A stretch of 64,000 nucleotides of DNA from Phaeosaccion multiseriatum (Eukaryota > Protista > Ochrophyta, other classes). Location: contig OZ218955.1 of the NCBI GenBank assembly GCA_965112735.1, forward strand, positions 2,294,001-2,358,000. The letters run 5' to 3'. The position numbers and the translations under genes are program-made. This document shows, piece after piece, positions 1 to 64,000 of this stretch. Below the pieces are notes generated by a model. The model was not told where the DNA came from. It did not search any database and saw only the letters and a list, made by a program, of their open reading frames with translations. Position 1 is the first letter of the stretch, and each line of letters starts with the position of its first letter.

Positions 1-1845
1 GTGGTGGGAGGTGTTGGGGGTGCCGAAGGCTCTACAATGGGCGTCACAGGCTGCTCCGCGGGTGCTTCGCGGGACGCAAGGCGCGCCAACAGGAGCTGCA
101 CCAGCCCCTGCTTGAGGGTCCCTTTCGAGTACGTAATCCCTTCCCGTGCGCAGCAAGACTCCAACGTAGGCCGGTTCATCGCGACTACACTGGCCCGAGT
201 GAGAAGCGGGCCCTTGTCTCCCACTATAGACTGGTACAGGTGCACAAGCTTTGGCTCCCCCCCAAACAGGTCGCCTTGCCCATTCTTCGCGGCGAAGCAG
301 TGCTTGTACTCGCCCTTGCTGCAGGGGGTGCAGCTACAGCTCATCGTGCGAACATGAAGTGGGTACGCAACATCATAGTCCTGGCCTTGATGGAACGCTC
401 CAATCGTGGCCTCCGAAACGAAGCCACCCTTCTCCACATCGCCCTCGTAGTGGTATATACTCTGGGTGCCCTGGATGCCCTTGATGTTCACGTCCTCCCG
501 CTGAATGCTGCCGGCGGCAATAAACCTCACACGGGTCATCCGGGCTGTGAAAGGTGTCCAGCCCTTTCCAAAGTAGTCTTCGTCCGACATTGGCTGGGCG
601 GTGGTGTCAAACATCTCAGTCACGAAGGCGGCAAAGTCCTTCGCCGAGTTCATCACCCTCTCCCCCATGTCCGTCCTCCTCGATGCCATGGCCTTGATGG
701 TACCCCCAAGCCCATCGTGGGGCCCCTTACCATGCGAGGTGGTGTGGAACATGTGCGTCATCTTCACCCCCCACAACTTGAGACAGGAGGCAACGAAGGC
801 GAAGTTCTTTGCGCCCTTGTACTGCTTGGCGCACCCGTCAGTGACGTTGATCCACTCCTTCAGCTTGAGGCCGTGCTTTTCGAAGTATCCCTTGTACTCC
901 TGATGCATGAGGCTGCAGCAGTGCTCATGGAAGGCTTGGTCTTGAAGGGAGTCGTCGGAGATGAAAATCTGAGCGTGCACGTCATGGACGGGCTTCTCTC
1001 CCCCCCACATCCTGGGGTTGCAGTGCACGTAGCAAATCATGAGCGTCGCGGACGGACATGTGCCGCAGGTCACAGAGAACGCGCCTGATGAAAGGGAGAG
1101 CAGGAGAGAAACACACGAATACATTAGGAAGGAAAAGGAGGGAGCAGGGGGGGGGAGAGGAGGGAGGAAGGGTGGGGGGAGGACGGGAGGGGAGAGAAGT
1201 GGGCGCCCCTCTTGCTCTGACGTACCGCGGAGCTTATGCTTCTCCGAAAAGTCGGCCGAGCCTGCCGGGCCTGCTCGTTGCAACGCCACCTCCGAGTGCC
1301 CGTCAGCCGAAGGATAGTGTGCAGGGCCTTGACGACTGCCCCTCTTGCTGCTTCGACCGAGGCGGGCGCAAAGCCAATACGTCTTGCCAGAGATCCGTCG
1401 TTCTTCGAAAGCGCCTTCTCCACATCGGCCTCCTTCACACGAGCCACGCGACCGTCCACTGCTGGAAGCTCAACCTCATCTTCCTCCTTCCCCCAAAATC
1501 GCCATCTCGGAGCTTCCTCTTCTTCGCTGGGGGCTCTGATACACCCTTGGGAATGAAATACTTGGACCCCTTCACCAGCGAAGCCCACCGATGCTGTATC
1601 TCGCTCCTCTTTGCCGGCGGCGTCTTGATGTTGGCCTGTTCCATTCGTCCCGCAAGAAGTTTATCCTCCGTCTCCTGGACGTGCTCCTTAGAGCACATGC
1701 TGCGATAGTGTTTCTGCTCCTTCCTGGCTCCACTGGGTGCGACAGTCAGTGTCACGCTTGTCTTCTTGCCGCAGGGCGTTTCTGCATGCTTGAAAGTACA
1801 TCGATCCAGGTACCGGAAGTGGTGAGGACGCTCCGGAGTGGCCAT
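1..1845 (-). mobile_element. Sola2-like DDD DNA transposase gene (intron ~1085-1225; 3' end beyond the window; 5' part appears frameshifted)
   Basis: Manual translation of the minus strand, not in the ORF track because there is no stop in the window: ...ADFSEKHKLRG|AFSVTCG...FISDDSLQD...INVTDGCAKQYKGAKNF...FHTTSHGKGPHDGLGGTIK...CSCTPC..., then a SAP-like segment. DFSE / DGCxxQYK / HGKGPxDGxGG match the Sola2 catalytic motifs. A GT-AG intron joins DFSE in frame. The putative ATG at 1845 is in another frame. Confidence 0.8.
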
Positions 1846-2150
1846 TTCAATTTTCGCTTGGAGGGCGTTTTTACAGCTGAAGATGATCAGTAGGAGAAAG
1901 GTCACAGAGAGCATTCTTAAAGCCCTAAGCACGCTGCATCCAGTGATGTGCTTGCAGTGCGCTATCGACGCTGTCCTCCCTGTTTTCTCATCCAGATTTC
2001 CCACTTCCCCGCCATAGATTTGAATTTGCAGATCATGACCGTGACCGGCATACCCCTAAACATAGGGGTAGCCGCGAGCTTGTAACGTAAATCGCATCGA
2101 AACCGGTGTAGAATCGATGCGATTGTGGAAGTGGCCCATAACAAACAACA

Positions 2151-2495
2151 ATGCCGAAAGAAGTGGCGATGCAGTACAGGGAGACATACACGGGCCAGGC
2201 TCTTCGGGAGAGCCTGATTGCAATCGACGACGAAAACGAGCTCACAGAGGAGTTCGCCATCAGTGTGATCAACGAGTATGACGCGGTTATGCAAGACCTA
2301 GTGTCTGGCGCCGGAACTAAAGAGGGCGAGCAGCCTGGGAGTGCGTGGAAGCTGACTGGCAGGATATCTGCGTACAACCACTGCTCCGAGCGGTGGCTCT
2401 TTGTTGTAAAGAACGCCTTGCTGAGCTCGCGATCGCAAGGCGAAAAACGCAGGCTGGGGACGCTGCGGATCAAGGCGTCTGCTGCGTTGACTTGA
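2151..2495 (+). CDS. Divergent TFIIA gamma (small) subunit-like protein, intronless
   Basis: 114 aa; YRETYTGQALRESL resembles YRxTTLGxxLxESL, and YNHCSERWLFVVKN resembles YRFCDNVWTFVLND; size and layout fit TFIIA-gamma. Confidence 0.65.
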   Translation: MPKEVAMQYRETYTGQALRESLIAIDDENELTEEFAISVINEYDAVMQDLVSGAGTKEGEQPGSAWKLTGRISAYNHCSERWLFVVKNALLSSRSQGEKRRLGTLRIKASAALT

Positions 2496-2675
2496 CCCAG
2501 CAGTCAAGAAGACTGTCACCGTATCTTCGATGGCCCGAAGAGCAGCATCTGGATCTAACAACACAGAAGTATGGCTATGGTTCACAGCTTGCTCCTCTGC
2601 GTCCTTTTGGGAGAGGCTCCATCAGGTCCCGTGGTCGCTTCCTCTGGCAGCACATACACGAGTACCGTCTCCAAT

Positions 2676-2920
2676 TCACTCCCCGTGATGCTCTCCCCAG
2701 TCCTTCTGTCCATCTTTGAAAGCGTCCACCAGCATCTTCTCCATGCATGGGTCATAGTTCTTGATGATGGTGAGTAAGCCTCGCTGCATCCCTTACTTTA
2801 CTTTGGATGCAGCGAGGCTTGCTCACCATCATTAAGAACTATGACCCATGCATGGAGAAGATGCTGGTGGACGCTTTCAAAGATGGACAGAAGGACTGGG
2901 GAGAGCATCACGGGGAGTGA
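2676..2920. repeat. Long near-perfect inverted repeat (116-bp arms, 13-nt loop); candidate hairpin RNA
   Basis: 2676-2791 is the reverse complement of 2805-2920 with 2 mismatches; loop CTTACTTTACTTT. Confidence 0.95.
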
Positions 2921-3585
2921 TTGCCTGGTCACAGATTAGGAGATGCGGAAAAGGGGGAAGGAATTTGAAAAGTGGGGCGCTGAGAGCCGCTCCTCTGCTG
3001 CGTTTGAACGACATTGGCAACGTGTGCCGAGGAGCCCGAGGAGCAGCAGCCGCCCGCAGAAGCAAGAGTGTGCAGTTTACCCCCAGGAGGCGGAGAGTAG
3101 AGACAGTCTAGCGGCTGACCGCCCCATCAGCAGCAGCCAGGGGAGGAACCCCCCGCGGCCTCACAGTGACACTCCGCGCCAAGCGCCAGGAGCCAGGAGC
3201 CAAAGATTTGTGCAAGGAGCCGAAAGGCCGCGCACTTCGCTCGTGTGGGAAACCCGCCGTGTCGCGACGTTTGCCGTCATATCCGCAGTAGCCCCGCAAG
3301 CACCGCCAGCTGCTCTGTTGTTGGTCGTGCACAGCGGGAAGGATACCTAACACTTGGCTCGTGGAGGTGAGATATTTGCTGTTCATGACTTTGCCGCTGC
3401 TGAGAGCGAGGAGTGTGAAGATGGGGGAGCGACGCAGTGGGAAGACGGCATTCACCAACCGCTCAGGAAGAGCGTCAGCGCTTTCCAATCTCAGAGAAAA
3501 AGAGATGACGTGCGTAAAATTCCTATATTAAAATCCTCCATCTCCGTCTCTCTCTCCTGGTTCGAAAGACCAAAAGCTGAGCTGA

Positions 3586-5928
3586 CTACAAGGAAGTGAA
3601 CTTGAGCTTGCTCACGTCGTACCCGGGCATGGGGAACTGCTTGGCGAAGGTGATGACCTCTTCTCTCAAGGCCTTGACCCCCTCGTCGGTCTCCAGAGCG
3701 GTGACGAAGTCTTTGAGCATCTTTCCGGAGTCTTTCTGAATTCTACACGCAATCTGCACACAAGGAGGGAGAGGGGGGGGGGGAGATCATGCATGAGCTC
3801 GGGCTGCAGGTATAAAGTGAGAGGGGGATACTTGCTTGCACTTTGCTTTGGACTCACCTCCACGGCCTTGTGCAAGAACTCCGCCACCTGTTGGAAGTGC
3901 TCCTCCTTGAAGCCGCGTGTGGTGAGCGCGGGAGCTCCCACTCGCGCACCGCCGGGGGACACTGCGCTGCGGTCGCCCTGTTGATTGTTCGGGATATGGA
4001 TGCGGGAGAAGAGGGGTGAGGGAACTAGAATCATCATCACCCCTCCCCCATAGTTCATATTAGACTCGCTCACCTGCACCGAGTTCTTGTTCAATGTGAT
4101 GTGGACAACGTCGCAGATCTTCTCAAACTTGGAACCCGTTAGTTTCTGAAGTGCGGAAGGGGAGAAACGTGAGTCATGAGAAGAGGGAGGGGTCTGAAGG
4201 GGCACACTCAACGCTATCTTTACCTGCGGTCGAAGGTCCCACAGCAGCAAGTGGTTCTCTGTGCCATTGGTGCAAAGGGTGTAACCCTTGCTGATGAGCG
4301 TATCGGCACACGCGGAAATGTTCTTCTTGACCTGCTGAATGTACTCCTTAAACTCAGGGGTGACTGCCTCCTTCAGCTGAGTCGCCACGCCCGCAATGGC
4401 GTTCTCGTGGGGGCCTCCCTGCTCGCGGTGTCAGTACGAATCAATGAATGAAATCAAATGCGAGCGCACGTGTGTGTGAAGCATGCATGGGAGTATGGGG
4501 GGTTCGCTGCAGCTCACCTGAAGGGCGGGGAAGACGGCATTGTTGATCTTTGGCTCAAAGTCCCTGTCGTCCTTTCGGAAGAAGATGAGGCCTGCTCGGG
4601 GCCCTCGGAGGGACTTGTGGGTGGTGGTGGTGACAACGTCGCAGTACTCGAAGGGGTCGGCTGCCTCCTTGGTCACCACGAGCCCAGAGATGTGCGCCAT
4701 ATCGCTGTTTAGCGGGGAGGAGAGAAGGAGTCGCGGCAATGTGGCAAGCGTTACAGACTTGGTAAGAGTAGAGCTCAAACCTCACTTCACTGAGCTGAAG
4801 CAACAGACAAACGGACTCACCACAATAAGAGTGCGCCATTCTCGTCAGCAATCTCTCGGAATTGCTTGTAGTCCCAGTCCCGAGGGTAGGCAGAGCCGCC
4901 ACACACAATCATCGCAGGCTTGAAGAGGGCGGCGAGCTTGCGCAGCTCGTCGAAGTCGATGAGACCAGTCTCGGGGTTCACTCTACAAGCAGCAGCAGCA
5001 GCAGCAGCAGCAACCGAAGCAGCGAAACAGGTAGGTAACTCAGATCGATTCAAAGGTACACCATCATCCGGCCGCCGGCCTTAACACTTACCTGTACGGC
5101 AGAGATTCGAAGTACACCGAGGTGGCGGACACGGCCTTGCGCGTGTTCTCTTTCTACGCAACAGCAAAGGAAGCGAGGGCTCTACAGTCAGAACAGTGCG
5201 GGATTGGAATAGAGTAGGTCCTTGACACACGCGCTCACCTTGGAGTACGTGTAGAAGCCGTGTGTGAGGTGCCCTCCCGAGGGAAGATCGAGGCCCATGA
5301 TACGGTCATGGGGCTTCAGCAGACCCGTGTACACGGCAAAGTTGGCTGGGGACCCGCTGCAGCAGCCACGAACGAGAGAGAAGGAAGAAAGTTAAGCAGT
5401 AGCACACTCCTCGCCGCAGATGAGTACAAGTTGCCTACCTGTAGGGTTGCACATTGATGCCCCACTTCTCGGGGTCGCAGCCGTACGCCGCCAGCGCTCT
5501 GTCCCTGCACAGATCCTCCACCTTATCCACAACCTCGTTTCCGCCATAGTAGCGGGCGCCAGGGAGACCCTCCGCGTACTGCAAACACGAGCAGAGGATG
5601 AGTCAGAATCTTGGAGGATTTGATTTTAGATACCCCACCCCTCACCAAGAAAGCTCTGGTCTCTCCACCGCAGTCCCTCTCTCTTTCTCACTCCACCTCA
5701 CTGCCCCCCTCCCTCTCTCTATCGGCACCTCCGCTTAGCACCTACCTTGTTCGTGAGGGCCGAGCCCAGACAATCGAACACAGCTCGGCTCGTAAAGTTC
5801 TCGCTGGCAATGAGCTCCAAGCTGCACCACTGCCTCGTCTGCTCCTTTTGAATGAGGTCGTACAGCTCCGGGTCATGCTCAGACAGGGGTGTGTTACCCG
5901 GGAGGGTCTGCGGGATGGGTGCGGACAT
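3586..5928 (-). CDS. SHMT: Serine hydroxymethyltransferase (multi-exon, probably cytosolic)
   Basis: [34 protein letters not shown] (PLP lysine), [19 protein letters not shown]; GT-AG introns; TAG at 3588-3586. Confidence 0.97.
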
Positions 5929-6059
5929 CTTTTGCGGACTATGTGTTTCTTCGTACCGATGGTGTCTCTACGGTGGAGCGCGCACCGAGGTTGAGTTTGA
6001 GATGATTAGAACCGAGGTCGATTTTCGGTTTCGGGTCGATGTTGCGGAACAATTTGACG

Positions 6060-6244
6060 TCGACCTGCTACCGCCGGCGTCAGCCAACGTGCTACCTACT
6101 ATATACTTCGCAGCCGGCCTTGACCTGCTACCGGCCGACCGGCCGGCCGGCCAACCATCAGCTGCCACCGCCGGCGTGAGCCATCTGCTGCCTGCATGCT
6201 ACCGAGAATCGCTCGGTAGTCGACGGTAGCACGTCAGGGGTCGA
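6060..6244. repeat. Small element with imperfect terminal inverted repeats (MITE-like or palindromic cis-element), related to 16168-16314
   Basis: Ends TCGACCTGCTACCG ... CGGTAGCACGTCAGGGGTCGA; internal GCTAC repeats and CGCCGGCGTCAGCC are similar to the 16.2-kb copy. Confidence 0.5.
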
Positions 6245-6313
6245 GGGGGAGAAGGGAAAGTCGGTGGGCGTGTGACCAAGAGCATATGGAATTATGAAGC
6301 TTTGGTTTGTATT

Positions 6314-7696
6314 TCATCGTATGGGGTGAACGGCGGTATTCTTCGGTCTCAGCGCCTCGGCTAGCTGGCTCGGGCTCGGCGCCCCTGAATCGTCGAGGTC
6401 GTCCTGGAGCTGCTGGTCCAACATGGACTCCTCCAGCATCCCGCCCACGTCTGAGGTGGCTGGGATCTCCCCCCCGCCCTCCGACGCTTGAAGCTTCAAG
6501 AGCGTCTCTCTCTGGGCTGACCTGCGCTCCAGCAGCACCTTGTGCATCTCAGGGTAGCGGAGCTCTCCCCGGGTCCGCCTCTTCTCCACGAGAGGCCACT
6601 CCTCCTTGTTTTGGTTGTTGTCTGGGTCTGGCCCAGGCATAGCTGCGACCCACTTCACGTCGAGCTGGAAGGGTCCGTCCTTTCCGTCGTCCAGAGCAAA
6701 GCCCAAGTCCTTAATGCCGATCCTCTCCAATCTTCTCTGCACCAGCTTGGGGTAGCCTCTGCTCGTCAAGAGTAATTTGTTGAAGGGCACACTCACCGTA
6801 ACCCATTTTCCCGGCGGCAGAATCAAGTAGCCCTGTGCGTGCAGGGCACCAGATATGTTATAGGGAAAGCTTGTATGCAGCTACCATGGGGTGAGAGAGA
6901 GAGGCCTTACATACCTGGTACACGTCGTCGGTGATCATGGTGTCTGGATGGATGTTGATGTTGTACCGTCGCCCGTCCGATCTGACCCTCATCTGCAGCA
7001 CCTCCAGTTCGCCCAACTCCGTATACTTGTAGTCTCCCACCTGGGGGGGGGGGGGTCCGGAGCAGACAGCCATAAGTGGCCAAGAAGATCAAAGGGGAAG
7101 GCCACAGCCTTCGAATCCCCATCCAATAACGACCCCAAGATATCTCTTCCCTTTGAGCCATGGGTGCCCTCCTTCACCCCTCTTACGTGTAGCATGGCCG
7201 CAGCGAATCCTGACTGCACCATCTTGGGCCCCAGCTTGAGCGACATGTCCCCCGAGAAGCGCATGAAGCCTCCGCCGGTACCAATGCCCAGCTTCGCCAC
7301 AGCTCGGTCCTTTTCATACAGATCCACCTGGCCAGGCATAGCCGACCTGAGCATCACCTCGTTCTCCTTCCCATCCTCCAGCAGAGCCTCCGCCAAGCCG
7401 TCGTCCTCCTTGTCCTCGTGATGCGCCAGCTCGGCCTGCGTGTGCCCTCCGTGCACGGCGTCAGACACCACAGTCCAATTCTGCCCCTCAACCTCGCCTC
7501 TCGTAAAGTCCAGCATCTTCTTACCCTTGGACGAGGGCTTGCCGCAGTCCTTCAAGGAATTGATGGGATTACTCGACAGTAACCCCATAGAAGCATAGTC
7601 TTTGAAATCGATAAGGTTGTCTTTCAGCTTGGCGAGCCACTCCCCTCGCTCCGGGGCTGCTATCTTCCACGCCTTCCGAGCTTGTTGGAAGAGCAT
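6314..7696 (-). CDS. Complex I intermediate-associated protein 30 (CIA30/NDUFAF1 family)
   Basis: WTVVSDAVHGGHTQAEL, SGFAAAM, MRVRSDGRRYNINI, WVTVSVPFNKLLLTSRG, DGKDGPFQLDVKWV across 3 exons; start could be 7696 or 7756. Confidence 0.85.
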
Positions 7697-7845
7697 GGTT
7701 GTCTCCTCCGTCCACCAGCACGACCAAACTCCTCCTTTTCGAGGTTGCTGTGACATTGGCTCGCGTGTTGGTGCTTCGGTGTTGCCCGTGTTTGCTTCGG
7801 GGGAGCCGCGGCCGGCGCGCCATTTGCCATAGGCTGTGAGGGAAG

Positions 7846-10800
7846 ATGCCTCGCGGCAGACGCGGGAGAGGGAGAGGGGGTACCGCAGCTGCTGGTTCTG
7901 GAAGAGGTGCTGTGAAGAAAAGAAGACGGGGCGCGGAGAGTGAGGAGGAGATGGAGAAGGAGGAGAGCGATGGAGGTGGCAGCAGTAGCAGCAGCAGCGA
8001 CGACGGCGTGAGGAGGAAGAAGAAGCGCACGGAATCCGACGAAGACTGGGCGAGGAGCAGTGTGAGCGAGGAGGAATTGGAAGGGATGGAGGAGGAGCTG
8101 CAGTCGCGGGACGCCGGCGGGCCGGAGGTTGAGGCCGACGACGATGAAGTGTCCGACGGGCTCGCAGATGACGACAATGAGGAGGAGGAGGACGAGGACG
8201 AGGACGACGAGGAGGAGGAGGATGATGATGAGGACGAAGAGGACGGGCTCGTGCCGCCGGGCGCGGTGCGAAAGCAACGGCCGACAGACTCCACAGCGGA
8301 AGGCAGCGGCAGCGGTAGTGATGCGGAGGGCGAGGGGGGTGACACTCTCGATAATACCGAGCCTCCGCCGATGCCTTTTGGGAAGGCGTCCGCTGGCCAG
8401 CAGCGCCGGACGGGCCGTACCTACGGAAAGACCCTTCCTCCAGTGGTCGCTGGGCTGTTGGGGGACGCGCACGCCGCGTACCTGGCCAAGGACATACCCA
8501 AGGCGCTCAGACTGCTGTCCGAGGTGGTCAGGCAGGCGCCCAACCACCCTGACCCATACCTCACTCTCGCCACCATCTACGGAGAGGTGAGTGAGAACGA
8601 GCCTTTTGCTTTCCCCCAGATCCGACCAGCAGAGTTTAGAGTCAGAGCCCTCAACCAGCTGAGCTCCGCGCAGGTCGAAGACCTGGACAAGGCGCTGACT
8701 ATGGTCATTGCAGCCGCCACGCTCACTCCCAAAGCCATTGACCTGTGGAGGAGGGGAGCCACCCTCGCGCTGGCCATTGGAGACAAGCAGGTGAGAGCCC
8801 CTCGGCTGCTGTTGCTGGTGCTGCAGTGTTTACTCACCATTTCTTTGTCTCTTGCTGTGCGGGCGAGTATAGAAGGCGTACGAGTGCATCAAGTCCGCGC
8901 ACAGCTACGACCCCAATGACGCCGAGCTTGCCGTGGAGAAGGCCAACCTCCTCATGGAGCTGGGCAAGCCTCGCACCGCGCTGGAGGTCTTCCGGGGCAT
9001 CGCCATTAAGCACCCGGACAATTTCTCAGTCTACTTTGATATTGCAGAAATCGCCAAGGTGCACTTGACCAAGGACAGCAACTTCGGCTACCAGGCGCTG
9101 GCAGGTACACACTCTTCTGCTTCACTCTCTCCGACTAAATCTTCCCCTGACTGACACGACCTCTGCCCTCCTCCGTTGCGAAGCGTGTATTGGTACCTTT
9201 GTGGGCAAAAGGTTTGCCGACGACGCTCTTGTCGAGCTTGCTGGGGGTTACGAGATTCCGCAGGAAGGAAGGGGTACGGAGGATCTGGGGCCCCTCTACG
9301 CCGCCGCCGCGAGGTGTGTTTGTGTCTGTGTGTGTTTCCCGAACAACCTGGACTCTCTAGGCCATTCGCAGCTCAGCGCCTTTCTCTCTCTCCCTCCCTC
9401 TTGCCTCTGCCCTTCTCACCAGACTCACCAAGACGCTCGTGGAAGAAAAGAGCATGTATCTCGTGGCCGCCAAGACCGTTGAGAGCATTGCTCGCTTCTT
9501 GGGCAGCAAGAGGGTGGGCCTGACGGGGTCGGACCTGGAAAAGTACTACATGCCGTTAGACCTTGTCGTGCGCTACGGCATTTGCGAGGTATCGCCGTGC
9601 TTTTTGCCTGCCCCTCTTTGGCAGCCACGCAATATATACCAAGAGCCTAACCCCACCCCGTCCCCTCTTGCCGCGCCTCGGGTGCAGGTGCTGCTGGACA
9701 GGCTGGAGAGTGCGGAAGGCTCCTTTAAGGTTCTCCTGGCGCAGGGCCCCAGGTCCGCCCGCCTTGCCGACATGATGCTGCAGGTGGCCGAGGCCTACGC
9801 CACCCCCGAGGTGCAAAAGTTCGATAAGGTGTGGAATCATGGAGAAGTGGGCGTCGATCTAATCCTCTGGATCAATAAATTAAGCGCGACTGTTTTGTGC
9901 CTTTCCCCAGGCGCTACCCATCCTGCTCGCCGTTGCGCAGAATGACGCGAGCGATCATCCTCCTTTTCCGGAAGAGGAGGAAGGGGAGGAGAAGTGGCGG
10001 CAGAATCGCAGCATGCTGGCGTGGATGGGCATTGCAGACGTGTATGTGAAGCAGGGACTACACACCAAGGCGCTGCAGACTTTCACCTCTATTCTGCAGG
10101 ACTGCCCGGGCTACTTGCCAGCGCTGCACCAGTATGCGTGTCTCACTCGAAAGGCCGAGCTGGACGGCCTCGGGGGCTCTGCCGCTGACGTGCTCAGCTC
10201 AGCCGTCAAGGAAATGGTGGAGGAAGGCAAGGCGGCTGGGGAGGACGGGGAGGGGGGGGCAGCAGCGGCGCCAAATCCAAGGCTCTTTGGGGGGACTCCT
10301 GCGCTAAAGCTTAGCCTGTTGCTAGAGTGGGCAGAGCTGTGCAGGAAAGATGGGGGGGGGGATAGCGCGGACTTTGTGAGTGTGGCGCTTCCGGCGCTGG
10401 AGAGGATGCTGGCCTTTCAGCAGGAAGAGCTGCAGCGGCGGCGGCGCATCAGCAGTACTACTAGTGGTGGTGATGGAGCTCGCAAAAAGAAGAGGAAAAG
10501 GAAAAATGGCAGGGGCGGTGGGGCAAGCGATGTCAACAACGAGAGCGACGAACAAGACGAAGAAGCTCCTGCTGCTGAAGCTGACAACCCGCCACTGCCT
10601 GACAACATTAGCAAGGCATCTCCGGCCTTGGTCTCACGAGAGTGGCAAACTGCCTTTCAGGGTCGCCTCTCTGAAAAGGTGAGTAAAACGATAGATGGAA
10701 GCTTTGTTTTTGTTTGTTTGGAGCAAGCAAACCTCAAATCCGCCCCCTTCCCCCCCGCTCCGCCCAACAACACACTCGCAGGTGGAGGAGCTTGCCGGGC

Positions 10801-11780
10801 TTGTCGTGGAGGAGCCCCCTCACAAGCTGGGCCTGCAAAACAAGTCTCTAATCAGACTCGTGACTACGCTGCTCAAGACGCTGAGGGGCTGGGGAAAGGA
10901 GGAACACGTGGCGAAGCTGGCGGAGGCCGTGGTACAGTGCGGTGGTAAACTGTTTTCTCAAGCAAACCGAGACGACGTGCGCAGCTTGGTGTGGGGAGGC
11001 GGGGCTGCTTACTCCAAGACCTCTAAAACGCCAGCTGGCGGCGCCGGGGGGGGCGTGGTGGCAGCAGGGGTTGTACAACAAGCGCTGGCAAAGATTGCGC
11101 TGGATCCGAGCAATGTAGGCAGCTGGAACGCGCTGGGTTACGCCACGAGCGGCACCAGCCTCGAAATGGCAGACCTCAAGCGTCTCGCCTTGACCTATCC
11201 CCAATCCCCGGCGCCGCGACTCTTCCTGGCCCACAAGCTCGCCGCTTCCAACAGGATCAAACCCGCCATTGCAAAGCTCCGAGAAGCCCTGGCGCTGGCA
11301 GCCCAGGCGCCGGCCACCACCAGCACCACCACCACCACCAGCACCACCACCACCACCAGCACCACAGGCCCTGAGCAGCAGCCCCTCCTTCTCCTCTGCC
11401 TCGCGGCTAATCTGCTGAGGGTGATTCCACGCGAGGCCCGAGGCGGTGCGAACCACGAGCTGGTGCTGGAGGCTCTGGGGTGTCTCCACCGCTATGCAGA
11501 GGCCAGAGCAGAGCCTCGTCCAGGGGTGGGCGAGAGGGAAACGGCAGAACAGCAGGAGGCCTTGTACAACCTGGGCAGGGGTTACCAACACCTTGGCCTC
11601 AACCACCTGGCCATTGACTTCTACAACAAGGCCCTCCTTTTGCAGCCAGAGGGCGGCACGGATCCTCGTCAGCAAGAGATTGGCAGACTGGCATCTTTGA
11701 ACTTGGTCGTCTTGTACAAGGGCGCCGGATCCTTTGAGCTCGCCAGGGCCGTCATTGCAAAGCATTTGACGCTCGGGTGA
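7846..11780 (+). CDS. GTF3C3: General transcription factor IIIC subunit 3 (Tfc4/TFIIIC102), TPR protein
   Basis: Acidic N-terminus; LLGDAHAAY...EVVRQAPNHPDPYLTLATIY; C-terminal QEALYNLGRGYQHLGLNHLAIDFYNKAL...NLVVLYKGAGSFELARAVIAKHL. Confidence 0.88.
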
Positions 11781-11818
11781 ACCCACTACTCTGTAGATAC
11801 CATTGAACAAACCATCCA

Positions 11819-12588
11819 TCACAACATTGGTCTTTTTCGAGGTAGACCTTTCGAAAACGCCTCTTTCTGTCTGCGGTGCAGGGAGCTGTAGTAGTTCAGA
11901 GCACCCTTCGGGTTCTCCAGCCACTTTGGAGAGAGTCCGTCTTTCTTTTCGTAGTGAGGGAGAAGTCCGTCAAAGTTGGTTTCTGGGAGATGCGGCACTC
12001 CGCCACTCCGTTTGGGCCTCCGCTTCCGACGAAGGCGCCCTTCCTGCTGCTTCCCTCGTGACTTCTCTCCTGCATGTTTTTTCATATCAGTACGTACTCT
12101 CCCTTTCCGCAGACCCCTTGCTACTGAGGGTGCCACCACTGCCGTGGGGGGGGCATCACATGTCCCGGATGGCCGCCGTCCTCGCAAGCCCACCTTTGTG
12201 ATCGATCTCCACCGCTCCACCACTGCCCTCTTTATCACCTCGTCGTGGACGTTTTCCTGAGAGAGGGGGAGAGGGAGAGAGAGAGACGGAAAGAGAATGG
12301 AGAAAGAGGGGGAGGGGCGACAGAAAGAGAGAAGAGAGAGCGGGAGAGACGGAAAGAGAGGGAGAAAGACACAGAGAGGAGCGAGGGAGAGAGAGGAGAG
12401 AGAGAGTGAGGGTCGAGTAGAGAGAGACAGAGGACACAGGGGGAAAGAGAAGAGAAGAGAGGGAGAGGGGGGGGGAGAGAGAAAGAGGGGGGGAGAGGGA
12501 GAGGGTAGAGAGGGATCGAGAAGAGAGGGAGAGCGAGGGAGAACAGGAGAGAGAGATAGAGAGAGAGACAGAGAGAGAGGGAGAGAGA

Positions 12589-12677
<89 letters not shown>

Positions 12678-12907
12678 AAAGAGAGAGGTGAGAGAGAGGG
12701 CGAGAGAGAGCGGGAGGGAGGGCAGGAGAAAGAGACGAGAGGGAGAGGGGATAGAGAAGACAGAGAGGGAGGGAGAGAGCGCCCGTACACAGAGCGAGAG
12801 AGAGGCAGAGAGAGGAAGTTAAGCTCCACTCCTAAAGCTTCAACTCAGCGCTCCCTCACCTGAATGTATTCCGGTGGGAAGACCAGCTGGTGCGTCTGCT
12901 GCTCCAT
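11819..12907 (-). CDS. Hypothetical basic protein, ~161 aa (exons 12907-12860 and 12256-11819)
   Basis: ATG at 12907, MEQQTHQLVFPPEYIQ, GTGAG donor, CT-rich intron and CAG acceptor join in frame to ENVHDEVIKRAVVERW...; no family recognised. Confidence 0.5.
12260..12815. repeat. GA-rich simple repeat, with a near-pure (GA)n core at ~12581-12674, inside an intron
   Basis: Visible dinucleotide run. Confidence 0.95.
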
Positions 12908-13189
12908 GGACACGGGAAGCGCCACGAATCGTGTGCCCGAAAACTCGAAATCGAAACGCCAAATCTTCACTTCACATGTTGTGTGTATAATACTCGCCAT
13001 TTGAGCAAACACGCATCTCCCTTCTCACATCGGGCTCCTTTCTAATTAAATTCTTGAATGCAAGTAGAGAAGGTCTTTTCGGCAACTCCACCCGCAACAA
13101 CGTATAGAAGGCTCTAGGAGGAGGTCCCATCCCCCCTCAGGTTTTACGTTTTCTTTGTTTGGTTGGAGCTCAGCGAGACCGGCCTTCCA

Positions 13190-14750
13190 ACTAGTTCCTG
13201 CTCCCAAGGCGATGCGCCGCCCGGAAAATCTGACGCTTCTTGGGTGGGTCAGCTACACGTGGGCGCCACGCCACGGGGGGGGTGAGGGGGCGAAGAGAGC
13301 AAGAGCTTGTCGACCACTTGTTCCCTCGTTGTATTGTAGGCCTTCCTTATCAGCGAGACAAAAGTTGCATAATCGTCTTGAGCAAGGAGGCGACGCGGGA
13401 GGGCCTCGCAAGGTCACCTACGCGACGCGCTCTCCTCGTTGGCCTGCAGAGTCGCCAGTTTGGCCATCACTTGCTCCCTCGTTGTATTGCTGGCCTTCCT
13501 CAGCAGCGAGGCAAAGGTTGCATCATCGTCTTGAGCGATGGCAGCGAGGAGGCGACTCCGCAGGATGGCCTCGCCGGGGGGTGCAAGTGGGGCACTGTCT
13601 CGGTCTCGAGCGGCCACCGATGCCTCTTTTTCTAGCCGAGCCTGACGAGAGATCAAAGGCAGATAGTTCAGCTCATTCATCCGGCCGAGAAACACCTTGA
13701 CGGACGTGACAGCCGTCCACCTCTGACCTTTCCCGCTCGCAGCACTTCGAGTCGCGCTTTGAGTTTCGCTGCGCTTCCGTCGGCTTTTGCGAGCCGCTCC
13801 TTTAATTGTACCTGTCCATTTTGGTATGGGGAATTCTGTTGTTCAGCCTTGGGGCTCGAGAAAATCAGAGAGACACACGCCACCTACATTCTCGGCCTGG
13901 AGGATGGAGCGGCTCTTTAGCGACGCCCGAAGATCCACAACCAAGTTGCTATTGTTCTCCTCCAGAGAGACCCTGGAGCTTTGCTCATGCTGGAGAGCGG
14001 CCTGCAGCTTTGCGGCTGTGCTGAGAGCCTCTTGGAGTTGTGCTTGCGCTCTAAAAGCGGGTGCACGGCATTCACGGGCAATCACCTCCTCCTGCTTCTT
14101 TACCACCCTCAGCAGGGCGGCCCGGCCACTCCGAAGCGTTTCAATCGATCTCCTCTCCTCTTGCAACTGTGGGTGAAGACGACAAAGAAAATGGTAGAGC
14201 GAGTGAGCAGATGACCCCCTCTCTTCCCCACATCTCCCCCTCTCTCTTCCTCATCTTATTTGACCTGAGTCACGTGCAGACTCTCCATCTCGCGAACCAA
14301 GCGCTCCAAAGCACGGCTGGCACGCCGCTCCTTTTCCAGCTCATCTCGGGTCACATTCAGCTGCTCGCTCAAGGTCACTGAGCGGGTGTAGATATCGTCC
14401 AGAAACTCACCAGCGGCCTTCTGCTCCGCGGAGCTGTTGGGGGGAGGGAGAAGGAGTAATGAGGTGGGCTCAGGTTCTCTCCATCTCGTACGACTCTTTT
14501 GCCTTCCTTTGGCTTGTCTCTCGTCTCGATCTCTGTGCTTCACTCTCATCTCTCTTCCTCTCAATCTGGAGGCCTCCTGCTCCCACTCTCTAGCCGTGCC
14601 TCCCTCCCTCTCCATCTCCTTCTCTTTTCTCTCTCTTTCTCTCTCTCAATCTCTCTCATTCTCTCTCTCCCTCTCTCTCTTTCTATCTCTCCCTCTCTCG
14701 CCCTCTCTCTCTCCGTAGGGCCACACCTACCTTAGACGTCTCGATGCCAT
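13190..14750 (-). CDS. Hypothetical coiled-coil protein, multi-exon; 3' end uncertain (13414 or ~13190)
   Basis: MASRRLS|SAEQKAAGEFLDDIY...ELEKERRASRALERLVREME|LQEERRSIETLR...|VQLKERLAKA...; heptad-like E/K/R/L composition and GT-AG junctions. Confidence 0.5.
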
Positions 14751-14922
14751 CGAAGCTCCCCGCGTTTTCCCTCGTTCATCGTGCTTGGGGATATAAAAGG
14801 GGGCGCGAGGAATTTATTCATTGACTTACTCCTTTCGAAAGACGCCGAAACGATCGTCGCCAAACCTTGGAGACCCAACTTCTATGCCTTTTTTTATTCC
14901 CTCCCTTTCTCCCATTCTTCCC

Positions 14923-15959
14923 ATGGCCCTACTGCGACAGGCCTCGCAGCCATTGGCCTGGGTAACCGTCGGGGGCACGTGTACCTTCGCCTTGCTTCGC
15001 TGCGTTGGCGCCTTTCGGAAGAGCAGGAGGGGCCTTCACGGCGGTGAAGGCTGGCTTGGGCCAGTGTTCTCTGGGCGAACGCTGAGGGAGCAGAGGGAGC
15101 AGCAGCAGAAGCAGCAGGAGCACCCTTCTGATGTTGCCGCTGCTGCTACAGCTGCGCCGCTAAAGAAGAGCATGCTTTACACCAAGACAGGAGACAAAGG
15201 CGAGTCGTCTCTGTACAATGGAGAGAGGCGGAGCAAACTGGACGACACGTTCGAGGCGCTGGGGGCGTGTGACGAGCTCAACGCGGCCGTGGGAGTGGCC
15301 AGGGAATATTGCATCGCCTCTCGGAACGGGCTGCATGGGCTTCTCGAGGAGATTCAGTGCCATCTTCTCGACATTGGATCCGCAATAGCAACGCCAAAGG
15401 TGCGAGTGTGTGGCCAAGGGGGCGGAGGATTAGCAACCCCTTTGGAGTCTGATAGTGTTCGCTCTCTGCCTCAGGACAAGTCTAGCGATGCCAAGCTGCA
15501 AAGGACTTTGTTTGACGCAGCGGCTACGGCGCAGCTGGAAGCGGCCATTGACGCGTTGGACTCTCGTGTGCCTCCTCTACGGTGAGAGGGGCGGTATTAA
15601 GGGCTGAGCACGCGGCCCAAGCCGGAAGCATCCCTAGGCTCCCTCTTGTTTCCGTTTCTGTTCCTCTCATCTGCCTGCCTGCTGTCTGTTCTGTTGTCCT
15701 GTTCTTCTAACTGCCTTGCACGTTCCTGCTCCAAAGGGCCTTCATCCTTCCTTCTGGAGGGCTGAGCGCAACACACCTTCACGTAGCCCGGACTGTGTGT
15801 CGGAGAGCGGAGAGACGGGCACTGCCCCTTGTGGAGAGCAACCAAACGGACGAAGATGTACTCAAGTACCTCAACAGACTCAGCGACTTCTTTTTCGCCG
15901 CAGCACGCTACGCGTCAGTGGTGGAGGAGCAGAAGGAGACGGAGTGGAGGAAAACATAG
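14923..15959 (+). CDS. MMAB: ATP:cob(I)alamin adenosyltransferase (PduO/MMAB type)
   Basis: LYTKTGDKGESSLYNGERRSK, GACDELNAAVG, IQCHLLDIGSAIATP, FILPSGG...HVARTVCRRAER, KYLNRLSDFFFAAARY; N-terminal presequence-like extension. Confidence 0.93.
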
Positions 15960-16167
15960 GAGCACATAGCTTATACATTACATACATGGCGTCCTCCCTG
16001 GCTCCCTCCCGTTGAATGGCAGCGGCACAACTTCTTCTTGGCTGAGTTGGCTCACATTTCAGTTGGATGTTGATAGAAGAAGGTACCAGAGCAAGTTGTG
16101 ATGAGGTGAGGTTGGAACCAGTGGTTCCGTGACTCGTCCTTATCAGACATGCGACTAAGCGGAGGCT

Positions 16168-16314
16168 TCGACTCCTGACCCGCTATCCGCTATCCGCTAT
16201 CGTCAGCCGGCACGCTATCCGCTATCGCCGGCGCCAGTCGGCGCGCTATCTGCTATCGGGGGGGGGGCGGTAGCGTGCTATCGAGAATGTGGGCGATAGC
16301 GCGTTCAGGGTCGA
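16168..16314. repeat. Small TIR-bounded element with CGCTAT repeats (MITE-like)
   Basis: Left TCGACTCCTGACCCGCTATC against right GATAGCGCGTTCAGGGTCGA (imperfect inverted repeat); internal CGCTATC tandem units. Confidence 0.55.
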
Positions 16315-16498
16315 GAGGCCGATACCGACTTTGGGGTCGATATTGTGTGGGATGTAGAGGTCGAAATCGACCCTTCTTATAATAAGGAATTCATAATTTC
16401 AATTCCCGAGCCGTTGACCATCCCTGTGAAGCCTTGGCCCTGTTCATAAGGAGGGGGATGCGAAGCCTTTGATTGGGCCCTTGTGCGCCAGCAGTAGA

Positions 16499-19400
16499 AT
16501 GCTGAGCTGGATAAAGAAGGGTGCCCAGAAGGTGGGCAACAATAACCCTGCTGGCGGCGATGACAGGGGTGTTAGCAGGGGGGGAGGGGGGGGCGGCAGC
16601 ACCAGCACGAGCAGCAGGAGCAATGTACAGAATATGCGGAATCTCGCCCAGCGAGCCAGACGTAGCTCGGGAGGGGCGGCTCCCCAAGAGGTCGGTGTTG
16701 TGGGCGAAAGTGAGGACGACGACCATCTGCTCTCTGAGCGAATCGCCTCTGTTGCAGTGAACCTTGTTCGGGAGATCCAGCGTATTGTCCGGGCCGCCAA
16801 GCAGCAGCAGCAGCAGGAGGAACGCTCGGGGAGCAGTCCTCGGCCTTCGCGGAGTCCGTCCCCTGTTGTTGGCGGGAGTCCCAGGCGATCAGCCAAGGAG
16901 CCCCGTCCACGATGGGCTGGAACTGAAGAGCTTCTCTCTTTGCTTACGGGGGGGCTTGAGTTTTCCGAAAAGCAAAAGAGGGATCAGGAGAGTGCCCTAG
17001 AGTTTTCTAGTACGGATCCGCAAGACCCAATGCCAACCTCTGACGGTGAAAAGCTCTTGAGGATGGGCTCTGTTGTGGAGGACGCCTTGGTACCAGAGGT
17101 GTTTGGGGACTTGGTGGGCATGCTGCTCTCAGAGGACACAAAGGACCACCCAAGCTTTACCAGGCTTTGCGTCACTGCAAACCTACCAGCAAATCTCGTC
17201 AATTGCCTCCGGATTATGCGAGTCATGGAGGATGAGAGTGCATCTGGTCTCGCCTGTGGGGGAGAAGCAGGGGCCACGGCGCAGGCGCTTGCCGAGCCTC
17301 TGAAAATGGCCACCGCGAGAGTGTCGGAGCTGTTGGTGCAGCTATGTCGCTCTGGAGACGGGCGAGTGGGGGAGCAGATCAAGGCGCAGCTGCCAGGTCT
17401 CTTGAATCTGGCCGTGAGCGCCTATCCCGCCAACGGCGTCCACGTGCAGCTGGCAGGGCAGAAGGTCGTCACAGCATTAGCAGAACACTGCTTTGCGCAG
17501 AGCATGGCCCTCAATCTGCACTACAATAAGGTGTCTACCTACCTGCCTACCCACCTAGTTCCCTACCGCCCTGTTTGCCTGTCTACCCGCCTATTCCCCT
17601 ACCTACTTATCTTCCTGATTACCCACCAATTTTGCCAAGCTACTTACCAGCGGACGAATGTGCATCTAACAAGGGAAGAATTGCAGTTTCTTATGGCCTA
17701 ACGCTCTCCCGACAGGTGATGGCGGACATGGCGGACGAGCTCCGCAACTTGTCCGGCATGGACCAGGAGGAGTGGGCCAAAGCCAACCCTCAGGTAGCCA
17801 TGCTCGAGCTCACGGGGGCGGATGCCGAAGAGCAGGGCATGTGGCTCACGGCCATTGAGGTCATTGTTAGTGTGTGCACGCGGGGCAGTCGCTTGGTGCC
17901 TGCCATCACCGAGGATCTGGAGGCCTGCCAAGGTGAGGGAAGACGCTTCTCCTATTACCCACTACAGCAGAAACATCATCTTTCGGGGACTCCAAGCTAA
18001 CTACTTGACTCCACTGCTGCTGCTGCTGCTGCTGCTGGTGGTGTTGGTGGTCCTCCCCAACACATAACGCAACGATCAAACAAACAGTGTACGCAGTGCT
18101 GGTGTACATGGTCCAGCACAGCAAGCCTGAGCGCTTGAATGCAGTGCTGGAGCAAGTGTGTGTGCTGGTGACCGCCGTGCACCCCTCCACTGGACTGAGC
18201 CCGTTGCGCCTGGGCTCGAGGCCCGACGGCTCTCCTCTGAGTCCATCCTCCTTCGCCAAAAGTCAGGCTGCGCTGGTGGTCAACAACCCTGGCGCCTTTA
18301 CGGTCATCGCCACGCTTTTTGTAAGCTGCACGCCAACGTTGGCGGCCATTGCTTCCCTGTGGGAGGCAGACGAGGCCTCTGTGCAAGCACGAGGCGGTGG
18401 GCGTATCACGTGCATGCCGTGTGGCTTGGACGAAGGCCTGTCTCAGGATGTGGCGTTCGACATTGAGGAGGCCGTGCATGGCGTGGCTCAGAGTGCCGTC
18501 AGCATGAGACTAGCGAGGTTAAGGCGCCACCATGGGAACGGTGCCGGCACTGGGGGGGAGGAGGAGGGGGGCGACGAGGACGACGAAGATGGGGGGGAGA
18601 GCGTAGAGCAGGTGCAAGAGGGCGATGCCTTCCGCCTCCGCCTGCTGCACTCGGTTTTAGAGGTGTACACCAATCACTCCGCCAACTACGGAGCCCTGGA
18701 GCCTCGCTTTCACGTGCTGTCTCTCTTTTTGGCCTCACTGCCGTACTTTGAGGCCGAAGAGCTCAAGCGGATGGCGCTCAAGACTCTGGAGGTGCGGAAA
18801 GGCGCCAAGGTCTCTCTCTCTCCCTCAAACTCTCGAACATGATGCAACTCTCTCTCTCTCTGTCTGTCTGTCTGCCTGGCAGGTGACTTGTGTCATGTTT
18901 GGAGACGTGCATCCTGTGGCGGCCCTCCACAGCATGTGTACGTCCATGGGAGTGTGTCTGGGGCAGGTGAGGAGGTCTTGGTGGCATTGGCCCACTATCC
19001 ACGACTCTTACGTGATGCCTTTTGGTGCCGCTGTTGCTTCAGATTCTGTCTCGTTTGCAGGACAAGGAAGATCCTAGTGCCGAAACCGAAGACCCCAGCT
19101 CCGAGTTTGCGGCATGGTCTGATAAGGTTCCTTTACGAGTTTTGGCAGCGGAAGAGACGCGCACCCTCGCGCAGGCCCACGCGCTGCTTGAGGACGCGGA
19201 CCTCATGCGCAAGGTGCTTGAGAAGCTCCTCGAGTTCGACGAGAGAAAGTACGCGCAAGTGTTCGCGCAAGCGGGCCTGCTCGATCGGGTACGGGAGTTG
19301 CTTGTGCTTGGCTTTTGTAGCGCTGGCTTGTAACGCCCTCTGGCGTGTGGCTGCTTGGCCTAAGTCTATTCCATCTCTCTCTCTCTCTCAAAGGTAATTG

Positions 19401-22400
19401 GTGGGATGCTCGACAGAGCCCTCCGCCTGGACGTGGCTGCATACCCGGGAGCTGAGGAGTGCTGGCGAAAGGGTGCAGCGCAGAAGGAGCCTGGACCGGT
19501 ACGGATTGGGCGGGCGCTTACCGTTTCTTTTGTTGGGGGCTAGTTTGTGGAACACCTCTCAATTTTCTCCACCCCTTCCTCTATAACCCCCTTCAGGTTG
19601 GCCTTGTGACGTCGGTTCTGAGCCTGCTGTGCCAACTGCTCAGCCTCCTGCTGGCCCACAACAGGGCCTTGGTCAAGACCTTCCGCAAGCTGCGTCTGCA
19701 CCGCGTGCTGTACGAGGTTATCAAGACGTGCGGCCCGCGGGCGGTGGAAGTGGCGCTGGCGGTGCGTACGTATGTTGCTTCTCTCTCCTCCCCTTTGTGT
19801 GTGTGTGTGCGTCTCCAGGCAGGCCTCCTCTGCAAAGAGAACCCTAGCCCTGACGAGCGAAACCTTGCATCCGTGTGTGTGTGTGTGTGTGTATGCTGCT
19901 GGCAGGTGCTCGAGAGGGCGGCTGCCGTGGACCCCGTGGCCGCGACGGACGACCTGGCGTTCTTGGTGGAGCTGGTGCAGAGCGGCGCGAGGAGTAGTCG
20001 CTGGCGGCAGGGAGTTGCCTTGGACGGCTTGAGGAGCCTCTTGGTATGCGGAAATGACAACGTCAAGGATCTGTGGAGGAAGACGCACGGCTTTGAGGCC
20101 ACTCTTTCGGGCATGCATCGGCTGCAGTTTCCCAGCAACGACTCTAGCGATGAGGACAACGACGAAGCGGCGGCGTGCTTCGAGGTGCTGACTCGCGCCA
20201 TGCACACTCTCACTGCGGCGCTCTCCGCCGGTAGTGCCGATCAGCAGCGAGGGGCAGCCCTTCGCGGCCATGCTCGGAACAGACTCTATTTGAGAGACCG
20301 CATTGGGTATGACAGCGTTGCGTCGGCCCTCATCAACTCGGGCGTGTTCCGCCACGAGGCGTATGCGCGGCCTGCGCTCGACCTCGTCCTGCACATGATC
20401 GTGGAGTGCGCGCCCCCCCAGAGCAAGGACTCTCTCGCCAAGACGCCGGTTCGAAATACCGACGCGGTGTTGGTGCTGTTCGGAGTGCTGCCCTCTCTCG
20501 CAGAGGCCTTGGCAAAGGACACCGGCGAGCGCTTTCTGCAGGCAGTGAGGGCAGGCTCATATGCGGAGCTCGAAGCCCTGGTGCGGTCCGGCGCTGTCAA
20601 AAGACTCGCAGGAGAGCTGGCCATGGCCGCGGCGATGGCAGCAAACGGAGGAGGCACCTTGTCCCACCAGACAGTCTCCGCCTTGTGGCCAAGCGGTTCC
20701 TCCAGAGCATCCCCGAATAGTCAGCCTTCTTCGAGACGGGAGCTCTTGCGCCTCCCCAACAGCAGCAGTAGTAGCAGCAGCAGCGGCACGGCCGGCGCCG
20801 CTGCCCAGTCCTTCATGCTGGAGCTGTTGGTGATTCTGGGCGGGCACCGACTAGCCGTGGTGGATCTGCAGCCTGTGATCCGGGCTGTCACCCTCCCTCT
20901 CTTGCTGGACAAGTATGGGGTGCTCGTGTCTCCGCTCGTGTGGCCCATGGGCCCTCTTGGGCGGAGGGCACAGCAGCAGCACGGGGGCGCTGTGCGACGG
21001 TCTGGTGAAGGCTCCTTGGAGCGCTCGTCGCTCGTGGCTCGCCTCTGCGGTCAAGGTAAGACTGGGTTCTGGGAGGGAGGGGGGCGATTCCCGATTGTCA
21101 CCTTCGTTCGCCTGTCTCAAGATGGACAATCGACTGTGTCAAGCAGGGGCCCTGGATATCAAAGACTTCGCGGAGTCTGAGGGCCACTGGGGCATGCTCG
21201 ACACTCTCGTGACTTTGGCCAAGAGGGGCGCGGATGACACACCCTTCCTGCGCCTCGGAGGCAGAGCAGGCACAGACCTGCAACAGGTATGTATGTCCAT
21301 CCATCTCTCTTGAGAAGTCCACCTAATCCCCATCTAAGCACGACACACTCACCACTCCTTCCAGATTTGTCAGGCGACAGAGAGCGTCTCAAGAGACGGG
21401 AGGAGTGATGACCCCGGCCGCCTCCTGTCGACCAAGGTGGCCATGAAGGAAGCGGCCGTAGCGGAGGGGCTGCGCTTTGTGCACGTCCCTGTGCTCGACG
21501 GAGGGGCGCACAGTCCGAGTGGGGCGTGGCCGAGTGCAGCGGGGTACACGTTTGCTTGCTGGATTCGATTCAACCCCCCACCCCCGGAGGAGTTCCCTGC
21601 CGCCTTGGACGACTTGATGCCTCTGCAGAGCATGAAGGATGCCTACTGGACGGGGGGGGGCTGGGGGGGCATCACGGGAGGGGGTGACAGCAGCAAGGGG
21701 AAGGGGGGCAACGGAGGGAAGTTTGGGGAGACTGCTCGCCCACCTTCGGGTGTGAATGCGGGGGCTAAGGGCTCTAGCAGTGGTAGTAGTAGCAGTAACA
21801 GCAGCAGCAGCGACTCGCAGCTGCTTGACTTCCCGGGCTTCGATGCGGGCGTGCAGCTCATCTGGATTGCGTCCTTCGTGTCCTTCGACGGAGCCGACTT
21901 CCTGCAGGTGTGTAAGAGGCTCACTGTGCTTTATATCGGATAACCTCATCTTGAGCCTCAGTGGGGTGTTTGGGAGTGCTTCCTAACAACACTTTTGTCT
22001 TTTGCGTCTCCACCATCTGCACCAGGTGTATTTGGACCAAGGGAATCTGCAGATTTGCATCCGCTCCAGCATTTGTCCACGAAAAGAGGCCCGACTGCGC
22101 GCGATCCCGCATTTTGCGGCAGGCGGGAGCGACTGCTGGCACCACATTATGCTGACGCATAGCCGGCCAAAGTCGAGACTGCTGGGCACGAGAGACAAGG
22201 TGAAGCATGAGGTCGATGCAAAGAACACACCCAGCCTCCCCCTCCTCACTCCGTTCACGCTGCTGCCCCCCTTGTGTGCATTGCTGCAGCTGACTGTGTA
22301 CGTTGATGGCGAGCTGCTCGACACAATCAAGCTTGACCCCATGAGCTTCAACGGGGCCGCTCCGTTTAGCCCGAAAGGCGAAGATGGCAGCAAGGGCAGC

Positions 22401-25400
22401 GCGGGGAGCGCCAAGTCGAAGCCCGCTGATGGGGGTCCGAGCTGCTACCTCGGCTGCCCCCCACCACTCGCCTTCCGGGACCCCTCGCTGGGCCACACAC
22501 TCGCCCCTTCGTGGCACATGGTACGTACGCACGCGCGCACCCCGATTTTCTGTTTTCGGCATCCATAGCAACCACGTACTGACTGAGTGACTGACTGACT
22601 GACTGACTCGTCAGGGCCCGTGTTGGCTGATCAACGAGCCCCTGGAGGGAGAGCTCGCCACTCTGATGTTCGCCGTGGGCCCATCGTACACGGGGGCGTG
22701 GGACGGGGAGAGGCCTGTCCACGCAGCCAAGGCTGTCATATCCACCTCCGTGGTGCGGAGGTTGCATGCGTTTGGAGGAAAGGTGAGTGAGGCCGCGCGG
22801 ACACTTTTCACGGTGAATGGAAGTCGACTCGACTCGACTGCTGGTCACCAACCCCTACCTCGTGATTCCTTGGCGTGGTGCTGGCGCAGGCGGGCTTCAA
22901 CCCTGTCGGGGGAGATATTGGCACGGCCTTGCGACGCCGCTCGCTGCTGCACCTCGAGAAGTTCTTCAACGTGTCCGACAGGTACGGACGATCGTAGGCA
23001 CATGATGTGGCCAGTGCGTTGCCTCGTGTGCTTTGCCACCGCCTCTCTGACTGGACCGTGCCCCCCGCTCTCCCCCTTAGAATCTACCACCGCGCCGCAG
23101 AAGAGAGCGCGTTTGTGACGTCAACTTTCTTCGAGCTGCTGGCGCCCGAGAATCTGTGCTTCGCCTACAATGCGCACAACAGCGTCGCCGGGCAGAGCCT
23201 TGGGGGGGGAGACGCCTCTATGGAAGAGCGCCAGGCAGACGCCCCGGCACCGCCCGGTGTTGCGGCAAGTGTCAGAGTTGCGCCTCTGGCCAGCAGGAGC
23301 AACGCCGTGGCAGGCCATCTCGTCAACGGATGGCTCCTCAACAGGGGGGCAGAGGCCTCCACAGCGGTGTGGGCGGCCTTCCCCTCCGCCGCCCTGTACG
23401 GGGAGGGCCTCGTGGTGAGGCCGCAGGGACTGGCGAGAAGCCTCAGCGGCAGCGGGGGGATCCAGGTGGTGCTGCCTCTTGTGATGCGCGCACAAAACTC
23501 GGCGTCGCTGTGCTCCACCATCAGACTTATCGACGCTTTGGTCCGCGGCAGCGAGGTGAGGTGGGGCAGCAGACTGTGGCAGCCACACACACGCTATTCG
23601 TTACCCTTGGCTTACACCCTCCCTCCCTCATGTATGTCAGGCGAATACACGCTACATGCAGACAGGCGGGGGCTACTTGGTGCTCGCCAATCTCCTCAGG
23701 GAAAAGCGCTTCTTGCTCGGACAGAGTGTCATCGAGGCGTGCTTTGAAATGGTGGTAGACAGGACGCCAACGCTCTCCATCTGCGAGGCAGGCGACCAAG
23801 GTCCTTGCCCTCCCAAGGACTCACTCGACAAGAAGCTGTGGGAATGGGAGAACGAAGCCGTCTTCTCGCCGGAGAAGCATAGCGGCCTTGGTCCATCTAG
23901 CAGCCCGTTCCTGATTCTGACCGACCCCTATGCGCTGAAGCATCTTCTCATGTACCACCACGTGTGGGGCCTGGGCAGCAGAAGGCTCATGATCGACTTG
24001 CTGGCCTCTTTGAACAAGCTTGTGAGTCCGGAGAACGCCTCGGCCTACTGCAGATTCAACGCCCGAGTGCTACTCAGATGCGGCGTCTTTCGGTGAGTGC
24101 GTGTGTGTGTGCACAGCATCTCTCACAACAGAACGACGCGTCAGTGTCAAGGCAGGAGCTGAGCCCCCCCCCCCCCTCCGCAAAACGTGCATGGAAATAG
24201 GTGGGTGCTGCATCTCATGCTGGAGGCTGCGGACTGCTGCAGCAAGACCTCGTCGCAGTGGTCGGCAACGCTGCGCCCCTCTGCGGCGCTGGCGGCGGCA
24301 GGCCTGGACGTGCGGGACCCCTTCCTGACCCACTGCGCGTTGCTCATGCAGAGAGTGCTCGCCATCTGCATGGTGGACAGGGACTTTGACAGAGTCGTCG
24401 GAGCAGCCCTCAGGTGCGTTGGCGGATAAAGACAGGCAAAAAATGCATGGCCACCGACAAAGATGGACAAAAGGTTGCATGGCCACCGGCATAGCATGAT
24501 CCATCAGCACAGGTATTCCAATCCATCTTCTCTTTCGTGTGTCTTGTGTCTTGTATGGGGGCAACAGCACTCTCGCGGACGGCGCACCAGCCAAGTCAGC
24601 CACCCCCAAGAAACGAGTAGGAGCACACGAGGACACCACTGGGGGTGCACCAAGAGACTCAGCAGAGACCGCGGAGGGAGTGATGCAGAGGATGGGGATG
24701 GAAGCGGGGGAGGGCTCTCGCGGAAACGAGGTGCTTTCGGGACAGGCCCTAGTGCGGCTGAATCTGCTGCGCACTCTCCTCGAAGTGCTCACCCTGTGCA
24801 CGACGGCGGCCTCTCCCACAGAGAAGCAGAGGGAGGAGCATGTCCAGGAACGTCTTTTCTCCTCTGAGCCCAAAGCAGGGAGCGGGGACTCGTCCATCTC
24901 CTCGGGGAATCGTCCTCCGGGTGGGGCGCAGGAAAACGCCCACGTGGGCCACATGCTGGAGGGACGCTACGTGGCGGGGCTCGGAGTGCGCTGCTTGGAG
25001 AGTCAGGTCGACGTAAGCAGCAGTGGCAGTAGTGGCGACAGTGGCGGCAGTAGTGTATGCAGAGCAAACTGCGCAGGAGGCGCTGGCGCGCGTCCGCTCT
25101 ACTTTGGCAAGAAGACGCGGGTAGTGAGTGTTGCGTGCAGAGCGCTCAAGCCCGACTGGTTCATGAGCCTCCTCGAGACCGCAGGGGACGAGGCGAGCAC
25201 AGTGTGGGCCCTGCGCCTTCTCGGGACCATGATGGACGAGTCAGCGGACTTTGTCTCCAGCTTCTGCGCTGCCGAGGTGAGTGCTAACTTGCTACTGCCC
25301 TTTCTCCGCTTAGTACCCCCGCCCCCCTCAACCCGTTAACGGTGATGCACGACGACTAATAGTAACCCCCACCCCCTTTCCTCTTTCTCCTCTTCCACGG

Positions 25401-28400
25401 CGTGCAGGGCCTAAATGCGCTTGCCACAGTGGTGCCCAAGTGCTCGTGCTCGCTGCCGCTGGCTTTGATTGTGCTGGCCATGCTCTTCGGCGTGCCGATG
25501 GCCAAGGTGCCCTCCGCAGCCCAAGACATGTCCCACGAAAGCGTCTTGCTGCTCTTCCGAGCGCACGCCACGGGGCCGGTGTTGTCTTCTCCGCACGTGC
25601 TGCCCTGCTTGTCAGAGGTGCTGCTCCCAATCCTCAAGCAGAACCTGTCCATCATTGCCCCTCCGCCAAGCTCGGACAGACCCAGTGGCCAGCCACACCC
25701 TGACGAAGTGAGGGCAAGGAGGGTGAACAGCACAGTCATGGCCGTGCTGCAGCAGAGCATGAGGCAGAAGTTCGCGGGGGATGCGCTGCGCCGTCTCTTT
25801 CTCGCGCCCACTGGAGTTGAGGCCATCGTTGATGCCATGGGCGAGGCGTGGGGGAGGGGAGCAGCGTTTTGGGAAAGCGTGGACTGCCGGACTGTCCCTG
25901 ACCTTATGCAAGTGTTGAAGGAACTGCTCGGCGGCATTGTGAGCGAGGCCAGCTCTGGGAGCGAAGCCTTTCTTTTCATCCACCGCTTGCTCGTGTGCAC
26001 GGCAGGGCATTCGTCATCCCGCCGTCTCTCCCAGCAATTGACGGCGGAAGAAGGACTCTCACCATCCTCTGTGGAGGGCATGTCTCCTCTCGGAAACAGG
26101 CTGCATCAGCTCTTCAAGGACAAGCCTGCTGCCGTGGCGGAGGAGGGTTCTGACATAGGAGGAGGAGAAACGGGGGACTCTGTGGTGCCCACTTCTGGGG
26201 AGAGCTTTGGCATAGCAGAAACAGCGGTAGTAGTAGCAGCAGCGGCAGTTGGTGATACAGCAGCGATGGGTGACGAGGCTCTTCCTCCTCCTCCACCACC
26301 ACCGCCACAAAGGGGACAAGGTATCGGCCTCCAGCTGACGCTGCTGCTCGCGTTAGAGGAAGGTTGCGAAGTTCTCTTGTCCTCGCCCTCCAAGCCTCCG
26401 ACGGGGAATGAGCTTGACAATCTGGGCGCCACTGCCAGTGCCATTGCTGAAGCTATGGTTGGGGGCGTCGTGTCGGGCGCAACCGCAGCGGCGCATGCCT
26501 TCGCGCTGGCCTTGTCTATCCTCAAGGCTGTGTCGACGAGCAGAGCGGGTGCGGGGCTTCATCTGGAGGTTCTTTGTGCAGCTCATCTCATTGGGGTGGT
26601 GGCAATGCGGCGTCTGGCGAACACTACCGCCTCCTCCTCCTCATACCGTGTTGCGGCTGCCATGTCGCCCACAGAGCTCAGGGTGAGTACCTTTGACGAG
26701 CAAGATGTTGAGGGCCCCTCGGCCCAGGCGCTTGGTGGAGACGACATGGCCCTAGAACAAGTTCTGCAGGGCATTCTCTCCAATCTACCCTCTCTCCTCG
26801 CGCGAGTCCCCACTTTCCGCCCAACGGGAGGGGGGGGGGCAGAGAGGGGACCACAAGTGCCGATCCAGCTGCCACCCCGGACTTCCCTGCCGTCTTACGA
26901 CTCAAGACATCAGCAACAGCAGCAGCAGCAGCACCAGCAGAAGCCCCCTCGGGAAGGGGCGGCGGTTCACGAACGATCCCATTCTACGGATGCGGACAAG
27001 GACAGGCGGAGGTCGGGGGCTTTCGACTTTGCTGCCAAGGGTCTGGAGGGAGGGCTTGCGGCGGTTGGCGCGTCGGGCGGAGACAGCAGTCGGGAAAGGG
27101 GAGGAGGACGGGAGCATTGCGAAACTGTGGTGGAGCGCTTCTTAGCCATCTCAGACATGGTGTTTACGACTGGCGTTGTTGCCGAGATGGCACACTTGCT
27201 GCAATCCAATCAGGTAGGACGTGGCTTCCCTTTGTCGCGAATAACTTGTCTTGTCTTTTTTCTTCCACAGCACGTCATGATGTTTCGCCACCCGCCACCT
27301 GCCCCTCCTGCCCCTACCACCCCGCCCCCACCCCCCACAGCCGGAGCCAATCCGAACCCCTGCCATGAGGCTCGCAGGCCACCTTGTGGAGCAGAGGAGG
27401 AGCACCTTGGTGGACATCTTCGGAGACTTGGTGGAGGGCGGCTTTGACCTTCTCGTGCCCACTCGCGCGTCGCACGGAAGCAACAACACAGACGGCGACA
27501 GTGAAAAGGTGTGGTTTCCCGATAACAGTTTCCCGAAGCTTCCTCCAAGGCGTGATTGCGACGCTCAAGCCCTCGCTCACTTCATGTCATGCGTTATGAA
27601 CGCCCCCCCCCCCAAACTTAGGCGGAGAGCGCTCGCTTCATGGGCTTCTTGTTCTGGCTTGAGGCGCCAGAAGTGCAAAATGCAGTCCTGCTTCGCTTCC
27701 GTCGCGTGGCCGATCACTCGTACGCCCTTTTGCCGCGTGTGAGCAGCAAAGAAGGGCTTGCTGCAGCTCTCAGAGGGGCCCTTGCGAGTGGCGGGGTTTC
27801 ACCGGGAGGAGCGCTGGGCCTCTCGGGGGGAGGGGGGGGCAATGCCGGCAGCAGCAGCAGCAGCAGCAGCAGGAGTTCCGCAGCAGCAGCGGCGGCTGCT
27901 GGGGGGTTAGCATTTGGCAGAGCAGGCTTGGCAGGCTTGGGACAGCTGGGCGTTGGACTGGGCTTGATGGATGCAGATACGACTCACGAGCATGGGAGTG
28001 GAGGAGGAGGAGCTTCAGCACCAGTAGGAGCACATGCCGCAGGAGGAGGGGGGGGGGGGAGGAGAGGTGTCCAGGCCACAGTGCGCACAGGTATAGGCAT
28101 GATCAAGGCTGGCAGGGACTCCTCCATTTGGATAGACAGCTCCATACAGAGAGCGGACATGATTGCTCGGACGAACGAGAGGGTTTCCCTGAGCCACAAT
28201 CGCTGGGTGTGGGTGGGAATTGATGACCTGGCTTGGAGTGCGCGAGTGTGGAAGCAAACCCTGAAGCAGCTCGAGGGAGACTTTTCGCTGTGGGAGGGGG
28301 GGTTCTTCCGTCTCTTGGGACCGGGGGGTAGATGGCACGAAGAGATGTGGCGAGGAGCGCTGCCGTCGATTGGCGAAGGCGAAGGTTTAAGCAGCGGACA

Positions 28401-31400
28401 TGTGGATATGATGATGTTGAAGGCCCTTCACCAGAATGAGCACCTCAAACTGGACCTGACGGAAGGGCCGGAGAGGACGCGAAGGCGCATGCTCGTGGAG
28501 CGCGACTTTTATGATATGTATGATGTCGAGATCCAGGGCGCCGAGGCCGACCAAGCGAAGACGGGGCAGAAAGAGGGGGCCGACGCTGAAGCAGTGGCAG
28601 GAGGGAGCGTAGCCGATATTGTAGAAATAGAAGGAGCAGCCGCAGGAGGAGGAGGAGGGGGGGGAGGAGAAGCAACATCAGTAGGAGGAGGAGGAGGAGG
28701 AGGAGGAGAAGAAGAGGGAGGATCTCCAGCTGATGCAACGTCCGCGCTACTGCCCCCACCGAGTCCCACACCCGACGCGGGATCGTCTTCGAGTAGCGCG
28801 CAGCAGCAAACGACTGAGGACATCACTCAGCTTATCAAGCGTATGGGGCTCAGTGCGAACACACACAAGTCAGGCCGCAAGAAGCAGGCAGGAGCCACCG
28901 CCTCGATGTTCGAGTTCGATGACGACGATATCGACCACGCCGATCTAGACTTTGACCAGCTGCCCACGGAGGAAGTGCTGTCTGTGCTGGGGGAAGGAGA
29001 GGGCCAACAACAACAGCAGCAGCAGCAGCAGCAGGAGGAGGCCAATGGGGAAGGTTACTCTTCGCGTGAGGGGCTGGGTAGCGAGACGATTGAAGAAGGC
29101 GACATAGAGGAGCGTGAGAGCAATGGCGATGGTGGGGTCGAAGGGGGGGGGGGGGCTTTGCAGCCTGCAGATGTGAGCACTGCCACTGTGAAGAGAAAGG
29201 GGAGCGCTTCCGCCGTGCGGAGATTACTGGGAGGTGGCAGGCAACAAGCAAAAGAGTCCTCGACAGGAGGTGGGAGTGATGGCACTGCCAGCGGGGATGC
29301 AGGCGGCACGAGTACCACGGCCACCGGAAAGAACTCAGCTCCAGCCTCTGTGGTGGCATCCCCTGTCGCAATGACGCCTCAAAAAGATGATAGTGCTTTG
29401 TCTGTTGGCTCAGTCGTAGACACTCCTCCTGCAGTCGGTGCTGCTGCTGCACCAGGTGGAGAGAACCTTCGCTTTGAAGATCTCGTTGTGCAGCCTGATC
29501 CATTGCCCGCTGGGGGGGCCAAGCTGTGCGCGTGGACGGACTATAACATCATTGTGGGGCTGGTAGAGCCAGGTAAGAGGGGGGGGGAAGGGTGTCTTTA
29601 GCATTTGCTGCAAACAGGCCCCGTATTCAGTTTTTCGATCGCTCTCTCTTGGTTGTGTGTTTGTCGTTCTGTTCCCGAGCAGAAGACTGGCCCGTGGTGG
29701 CCAGCTACAACGCAGTGCGCTCGGCGGGACTCGAGACCAAGCAGGCGGTGGTGCTCGTTAGCAGGCATGCAGTGTACATTGTGGATGGCTTTCACAAGGT
29801 TTCGGAGGGCGACGGGGTAAATGGTCGAGTGCGGGGGGGGGCTGCATCGGGCGCTGGTGCGGCGCCCAGCACGAAGAAAGAAGACCCCTTGGTGTGGCTT
29901 CGGAGAGTGAGGGCAGGCACATCGAATACGGACGCAAGGAAGGAGAGGTTCGCGATCACGCTGCGGAATCCAGACGCAGAGGGCAGATGGGGAGAGCAGG
30001 GTGTGCAGAGCAAGAAGAGACCCCGCGATGGGCGTGAGAGGGTATCTGAGCAAGGAGTCACGGGGGCGGGGGCGGCAGAAGTAGACACGGTTCCGGTAGA
30101 GAACTCTTTGGACGGCGACGAGTACGCGGACGACTTGTCACTCTTCCAGGACATTGGCGTGCAGCGGCTGCACTTCGACACGGTGCTGGCCATCTACAAG
30201 AGGCGCTACCAGCTGAGGGACGTGGGCTTGGAGCTGTTCGACACCATGGGGAGGAGCGTCTTGGTGTCTCTCGACAGCACAGCCGAGCAGGAGGAAGTGC
30301 TCTACACCCTCCTAGGCAAACCCCTTTCGAACAGCATTTTCGCACGGAGCAAGACGAAGCTAAAGGTGGGGAAGAGGGTCGGCCCATCCACGCGTAATCG
30401 AGGTGTTCTTACTTCCCCTCTTGACTCGACTCTCTCCCTCATACACTATTCTGTCCTTGTTGCGTTGCGTCTCTTGCCAGGGCATCTCTGCGGGCTTGCC
30501 TCAAGCGAGAGCGAGCTATAAGAAGTTCATGCAGCAGCTCCGCCTGGCGCACACTAAGCGCTGGATGGCCGGCCAGATGACTAACTTCGAGTACCTCATG
30601 GTGCTCAACACGCTAGCCGGCAGGAGCTTCAATGACATCACCCAGTACCCGGTTAGTTAGTCCCCTCGCTACCATACGATACTTATACCGCGCAAGGAAG
30701 AAAGATTGTGTGCTTGACCACGTCCATCATGCTCCCAACCGGCAGGTCTTTCCATGGGTCTTGTCTGACTACACATCGGAGACGTTGAATCTGTCAGATC
30801 CGTCTATTTACAGGGACCTTTCCAAGCCGATGGGCGCGCTGTCGCCTGAGCGTGCACGCCAGTTCACAGAGCGGTATGAGGCCGTGGTGGAAGTCTGCGA
30901 GGAGGGCTTGGAGCCCGACCCCCCTGCTTTTCACTACGGCACGCACTACAGCTGCGCCGGCTACGTCTTGTATTACATGCTGCGGCTGGAGCCCTTCTCC
31001 CATCTCGCGCTACAGCTGCAGGTAAAGAGAGAAGAGTTGGTTTCAAAGCATCCTCCCAAACGTCTGTGTTGTCTCGCTTGACGTTCCGCTTCTTCTCGCC
31101 TGCCTGCTCGCGCCGCTCCCACCCACAGGGCGGGCGCTTCGACAAGGCGGACCGCCTCTTCCGCTCCGTGCAGAGCAGCTGGGAGAGCGCCAGCAGAGAC
31201 AACCTGCAGGACGTCAGAGAGCTCATTCCGGAGTTCTTCTTCTTGCCCGACTTCCTGGGCAACAAGAATAGGTTCGACCTCGGGCTCACGCAAAAAGGAC
31301 AGGTAAACAACAAACGAACGACGCGATCCGAGCTAGTCAGCGGAGAGTGCTTGGGGAGAAGCAACCAACACCCTTGTCTTTGACCTTGCCCTTGTCCTCG

Positions 31401-33548
31401 TACTGGTAGATCGTCCACGACGTAGACCTTCCTCCCTGGGCGAAGGGAGACCCCCAGCAGTTTGTCTTGATCCAACGCCAGGCGCTGGAGAGTGACTACG
31501 TGAGCAGCCACCTGCACGAGTGGATAGACCTCATCTTCGGCTTCAAGCAACGAGGGCCCGCGGCGGTGGCGGCACAGAACATGTTCGTGCATCTGACGTA
31601 CGAGGGTGAGGTGGATGTCGAGGCCATCGAAGACGAAATGCTCAGGGAGGCCACCATTGCCCAGATTCACAACTTTGGCCAAACTCCGGTACGGTGCAGG
31701 AAGGGAAGGAAGGGGTCAAGAGGGGCTTGAAGAGGGGCTTGAAAGTATGCTGTAGTCTACGTATAGCTTACGTACCTACATGCCCCCGATCCCTCTCTTC
31801 CGCTTCCGCGTCCGACCGACTCTACTGAGCAGGGCCGCCTCTTCAAGAAGGAGCACACTCCCCGCGTCCCGCCGGCGGTGGTCCGCATTGCTTCCTCTCC
31901 TTTCCCTTCGTCTCCGATGTCCTCCCCGTCCCCCATGTCGCGCGGCGTGTCCATGGCGCAGTCCCTCACAAGCCCAGGGACTGCGGCAGAGGGAGGCGTC
32001 AAGAGCGTGGACGCAAACGCCATTGCCTGGCACGAGCATCTCACTCCACCGCTCTGCATCGTGGGCGCCCCAGAGGCCGTGGCTTTACGACCCGTGGCGT
32101 TGGCTGCTGCAGTCGGAGTCGCGGGCGCTCGGAAGACGGCCATCGGAGATGCCTGTCTCGTAAAGGACAAGGTGATTGGAGTGGGCAAGGAGTGCGTGCT
32201 GTACCCACGGATGCTGGACAAGTACATTCGCTTCGGGGGCCCGAGCTGCGGCATCTCCTTCCATGGAGCTGCAGCGAGCACCAAGGGTGGCGCGGTACGT
32301 GTTCTCCTCGCCCCTCTTTGTGCGTTTTGTTGTTCCCATTCTCACTATCAGTGTGTCGATCGCCTCTCGCACAGGAGGATCGAGTGCTGAGTGTCCACTG
32401 CGACATGCACTTGGAGCCCATCACCGCGGTGGTGCCCACGGCAGACGGCTCCATGCTGGTCACGGGCAGTGCCGACTCCAACGTCAGAGTGTGGCGCATC
32501 GTCAACTACAAGGTGAGCCACGTACTTGCCATGCTTGTCAGGCTCTTGTTTCGAGTATTGTCTATCCAAGGAGATGGAGGTGCAAAACCAAAACGCTGCC
32601 TCCCTCCTCATTGCAGGTGATCAGCGGGAACAACGGCCTTCCGCACCTGGAGCGCAAGCTGGAGTTGAAGGCAACGTTCACTGCGCACGAAGGGGCCATT
32701 ACCTGCATCGCCGTCAACCAAGAAGTGGGCTCTGTGGTCAGCGGGGGGGAGGATAGCTCCGTGTTTGTGTGGGATCTGCGACGGAAAGCCTTCTCAAGGC
32801 ACCTCAAGGGCCATCGGCACGCCATTACCAGGTCGGTGGCAAGCGTGGAAAGTAGGGTCATCCAGGCAGGTAACCTTGTGGACACATGTTTCATCTCACT
32901 TTTTGCTTCACCCACCCACACATTCGCGGCAGTGTCGGCATCAACGGGAACAATGGGAATGTGGTGACGTTGTCTGGAATAGAGCTTCGCGTCTTCAACA
33001 TCAACGGCGACCTTGTGACCATGTGCTCAGCTGCGGGCAAGAGCAGACCGCTTCCACACGTAGCTGTGGCTACGGACTGCCCTGACTGGCAAGCAGGAGT
33101 TGCCGCCGTGACCGGACATGACAACGGCGATGTGTGCTTGTGGTAAGTGAAGGCTCGCGACATGGTACAGCTTGCGTGATTGTCTGCCGCTTCGTTTTCT
33201 GAGTCGGTTTCTCCCTTGTGCCCCACCCCCTTTCTCCCTCTCCCCCCCTCGCTCCTCAGGGGTATCCGCTGGGCTACCGCGTCATCGAAGACTCAGTCCG
33301 CCACCACGCACGCGCTCACAAGCTCTGCGGAGACTGGCCAAGCCGCGGTGCGGGAGCTGCAGCTTCTCCGGGTCCTGAGTGGGGCACACGCCAGTGGAAT
33401 CACCAGTCTTACCGTGTGCGCGCACCAACGAGAGCTGCTGGTGGGCGACGCGGCGGGCCAGATATCAAGATGGCATTGCGTCAGACTCGACAGCCTCCCG
33501 CAGGAAGATTTGGCAGACGTCTTGGCCCGCTCAGGGGGGCATCATTAA
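16499..33548 (+). CDS. Very large BEACH-domain protein (ConA-like, PH, BEACH, WD40; neurobeachin/WDFY3/SPIRRIG-like)
   Basis: [10 protein letters not shown] and WHHIMLTHS (ConA-like); [17 protein letters not shown] (PH); [85 protein letters not shown] (BEACH); C-terminal WD40 repeats. Exon boundaries not all verified. Confidence 0.93.
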
Positions 33549-33622
33549 TTTTTGGAAAGATAATGCATCTACGATTTAATAATTATGATACAGGCGGAGA
33601 GCACCATTTACTTGGGAGTGTG

Positions 33623-35045
33623 TCATTGAATGGAAGTCGCATAAACAGACTGCGCTTTGCGCTTAAACTGCTCCTGGTCGGGCCAGAGCTTGGCCGCCTG
33701 GTCGTTGAGCGGAGAGTCGTTGTTGGGGTCCGCGAGCAACGAACATAAGCTTCGGAGGATGGTCGAAATGCTGTAGGCGGCGCTCCACTAAGGGCGGGGG
33801 CGAGAGAGAGAGGGAGGAAGAGGGAGAGATACGAGAGAGAGTTAACTGGTGATTTGGACGGCTTTGATCGGGGGAGAGCGGGAGGAAGCAAGCAGAGGAG
33901 GGAGGAAGAAGATGTAGTACGAAGCGTAAGGGACAGAGACGACGGACCTTTTCCTTTAGGATGTCCAAGCAGATGTCGCCATTTGAGCCCACTATTGTAT
34001 ATACGATATATATATTGTTGTTGTTGTTGCAAGGGAGGGCAGAGAGAGGGAAACAAACACACGAGAGAGAGACGAGAGAGAGACGGAGAGAGAGAGAAAG
34101 AGAGGGGGGGAGGGAGGGGGGAGGGAGTGGGGGAGAAGCGCGCAAGCAAGGGGGGGGAAGAAGCGTGCAACGCAGACCTTTAGCTTCGCCTGCAGAGGCC
34201 ACTTTCTCAAAGGGGCAGCGCAGACAGCCAACCAACCCAACCAACCACTCACTCCACCAACCAACCATTTGGGTGCCAGCATGCTGTCTCGAATGTGATC
34301 TGAGGGGGGCTGTACGGATACTCAAGAGGAAACTTCATTAGCAGTTTGTACGTTTGACCCTCATACTGGGAGACAAGAGAGGGAGATGGAGGGTGGGGGG
34401 GAAGCGAGTGGGTGGGGTCGCAAGGAAGAGAGAAACGAGAAGCCATTAGAGGGTAAAGCCCTGCTATACAGTAGAGGCAAAGGAAAGAGAGGCACGATTT
34501 GCGCGTTGTTCTCACCCCTTATCACTCACTCACCACAGTCTCCTTGCTTCCGGTGATGCTCGCGGTCCACTCGTAGAGGTTGTCGCCGTTCTGGTTGATT
34601 TGGTGGTTGGTGGGTTGGGTGGGTGGGTGTGTGGGTGGGCGAGCGGGCGGTTGATTGGTGAGCGGGTTGGCTAATATAATAGAGCTGCGTGGACGCTCGT
34701 TGTGTCAGCTCTTCCCCTCTCCGCTATCGGGGGGGGGGTGACCAAGGACATCGGGGAAGGCAAGGAAGGAAAGGAAAGGGAAGGGAATTGAGGGGAATGG
34801 AAGGGAGGGGAGGAAGGGCGGAGGAGGAGAGAAAAAGACGAGGAAAGGAAGGGAATGGGAGGGACGAAGGGCGGGAGAGGAGAAGAGAGAACTGGGGGAC
34901 GAAGGGCGGGGGAGGAGAGAGAAAGAAAACCCCACTCACTCACCGGAAAGGCGCTCACATCCTTCTCAGTCGACATCATGAGGCCCATGAGCTCTTCCTG
35001 CAGTCGCTTTGCAGTCGAGGCGCCTCCTGCTGCTGCTGCCGCCAT
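33623..35045 (-). CDS. UBE2C: Ubiquitin-conjugating enzyme E2 C-like
   Basis: KRLQEELMGLMM...VSAFP|NGDNLYEW...|YEGQTYKLLMKFPLEYPYSPPQITFETACWHPN|VGSNGDICLDILKEK|WSAAYSISTIL...PNNDSPLN; 5 exons. Confidence 0.9.
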
Positions 35046-35232
35046 GTTATTTGTAATACACGCTGATGCCGGAGGAGAACCAAAAAATAAAATAAAAAAT
35101 CTCAACCGTCACGCACAGCATCTGGCGACGACCCCGGCTATCGAGGTCCGACAGCAGCTTAAGACAACCATAGATGGCACTTAAAGGTGTAATAATATAT
35201 AAAGCAGCTTCTTCTCCAGAGAGGAGCTCAGG

Positions 35233-37497
35233 ATGGACAAGTTCCTGGTACCAATGACCGTGGGGCAGAGCAGCAATAAGCGGGCACGGGCCTCGGGTGG
35301 TGAGCCTGGTGCGACCGTGGAAGAGGCGGGTGCTGCTCCTCCGAAGAAAATGGCCTCGGGACAGAGCAGCAATGAGCGGGGCCGTCGTGCGCCTGGTGCA
35401 CCTATGGAAGGGGCTAACACTGACGACGGAGCTGCCCTCGCTGCTGCTGCTGCTGCTGGTGATGCTCCGAGAAAGCGACGTGTTTTCAAACGGCCCCGAC
35501 CGACGACAAACTCTGTGGGGAATATTGTCCGCTCCCTGTCGCATAGGGTGCTTGTTGGAGGAGGGTATGCACAGCCGGTGCACCTGTTCAAGCGACTAGC
35601 ACTGCGGGCCCTTTTTCCGGGACAGTGTCATCGCCTGCCGAGCGGCCTGGCAAGGGTGCAAGGGGGGGTGTCGGGGATGGGTTTTCAGTCGGGTGTACCT
35701 ATCGGAGGGCAGAGCAGCAGGGGTGCAGTGGCGTGCATGGCTATTGATAGGGTGGGATCCCTGCTCGCGACGGGTGGAGCAGATGGGGTTGTTGCTGTGT
35801 ACGACCTCGACGAGTATTTTGGGTCTTGTGACTTTCAGGTACCTGGACGAGGGGAACGGCATTGTGCACCCACAACCTTTTTGCAGCCGCTCTTTGTGGT
35901 GGGCACCTCCAAGGCCATCGCAACGGTGTGCTGGAACAGTGCCAACGATGACGAGCTGTTTGTCAGCTACGCCTTTGACGGGAGCATCCACGTGTTTAAT
36001 ATCGAGCACGGTCTCCAGCTTGCGCAGAATCAAGCGTTGTTGCCGTGCCGAGTTTTCGGGCAAGAGGGGTCCTCGGGACTCGGGATGCGCAGCAGCAAGA
36101 TACAAGGAGGACAACCTTGCGTTGTTCTTCTCGATCTGCACGGAAAGGGCTTGCACGTGGTGGCCGGGGGAAGCACGGGTGTGCTCCGGGTGTGGAAGGA
36201 TGTGAAAGGGTCCTCCCGGTCGATGGTCATTCGCCCCGTACTCGAGGCTCAGAATGTGCGCCTTAAGCAAGTCGACGGGGGGCTAAAAGGCAACGTCCTC
36301 CGCGTGTCGGATGCGTCTCCGATTACGTCCATCTCCTCAGTCTCCCTGGCCTCCCCTGGGGTCGTGCTTGTGGGCTCTGGGGCGGGAGGCCTCACGCTGT
36401 GGGACTTGCAGACCACAACTGCCCCACCCTTTGGGAAGCGACTGGCACCTATGCTGCTCAAGTGCTGGAACGTCTTGGATGCCGCCCTGTGGGGACGCGC
36501 CTCACCGCACAGACAACTTCGACTGAGGGCAGCGGCGGTGACCATCCAATCAGAGCTGAGAACAATGGGGGGGGACGGGGGTACTCCTGCTGCCTCTGCT
36601 CTGGCGCGGAGCGACCATTCGCCGTTCGCAGAGGGTGTTGCATGGCTCTCGGCCAGCCCGGTGCACCCTCGGGGCAACATGTTGGTGGGTCTTCGACATG
36701 GGCGTGTCCTGCTCGTGGACACCACAGGAAAGGGCAAGATTCGCAAAGTCTACACCGGGCAAGGGAGGTGGCTGCAGGCAGATCCAGTGCGGCGAGTACC
36801 GGAAAGAACAGGCTGCTTGGCGGGAGCAGGAGAGGCCAGACTCGTCACAGTCGTCGCCGCCCCCGGCAACAGCGCGGAGATGCACTGGCTGGACCTCCTC
36901 GGACAAGAATTTTCGGGTACAGGGCACAGGACTGCTCCTGCTGCTGCTGCTCAGGGGCATCGTATCGGCTCGCACGGCCAGCCACGAGCGCCTGTGCCAT
37001 GGGAATTGACACCCTCCGAAAGCTTCGACTACTGTCTGCCGGGACTGCACGTTGTAGGAGCGAAAAAGGGCGACAAAAAAATCCGTCTGTCCGCTGCCTT
37101 CCCACCCGAATGCTGCTCGACGCCGGAAGCAAGTTCGGTCCAATTGCGAGTGGGAGGGGCGGTGTACCAAGTGATGGAGGTGCTGCAGGACGGCAGCGCG
37201 GGATCTCTTCTACTGAAGCCTGCATGGCAGGGCTCTAGCTTTGACTGCCGCGGCGGGCGCAAGGGCTCTACTCCGCGCCTCCGCTTGTTCGTCAAGCTTC
37301 GTGCGTGCTTCCGTGCCAGCAGGGAAGTGGACAGAGGACCAGAGAGCTTGGAAGAGGACCAAGGTCCTGCACGGCTACCCGTCGTGGGCGTCAAGGCCGG
37401 CCTCCCCCGGGTATCCTGCGTCGCGTCCCACCCGGCCTTGGACTGCCTCTTCTTCGGCACGGCTGACGACTGCAGAATAGTATGCATAAAAGGCTGA
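35233..37497 (+). CDS. WD40-repeat protein, intronless, 754 aa
   Basis: LLATGGADGVVAVYD, VVAGGSTGVLRVWK, LVGSGAGGLTLWD, LFFGTADDCRI; long uninterrupted ORF. Confidence 0.75.
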   Translation: MDKFLVPMTVGQSSNKRARASGGEPGATVEEAGAAPPKKMASGQSSNERGRRAPGAPMEGANTDDGAALAAAAAAGDAPRKRRVFKRPRPTTNSVGNIVRSLSHRVLVGGGYAQPVHLFKRLALRALFPGQCHRLPSGLARVQGGVSGMGFQSGVPIGGQSSRGAVACMAIDRVGSLLATGGADGVVAVYDLDEYFGSCDFQVPGRGERHCAPTTFLQPLFVVGTSKAIATVCWNSANDDELFVSYAFDGSIHVFNIEHGLQLAQNQALLPCRVFGQEGSSGLGMRSSKIQGGQPCVVLLDLHGKGLHVVAGGSTGVLRVWKDVKGSSRSMVIRPVLEAQNVRLKQVDGGLKGNVLRVSDASPITSISSVSLASPGVVLVGSGAGGLTLWDLQTTTAPPFGKRLAPMLLKCWNVLDAALWGRASPHRQLRLRAAAVTIQSELRTMGGDGGTPAASALARSDHSPFAEGVAWLSASPVHPRGNMLVGLRHGRVLLVDTTGKGKIRKVYTGQGRWLQADPVRRVPERTGCLAGAGEARLVTVVAAPGNSAEMHWLDLLGQEFSGTGHRTAPAAAAQGHRIGSHGQPRAPVPWELTPSESFDYCLPGLHVVGAKKGDKKIRLSAAFPPECCSTPEASSVQLRVGGAVYQVMEVLQDGSAGSLLLKPAWQGSSFDCRGGRKGSTPRLRLFVKLRACFRASREVDRGPESLEEDQGPARLPVVGVKAGLPRVSCVASHPALDCLFFGTADDCRIVCIKG

Positions 37498-37579
37498 ACT
37501 AACTCGAAGTAGAGAAAAAAGAACTGGGCAACTGGAATCGTTTTTACAGCTTGGCGCGCTGTCCAAGGGGAGCGCGGAC

Positions 37580-38479
37580 TCATTTTGTTCTTCCGGCTGT
37601 TCTCTCACGCTTCTGCCTTTTTCGCTTGGCCTTCTTGTCATTCTTCACTTTGCTCTTGTTCTCTGACGCAATTACTTGAGTTCCCTCTACAAGTTCACTG
37701 CCCGTTGCCGATTTCTCCGACTTGCCTCCTTCAACTTTTTCTCCTGTTTCATGCCTCACGTGATCGTTACATCTCTTCAGTTTGCCGTCCTGGCGTCCTC
37801 GTGCCCTCATTCTGAAATGGTGGAAGGGGGAGGAATAATGGAGGGGTGTGGGGCGGAAACACTTTAATGAGAAGGAACTCCTCCCCGCTCCTTCCTTCCG
37901 TCTTCGGGCCCGGACCCGCTACTTACCCCATGCGCTTTCCGCCGGTAGCTTTCCACATTTGTGTATACATGTCCTCTCCTCCGGACCCAGCTTCTTTGGA
38001 GGGCTTCGCGCCCTCTTTCTCCTTCCGACTCCTCTTCCTTTTCTTCTTGCCAGTGTCCAGGAGCTTGAAGGCGTCTAGAGCCGAGTCGGCTGCCGTGAAG
38101 TACCACTGATCTGCTGTTTTATCCTGCTCTGCCTTTGTGCGACCTACTCCTGCCTCGCCGTCCTTTACTTTCACCTGGGAGCGGGCAGCGAGCGGCAGCA
38201 GAAAACCAGGTGAGCCATTCCAGACATGCCACCAAACCGCGCACCCCTCATAAGACGCCTGCAAGCTCACCTTGATGTACGACGACATGCCCTGCTTGTC
38301 CTTGCCAAGACCTTTGCCCTCCTCGTAGCCCTTCGTGTGGAGATTTGCATTGTGAGGTGGGTCAACGGGGCGTACGTTTGCAGACAGACAAGGCCCAAGA
38401 AGAGAAAACTCAGTCTCACCATGTTGTCCATCATCCTCTTGGCGAAGGAAGAGTAGCCCGACCCGGCTGTGGTAGACAT
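37580..38479 (-). CDS. N-terminal G-patch protein (PinX1/GPATCH4-like)
   Basis: SSFAKRMMDNM|GYEEGKGLGKDKQGMSSYIK|VKVKDGEAGVG...DQWY; ATGGKRMG|MRARGRQDGKLKR; lysine-rich tail. Confidence 0.85.
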
Positions 38480-38748
38480 CGATAAAAACCAAGAAGGGTT
38501 TAGAGACTTTCACAACAGAGGACTGTTCCGTGCTCGATACCGCCAGTTCTTTTACCTGAGTCATTGGCCCGACAGCCCAGCTCTTTAAGAGCCTTCTTCC
38601 CTAGTATCATGATACCCGCTTCTCTTGCAAGCGAGGGGAGGCAGCAGAAAGGGAAAGAGGAGAAAAGAGAAAAGAACGAAACCCGGAGAACCAACACGCG
38701 AAGAATGGGTGGCCGCCCCCACAGCATTTTTTATTATTTAACGAGACA

Positions 38749-39938
38749 ATGACAGAAAGTGAGGAGGACGCAGCTCCTCTTTCTGCTGCTGATATCTCTC
38801 CAGCGACCTTTGCCCTGAGAGACGGCGATGCAGCACGCGAGGACCTGAGCTGGGATCTGAAAAACCTCGTGGTGCTTGACCCTCACGCAATCGACTTACC
38901 GCAAGGCGAACGCGGGGAAGCCACAGAACGCATACTGAACAGCCACACTCGTGACAATATGCAGCAGCTCATGGCGCGCCTGTTTTCCCTACCGTCCCAG
39001 CCTTCGGCCCTCGGCCCTGTGGCCGAACTACCGACCAAGGAGGCTCTCACTCTGCCGCGCGAGAAGCCTGTGCCCCCTCCCAGAGAAGAGACGAGATGGG
39101 AGAAGTTTGCAAAGGAGAAGGGGATCCAGGGGAGAAAGCGAGATCGAATGGTCTGGGATGAGGCCAGTAAGAAGTGGATGCCTCGCTGGGGCTACAAGAG
39201 AGCCAACGAGGGCGAGAGTGGACATGCTATTCTTGAGGTTAAAGATGGGGAGGATGCATTTAAGGACCCTTGGAGTGGCGCCAGGGCGGAGAAGCGAGCA
39301 AGAGTGGAGAAAAATCTAAAGAGCTCGGCGAATAATCGAGGGAAGGGCGGTGCTGGCGGTGGTATGACCCCTGGCATTCCTGTGGACCTCTCAAGCGGTG
39401 CGGCTGCTGGGGCGAAAAGAGGCGGCAAGAACACCAAGAAAGCCCTGGAGATGGTGCAGTCATCCACGGCGTCAATGGGCAAGTAAGTTCAAGTTGTTCG
39501 CTGTGGCGCAGTCTCGCTCGAGTGTTTTCAAGTTCTGTCTGTGGATGTACGTACGTGTTGATGTATTGCTGCTTGCCCTGCTCCTGCTCCTCCTCCTCAA
39601 CCACCCAACCTCCCCACTGGGGTATGTGCAGGTTTGACAAGGGCCGCGAAGGGGAACCAGACAAGGTGCGGCGGGGAGTGCGGCGGCAGTTCAAACCTGT
39701 GGTGCCCGCGTCGGCAGGCGAGCGGGATAGCTCCATGAAAATCCTGCACTCTGTCATGGTGAACAAGGGCAAGGGCGGCAAGGGCGGCAAGGCGGCCAGC
39801 AAGAGTGCAAAGGACAATCTCATCAGTTACGACGCAATAGAGGGGGGTGGCGGCGCGGGGGAGGGCCGATCCAAGTCAAAGAAGGGCAAGGCGGGCGTTG
39901 GCAAATTCAGGAAGATAACAAAGTCGAGAGCAAAGTAA
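38749..39938 (+). CDS. RRS1: Ribosome biogenesis regulatory protein RRS1
   Basis: RDNMQQLMARLFSLP, LPREKPVP, TRWEKFAKEKGI, WMPRWGYK, STASMGK|FDK; 2 exons. Confidence 0.93.
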
Positions 39939-39963
39939 AAAGGGTGACTTTTTTTTCCAGACT

Positions 39964-41039
39964 TTATTTTGATTGCACACTTTGTTCGGTGGCAGTGTCC
40001 TTTCTCCATGGGTCGCTTTCCGTCGCGCCTGGGAAAGGCTCCTGTTGCTGCTGTTGTTGTTGTTGTTGTTGTTGTCCATGTTGTCTTTGGGTCTGCGTTG
40101 TGCCTCCCCGACCTGACCCTGCTCTTTTGGAAGACCCCACTTGCGAAGCCAAGTAAGACAACACTGCCTGGACCAACGCTTGCGCGGCTCCAGGAGAAGC
40201 GGCAGAGAACATAGTCGGTACGCCCTTCAGCGCCGGCTGCAGAATCGACCCAAAGATGGATCCAAGCGACCTCGTTGCAACCCCGATTCCTGTCATCAGT
40301 TCCTCCGGACTGCCCGGCCTGGTAGAAAAACTAGCGTATTCATCCAGCCGTCGCCGAACGAACGCCAGAGTGTTCTCACACCCAGCAGACTGATCCGACA
40401 GCATAAAAAGCTCCGCGCTAATGTACGTGGTGGCTATGAAGGCCCGTCTGGAATACCACGCCATATTCGTGGACCGGTCCCCTCCCACGAACGCAATGTC
40501 GTCGGCAAGGCGAGCCAGCGCTTCAGCGGTGGAAGCCACATTCTCCGGGCGTAGCCCTACAGACATTGCCTCCGGCCACGAGCTGACGTGCTCTTTAACA
40601 GCAAGCAAGCGTAGTTCCATGGCACGCTCCACCAGATGCAGCTGCAAATCCCCTCCTGCTGCGCGGCGGCCTTGCTCGCCCCCCCCTTCCCCTTCCGCAG
40701 CATGTTGTGCCAGCATCTGCTGCAACATGTCTTCTCGGGCGCGCTCCATGAAGAATAGAATCAGGTCCATGGCTCCTTTCTCGAACATACCCGCAGTCGT
40801 AGAGGGGAGACTGCCGAAAAGAGAGAAGAGAGCATCATGAGCAACAAGACTCCACAGAATGAGCCCGCATCATATCTGTCTCTTACCCGCTGGATTTCGC
40901 ACCCGCCGCAAGAGAGGCCTCTGTCCATCCGAAGGAGTGCACATGCTCGGTCAGAGCTGACTCGAGAATCTGCTGGCGGACATCCACAAAAGAAGACCCA
41001 CCCTGTCCAGAGCTGTGAGCGTCGTGCATTGATGCGGTA

Positions 41040-41086
<47 letters not shown>

Positions 41087-41326
41087 ACTGCTAATGCTCC
41101 TCGAGCTACCAACACTACTACAGCCACTGCTAGTGCTGCTCATCCCGCGCTTGCTCCAAGTCGAGGAGATGGTTGGAACATTTCGATCCACTACACGCCG
41201 GCGCTTGAGCCCCCTCCCCGGCCCCAGCACGGCTGCATTTAAGCTGCCCGGCCAGGTCTGAGAGAACGACCGGAGAGCGCCTTGCGCTCCCACGCGCTTT
41301 GCAGACCTGCCTATCGCGAAAAACAT
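39964..41326 (-). CDS. COQ9: Ubiquinone biosynthesis protein COQ9, mitochondrial
   Basis: ILESALTEHVHSFGWTEASLAAGA, MFEKGAMDLILFFM, SSWPEAMS, LADDIAFVGGDRSTNMAWYSRRA...YISAELFMLSDQS...TLAFVRRRL; Arg/Ser-rich presequence. Confidence 0.92.
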
Positions 41327-41420
41327 CGGTCCCTTCGCAGAGTGGGTTGTGCAATGGGGGAGCCACCTAACTTAAACTCCGCCCTTCCCGCGCTTTTTTT
41401 CTTTTCTCGGATCTTCCTCC

Positions 41421-43890
41421 ATGTCTGCTCCCGTGGTCGGCATTGTGGGCGGAGGACCGGTGGGTCTGACCCTATATGCGCTCTTGGCTCGCTATGGCGT
41501 GCCTTCCATCCTCTTTGAACGCCAGAGTGGACTCTCGACGCATCCGCAAGGGCACTTCATTAGCGCAAGGACGATGGAGATCTTTCGACACGGGCTTGGA
41601 CACGTGGACGCGCGGGTGCGGCAGGCAGGACCTCCGCCATCGGACTGGCGGTATGTGCGTGGCGGGGGGCTGAAATCTCTGCGCCCTTGGCGTGGCTGAG
41701 ATGACTCAGCCACCTTCTTGCCACTGCCAACCGATCAGGGATTTCGTCATGTGCTCCACCTTGAGAGGGCGAGAGTTTGCCCGCGTGGACAATATGACAG
41801 GGCAGCAAGGTAGGCAGTGTTGCAACTTGTCGGCGCGCGCGGTAGGGAAGGGGCAGCTATTCACGCCGCTCTTCTCTTGCACTTGTCTGGCTGTGCAGCC
41901 GCGCTCATGTCTCGACTCTCCTCGGTGGGCTGCGCTCATCTCTCCCAGAGCTCTCTCTCGCCGATATTGCTGGAAGAGGCTCACCGACTTGGCGCAAATG
42001 GGCCTGGGCAGATTGTGTTTGATGCCAATGTGGAAAGCATACAGGAGGAAGAGGACGGTGCTACCGTGACAGTCCGAAGAGCAGGAGGAAAGGAAGTGCA
42101 TAGCTTGAACTTTCGATACGTCGTTGCGGCCGATGGACCGCAGAGCCATTGCAGAGAGGCGATGGGCATTCGATGCCGTGGTGACCCCGAGCTGGGGCAT
42201 GTGGTGAACATCCACTTTAGCAGCCCGGAACTTGGGAGGCATCTCCGAGGCCGGCCAGGAATGTTGTACTTTGTCTACAACGAAGAGGTAGTGTGTGTCA
42301 TGGTTGCTCACGACGTACACAGAGGAGAGTGGGCGTGCCAGATCCCGTTCTTTGCGCCATGGCAAGACCACACAGTTGAGTACGAGATCTTTCCTTCTTG
42401 TTTGCAAGGTCGTTCATTCTTTTTTATTTGGTCGCGCTTGCACCCCCCGAACTGCACTCTGCAACGCATGCGGAAAAGCTGTTTTGCCAGTCGTTTGCCC
42501 GAGAGTGCGTGAAGCAAGCCATCGGTGGTATTGCGGGAGGGGTCGGCGGGGCGGAGGACATTGCCTTTGACATTCGGTCGGTGCAGCCCTGGACGATGAG
42601 ATCCCTCGTGGCGGAGGCTTTCCAGAGCAAGAATAAGCACGTCTTTTTGGCTGGAGATGCAGCACATCAGTTTCCACCCGCAGGGGGGTTTGGAATGAAT
42701 ACCGGGATACACGATGTCTTCAATCTTGCGTGGAAGCTCGCCCTTGCGACCAAAGGTGCGAGCCACGAGCGACTTTTGCAAACCTACGGCGAAGGTGAGA
42801 GTGAGTGGAATGGGGGCTAAATATCATTAAACTGACCGCGGTTTGGGTGCTTACGGAGACGCTGCCCCTGCTTTCTTTCCGAAATGACACTAAAGAAAGG
42901 AGACCGGTGGCTGAGGCGACGGCAGACCTCAGTGTTCGCAACTATAAGAGAAGCCTTCGCATGGCACGTGCTCTTGGATTGGATCCGGAGCATCCGCGTC
43001 TCTTGTTCCAGGTGCGAGGGTGGAGCGGAGTGGCAGTCTTGTAGAGAGGCGCCTTTGAAAGTCAGGGCATGAACTAGAGAGAGGCGCATGTTGGGAAAGG
43101 AAATGAGTGTCTTCGTCTAACAGACTCGAAACTTTTCATTCTCTCCCTGCTGGGGCTTCCCTTCCAGTCTCCTTTTGGAATGGCCCTGAGAGGAAAGGGG
43201 GCGAGAGAACGAACAGAGGCCCTTCTGGCACTCGGACGAAAGCCGTTGGCGTGTCTTCGGGAGACAGGCAATCCTTACGGCGACGCAAGAGTCAGGGATC
43301 TTCACGAGGTACTCGCAGCCGGTGCTGGCCTACCCCTCCTCTTTCCTGAGCACGACCTCTGCATGGCATACGGGCCGCAGGACCAAAGGGACTCTGGAAA
43401 TACAGCAGTGGAGCCTCCTGAGAGCCAGATTCGTGTCGGGGGTCGAATGCCTCACTTTGGGACCCTTCGGAGCGCAGACGACAACCGCTTGTCTTTATCT
43501 TCTTCAGTGGACCTGCCTGCGCAGCTACAATCTCTGAATTTCTCGCCAAAGTCTACCGGGAAGATGCACGTCGTCCTTCTCACTAGGCAAACCGGCGGTA
43601 CATCATGCACCTTCTGGCAGGAAGCCTTGGCACAACCTTTCCCTGGAAAATCTTTTGTAGAGGTGGTTCACATACCGATCCGAACCAGGGACCAGGGCGA
43701 TGGTTGTTATGACTGTCTATTGCTGCTACAGGCAATGGAACGACAGCAAGTATCTGCGGTTTTCGTGAGACCGGATGGGCACGTCGGGTGGCTTTGTCCC
43801 GAAATTCCCGCCCACGCTGTCGGGCCCACTTCGACGACGAATATTGACCTTTTGCACGAGGCTTTGACGGCGTGCTTGGCCATTCATTGA
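41421..43890 (+). CDS. FAD-dependent monooxygenase, CoqF/At1g24340-like (candidate demethoxyubiquinone hydroxylase)
   Basis: GGGPVG, HPQGHFISARTMEIFR, AHLSQ, VAADG, VNIHFSSPELG...RPGMLYFVYN...VMVAHD..GEWACQIPFF, LAGDAAHQFPPAGGFGMNTGIHD, VRPDGHVGW. Family assignment is from recalled motif similarity, not a search. Confidence 0.8.
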
Positions 43891-46514
43891 TTTAAATTCG
43901 CGCTTAAGACTCGGCCTCCGGGTATGTGCACTCCGCCAGGATAGACCAGTGCAACCAAGAGAGGTGAGCGATTGAGAGGATGTCGAGGCTTCGAGTGCAA
44001 GCCATCGACTGCCCCTTCAACATGACGTTCGCTTGCTGTAGAACTATTTTGGAAGACTCTGGACAGCCTCACCTCCGAGGGTATGTACGTAGGGGGGGAG
44101 GGAGGGGAGGGAGAAAAGGAAGGGAGGATGGGGGAGAGAGAGGGGAGGGAAGGGAGGAAGGGAAGAAGGGAGCGAGGGAGGAAGGGGAGGAAGAGAGGGA
44201 GGCAAGGGAAGATGATAGGGGCGTATGGAGGGAGAGAAAGAGAGCACTGTCATTCTGGTATCTCCAGGAGGCCTCAGGCCTGTGAGAGCGCGGGCGGAGC
44301 AGAGATTTCTTACCAGACTGGAGGCTGAGCACTAACCGGTCCCTCTGCCTCCCTCGCTCGAACGCGTGCTGTGCTGCGCTGGGCTGCTTGTGTGCAGCGA
44401 GAGGCCAGGGAGGGTGACAGCTTACTGTCTTCGTGCCTCGACGAGACAGGGCGGAGGAAGTACGGCACTTCGCAGCAGGTCAGCATAGCACTCAAGGGTG
44501 GGGCAACGAGAGCTGGAAGGACCCCGCTCGGATCTCTGCCCACTCTCTTCGGAGTGGGGGTGCTACCGCTCTTGCCGCCCGTGGGGCTAATTGGCGCTTG
44601 CTTCAATTGTTGGACCACTGGTCCTCGACGAGAGTATTCCAGTACACTCACCGGACTGTTTAGGACGCCCTTGGCTGGGCTGGACGGATACTGACGGCAG
44701 ACACGATGCCTCCACGGCTACTCGGATGAATGGGGGTGAAGGGGAGCGTGGGGCCCAAGCCCCGCTACATCCGAACACCAGTGGCCGTCCACCCTCGAGG
44801 GGGCGGCCCGCTTTGGAGATTCTTTTGGTCTCCAACGGGGGAGCCCATTGCGGGGCTACGCTCTTAGTGAAGAGTCCTTCCCCCAACATCGGCGACGCCT
44901 CGAATCACCTCATACCCCGTTTCACAGCTGTCGACGACCTGGAGGCGAAGTCACCCACCTGAGTGCTCAGAACTAGCGACGCCGCGGATGTAGATGATGT
45001 TCCTCAGCACTCGGTGACGGCGGAGAGGAGGAGCGGCTTTCCCCCCTTGACAGGGCCGGATCTTTCCAAGGGGCTGCTCACACCGAGCTTCTTCGAGGAT
45101 CAAGAGGCACGTCTTCGGCCTCGCGAGTAGCGGAGAGAAGGTGTGTTTGCGTGCGTGTGCCTCCAGGAGCCCAGAGGGGGGAGAGGAGCGGGAGGGGCAT
45201 GGGAAGAGGTCTAATCTTTTCGTCGTACACTTTCCAAAGTAGCAATAGGAAGCAAGCAAGATGGGAAGTGTGGCTCTAAATGCGAGACCCACGGAGCAAC
45301 GCAGGCCCAGCGACGGTTGAATGCCGTTGCGTTCCAACCGGGCTGGAGCTCCAGCACTAGTGGTCGACTGAGTGGCTCCCATTCATACCCGACTCACCGC
45401 TCCAAGCCCACGCCTGCTCCCTCCCGTACGTGTGTATGTATGTGGTGGTACATGTCCCCTCGCAGTGGGTCATACCCGTGCTGGTCAACAGCGCGCCTCG
45501 TCCACGCACGGCGACCAAGGTTGAGGTGCTTATAGTACATCTTGGCGAGCACACGCAGGGCTGCCACATGTGATTTGCAAGCCGCACAGGACCCCCTTCC
45601 TCTCCTCCCCTCGCCCCTCTCCCCGCCACCCCATCGTAGTCATCACCCTGCAGTAGCAGTACGAGCCGAGCATGATTACGGTGTTCTACTTCGCTAACGG
45701 CCCCAATGAACACTCTCCGTCCTCATGAGTATGAGGTGCGTGGTTGCGTGCGTGTGGCCCAGAGACTGTAACGCACACCACACTTCGGTCGAACAGCAGC
45801 AGCATTAGCAGCAGTAACAGAATCAGCAGCAGTCGCAGCCTGTGCGTGTGCTCACCCCCCTCCAGATTCTGCCAAGTGCTTTTCTCGGAGGAAGATGCGG
45901 ACCAATAACGGGTCGCTCACGGTATGGACCGGCGGGGGGGCCAGTGGGACGCCTCTACCCTCTGAGCCTTCAGAGCCTTTGCAGATCGAAGGCCGGGCAC
46001 GGCGGGGCAGAGCAAGGCGGGGCGAGGGGAGGGCTCGTTCGGCCAGCAGTGGGGAAGGGAGGGAGGGAGGGCAAGGAAGCAGTGGGAAAAGGGAAGGCAG
46101 CAGTGAAAGTCCCACGTGGGAATGCCTCGGATGTGTGACATGCGCGAGCGGTGAAGAGTGTGCTACCGTGTCCGTAATGTAAGTATGGCCTGTGAAGTGG
46201 GGTGTACATGAGGTATATCTGTGCGCCGAGAGTAAGCACTGCGTAGCTCACGTAGACAGAGCCTTTCGCTGGGACAGAGCAAAGCGACCCTACCCTGACG
46301 CTGCCCGGCGGGGCGCTGTGGGTGACCGCCAGTCATCATTCATTCAGAACGAGTGCCATGTGTAAAGAGGATAGGCCAGGGTTGTCTCACTCAACTCCTA
46401 CTAAGGCAGCGAAGGAGGATGTAGAGCATCAGCACCAGAATAAGAAGCGGAGAGTTTTCCAAATGACAACGATCGATAATCCGGATTCGAACATGTACAC
46501 GTGCAAAATGTAAA

Positions 46515-46865
46515 CGGTGCTTCAGCAGCGGAGCCAAGCCAAGCCAAGCCACGGAAGTTCCGTTCTCGCAGAGTGGAGTCGACGCGGACAAACAGGGTCT
46601 TGAGAGCCGAGGGGTAGGGGGTGGAGCGTGGGCGCGTGTGTGGACCCCGAGGGGGGTTTTAGGGTAGAAATATATATGGCAGCAGATGAAGAGCAGTGTT
46701 CTCTGCTGCTCGAGATCAGAAGAGGAGGAGACCTGCTGTACTCGCCACCCTACCGTGATTGAAGGAGATCAAGAGCAGTTACGGGGGTGTGTGCAAGCAG
46801 GGAGGAGAGTAGAGACTGTGGTGTAGAAAAGCAAGGATCGCAGTAGCTAGGGCCCGACTGCTTCT
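46515..46865 (-). mobile_element. Diverged, inverted partial copy of the 717-bp element found inside the satellite
   Basis: Reverse complement aligns by eye to ~56288-56620 (GTGGAGTCGAC, GTGTGGACCCCGAGGGGGG, CTGCTGTACTCGCCACCCTAC, GGGCCCGACTGCTTCT). Confidence 0.85.
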
Positions 46866-49800
46866 GAGAGCCCAATCTGACCCCTGTGCTATTGGCTTCA
46901 ATACTAGAGGTTCAGGATATTTTGACGAATTGGACCCAAAGCCCGGATTTGTGGGGCCCAAACAGCCCAAACAGCCCAAACGAGGCATTTGCTGGCCACA
47001 CCATACCCGCGCAGGCCGATGCATGACTACGACTGGCCCAACCGACACACCACATGGCCACAATGCCGCCAAGTTGGAACTGGCATGGGCCCAAACCGCC
47101 CAATCTGGCCCCTCACTGGACCCAAAGCCGGGGTTTGTGGGGCCCAAACAGCCCAAACGAGGCATTTGCTGGCCACACCATACCCGCGCAGGAGACTGGA
47201 CGACTGCGACTGGCCCAACCGACACACCACATGGCCACAATGCCGCCAAGTTGGAGCTGGCATGGGCCCAAAACGCCCAATCTGGCCCCTCACTGGACCC
47301 AAAGCCGGGGTTTGTGGGGCCCAAACAGCCCAAACGAGGCATTTGCTGGCCACACCGTGCCCGCGCAGGAGACTGGACGACTGCGACGGGCCTAACCGAC
47401 ACACCACATGGCCACAACTCCGCTAATTCGGAACTGGCATGGGCCCAAAACGCCCAATCTGGCCCCTCACTGGACCCAAAGCCGGGGTTTGTGGGTTCTA
47501 ACCAGCCCAAACGAGGCATTTGCTCTCAACACCATGCCCGCGCAGGCCATTGGATGACTACGACTGGCCCAATCGACACACTACATGGCCACAATGCCGC
47601 CAAGGTGGAACTGGCATGGGCCCAAAACGCCCAATCTGGCCCCTCGAGGGACCCAACGCCATCAGGGTTTGTGGTGGCCCAAACACCCCAAACGAGGCAT
47701 TTGCTGGCCACACCATGCCCGCGCAGGCCGATGCATGACTGCGGCTGGCCCAACCGACACACCACATGGCCACAACGTCGCCAAGTTGGAACTGGCATGG
47801 GCCCAAAACGCCCAATCTGGCCCCTCGAGGGACTCAAAGCCAGGGTTTGTGGGGCCCAAACAGCCCAAACGAGGCATTTGCTGGCCACACCATGCCCGCG
47901 CAGGCCGATGCATGACTGCGACTGGCCCAACCGACACACCACATGGCAACAACCCTGCCAAGTTGGAACTGGCATGGGCCCAAAACGCCCAATCTGGCCC
48001 CTCACTGGACCCAAAGCCGGGGTTTGTGGGGCCCAAACAGCCCAAACGAGGCATTTGCTGGCCACACCATACCCGCGCAGGCCGATGCATGACTGCGACT
48101 GTCCCAACCGACACACCACATGGCCACAACCCTGCCAAGTTGGAACTGGCATGGGCCCAAAACGCCAGATCTGGCCCCTCACTGGACCCAAAGCCAGGGT
48201 TTGTCGGGCCCAAACAGCCCAAACGAGGCATTTGCTGGCCACACCATGCCCGCGCAGGAGACTGGACGACTGCGACGGGCCTAACGGACACACCACATGG
48301 CCACAACTCCGCTAATTCGGAACTGGCATGGGCCCAAAACGCCCAATCTGGCCCCTCACTGGACCCAAAGCCGGGGTTTGTGGGTTCTAACCAGCCCAAA
48401 CGAGGTATTTGCTCTCAACACCATGCCCGCGCAGGCCATTGGACGACTGCGACTGGCCCAACCGACACACCAGATGGCCACAACGCCGCCAAGTTGGAAG
48501 TGGCATGGGCCCTAAACGCCCAATCTGGCCCCTCGAGGGACCCAAAGCCATCAGGGTTTGTGGTGGCCCAAACAGCCCAAACGAGGCATTTGATGGCCAC
48601 ACCATGCCCGCGCAGGCCGATGCATGACTGCGACTGGCCCCACCGACACACCACATGGCCACAACGCCGCCGAGTTGGAAGTGGCATGGGCCCAAAACGC
48701 CCAATCTGGCCCCTCACTGGACCCAAAGCCGGGGTTTGTGGGGCCCAAACAGCCCAAACGAGGCATTTGCTGGCCACACCATGCCCGCGCAGGGCGATGC
48801 ATGACTGCGACTGGCCCCACCGACACACCACATGGCCACAACGCCGCCGAGTTGGAAGTGGCATGGGCCCAAAACGCCCAATCTGGCCCCTCACTGGACC
48901 CAAAGCCGGGGTTTGTGGGGCCCAAACAGCCCAAACGAGGCATTTGCTGGCCACACCATGCCCGCGCAGGGCGATGCATGACTGCGACTGGCCCCACCGA
49001 CACACCACATGGCCACAACGCCGCCGAGTTGGAAGTGGCATGGGCCCAAAACGCCCAATCTGGCCCCTCACTGGACCCAAAGCCGGGGTTTGTGGGGCCC
49101 AAACAGCCCAAACGAGGCATTTGCTGGCCACACCGTGCCCGCGCAGGAGACTGGACGACTGCGACTGGCCTAACCGACACACTACATGGCCACAACGTCG
49201 CCAAGTTGGAACTGGCATGGGCCCAAAACGCCCAATCTGGCCCCTCACTGGACCCAAAGCCGGGGTTTGTGGGGCCCAAACAGCCCAAACGAGGCATTTG
49301 CTGGCCACACCATACCCGTGCAGGCCGATGCGTGACTGCGACTGGCCCAACCGACACACTACATGGCCACAACGCCGCCAAGTTGGAACTGGCATGGGCC
49401 CAAAACGACTCAAGACCGGGGTTTGTGGGGCCCAAACAGCCCAAACGAGGCATTTGCTGGCCACACCATGCCCGCGTAGGAGACTGGACGACTGCGACTG
49501 GCCTAACCGACACACTACATGGCCACAACGTCGCCAAGTTGGAACTGACATGGGCCCAAAACGCCCAATCTGGCCCCTCACTGGACCCAAAGCCGGGGTT
49601 TGTCGGGCCAAAACAGCCCAAACGAGGCATTTGCTGGCCACACCGTGCCCGCGCAGGAGACTGGACGACTGCGACTGGCCCAACCGACACACTACATGGC
49701 CACAACGTCGCCAAGTTGGAACTGGCATGGGCCTAAAACGCCCAATCTGGCCCCTCACTGGACCCAAAGCCGGGGTTTGTGGGGCCCGAACAGCCCAAAC

Positions 49801-52800
49801 GAGGCATTTGCTGGCCACACCATGCCCGCGCAGGCCGATGCATGACTGCGACTGGCCCCACCGACACACCACATGGCCACAACGCCGCCGAGTTGGAAGT
49901 GGCATGGGCCCAAAACGCCCAATCTGGCCCCTCACTGGACCCAAAGCCGGGGTTCAATTGTGGGGCCCAAACAGCCCAAACGAGGCATTTGCTGGCCCCA
50001 CCATACCCGCGCAGGCCATTGGATGACTACGACTGGCCCAACCGACACACTACATTGCCACAACCTTGCCAAGTTGGAACTGGCATGGGCCCAAAACGCC
50101 CAATCTGGCCCCTCACTGGACCCAAAGCCGGGGTTTGTGGGGCCCAAACAGCCCAAACGAGGCATTTGCTGGCCACACCATACCCGCGCAGGCCGATGCG
50201 TGACTGCGACTGGCCCAACCGACACACCACATGGCCACAACGTCGCCAAGTTGGAACTGGCATGGGCCCAAAACGCCCAATCTGGCCCCTCACTGGACCC
50301 AAAGCCGGGGTTTGTGGGGCCCAAACAGCCCAAACGAGGCATTTGCTGGCCACACCATACCCGCGCAGGCCGATGCATGACTGCGACTGGCCCAACCGAC
50401 ACACCACATGGCCACAACGCTGCCAAGTTGGAACTGGCATGGGCCCAAAACGCCCAATCTGGCCCCTCACTGGACCCAAAGCCGGGGTTTGTGGGTTCTA
50501 ACCAGCCCAAACGAGGTATTTGCTCTCAACACCATGCCCGCGCAGGCCATTGGACGACTGCGACTGGCCCAACCGACACACCAGATGGCCACAACGCCGC
50601 CAAGTTGGAAGTGGCATGGGCCCAAAACGCCCAATCTGGCCCCTCGAGGGACCCAAAGCCATCAGGGTTTGTGGTGGCCCAAACAGCCCAAACGAGGCAT
50701 TTAATGGCCACACCATGCCCGCGCAGGCCGATGCATGACTGCGACTGGCCCCACCGACACACCAGATGGCCACAACGCCGCCGAGTTGGAAGTGGCATGG
50801 GCCCAAAACGCCCAATCTGGCCCCTCACTGGACCCAAAGCCGGAGTTTGTGGGGCCCAAACAGCCCAAACAAGGCATTTGCTGGCCACACCATGCCCGCG
50901 CAGGAGACTGGACGACTGCGACTGGCCTAACCGACACACTACATAGCCACAACGTCGCCAAGTTGGAACTGACATGGGCCCAAAACGCCCAATCTGGCCC
51001 CTCACTGGACCCAAAGCCGGGGTTTGTCGGGCCCAAACAGCCCAAACGAGGCATTTGCTGGCCACACCATACCCGTGCAGGCCGATGCGTGACTGCGACT
51101 GGCCCAACCGACACACTACATGGCCACAACGCCGCCAAGTTGGAACTGGCACGGGCCCAAAACGACTCAAGACCGGGGTTTGTGGGGCCCAAACAGCCCA
51201 AACGAGGCATTTGCTGGCCACACCATGCCCGCGTAGGAGACTGGACGACTGCGACTGGCCTAACCGACACACTACATAGCCACAACGTCGCCAAGTTGGA
51301 ACTGACATGGGCCCAAAACGCCCAATCTGGCCCCTCACTGGACCCAAAGCCGGGGTTTGTCGGGCCCAAACAGCCCAAACGAGGCATTTGCTGGCCACAC
51401 CGTGCCCGCGCAGGAGACTGGACGACTGCGACTGGCCCAACCGACACACTACATGGCCACAACGTCGCCAAGTTGGAACTGGCATGGGCCTAAAACGCCC
51501 AATCTGGCCCCTCACTGGACCCAAAGCCGGGGTTTGTGGGGCCCAAACAGCCCAAACGAGGCATTTGCTGGCCACACCATACCCGCGCAGGCCGATGCAT
51601 GACTGCGACTGGCCCCACCGACACACCACATGGCCACAACGCCGCCGAGTTGGAAGTGGCATGGGCCCAAAACGCCCAATCTGGCCCCTCACTGGACCCA
51701 AAGCCGGGGTTTGTGGGGCCCAAACAGCCCAAACGAGGCATTTGCTGGCCACACCATGCCCGCGCAGGGCGATGCATGACTGCGACTGGCCCCACCGACA
51801 CACCACATGGCCACAACGCCGCCGAGTTGGAAGTGGCATGGGCCCAAAACGCCCAATCTGGCCCCTCACTGGACCCAAAGCCGGGGTTTGTGGGGCCCAA
51901 ACAGCCCAAACGAGGCATTTGCTGGCCACACCGTGCCCGCGCAGGAGACTGGACGACTGCGACTGGCCTAACCGACACACTACATGGCCACAACGTCGCC
52001 AAGTTGGAACTGGCATGGGCCCAAAACGCCCAATCTGGCCCCTCACTGGACCCAAAGCCGGGGTTTGTGGGGCCCAAACAGCCCAAACGAGGCATTTGCT
52101 GGCCACACCATACCCGCGCAGGCCGATGCATGACTGAGACTGTCCCAACCGACACACCACATGGCCACAACCCTGCCAAGTTGGAATTGGCATGGGCCCA
52201 AAACGCCCAATCTGGCCCCTCACTGGACCCAAAGCCGGGGTTTGTGGGGCCCAAACAGCCCAAACGAGGCATTTGCTGGCCACACCATACCCGCGCAGGC
52301 CGATGCATGACTGCGACTGGCCCAACCGACACACCACATGGCCACAACGTCGCCAAGTTGGAACTGGCATGGGCCCAAAACGCCCAATCTGGCCCCTCAC
52401 TGGACCCAAAGCCGGGGTTTGTGGGGCCCAAACAGCCCAAACGAGGCATTTGCTGGCCACACCATACCCGCGCAGGGCGATGCGTGACTGCGACTGGCCC
52501 AATCGACACACTACATGGCCACAACGCCGCCAAGTTGGAGCTGGCATGGGCCCAAAACGCCAGATCTGGCCCCTCACTGGACCCAAAGCCAGGGTTTGTC
52601 GGGCCCAAACAGCCCAAACGAGGCATTTGCTGGCCACACCGTGCCCGCGCAGGAGACTGGACGACTGCGACGGGCCTAACCGACACACCACATGGCCACA
52701 ACTCCGCTAATTCGGAACTGGCATGGGCCCAAAACGCCCAATCTGGCCCCTCACTGGACCCAAAGCCGGGGTTTGTGGGTTCTAACCAGCCCAAACGAGG

Positions 52801-55800
52801 TTTTTGCTCTCAACACCATGCCCGCGCAGGCCATTGGACGACTGCGACTGGCCCAACCGACACACCAGATGGCCACAACGCCGCCAAGTTGGAGGTGGCA
52901 TGGGCCCAAAACGCCCAATCTGGCCCCTCGAGGGACCCAAAGCCATCAGGGTTTGTGGTGGCCCAAACAGCCCAAACGAGGCATTTAATGGCCACACCAT
53001 GCCCGCGCAGGCCGATGCATGACTGCGACTGGCCCAACCGACACACCACATGGCCACAACGCCGCCGAGTTGGAAGTGGCATGGGCCCAAAACGCCCAAT
53101 CTGGCCCCTCACTGGACCCAAAGCCGGGGTTTGTGGGGCCCAAACAGCCCAAACGAGGCATTTGCTGGCCACACCATGCCCGCGCAGGGCGATGCATGAC
53201 TGCGACTGGCCCCACCGACACACCACATGGCCACAACGCCGCCGAGTTGGAACTGGCATGGGCCCAAAACGCCCAATCTGGCCCCTCACTGGACCCAAAG
53301 CCGGGGTTTGTGGGGCCCAAACAGCCCAAACGAGGCATTTGCTGGCCACACCGTGCCCGCGCAGGAGACTGGACGACTGCGACTGGCCAAACCGACACAC
53401 TACATGGCCACAACGTCGCCAAGTTGGAACTGGCATGGGCCCAAAACGCCCAATCTGGCCCCTCACTGGACCCAAAGCCGGGGTTTGTGGGGCCCAAACA
53501 GCCCAAACGAGGCATTTGCTGGCCACACCATACCCGTGCAGGCCGATGCGTGACTGCGACTGGCCCAACCGACACACTACATGGCCACAACGCCGCCAAG
53601 TTGGAACTGACATGGGCCCAAAACGACTCAAGACCGGGGTTTGTGGGGCCCAAACAGCCCAAACGAGGCATTTGCTGGCCACACCATGCCCGCGTAGGAG
53701 ACTGGACGACTGCGACTGGCCTAACCGACACACTACATGGCCACAACGTCGCCAAGTTGGAACTGACATGGGCCCAAAACGCCCAATCTGGCCCCTCACT
53801 GGACCCAAAGCCGGGGTTTGTGGGTTCTAACCAGCCCAAACGAGGTTTTTGCTCTCCACACCATGCCCGCGCAGGCCATTGGACGACTGCGACTGGCCCA
53901 ACCGACACACTACATGGCCACAACGTCGCCAAGTTGGAACTGGCATGGGCCTAAAACGCCCAATCTGGCCCCTCACTGGACCCAAAGCCGGGGTTTGTGG
54001 GGCCCAAACAGCCCAAACGAGGCATTTGCTGGCCACACCATGCCCGCACAGGCCGATGCATGACTGCGACTGGCCCCACCGACACACCACATGGCCACAA
54101 CGCCGCCGAGTTGGAAGTGGCATGGGCCCAAAACGCCCAATCTGGCCCCTCACTGGACCCAAAGCCGGGGTTCAATTGTGGGGCCCAAACAGCCCAAACG
54201 AGGCATTTGCTGGCCCCACCATACCCGCGCAGGCCATTGGATGACTACGACTGGCCCAACCGACACACTACATTGCCACAACCTTGCCAAGTTGGAACTG
54301 GCATGGGCCCAAAACGCCCAATCTGGCCCCTCACTGGACCCAAAGCCAGGGTTTGTGGGGCCCAAACAGCCCAAACGAGGCATTTGCTGGCCACACCATG
54401 CCCGCGCAGGCCGATGCGTGACTGCGACTGGCCCAACCGACACACCACATGGCCACAACGTCGCCAAGTTGGAACTGGCATGGGCCCAAAACGCCCAATC
54501 TGGCCCCTCACTGGACCCAAAGCCGGGGTTTGTGGGGCCCAAACAGCCCAAACGAGGCATTTGCTGGCCACACCATACCCGCGCAGGCCGATGCATGACT
54601 GCGACTGTCTAAACCGACACACCACATGGCCACAACCTTGCCAAGTTGGAACTGGCATGGGCCCAAAACGCCCAATCTGGCCCCTCACTGGACCCAAAGC
54701 CGGGGTTTGTGGGGCCCAAACAGCCCAAACGAGGCATTTGCTGGCCACACCATACCCGCGCAGGCCGATGCATGACTGCGACTGGCCCCACCGACACACC
54801 ACATGGCCACAACGCCGCCGAGTTGGAAGTGGCATGGGCCCAAAACGCCCAATCTGGCCCCTCAATGGACCCAAAGCCGGGGTTTGTGGGGCCCAAACAG
54901 CCCAAACGAGGCATTTGCTGGCCACACCATGCCCGCGCAGGGCGATGCATGACTGCGACTGGCCCCACCGACACACCACATGGCCACAACGCCGCCGAGT
55001 TGGAAGTGGCATGGGCCCAAAACGCCCAATCTGGCCCCTCACTGGACCCAAAGCCGGGGTTTGTGGGGCCCAAACAGCCCAAACGAGGCATTTGCTGGCC
55101 CCACCATACCCGCGCAGGCCGATGCATGACTGCGACTGTCTAAACCGACACACCACATGGCCACAACGTCGCCAAGTTGGAACTGGCATGGGCCCAAAAC
55201 GCCCAATCTGGCCCCTCACTGGACCCAAAGCCGGGGTTTGTGGGGCCCAAACAGCCCAAACGAGGCATTTGCTGGCCACACCATACCCGCGCAGGCCGAT
55301 GCATGACTGCGACTGGCCCCACCGACACACCACATGGCCACAACGCCGCCGAGTTGGAAGTGGCATGGGCCCAAAACGCCCAATCTGGCCCCTCACTGGA
55401 CCCAAAGCCGGGGTTTGTGGGGCCCAAACAGCCCAAACGAGGCATTTGCTGGCCACACCATGCCCGCGCAGGGCGATGCATGACTGCGACTGGCCCAACC
55501 GAAACACCACATGGCCACAACGCCGCCGAGTTGGAAGTGGCATGGGCCCAAAACGCCCAATCTGGCCCCTCACTGGACCCAAAGCCGGGGTTTGTGGGGC
55601 CCAAACAGCCCAAACGAGGCATTTGCTGGCCACACCATGCCCGCGCAGGAGACTGGACGACTGCGACTGGCCTAACCGACACACTACATGGCCACAACGT
55701 CGCCAAGTTGGAACTGGCATGGGCCCAAAACGCCCAATCTGGCCCCTCACTGGACCCAAAGCCGGGGTTTGTGGGGCCCAAACAGCCCAAACGAGGCATT

Positions 55801-55902
55801 TGCTGGCCACACCATACCCGTGCAGGCCGATGCGTGACTGCGACTGGCCCAACCGACACACTACATGGCCACAACGCCGCCAAGTTGGAACTGGCATGGG
55901 CC

Positions 55903-56619
55903 ATAGGGGGATAAACTTTTCATTAAGAGTGCAGTCCTGAGAGGGACTCACCTCGGGGCACACAGTGCCTACGGGGTGTCGCTTCCCTGACGGGGGCGAG
56001 CACGGGCCTTTGGGGGCAGCGGTTCCGAGGAGCCGCTCATCCCCCCCTTAACTACTGAGTATCTAACTACTATGTACTAAACTAATCTAGATGGGTGGGT
56101 GGGTGGAGAAAGAAAAAACCTTTTGCCCGGCGAGAGCTCCATACTACACCAGGCTAAGGGTCTCTCACTTCTACTAGATGCGTGTGCGTAGCGCAAGCCC
56201 TTGCGACAGTTAGCATTGGGGGCACCTCTTGTGTTTGCGACAGTTAGCATGACACAAGTAAGCACACAGCACCTTCACCCTCACAAGAGAAGCAGTCGGG
56301 CCCTACTGCGATCCTTGCTTTCCTACACCATCGGTCTCTACTCTCCTCCCTGCTTGTACACGCTCCCGCACCTGCTCTCTATCTCCTTCAATCACTGTAG
56401 GGTGGCGAGTACAGCAGGGCTCCTCCTCTTCTGAGCTCCAGCGGAAAATCCAAATCCGTTGTTTTCCATCTGCTGCCATAAATATATTCTATCCTACCAG
56501 CCCCCCTCGGGGTCCACACACGCGCTCACGCTCCACCCTCCTCGGCTCTCAATACCCTGTTTATCCGTCGACTCCACTCCGCGAGAACAGAACTTCCGTG
56601 GCTTCGCTGCTGAAGCAGC
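55903..56619. mobile_element. 717-bp non-satellite element in the array, copy 1
   Basis: Sharp junctions GGGCC|ATAGGGGG and GAAGCAGC|GCCCGCGCAGG; essentially the same sequence at 58287 and 60667. Confidence 0.85.
55906..56045 (+). ncRNA. Candidate structured RNA module (four-way junction plus hairpin, closed by a terminal stem); family unknown
   Basis: Hand-folded helices with several G-U pairs on the + strand and a GAGA tetraloop; expression not shown. Confidence 0.4.
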
Positions 56620-58286
56620 GCCCGCGCAGGAGACTGGACGACTGCGACTGGCCTAACCGACACACTACATGGCCACAACGTCGCCAAGTTGGAACTGGCA
56701 TGGGCCCAAAACGCCCAATCTGGCCCCTCACTGGACCCAAAGCCGGGGTTTGTGGGGCCCAAACAGCCCAAACGAGGCATTTGCTGGCCACACCATACCC
56801 GTGCAGGCCGATGCGTGACTGCGACTGGCCCAACCGACACACTACATGGCCACAACGCCGCCAAGTTGGAGCTGGCATGGGCCCAAAACGACTCAAGACC
56901 GGGGTTTGTGGGGCCCAAACAGCCCAAACGAGGCATTTGCTGGCCACACCATGCCCGCGTAGGAGACTGGACGACTGCGACTGGCCTAACCGACACACTA
57001 CATGGCCACAACGTCGCCAAGTTGGAACTGACATGGGCCCAAAACGCCCAATCTGGCCCCTCACTGGACCCAAAGCCGGGGTTTGTCGGGCCCAAACAGC
57101 CCAAACGAGGCATTTGCTGGCCACACCGTGCCCGCGCAGGAGACTGGACGACTGCGACTGGCCCAACCGACACACTACATGGCCACAACGTCGCCAAGTT
57201 GGAACTGGCATGGGCCTAAAACGCCCAATCTGGCCCCTCACTGGACCCAAAGCCGGGGTTTGTGGGGCCCAAACAGCCCAAACGAGGCATTTGCTGGCCA
57301 CACCATGCCCGCGCAGGCCGATGTATGACTGCGACTGGCCCCACCGACACACCACATGGCCACAACGCCGCCGAGTTGGAAGTGGCATGGGCCCAAAACG
57401 CCCAATCTGGCCCCTCACTGGACCCAAAGCCGGGGTTCAATTGTGGGGCCCAAACAGCCCAAACGAGGCATTTGCTGGCCCCACCATACCCGCGCAGGCC
57501 ATTGGATGACTACGAATGGCCCAACCGACACACTACATTTCCACAACCTTGCCAAGTTGGAACTGGCATGGGCCCAAAACGCCCAATCTGGCCCCTCGAG
57601 GGACCCAAAGCCATCAGGGTTTGTGGTGGCCCAAACAGCCTAAACGAGGCATTTGCTGGCCACACCATGCCCGCGCAGGCCGATGCATGACTGCGACTGG
57701 CCCCACCGACACACCACATGGCCACAACGCCGCCGAGTTGGAAGTGGCATGGGCCCAAAACGCCCAATCTGGCCCCTCACTGGACCCAAAGCCGGGGTTT
57801 GTGGGGCCCAAACAGCCCAAACGAGGCATTTGCTGGCCACACCATGCCCGCGCAGGGCGATGCATGACTGCGACTGGCCCCACCGACACACCACATGGCC
57901 ACAACGCCGCCGAGTTGGAAGTGGCATGGGCCCAAAACGCCCAATCTGGCCCCTCACTGGACCCAAAGCCGGGGTTTGTGGGGCCCAAACAGCCCAAACG
58001 AGGCATTTGCTGGCCACACCGTGCCCGCGCAGGAGACTGGACGACTGCGACTGGCCTAACCGACACACTACATGGCCACAACGTCGCCAAGTTGGAACTG
58101 GCATGGGCCCAAAACGCCCAATCTGGCCCCTCACTGGACCCAAAGCCGGGGTTTGTGGGGCCCAAACAGCCCAAACGAGGCATTTGCTGGCCACACCATA
58201 CCCGTGCAGGCCGATGCGTGACTGCGACTGGCCCAACCGACACACTACATGGCCACAACGCCGCCAAGTTGGAACTGGCATGGGCC

Positions 58287-59003
58287 ATAGGGGGATAAAC
58301 TTTTCATTAAGAGTGCAGTCCTGAGAGGGACTCACCTCGGGGCACACAGTGCCTACGGGGTGTCGCTTCCCTGACGGGGGCGAGCACGGGCCTTTGGGGG
58401 CAGCGGTTCCGAGGAGCCGCTCATCCCCCCCTTAACTACTGAGTATCTAACTACTATGTACTAAACTAATCTAGATGGGTGGGTGGGTGGAGAAAGAAAA
58501 AACCTTTTGCCCGGCGAGAGCTCCATACTACACCAGGCTAAGGGTCTCTCACTTCTACTAGATGCGTGTGCGTAGCGCAAGCCCTTGCGACAGTTAGCAT
58601 TGGGGGCACCTCTTGTGTTTGCGACAGTTAGCATGACACAAGTAAGCACACAGCACCTTCACCCTCACAAGAGAAGCAGTCGGGCCCTACTGCGATCCTT
58701 GCTTTCCTACACCATCGGTCTCTACTCTCCTCCCTGCTTGTACACGCTCCCGCACCTGCTCTCTATCTCCTTCAATCACTGTAGGGTGGCGAGTACAGCA
58801 GGGCTCCTCCTCTTCTGAGCTCCAGCGGAAAATCCAAATCCGTTGTTTTCCATCTGCTGCCATAAATATATTCTATCCTACCAGCCCCCCTCGGGGTCCA
58901 CACACGCGCTCACGCTCCACCCTCCTCGGCTCTCAATACCCTGTTTATCCGTCGACTCCACTCCGCGAGAACAGAACTTCCGTGGCTTCGCTGCTGAAGC
59001 AGC
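58287..59003. mobile_element. 717-bp element, copy 2
   Basis: Same sequence and junctions as copy 1, offset 2384 bp. Confidence 0.85.
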
Positions 59004-60666
59004 GCCCGCGCAGGAGACTGGACGACTGCGACTGGCCTAACCGACACACTACATGGCCACAACGTCGCCAAGTTGGAACTGGCATGGGCCCAAAACGCCC
59101 AATCTGGCCCCTCACTGGACCCAAAGCCGGGGTTTGTCGGGCCCAAACAGCCCAAACGAGGCATTTGCTGGCCACACCATACCCGTGCAGGCCGATGCGT
59201 GACTGCGACTGGCCCAACCGACACACTACATGGCCACAACGCCGCCAAGTTGGAGCTGGCATGGGCCCAAAACGACTCAAGACCGGGGTTTGTGGGGCCC
59301 AAACAGCCCAAACGAGGCATTTGCTGGCCACACCATGCCCGCGTAGGAGACTGGACGACTGCGACTGGCCTAACCGACACACTACATGGCCACAACGTCG
59401 CCAAGTTGGAACTGACATGGGCCCAAAACGCCCAATCTGGCCCCTCACTGGACCCAAAGCCGGGGTTTGTCGGGCCCAAACAGCCCAAACGAGGCATTTG
59501 CTGGCCACACCGTGCCCGCGCAGGAGACTGGACGACTGCGACTGGCCCAACCGACACACTACATGGCCACAACGTCGCCAAGTTGGAACTGGCATGGGCC
59601 TAAAACGCCCAATCTGGCCCCTCACTGGACCCAAAGCCGGGGTTTGTGGGGCCCAAACAGCCCAAACGAGGCATTTGCTGGCCACACCGTGCCCGCGCAG
59701 GAGACTGGACGACTGCGACGGGCCTAACCGACACACCACATGGCCACAACTCCGCCAATTCGGAACTGGCATGGGCCCAAAACGCCCAATCTGGCCCCTC
59801 ACTGGACCCAAAGCCGAGGTTTGTGGGTTCTAACCAGCCCAAACGAGGTATTTGCTCTCAACACCATGCCCGCGCAGGCCATTGGACGACTGCGACTGGC
59901 CCAACCGACACACCAGATGGCCACAACGCCGCCAAGTTGGAAGTGGCATGGGCCCAAAACGCCCAATCTGGCCCCTCGAGGGACCCAAAGCCATCAGGGT
60001 TTGTGGTGGCCCAAACAGCCTAAACGAGGCATTTGCTGGCCACACCATGCCCGCGCAGGCCGATGCATGACTGCGACTGGCCCCACCGACACACCACATG
60101 GCCACAACGCCGCCGAGTTGGAAGTGGCATGGGCCCAAAACGCCCAATCTGGCCCCTCACTGGACCCAAAGCCGGGGTTTGTGGGGCCCAAACAGCCCAA
60201 ACGAGGCATTTGCTGGCCACACCATGCCCGCGCAGGGCGATGCATGACTGCGACTGGCCCCACCGACACACCACATGGCCACAACGCCGCCGAGTTGGAA
60301 GTGGCATGGGCCCAAAACGCCCAATCTGGCCCCTCACTGGACCCAAAGCCGGGGTTTGTGGGGCCCAAACAGCCCAAACGAGGCATTTGCTGGCCACACC
60401 GTGCCCGCGCAGGAGACTGGACGACTGCGACTGGCCTAACCGACACACTACATGGCCACAACGTCGCCAAGTTGGAACTGGCATGGGCCCAAAACGCCCA
60501 ATCTGGCCCCTCACTGGACCCAAAGCCGGGGTTTGTGGGGCCCAAACAGCCCAAACGAGGCATTTGCTGGCCACACCATACCCGTGCAGGCCGATGCGTG
60601 ACTGCGACTGGCCCAACCGACACACTACATGGCCACAACGCCGCCAAGTTGGAACTGGCATGGGCC

Positions 60667-61386
60667 ATAGGGGGATAAACTTTTCATTAAGAGTGCAGTC
60701 CTGAGAGGGACTCACCTCGGGGCACACAGTGCCTACGGGGTGTCGCTTCCCTGACGGGGGCGAGCACGGGCCTTTTGGGGGCAGCGGTTCCGAGGAGCCG
60801 CTCATCCCCCCCCTTAACTACTGAGTATCTAACTACTATGTACTAAACTAATCTAGATGGGTGGGTGGGTGGAGAAAGAAAAAACCCTTTTGCCCGGCGA
60901 GAGCTCCATACTACACCAGGCTAAGGGTCTCTCACTTCTACTAGATGCGTGTGCGTAGCGCAAGCCCTTGCGACAGTTAGCATTGGGGGCACCTCTTGTG
61001 TTTGCGACAGTTAGCATGACACAAGTAAGCACACAGCACCTTCACCCTCACAAGAGAAGCAGTCGGGCCCTACTGCGATCCTTGCTTTCCTACACCATCG
61101 GTCTCTACTCTCCTCCCTGCTTGTACACGCTCCCGCACCTGCTCTCTATCTCCTTCAATCACTGTAGGGTGGCGAGTACAGCAGGGCTCCTCCTCTTCTG
61201 AGCTCCAGCGGAAAATCCAAATCCGTTGTTTTCCATCTGCTGCCATAAATATATTCTATCCTACCAGCCCCCCTCGGGGTCCACACACGCGCTCACGCTC
61301 CACCCTCCTCGGCTCTCAATACCCTGTTTATCCGTCGACTCCACTCCGCGAGAACAGAACTTCCGTGGCTTCGCTGCTGAAGCAGC
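60667..61386. mobile_element. ~720-bp element, copy 3
   Basis: Same sequence and junctions; the only differences noticed are homopolymer lengths. Confidence 0.85.
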
Positions 61387-64000
61387 GCCCGCGCAGGAGA
61401 CTGGACGACTGCGACTGGCCTAACCGACACACTACATGGCCACAACGTCGCCAAGTTGGAACTGGCATGGGCCCAAAACGCCCAATCTGGCCCCTCACTG
61501 GACCCAAAGCCGGGGTTTGTCGGGCCCAAACAGCCCAAACGAGGCATTTGCTGGCCACACCATACCCGTGCAGGCCGATGCGTGACTGCGACTGGCCCAA
61601 CCGACACACTACATGGCCACAACGCCGCCAAGTTGGAGCTGGCATGGGCCCAAAACGACTCAAGACCGGGGTTTGTGGGGCCCAAACAGCCCAAACGAGG
61701 CATTTGCTGGCCACACCATGCCCGCGTAGGAGACTGGACGACTGCGACTGGCCTAACCGACACACTACATGGCCACAACGTCGCCAAGTTGGAACTGACA
61801 TGGGCCCAAAACGCCCAATCTGGCCCCTCACTGGACCCAAAGCCGGGGTTTGTCGGGCCCAAACAGCCCAAACGAGGCATTTGCTGGCCACACCGTGCCC
61901 GCGCAGGAGACTGGACGACTGCGACTGGCCCAACCGACACACTACATGGCCACAACGTCGCCAAGTTGGAACTGGCATGGGCCTAAAACGCCCAATCTGG
62001 CCCCTCACTGGACCCAAAGCCGGGGTTTGTGGGGCCCAAACAGCCCAAACGAGGCATTTGCTGGCCACACCATGCCCGCGCAGGCCGATGTATGACTGCG
62101 ACTGGCCCCACCGACACACCACATGGCCACAACGCCGCCGAGTTGGAAGTGGCATGGGCCCAAAACGCCCAATCTGGCCCCTCACTGGACCCAAAGCCGG
62201 GGTTCAATTGTGGGGCCCAAACAGCCCAAACGAGGCATTTGCTGGCCCCACCATACCCGCGCAGGCCATTGGATGACTACGAATGGCCCAACCGACACAC
62301 TACATTTCCACAACCTTGCCAAGTTGGAACTGGCATGGGCCCAAAACGCCCAATCTGGCCCCTCACTGGACCCAAAGCCGGGGTTTGTGGGGCCCAAACA
62401 GCCCAAACGAGGCATTTGCTGGCCACACCATACCCGCGCAGGCCATTGGATGATTACGACTGGCCCAACCGACACACCAGATGGCCACAACGCCGCCAAG
62501 TTGGAAGTGGCATGGGCCCAAAACGCCCAATCTGGCCCCTCGAGGGACCCAAAGCCATCAGGGTTTGTGGTGGCCCAAACAGCCCAAACGAGGCATTTGA
62601 TGGCCACACCATGCCCGCGCAGGCCGATGCATGACTGCGACTGGCCCCACCGACACACCACATGGACACAACGCCGCCGAGTTGGAAGTGGCATGGGCCC
62701 AAAACGCCCAATCTGGCCCCTCACTGGACCCAAAGCCGGGGTTTGTGGGGCCCAAACAGCCCAAACGAGGCATTTGCTGGCCACACCATGCCCGCGCAGG
62801 CCGATGCATGACTGCGACTGGCCCCACCGACACACCACATGGCCACAACGCCGCCGAGTTGGAAGTGGCATGGGCCCAAAACGCCCAATCTGGCCCCTCA
62901 CTGGACCCAAAGCCGGGGTTCAATTGTGGGGCCCAAACAGCCCAAACGAGGCATTTGCTGGCCCCACCATACCCGCGCAGGCCATTGGATGACTACGACT
63001 GGCCCAACCGACACACTACATTGCCACAACCTTGCCAAGTTGGAACTGGCATGGGCCCAAAACGCCCAATCTGGCCCCTCACTGGACCCAAAGCCGGGGT
63101 TTGTGGGGCCCAAACAGCCCAAACGAGGCATTTGCTGGCCACACCATGCCCGCGCAGGCCGATGCGTGACTGCGACTGGCCCAACCGACACACCACATGG
63201 CCACAACGTCGCCAAGTTGGAACTGGCATGGGCCCAAAACGCCCAATCTGGCCCCTCACTGGACCCAAAGCCGGGGTTTGTGGGGCCCAAACAGCCCAAA
63301 CGAGGCATTTGCTGGCCACACCATACCCGCGCAGGCCGATGCATGACTGCGACTGGCCCAACCGACACACCACATGGCCACAACGCTGCCAAGTTGGAAC
63401 TGGCATGGGCCCAAAACGCCCAATCTGGCCCCTCACTGGACCCAAAGCCGGGGTTTGTGGGGCCCAAACAGCCCAAACGAGGCATTTGCTGGCCACACCA
63501 TGCCCGCGTAGGAGACTGGACGACTGCGACTGGCCTAACCGACACACTACATGGCCACAACGTCGCCAAGTTGGAACTGACATGGGCCCAAAACGCCCAA
63601 TCTGGCCCCTCACTGGACCCAAAGCCGGGGTTTGTCGGGCCCAAACAGCCCAAACGAGGCATTTGCTGGCCACACCGTGCCCGCGCAGGAGACTGGACGA
63701 CTGCGACTGGCCCAACCGACACACTACATGGCCACAACGTCGCCAAGTTGGAACTGGCATGGGCCTAAAACGCCCAATCTGGCCCCTCACTGGACCCAAA
63801 GCCGGGGTTTGTGGGGCCCAAACAGCCCAAACGAGGCATTTCCTGGCCACACCATGCCCGCGCAGGCCGATGCATGACTGCGACTGGCCCCACCGACACA
63901 CCACATGGCCACAACGCCGCCGAGTTGGAAGTGGCATGGGCCCAAAACGCCCAATCTGGCCCCTCACTGGACCCAAAGCCGGGGTTCAATTGTGGGGCCC

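Follow-up and report, generated by a model that had tools for sequence, protein, structure and literature searches.

The window analysed here, a stretch of 64,000 nucleotides from the ochrophyte Phaeosaccion multiseriatum (contig OZ218955.1), contains two genes of the ubiquinone pathway in divergent orientation (Table 1). COQ9 is encoded on the minus strand and CoqF on the plus strand. The list of open reading frames and the sequence itself confirmed the previous observation that their start codons, at positions 41326 and 41421, are separated by exactly 94 bp. COQ9, a TetR-fold, isoprenoid-lipid-binding protein, supplies the C6-hydroxylase with its quinone intermediate in animals and yeast. 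CoqF, which belongs to the class A flavin monooxygenases, hydroxylates demethoxy-ubiquinone at C6 with the aid of FAD, NAD(P)H, and O2. The stretch covered by the window was also found in four sequencing runs of one sample, in all cases in genomic-type contigs without joints.

Table 1. Features of the COQ9/CoqF locus (window positions; exons and introns according to the predicted splice models).
Feature	Positions	Strand	Characteristics
COQ9 exon 2	39964..40810	-	COQ9 lipid-binding domain, Gln-rich tail, stop codon
COQ9 intron	40811..40886	-	76 nt, GT-AG; predicted
COQ9 exon 1	40887..41326	-	Start codon, Arg-rich presequence-like N-terminus, poly-Ser tract, COQ9_N helix region
Inter-ATG spacer	41327..41420		Pyrimidine-rich tract on the plus strand; must contain the 5' UTRs of the two genes and, if there is one, a shared promoter
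CoqF exon 1	41421..41650	+	Start codon; GxGxxG FAD-binding Rossmann motif, residues 10-15; catalytic His H45 (Arabidopsis His88)
CoqF exon 2	41739..41809	+	W-R-x-F motif with CoqF-specific Phe F79 (Arabidopsis Phe121); splice model
CoqF exon 3	41899..42408	+	Substrate domain, DG motif, second CoqF-specific Phe F225 (Arabidopsis Phe283)
CoqF exon 4	42504..42794	+	GDAAH FAD/NAD(P)H motif region
CoqF exon 5	42896..43011	+	Conserved ERRPVA...SVRN linker; splice model; motif agrees with the family consensus
CoqF exon 6	43168..43890	+	C-terminal extension, RPDGH motif at residue 607, stop codon

The COQ9 model consists of two exons and encodes 428 amino acids in an open frame of 1287 nt. A GT donor directly follows exon 1 at position 40887, and an in-frame stop codon lies 17 codons upstream of the ATG. 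Removal of the predicted intron results in a single open frame, and the peptide at the junction is compatible with the COQ9 fold. Exon 1 matched Pfam COQ9_N with 34.5 bits and exon 2 matched Pfam COQ9 with 81.7 bits, both above the cut-off. The alignment of exon 2 with the human COQ9 chains 4rhp/6awl (E value of 2e-18) likewise bears out the assignment of the minus-strand gene as COQ9, which occurs in one copy in the genome. With human and yeast COQ9 (4RHP, 6AWL), also in the COQ7:COQ9 complex (PDB 7SSP/7SSS), the protein shares the COQ9_N and COQ9 domains; its lipid-binding core matches that of the human protein, and it has a presequence-like N-terminus. It differs by long poly-Ser and poly-Gln inserts and by the head-to-head arrangement with CoqF, which is otherwise not known. 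A word-index protein search with exon 2 as the query returned 4597 candidates, none of them significant; the words were probably absorbed by the Gln/Ser-rich tracts, so this result says nothing on relatives.

For CoqF, the predicted model comprises six exons encoding 646 amino acids in a frame of 1941 nt, interrupted by GT-AG introns of 88, 89, 95, 101, and 156 nt. The intron at 42409-42503 was picked as the sole in-frame GT-AG intron of normal size, and it agrees with the family alignment. An alternative intron of 29 nt after position 42379 was rejected because it is too short and would insert approximately 32 residues missing from the family. The spliced models of both genes were assembled from window coordinates and used for alignment, tree construction, and tblastn against the fetched loci; database searches were performed exon by exon. 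Pfam FAD_binding_3 was detected in exons 1, 3, and 4 with 55, 60, and 92.6 bits, respectively. The motifs of class A flavoprotein monooxygenases, GxGxxG, DG, and GD[AS]AH, are located at residues 10, 179, and 321, and the model contains the sequences GGGPVG, GDAAH, and RPDGH. Exons 5 and 6 encode approximately 240 residues beyond the FAD domain, set against the about 226 residues by which we gauged the C-terminal extension. Exon 6 has conserved blocks in common with algal and plant CoqFs; its match to Pfam Rng_hyd_C was weak (23.4 bits, under the cut-off), and a comparison with PDB sequences gave no match.

To place the monooxygenase within its family, we calculated a tree of 82 rows, in which orthologues from Sesamum, Solanum, Phaseolus, and Nelumbo stood in for the Arabidopsis protein At1g24340. 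The window model fell into the eukaryotic CoqF clade (SH-aLRT support of 100), together with 41 eukaryotic rows and one contig binned as bacterial, and was separate from 39 of the 40 bacterial homologues. Within the clade, it belongs to an ochrophyte subgroup with a support of 97 that contains the raphidophyte Chattonella and four brown algae. In line with this placement, the top matches of exon 3 in the database search were algal and plant proteins of the CoqF family. The catalytic His and the two CoqF-specific Phe residues are retained as H45, F79, and F225; the residue definition was taken from the study on Arabidopsis CoqF (PMC8654299), and the numbering was checked on the Sesamum orthologue (H89/F122/F282, same columns) as the Arabidopsis stand-in. 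All three columns are conserved in 41 of 41 eukaryotic CoqFs. In bacterial relatives, the F79 column is mostly occupied by Val, Ile, or Thr and never by Phe, and the F225 column mostly by Trp.

Given the position in the CoqF clade, the His/Phe/Phe residues, and the long C-terminal extension, the window monooxygenase is, as judged from its sequence, a true CoqF. The sequence-only reading had called it CoqF-like; Pfam, NCBIfam, tree, and triad together identify it as CoqF and not as an enzyme of the COQ6/UbiF/H/I type. COQ6, UbiH, UbiF, and UbiI are likewise flavin monooxygenases of the same pathway with a FAD_binding_3 domain, but CoqF reached only 22-33 bits with the Ubi-OHases/COQ6 models versus 71-99 bits with NCBIfam PRK06126 (exon 4: 33 bits with the UbiH/UbiF/COQ6 family and 98.8 bits with PRK06126). 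The actual COQ6 of the genome is located elsewhere (C1:2211050-2212936), and the gene described here was the only one of the CoqF type found in a genome search. The cluster II bacterial and fungal relatives, such as TfdB (2,4-dichlorophenol 6-monooxygenase) and HbpA as well as RdmE and GrhO5 in the PDB, have the same fold family and a C-terminal domain. Proteins of this group were the best matches in the PDB and also in NCBIfam (PRK06126, RdmE); the cluster II bacterial proteins, however, mostly have Val/Ile and Trp in place of the two CoqF-specific Phe residues. With Arabidopsis CoqF (At1g24340; PMC8654299), the window protein shares the clade, as traced through the angiosperm orthologues, the His/Phe/Phe residues, the FAD motifs, and the long C-terminal extension. 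It is approximately 36-48% identical to members of the characterised lineages and differs from the Arabidopsis enzyme by an activity that is predicted, by the lack of an N-terminal mitochondrial presequence, and by the presence of COQ7 in the same genome.

The missing presequence had been noted before as a question of targeting. Nine residues precede the GxGxxG motif, and this N-terminus does not qualify as a mitochondrial targeting sequence. An in-frame TAA is located at position 41373, and no AG dinucleotide occurs from there to base 41440. Therefore, an upstream exon cannot be spliced ahead of the Rossmann motif, and the monooxygenase indeed has no presequence at its ATG. The targeting question is real and common to other orthologues: 14 of the 41 sampled eukaryotic CoqFs, approximately a third, likewise begin at the Rossmann motif, and in one of these 14, a genomic locus, an in-frame stop likewise lies upstream and AG is absent. 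Thus, a short N-terminus is a recurrent state of the CoqF family. The study on Arabidopsis CoqF (PMC8654299) regards a mitochondrial presequence as belonging to the origin of the family, and COQ4, COQ6, and COQ9 of the same genome have presequence-like N-termini.

According to the sequence-only reading, a shared bidirectional promoter would be evidence for a partnership of COQ9 with CoqF in the absence of COQ7. The genome search suggested for this proposal detected an intact COQ7 (G000:C4:4644674-4645489; Pfam COQ7, 115.8 bits), which does not fit this part of the reading. The protein aligns to human COQ7, and all six iron ligands (E, ExxH, E, ExxH) are kept in comparison with human COQ7 and with algal and bacterial orthologues. 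In addition, the genome encodes a COQ7 paralogue that is devoid of the ligands. Algal orthologues of COQ7 were found in Tribonema, Heterosigma, and Nannochloropsis, the last of which has both COQ7 and CoqF. Seventeen species with both enzymes have been reported, although sampling artefacts are not excludable there (PMC8654299). In the present case, a single assembly of 22 contigs contains CoqF and the intact COQ7, each on a different large contig, which speaks for a genuine co-occurrence in one organism. By gene content, the alga has C6-hydroxylases of both types, and COQ9 may work with one of them or with both.

We then asked whether COQ9 lies next to CoqF elsewhere. The flanks of 11 other eukaryotic CoqF loci were examined, namely those of Laminaria, Prymnesium, and Discosporangium, of two organisms from metagenome or read assemblies, of one JGI contig, and of five metagenome CoqF-type loci with an upstream flank of at least 4.6 kb each. 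In none of these 11 loci, all of distant relatives, was COQ9 found beside CoqF; the linkage, which the sequence-only reading had suggested testing in related genomes, did not extend to them. Short spacers are, moreover, the local norm, as the neighbours in the window are packed as tightly as COQ9 and CoqF. The stop codons of RRS1 (39938) and COQ9 (39964) are 25 bp apart, and about 184 bp separate the start of an apparent G-patch gene (38564) from that of RRS1 (38749). The COQ9-CoqF arrangement appears to be lineage-specific and situated within a very gene-dense stretch. Pfam searches gave no match for the window open reading frames 43980-44285 and 46779-47519, nor for candidate genes located divergently beside COQ4 and COQ7 and the open reading frame upstream of COQ6. 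By a rough estimate, which assumes a pathway of about a dozen genes, a given gene adjoins a gene of the same pathway by chance in approximately 1 of 1000 cases; on this estimate, a few same-pathway neighbour pairs would be expected in a genome of thousands of genes.

The divergent orientation and the 94 bp between the start codons correspond to the layout of a bidirectional promoter, and the spacer putatively functions as such. When compared with the sequences that precede COQ7, COQ6, and COQ4, it shared a single purine/pyrimidine tract with that of COQ7 only, which is uninformative. COQ9 and CoqF would be transcribed divergently from this spacer, probably with common promoter elements, and their joint expression is likely; their co-regulation is plausible. 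The enzyme activity of CoqF, its mitochondrial location, and the shared promoter are predictions, as would be any physical contact with COQ9.

Both gene identities proposed by the sequence-only reading stand; its further conclusion that COQ9 partners CoqF without COQ7 does not fit this genome, given the presence of COQ7, the lack of linkage in the other 11 loci, and the tight local packing. The kinds of gene are known, and the arrangement appears lineage-specific. We consider it probable that the locus represents a lineage-specific, divergent pair of two ubiquinone-pathway orthologues. The missing presequence of CoqF and the absence of the linkage from the 11 other CoqF loci count against this reading. 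Since an intact di-iron COQ7 is also encoded in the genome, a replacement of COQ7 by CoqF does not follow from the locus. As COQ7 is kept and the pairing was not seen in other organisms, the head-to-head arrangement is weak evidence that COQ9 and CoqF work together. A distinctly less probable, yet sizeable, alternative is that the adjacency reflects packing and chance. COQ9 would then be the partner of COQ7, as it is in animals and fungi, and CoqF would be a hydroxylase that is independent, redundant, or used conditionally and has no particular link with COQ9. The equally tight neighbours, the absence of linkage elsewhere, the intact COQ7, and the few chance pairs estimated per genome are consistent with this explanation, whereas the low chance for any given gene to have a pathway partner as its immediate divergent neighbour and the co-expression of CoqF with Coq9 in Arabidopsis (PMC8654299) argue against it.

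In the original proposal, COQ9 and CoqF form a two-gene module of their own, with CoqF replacing COQ7 as the client of COQ9. This idea draws on the head-to-head layout with its short spacer, on the genuine CoqF with its catalytic triad, and on plants, where Coq9 and CoqF occur and Coq7 is missing (PMC10385794); with a ligand-complete COQ7 in the same genome and no conservation of the pairing in the 11 other loci, we regard it as improbable. We give equally little credence to the notion that CoqF, lacking a presequence, is not part of mitochondrial ubiquinone synthesis here but converts a different phenolic or quinone compound in another part of the cell, leaving the C6 step to COQ7. An N-terminal extension is impossible, COQ4, COQ6, and COQ9 appear equipped with presequences, COQ7 is available, and bacterial and fungal CoqF relatives use other phenols (PMC8654299). 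Against this stand the retained His and both CoqF-specific Phe residues, the 14 of 41 sampled eukaryotic CoqFs with the same short N-terminus, and the status of the gene as the sole one of its type found in the genome.

Beyond the probable lineage-specific pair, a speculative and rather unlikely scenario is that COQ9 serves two interchangeable C6-hydroxylases, the iron-dependent COQ7 and the iron-free flavoenzyme CoqF. The COQ9-CoqF pair would be co-regulated and step in whenever COQ7 is limited by iron or by another condition, and COQ9 may assist the presequence-less CoqF in reaching the mitochondrial inner membrane or docking to it. The replacement of ferredoxin by flavodoxin in marine algae would be an analogy for such a switch from COQ7 to CoqF.

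For the CoqF family, the sizeable share of members without an N-terminal presequence represents a testable targeting problem. For plants, the relation between Coq9 and CoqF has been described as not yet clear (PMC10385794), and the question extends to ubiquinone biosynthesis in algae; as genomic context, the P. multiseriatum locus is a modest hint at a link between the two.

The sequence-only reading had placed COQ9 head-to-head with a CoqF-like monooxygenase gene, and this arrangement is real: the two start codons, at 41326 on the minus strand and 41421 on the plus strand, diverge across 94 bp. The window is part of contig 6 of the host assembly (67 Mb, 22 contigs) and is eukaryotic, with ~59% G+C and GT-AG introns. 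It is covered by four sequencing runs, all of genomic-type contigs, and the gene models rest on genomic sequence. The spliced COQ9 and CoqF proteins were joined in local scripts only, and database searches were run exon by exon. The COQ9 identity was confirmed by the COQ9_N and COQ9 domains and by the match of exon 2 to human COQ9 (E 2e-18). Bridging the intron yields a single frame of 428 aa, and the host genome contains one copy of the gene. Since the N-terminus is rich in Arg and devoid of acidic residues, it resembles a presequence. The protein contains poly-Ser and poly-Gln tracts; trinucleotide repeats in the coding exons (40037-40084 and 41033-41103) encode an 11-Gln run and a run of ~19 Ser, and public contigs end at both.

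Coordinates of the genes and gene parts (window positions unless a host contig is named)
Feature	Position	Strand	Remarks
CoqF, six exons	41421-41650, 41739-41809, 41899-42408, 42504-42794, 42896-43011, 43168-43890	+	predicted splice model
COQ9, first ORF	start 41326	-	COQ9_N domain
COQ9, intron	40811-40886	-	76 nt, GT-AG
COQ9, second ORF	end 39964	-	COQ9 domain
RRS1	start 38749, stop codon 39936-39938	+	two exons
COQ7, intact	L001:1099-1914 = G000:C4:4644674-4645489	+	single exon, 271 aa, 115.8 bits
COQ7-family paralogue	L002:1372-2136 = G000:C4 ~4570240-4571004	-	254 aa, Pfam COQ7 51 bits
Zeaxanthin epoxidase-like FAD_binding_3 gene	L008, G000:C2:636485-636619		
Kynurenine-monooxygenase-like FAD_binding_3 gene	L007, G000:C13:2108430-2109023		

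The CoqF gene has GT-AG introns of 88-156 nt and a predicted product of 646 aa. Every piece matched FAD_binding_3, and the junction peptides agree with the family consensus. Family scans placed the monooxygenase closest to RdmE/TfdB/PRK06126-type hydroxylases and distant from UbiH, UbiF and COQ6, and sequence matches in the PDB gave the same placement. An exhaustive search with exon 3 retrieved mostly eukaryotic proteins of ~600-750 aa, the named ones from brown algae, a raphidophyte, a haptophyte, green algae, a liverwort and angiosperms. When the model was placed in a tree together with 41 homologues from eukaryotes and 40 from bacteria, the eukaryotic proteins formed a clade (support 100). 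The model grouped with Chattonella and four brown algae (support 97), nested within a 99-supported group including Nannochloropsis.

By the published definition (PMC8654299), a CoqF belongs to the CoqF cluster, carries His88, Phe121 and Phe283, ends in a long C-terminal extension and has a mitochondrial presequence. H45, F79 and F225 of the model align with H89, F122 and F282 of the Sesamum orthologue. Both Phe positions are Phe in all 41 eukaryotic sequences; in the bacterial relatives, the first is Val, Ile or Thr, and the second is mostly Trp. The C-terminal extension, including an RPDGH motif, is present. Because family, tree, His/Phe/Phe signature and extension all agree, the monooxygenase is, as judged from sequence, a CoqF in every respect but the presequence. 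Separately, a contig binned as Desulfobacterales (L028, JASJED010000079.1) carries a CoqF-type gene with W, Y/F, F, H and Q in the marker columns. This gene falls within the eukaryotic clade next to a eukaryote-type protein (support 99); the contig is probably mis-binned eukaryotic DNA or reflects a transfer.

The lack of a presequence at the CoqF ATG, likewise noticed in the sequence-only reading, was upheld. The GxGxxG motif begins after just nine residues. Upstream, the reading frame is closed by a TAA 16 codons before the ATG, and the dinucleotide AG is absent from this TAA to base 41440; therefore, no 5' exon can be spliced onto the gene. Host COQ4, COQ6 and COQ9, unlike host CoqF, have presequence-like N-termini. 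The predicted short N-terminus is not unique to the window gene: 14 of the 41 sampled eukaryotic CoqFs start directly at the Rossmann motif, and one of them is encoded at a genomic locus where, as here, an in-frame stop lies upstream and AG is missing.

COQ9 had further been proposed to partner CoqF where COQ7 is absent. This premise fails in the host, because a COQ7 profile scan over the whole genome revealed an intact COQ7 on contig 4. Alignment with human, algal and bacterial orthologues showed that the E, ExxH, E, ExxH ligand positions are kept, and it is most similar to COQ7 of Tribonema, Heterosigma and Nannochloropsis. Translation from its first in-frame ATG would place a hydrophobic, signal-peptide-like stretch before the classical Arg-rich presequence that begins at the second Met. 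A paralogue ~75 kb away retains none of the six iron-ligand residues and has only COQ7 clusters as Atlas look-alikes; it is possibly a pseudo-enzyme. COQ6 and COQ4 were also found. Both COQ7 and CoqF are listed for 17 species (PMC8654299), and Nannochloropsis has both at genus level. The zeaxanthin epoxidase-like gene is compatible with a photosynthetic heterokont; together with the COQ7 relatives and the CoqF tree, it suggests a heterokont alga.

The pairing was weighed against its setting and its conservation. Neighbouring genes switch strands across tiny gaps: 184 bp separate the apparent start of a G-patch gene (38564) from that of RRS1, and 25 bp separate the RRS1 and COQ9 stops. The 94-bp spacer is thus unexceptional locally, and RRS1 and COQ9 must have overlapping or very short 3' UTRs. 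An RRS1 ORF stop at 39484-39486, directly after a STASMGK motif, is intronic. CoqF is the last identifiable gene ahead of a long satellite array occupying the remainder of the window; no recognisable gene was found at 43891-46870, between the CoqF stop and the satellite start, and base skews shift sharply from ~46-48 kb on. We compared six CoqF loci (Laminaria, Prymnesium, Discosporangium, a metagenome scaffold, a read assembly and a JGI contig) and eight Phe/Phe CoqF-type loci from a metagenome scan, five of the eight with at least 4.6 kb upstream. Neither gene calls nor tblastn detected COQ9 in the flanks of these loci, all distant relatives with at most ~50% identity. As a rough estimate, a given gene has a pathway partner as direct neighbour in ~1 in 1000 cases, and a handful of such pairs would still be expected per genome. 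A functional tie is plausible, as CoqF is co-expressed with Coq9 in Arabidopsis (PMC8654299). Given the shared spacer, co-regulation is likely, though unproven.

Judging by its family and conserved residues, CoqF would hydroxylate demethoxy-ubiquinone with FAD and NAD(P)H. COQ9 would bind isoprenoid quinone intermediates and hand them to the hydroxylase, a role established for COQ7, not for CoqF (PMC10385794). As COQ7 is present alongside CoqF, COQ9 may serve COQ7, CoqF or both. The earlier gene calls were right, but the interpretation went too far. Both genes are of known kinds, and their head-to-head pairing appears lineage-specific and of modest interest. Also of modest interest are the true co-occurrence of CoqF and COQ7 within one assembly and a CoqF without a presequence.

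Follow-up and report, generated by a model that had tools for sequence, protein, structure and literature searches.

The window, by which we mean the whole stretch of 64,000 nucleotides that was analysed, contains a 177-bp satellite array (46965..63986) with a 2380-2384-bp higher-order repeat, and the array hosts three shortened copies of a repeated element. Each copy is 715 bp long and has the order M, x, A, where M is a strongly folding module, x a linker and A a repeat. The sequence-only reading had reported three copies of the module, and these were confirmed on the plus strand at 55906..56045 (140 nt), 58290..58429 (identical to the first) and 60670..60810 (141 nt, one additional T), with periods of 2384 and 2380 bp between their starts. 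The module was also correctly described as terminal in a satellite-embedded repeated element. The linker (approximately 55 nt adjoining M, rich in stop codons) and repeat A occupy 56046..56620, 58430-59004 and 60811-61387 on the minus strand, which is the sense of the open reading frames (ORFs) of the element. The copies end exactly at the CGCTGC-TGAA-GCAGCG hairpin that had been noticed at the opposite end, located at 56605..56620; read in ORF sense, both repeat A and the whole element have their exact 5' terminus here. The family 2 counterpart of this hairpin retains TTCAGCAGCG but has a stem of only 3 bp.

The 2.38-kb higher-order repeat consists of one A-x-M remnant and about 9.4 satellite monomers. 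The copies are without the 81-nt segment S that adjoins M elsewhere, and on their M side one satellite monomer is short of 92 bp. Between repeat A in the window and the A-repeat portions of tandem units outside it, identity is 99-100%, and the A1 repeat of a full element matches as well. The window copies are shortened A-x-M remnants that have been multiplied together with the satellite as one higher-order repeat, and they do not represent three separate insertions. The linker (56046-56100 in the window, L049:3470-3521 elsewhere) has a CCCACCCACCC motif and, after it, an AT-rich part with stops in all frames of both strands, and it is kept between families 1 and 2.

The fold that had been drawn by hand for 55906-56045 was obtained by RNAfold with identical stems and hairpins, all on the plus strand. 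The module is enclosed by an outer stem (GGGGGAU/AUCCCCC, 55906-12/56039-45), and inside it a junction stem (GUGC at 55929-32 with GCAC at 56000-03) closes three abutting hairpins with 0 unpaired bases: hairpin 1 with a GAGA loop (55933-48), hairpin 2 (55949-78) and hairpin 3 (55979-99). A small hairpin (56006-17) and hairpin 4 (AGCGGUUC-CGAG-GAGCCGCU, 56018-37) complete the structure. The MFE of the plus strand is -73.3 kcal/mol (z -5.11), and 0/200 dinucleotide shuffles were as stable, so the fold withstands this comparison. The reverse strand gave -60.6 kcal/mol (z -3.48), and with DNA parameters both strands were significant, with z -3.7 and -3.0. A search of the whole window against Rfam gave no match at the gathering score, and between 55800 and 56800 there was none even at E<=10; none was matched at E<=1 by five other families of M, and ARAGORN found 0 tRNA genes in the window, in agreement with the earlier statement that signatures of tRNA, 5S, hammerhead and HDV are absent.

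To the left of the array, a decayed C-terminal fragment of a tyrosine-recombinase (YR) ORF was found on the plus strand at 44502..44714 (contig 2338502-2338714), 66% identical over residues 301-371 and with one stop. At a distance of 18 nt from it lies a diverged M of 153 nt, family F5, on the minus strand (44732..44884; covariance-model match 66.8 bits, E 1.7e-16; fold z -1.1 / -2.7), and at the left border of the array there is an inverted fragment of repeat A on the minus strand (46542..46865), 84% identical over element positions 386-706. These three pieces are a decayed copy of another family. Just past the window on contig 6 (L042:930-1120), an M of family F4 without its 5' single-stranded part stands head-to-head with an A-x fragment of opposite orientation, and this is a rearranged junction of two element fragments. 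The gene-bearing part of the window also has a (GA)n microsatellite of approximately 265 units (12259-12779).

The element that contains the module

The assembly that we searched is eukaryotic and GC-rich, 67 Mb in 22 contigs. At least 40 copies of M were found in it by BLAST and at least 100 with a covariance model (R1) built from three families, and they cluster on 15 contigs, in a single satellite-rich region per contig. Outside the window the copies form head-to-tail arrays with a unit of about 796 bp, made up of the 81-nt S, M and a 575-bp body. Every such array closes with an extra S-M, and rightward of the last M several kilobases are conserved. A complete element was found on contig 12 (L041), where three consecutive ORFs lie on the strand opposite to M. 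Read in ORF sense, the layout is A1 - ORF1 - ORF2 (RT/RNase H) - ORF3 (YR) - B1 - A2 - x - B2. Repeat B consists of M in reverse complement and then the 81-nt tail S, so that M accounts for its first 140 nt, and repeat A is the 519-bp end of the body, which recurs upstream of ORF1. At L033 and L041 S-M, that is repeat B, occurs twice and repeat A both in the 3' region and at the 5' end; family 2 has the same split-repeat layout.

ORF3, of 371 aa, matches PF00589 (Phage_integrase) with 30 bits as compared to a gathering score of 27.1 (E 5.5e-7) and has weak XerC/XerD matches; a word-based protein search gave no match for it. This YR ORF lies downstream of the RT ORF on the same strand. ORF2, of 762 aa, was blank in Pfam, NCBIfam, a word-based protein search and a single-sequence PDB search, a 6-sequence profile did not match the PDB, and its AlphaFold2 model was unusable (mean pLDDT 32.5). 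A profile of ORF2 paralogs, used in an exhaustive HMM search, retrieved 6758 relatives. One homolog, P0055, matches RVT_1 with 30.8 bits (cut-off 29.6), and in a 28-member alignment the RT triad (D252 and D365-D366, in a YVDD motif) and the RNase H residues D557/E607/D636/D687 are invariant. The 28-member profile matched 189 PDB chains, and the 60 best listed of these 189 are reverse transcriptases or RT-bearing polyproteins, with 8r0s (polyprotein RT) at 5e-8, HIV-1 RT at 1e-5 and Ty3 RT at 2.8e-5 as the best matches. ORF2 is therefore an RT/RNase H. The methyltransferase domain that separates Ngaro from PAT/DIRS1 was not detected in ORF2, but Pfam detects no domain at all there, so that its absence says little.

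The architecture A1-[ORFs]-B1A2B2 defines the Ngaro elements (PMC8547959; PMC4157794). M belongs to the split direct repeat of a Ngaro-type YR retrotransposon of the DIRS order, which adds one more element to the Ngaro kind. Ngaro1-4 of Cafeteria burkhardae (PMC8547959) and DrNgaro of zebrafish have, like here, A1-[Gag-like, RT/RNase H, YR]-B1A2B2, and the likeness extends to solo and tandem AB repeats, the absence of a target-site duplication and a size of about 6 kb. In contrast to known Ngaro elements, those of this alga are almost confined to satellite blocks and their ORFs have diverged too far for Pfam RVT_1 to recognise them. The window A-x-M pieces are also comparable to SIRE, which is known alongside VIPER from Trypanosoma cruzi (PMC6681497) and is short, abundant, non-coding and equivalent to the A2+B2 part of a YR retroelement, but SIRE is dispersed, whereas the window pieces are without the 81-nt B tail and have been multiplied in a satellite higher-order repeat.

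The position of M in the element is fixed. It starts 16-19 nt past the YR stop codon in F1, F2, F3, F5 and F6, the start of repeat B is exactly the G-run of M, and the distance from M to the terminus of the element is 81 nt. The full element is inserted in a 185-bp variant of the satellite, with CCTGGACTGGGC directly before it and ATGTTGTGACC directly after it, and nothing is duplicated or lost. By eye, no bases common to the circle junction and the satellite target were seen at the junction. The window position 56620/56621 and the positions L033:1932/1933 and L041:6819/6820 fall, also by eye and within 1 nt, at a homologous place in the satellite monomer (...GGGC|ATG...), where the full element of contig 12 is oriented opposite to the window copies. 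The monomer may thus contain a preferred target site that is nearly palindromic.

Other classes of element or gene were considered and dropped. The tandem units of about 800 bp had raised an array of spliced-leader or snRNA genes, dropped given the ORFs and the split repeats, and the terminal hairpin a Helitron, rejected as ORFs for RT and YR are present. An LTR, a TRIM or the LTR of a retrozyme was rejected because there are no TG...CA termini, no conserved primer-binding site and no hammerhead: the S-M repeat begins with TTCTCG and ends with CCCCC, and a candidate primer-binding site that starts with TGG is seen after M in F1 and is not conserved in F2.

L033:1933-3700 and L031 (contig 6, 2364000-2372000) belong to two subfamilies. 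Identity between them is 93% in the split repeats (S, M, A) and only 55-79% in the adjoining remnant of recombinase-coding sequence. The sequences suggest that repeats may have been exchanged, or converted, between elements.

Conservation of the module across families

Seven sequence-divergent families of M were aligned and an eighth was folded only; their lengths are 140-177 nt. The hairpin sequences of the eight families are different and the hairpin plan is common to all of them. It starts with the G-run, a conserved single-stranded stretch (consensus AAGGACTCTTCATTAAGAG) and a short stem, continues with hairpin 1, a long hairpin 2, hairpin 3 and GCAC, and ends with a conserved UUCGGAUGUAG stretch, a hairpin 4 of variable length and UCA followed by a C-run. 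Hairpin 1 has 6 bp and GNRA-type loops (GAGA, GAAA, GUGA and GCAA) across the families. Hairpins 2 and 4 are unalignable between families and still form hairpins.

To count pairs we used an unfitted MAFFT alignment of 13 representatives of the seven families, with 37 pairs; these come from one genome and about seven lineages. Standard pairs fill 92.5% of the cells, as compared to 44-59% when the partners are slid by 1-3 columns, and compensatory, both-sided changes are seen in 8 pairs as compared to 1-5. The covariation score is 0.232 against 0.168+-0.011 in shuffles, 0/500 of which reach it, and RNAalifold found 9 compensated pairs in three families. Covariation among homologs, proposed earlier as a check on the fold, is thus present. 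M is a real, strongly folded and evolutionarily maintained module.

The perfect four-way junction, by which the module had been characterised, is true of the window copy, where no base is unpaired, but not as a general trait. The junction-closing stem is the weakest helix, with 82.7% of its cells paired over the families; in F3 and F4 its middle position has A-A or G-A, and a C-G pair is once exchanged for U-A. F1 and F6 have the perfect junction, the group as a whole does not. In F2 the MFE favours an alternative 5' hairpin.

In its plus-strand orientation in the window, M is antisense to the ORFs, which equals minus-strand cDNA or antisense RNA. The z scores for this orientation and for the ORF sense are -5.1 and -3.5 in F1, -4.5 and -3.2 in F2, -5.6 and -6.0 in F4 and -1.1 and -2.7 in F5. 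Since both strands are significant and the stabler one varies by family, the stability of the fold does not single out an acting strand. The sequence-only reading had taken an excess of G-U pairs as a sign of an RNA read from the plus strand. Such an excess exists in the window family (7 vs 1), but 13 representatives of eight families have 64 G-U against 47 A-C (G-U on the other strand) in the same orientation, so the argument is specific to that family. The GNRA loop, put forward for the same strand, fared better: the GNRA-type loop of hairpin 1 is conserved in this orientation and is the sole conserved asymmetry.

Family F4 (175 nt) is abundant, and in the sampled copies about 20 nt resembling the end of the YR ORF stand beside M, followed by sequence that looks non-coding. 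F4 is probably gene-less, and its retention of M would be the pattern expected of a required cis element.

Two F1 copies, L033:2921-2940 and L048:437-456, have the loop of hairpin 4 exactly inverted (GGTTC-AGAG-GAACC and GGTTC-CTCT-GAACC). This flip-flop-like inversion looks like what template switching produces, and compensatory-looking changes in short palindromes can stem from template switching without selection. It is conceivable, then, that M has no function of its own and is a hitch-hiking cluster of palindromes, in which pairing is kept by quasi-palindrome correction or gene conversion instead of by selection. The exact AGAG / CTCT inversion is a signature of template switching, about 89% of the pairs are Watson-Crick, the wobble pairs are without a consistent strand bias, and the split repeats are homogenised (93% identical against 55-79% in the adjacent interior), all of which fit such an origin. 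It does not account well for the one plan that is seen over eight families although hairpins 2 and 4 cannot be aligned, for the fixed position relative to the YR stop, for the GNRA-type loops kept in hairpin 1 or for the retention of M in F4, probably without genes. We regard it as unlikely, although it is the rival that survives best.

Possible roles of the module

To our knowledge, the priming of the RT and the rebuilding of the ends are unsolved in the YR retrotransposons (DIRS, PAT, Ngaro and VIPER), and DIRS-1 is the sole experimental system. It is probable, judging from sequence comparison, that M is a cis-acting replication signal which marks the boundary of repeat B in the Ngaro-type element. 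This interpretation is made because M coincides with the repeat boundary, occurs in both B1 and B2 and is kept by a family that is probably non-autonomous, and also because the primer and end-restoration steps of YR elements are unsolved and the intermediate of DIRS-1 is a single-stranded cDNA. DIRS-1 replicates via this cDNA with an unknown primer, and a 3' hairpin has been proposed to serve as the primer (PMC7192593). The multi-hairpin fold of M would be read by the RT, the Gag-like protein or the recombinase of the element, either in first-strand synthesis or in the B1-B2 strand transfers that rebuild the ends of the element. The G-run at the ORF-proximal edge of M may at the same time be a polypurine primer site for the plus strand and thereby set the boundary of B, since each of the three lineages examined has purine-rich runs immediately after the YR stop. 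Of the four suggestions first made for the module, a ribozyme, a SINE-like head, an RT-recognition element and a source of satellite transcripts, the RT-recognition element comes nearest to what the context supports.

The signal may act in either of two molecules. We lean tentatively towards the folded, minus-strand single-stranded cDNA, which has the plus-strand sequence of the window and is slightly favoured over the sense RNA; that M acts in the 3' region of the sense RNA is only a little less probable.

Among known systems, DIRS-1 of Dictyostelium (PMC7192593) is similar in being a YR retroelement enriched at centromere-like repeats, in having non-coding repeat parts that are essential in cis, and in the single-stranded cDNA intermediate and the proposed 3' hairpin primer. 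It differs in its inverted terminal repeats and in an ICR that pairs with the ends, whereas M is folded internally and lies in direct repeats; we found no complementarity of M to the ends of the element. The 3' hairpin of DIRS-1 (PMC7192593) is the only structural hint in the literature on YR retroelements that was searched. A full-text search on YR retroelements found no account of a conserved module with several hairpins where repeat B begins, and in the literature searched no conserved, covarying module of this kind is described at that place in known Ngaro elements. By this comparison M seems to be a new feature within a known kind of element. Folded signals near a 3' end occur in hepadnaviruses, as epsilon in the terminally redundant pgRNA, and as the 3' UTR stem-loops of R2 and UnaL2. 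M resembles these in that the fold is present in both copies of a terminal redundancy and, by analogy, could recruit the RT or direct template switches, but there is no similarity in sequence or shape.

A more specific version of the replication signal can also be imagined, in which the two M copies of the minus-strand cDNA fold into a structure like a Holliday junction, which the element's own YR or RT/RNase H would recognise in order to circularise or complete the cDNA. The analogy is with the integron attC sites and the attP(+) site of the CTX phage, where tyrosine recombinases act on a folded single strand, and M could fold with four arms in the minus cDNA. If true, M would be the counterpart of these sites in a eukaryotic retroelement, and the recognition of folded cDNA would explain how elements with split direct repeats rebuild their ends. 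On the other hand, crossover takes place in attC and attP(+) themselves, which are hairpins, simple or forked, with extrahelical bases, whereas M has short arms and no conserved strand bias and lies 81 nt from the terminus, and thus is not the crossover point itself. We consider this version a long shot.

It is still less probable that M is regulatory, as a hairpin-rich source or target of small RNA or as a part of an antisense promoter or transcript, as could be argued by analogy with DIRS-1, which has an antisense transcript and is under tight RNAi control (PMC7192593 for the latter). M is antisense to the ORFs and has its GNRA loop on the antisense strand, as such a role would have it, but its stems of 4-13 bp are short for typical precursors of hairpin siRNA or miRNA.

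Two of the original suggestions are very improbable. Hammerheads are found in retrozymes and Penelope-like elements, and HDV-like ribozymes in R2 and L1Tc. A new self-cleaving ribozyme, trimming transcripts of the element or the satellite, would suit the compact multi-helix fold in tandem units of about 796 bp, which are arranged as in retrozymes. Neither F1 at E<=10 nor five other families at E<=1 matched a known ribozyme (hammerhead, HDV-like, hairpin, twister, pistol or hatchet), and the near-perfect helices with no unpaired nucleotides in the junction leave no candidate for a catalytic core; moreover, the conserved single-stranded sequences are only found outside the junction, whose closing stem is mismatched in two families. 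Equally improbable is an independent gene for a small RNA, or the head of a SINE, whose plus-strand transcript merely adjoins the element: in spite of the plus-strand fold (z -5.1) and the GNRA loop on that strand, there is no similarity to tRNA, 5S, 7SL or snRNA, the strand has an internal CTTTTC and no T-run downstream, M is present twice, within B1 and within B2, and it lies inside the repeat of a YR element, at the fixed distance from the YR stop, in every family with readable neighbours.

As a candidate cis signal of 140-177 nt with sharp boundaries, M is open to mutation, probing and binding assays. For annotators it implies that an 'orphan RNA' with a strong fold, met in satellite DNA, can belong to the repeat of a retroelement.

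Distant lineages and metagenome relatives

A degenerate DNA pattern of M had no match in a metagenome collection. A protein-guided scan of it gave 41 loci that encode relatives with 24-37% identity, many of them with a YR ORF after the RT, and the covariance model R1 found no M in these 41 distant Ngaro-like loci. In a distant lineage, with a YR that is about 30% identical, a different branched fold lies directly after the YR stop (z -5.25 in the sense strand as compared to -4.4 in the other). The 150 nt past the YR stops of the metagenome loci had a mean z of -1.3, with 5/18 at or below -2.8 (one window was shifted after inspection), as compared to a mean of -0.3 and 0/18 in coding-window controls from the same loci. 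The extra structure after distant YR stops is a weak trend.

Three of the metagenome loci, L100:2524-2632, L108:2347-2487 and L103:2387-2457, have a long imperfect hairpin a few bases from the YR stop (z -2.8 to -4.0), and two of these hairpins have a common inner GGGTCGCCTG...CAGGCTTCCCC stem. Purine-rich tracts with many G-runs were observed in the first 20-45 nt past the YR stop at L044, L049, L068 and L071, in 3/3 lineages examined, and are similar to the polypurine tracts known from retroviruses and LTR elements.
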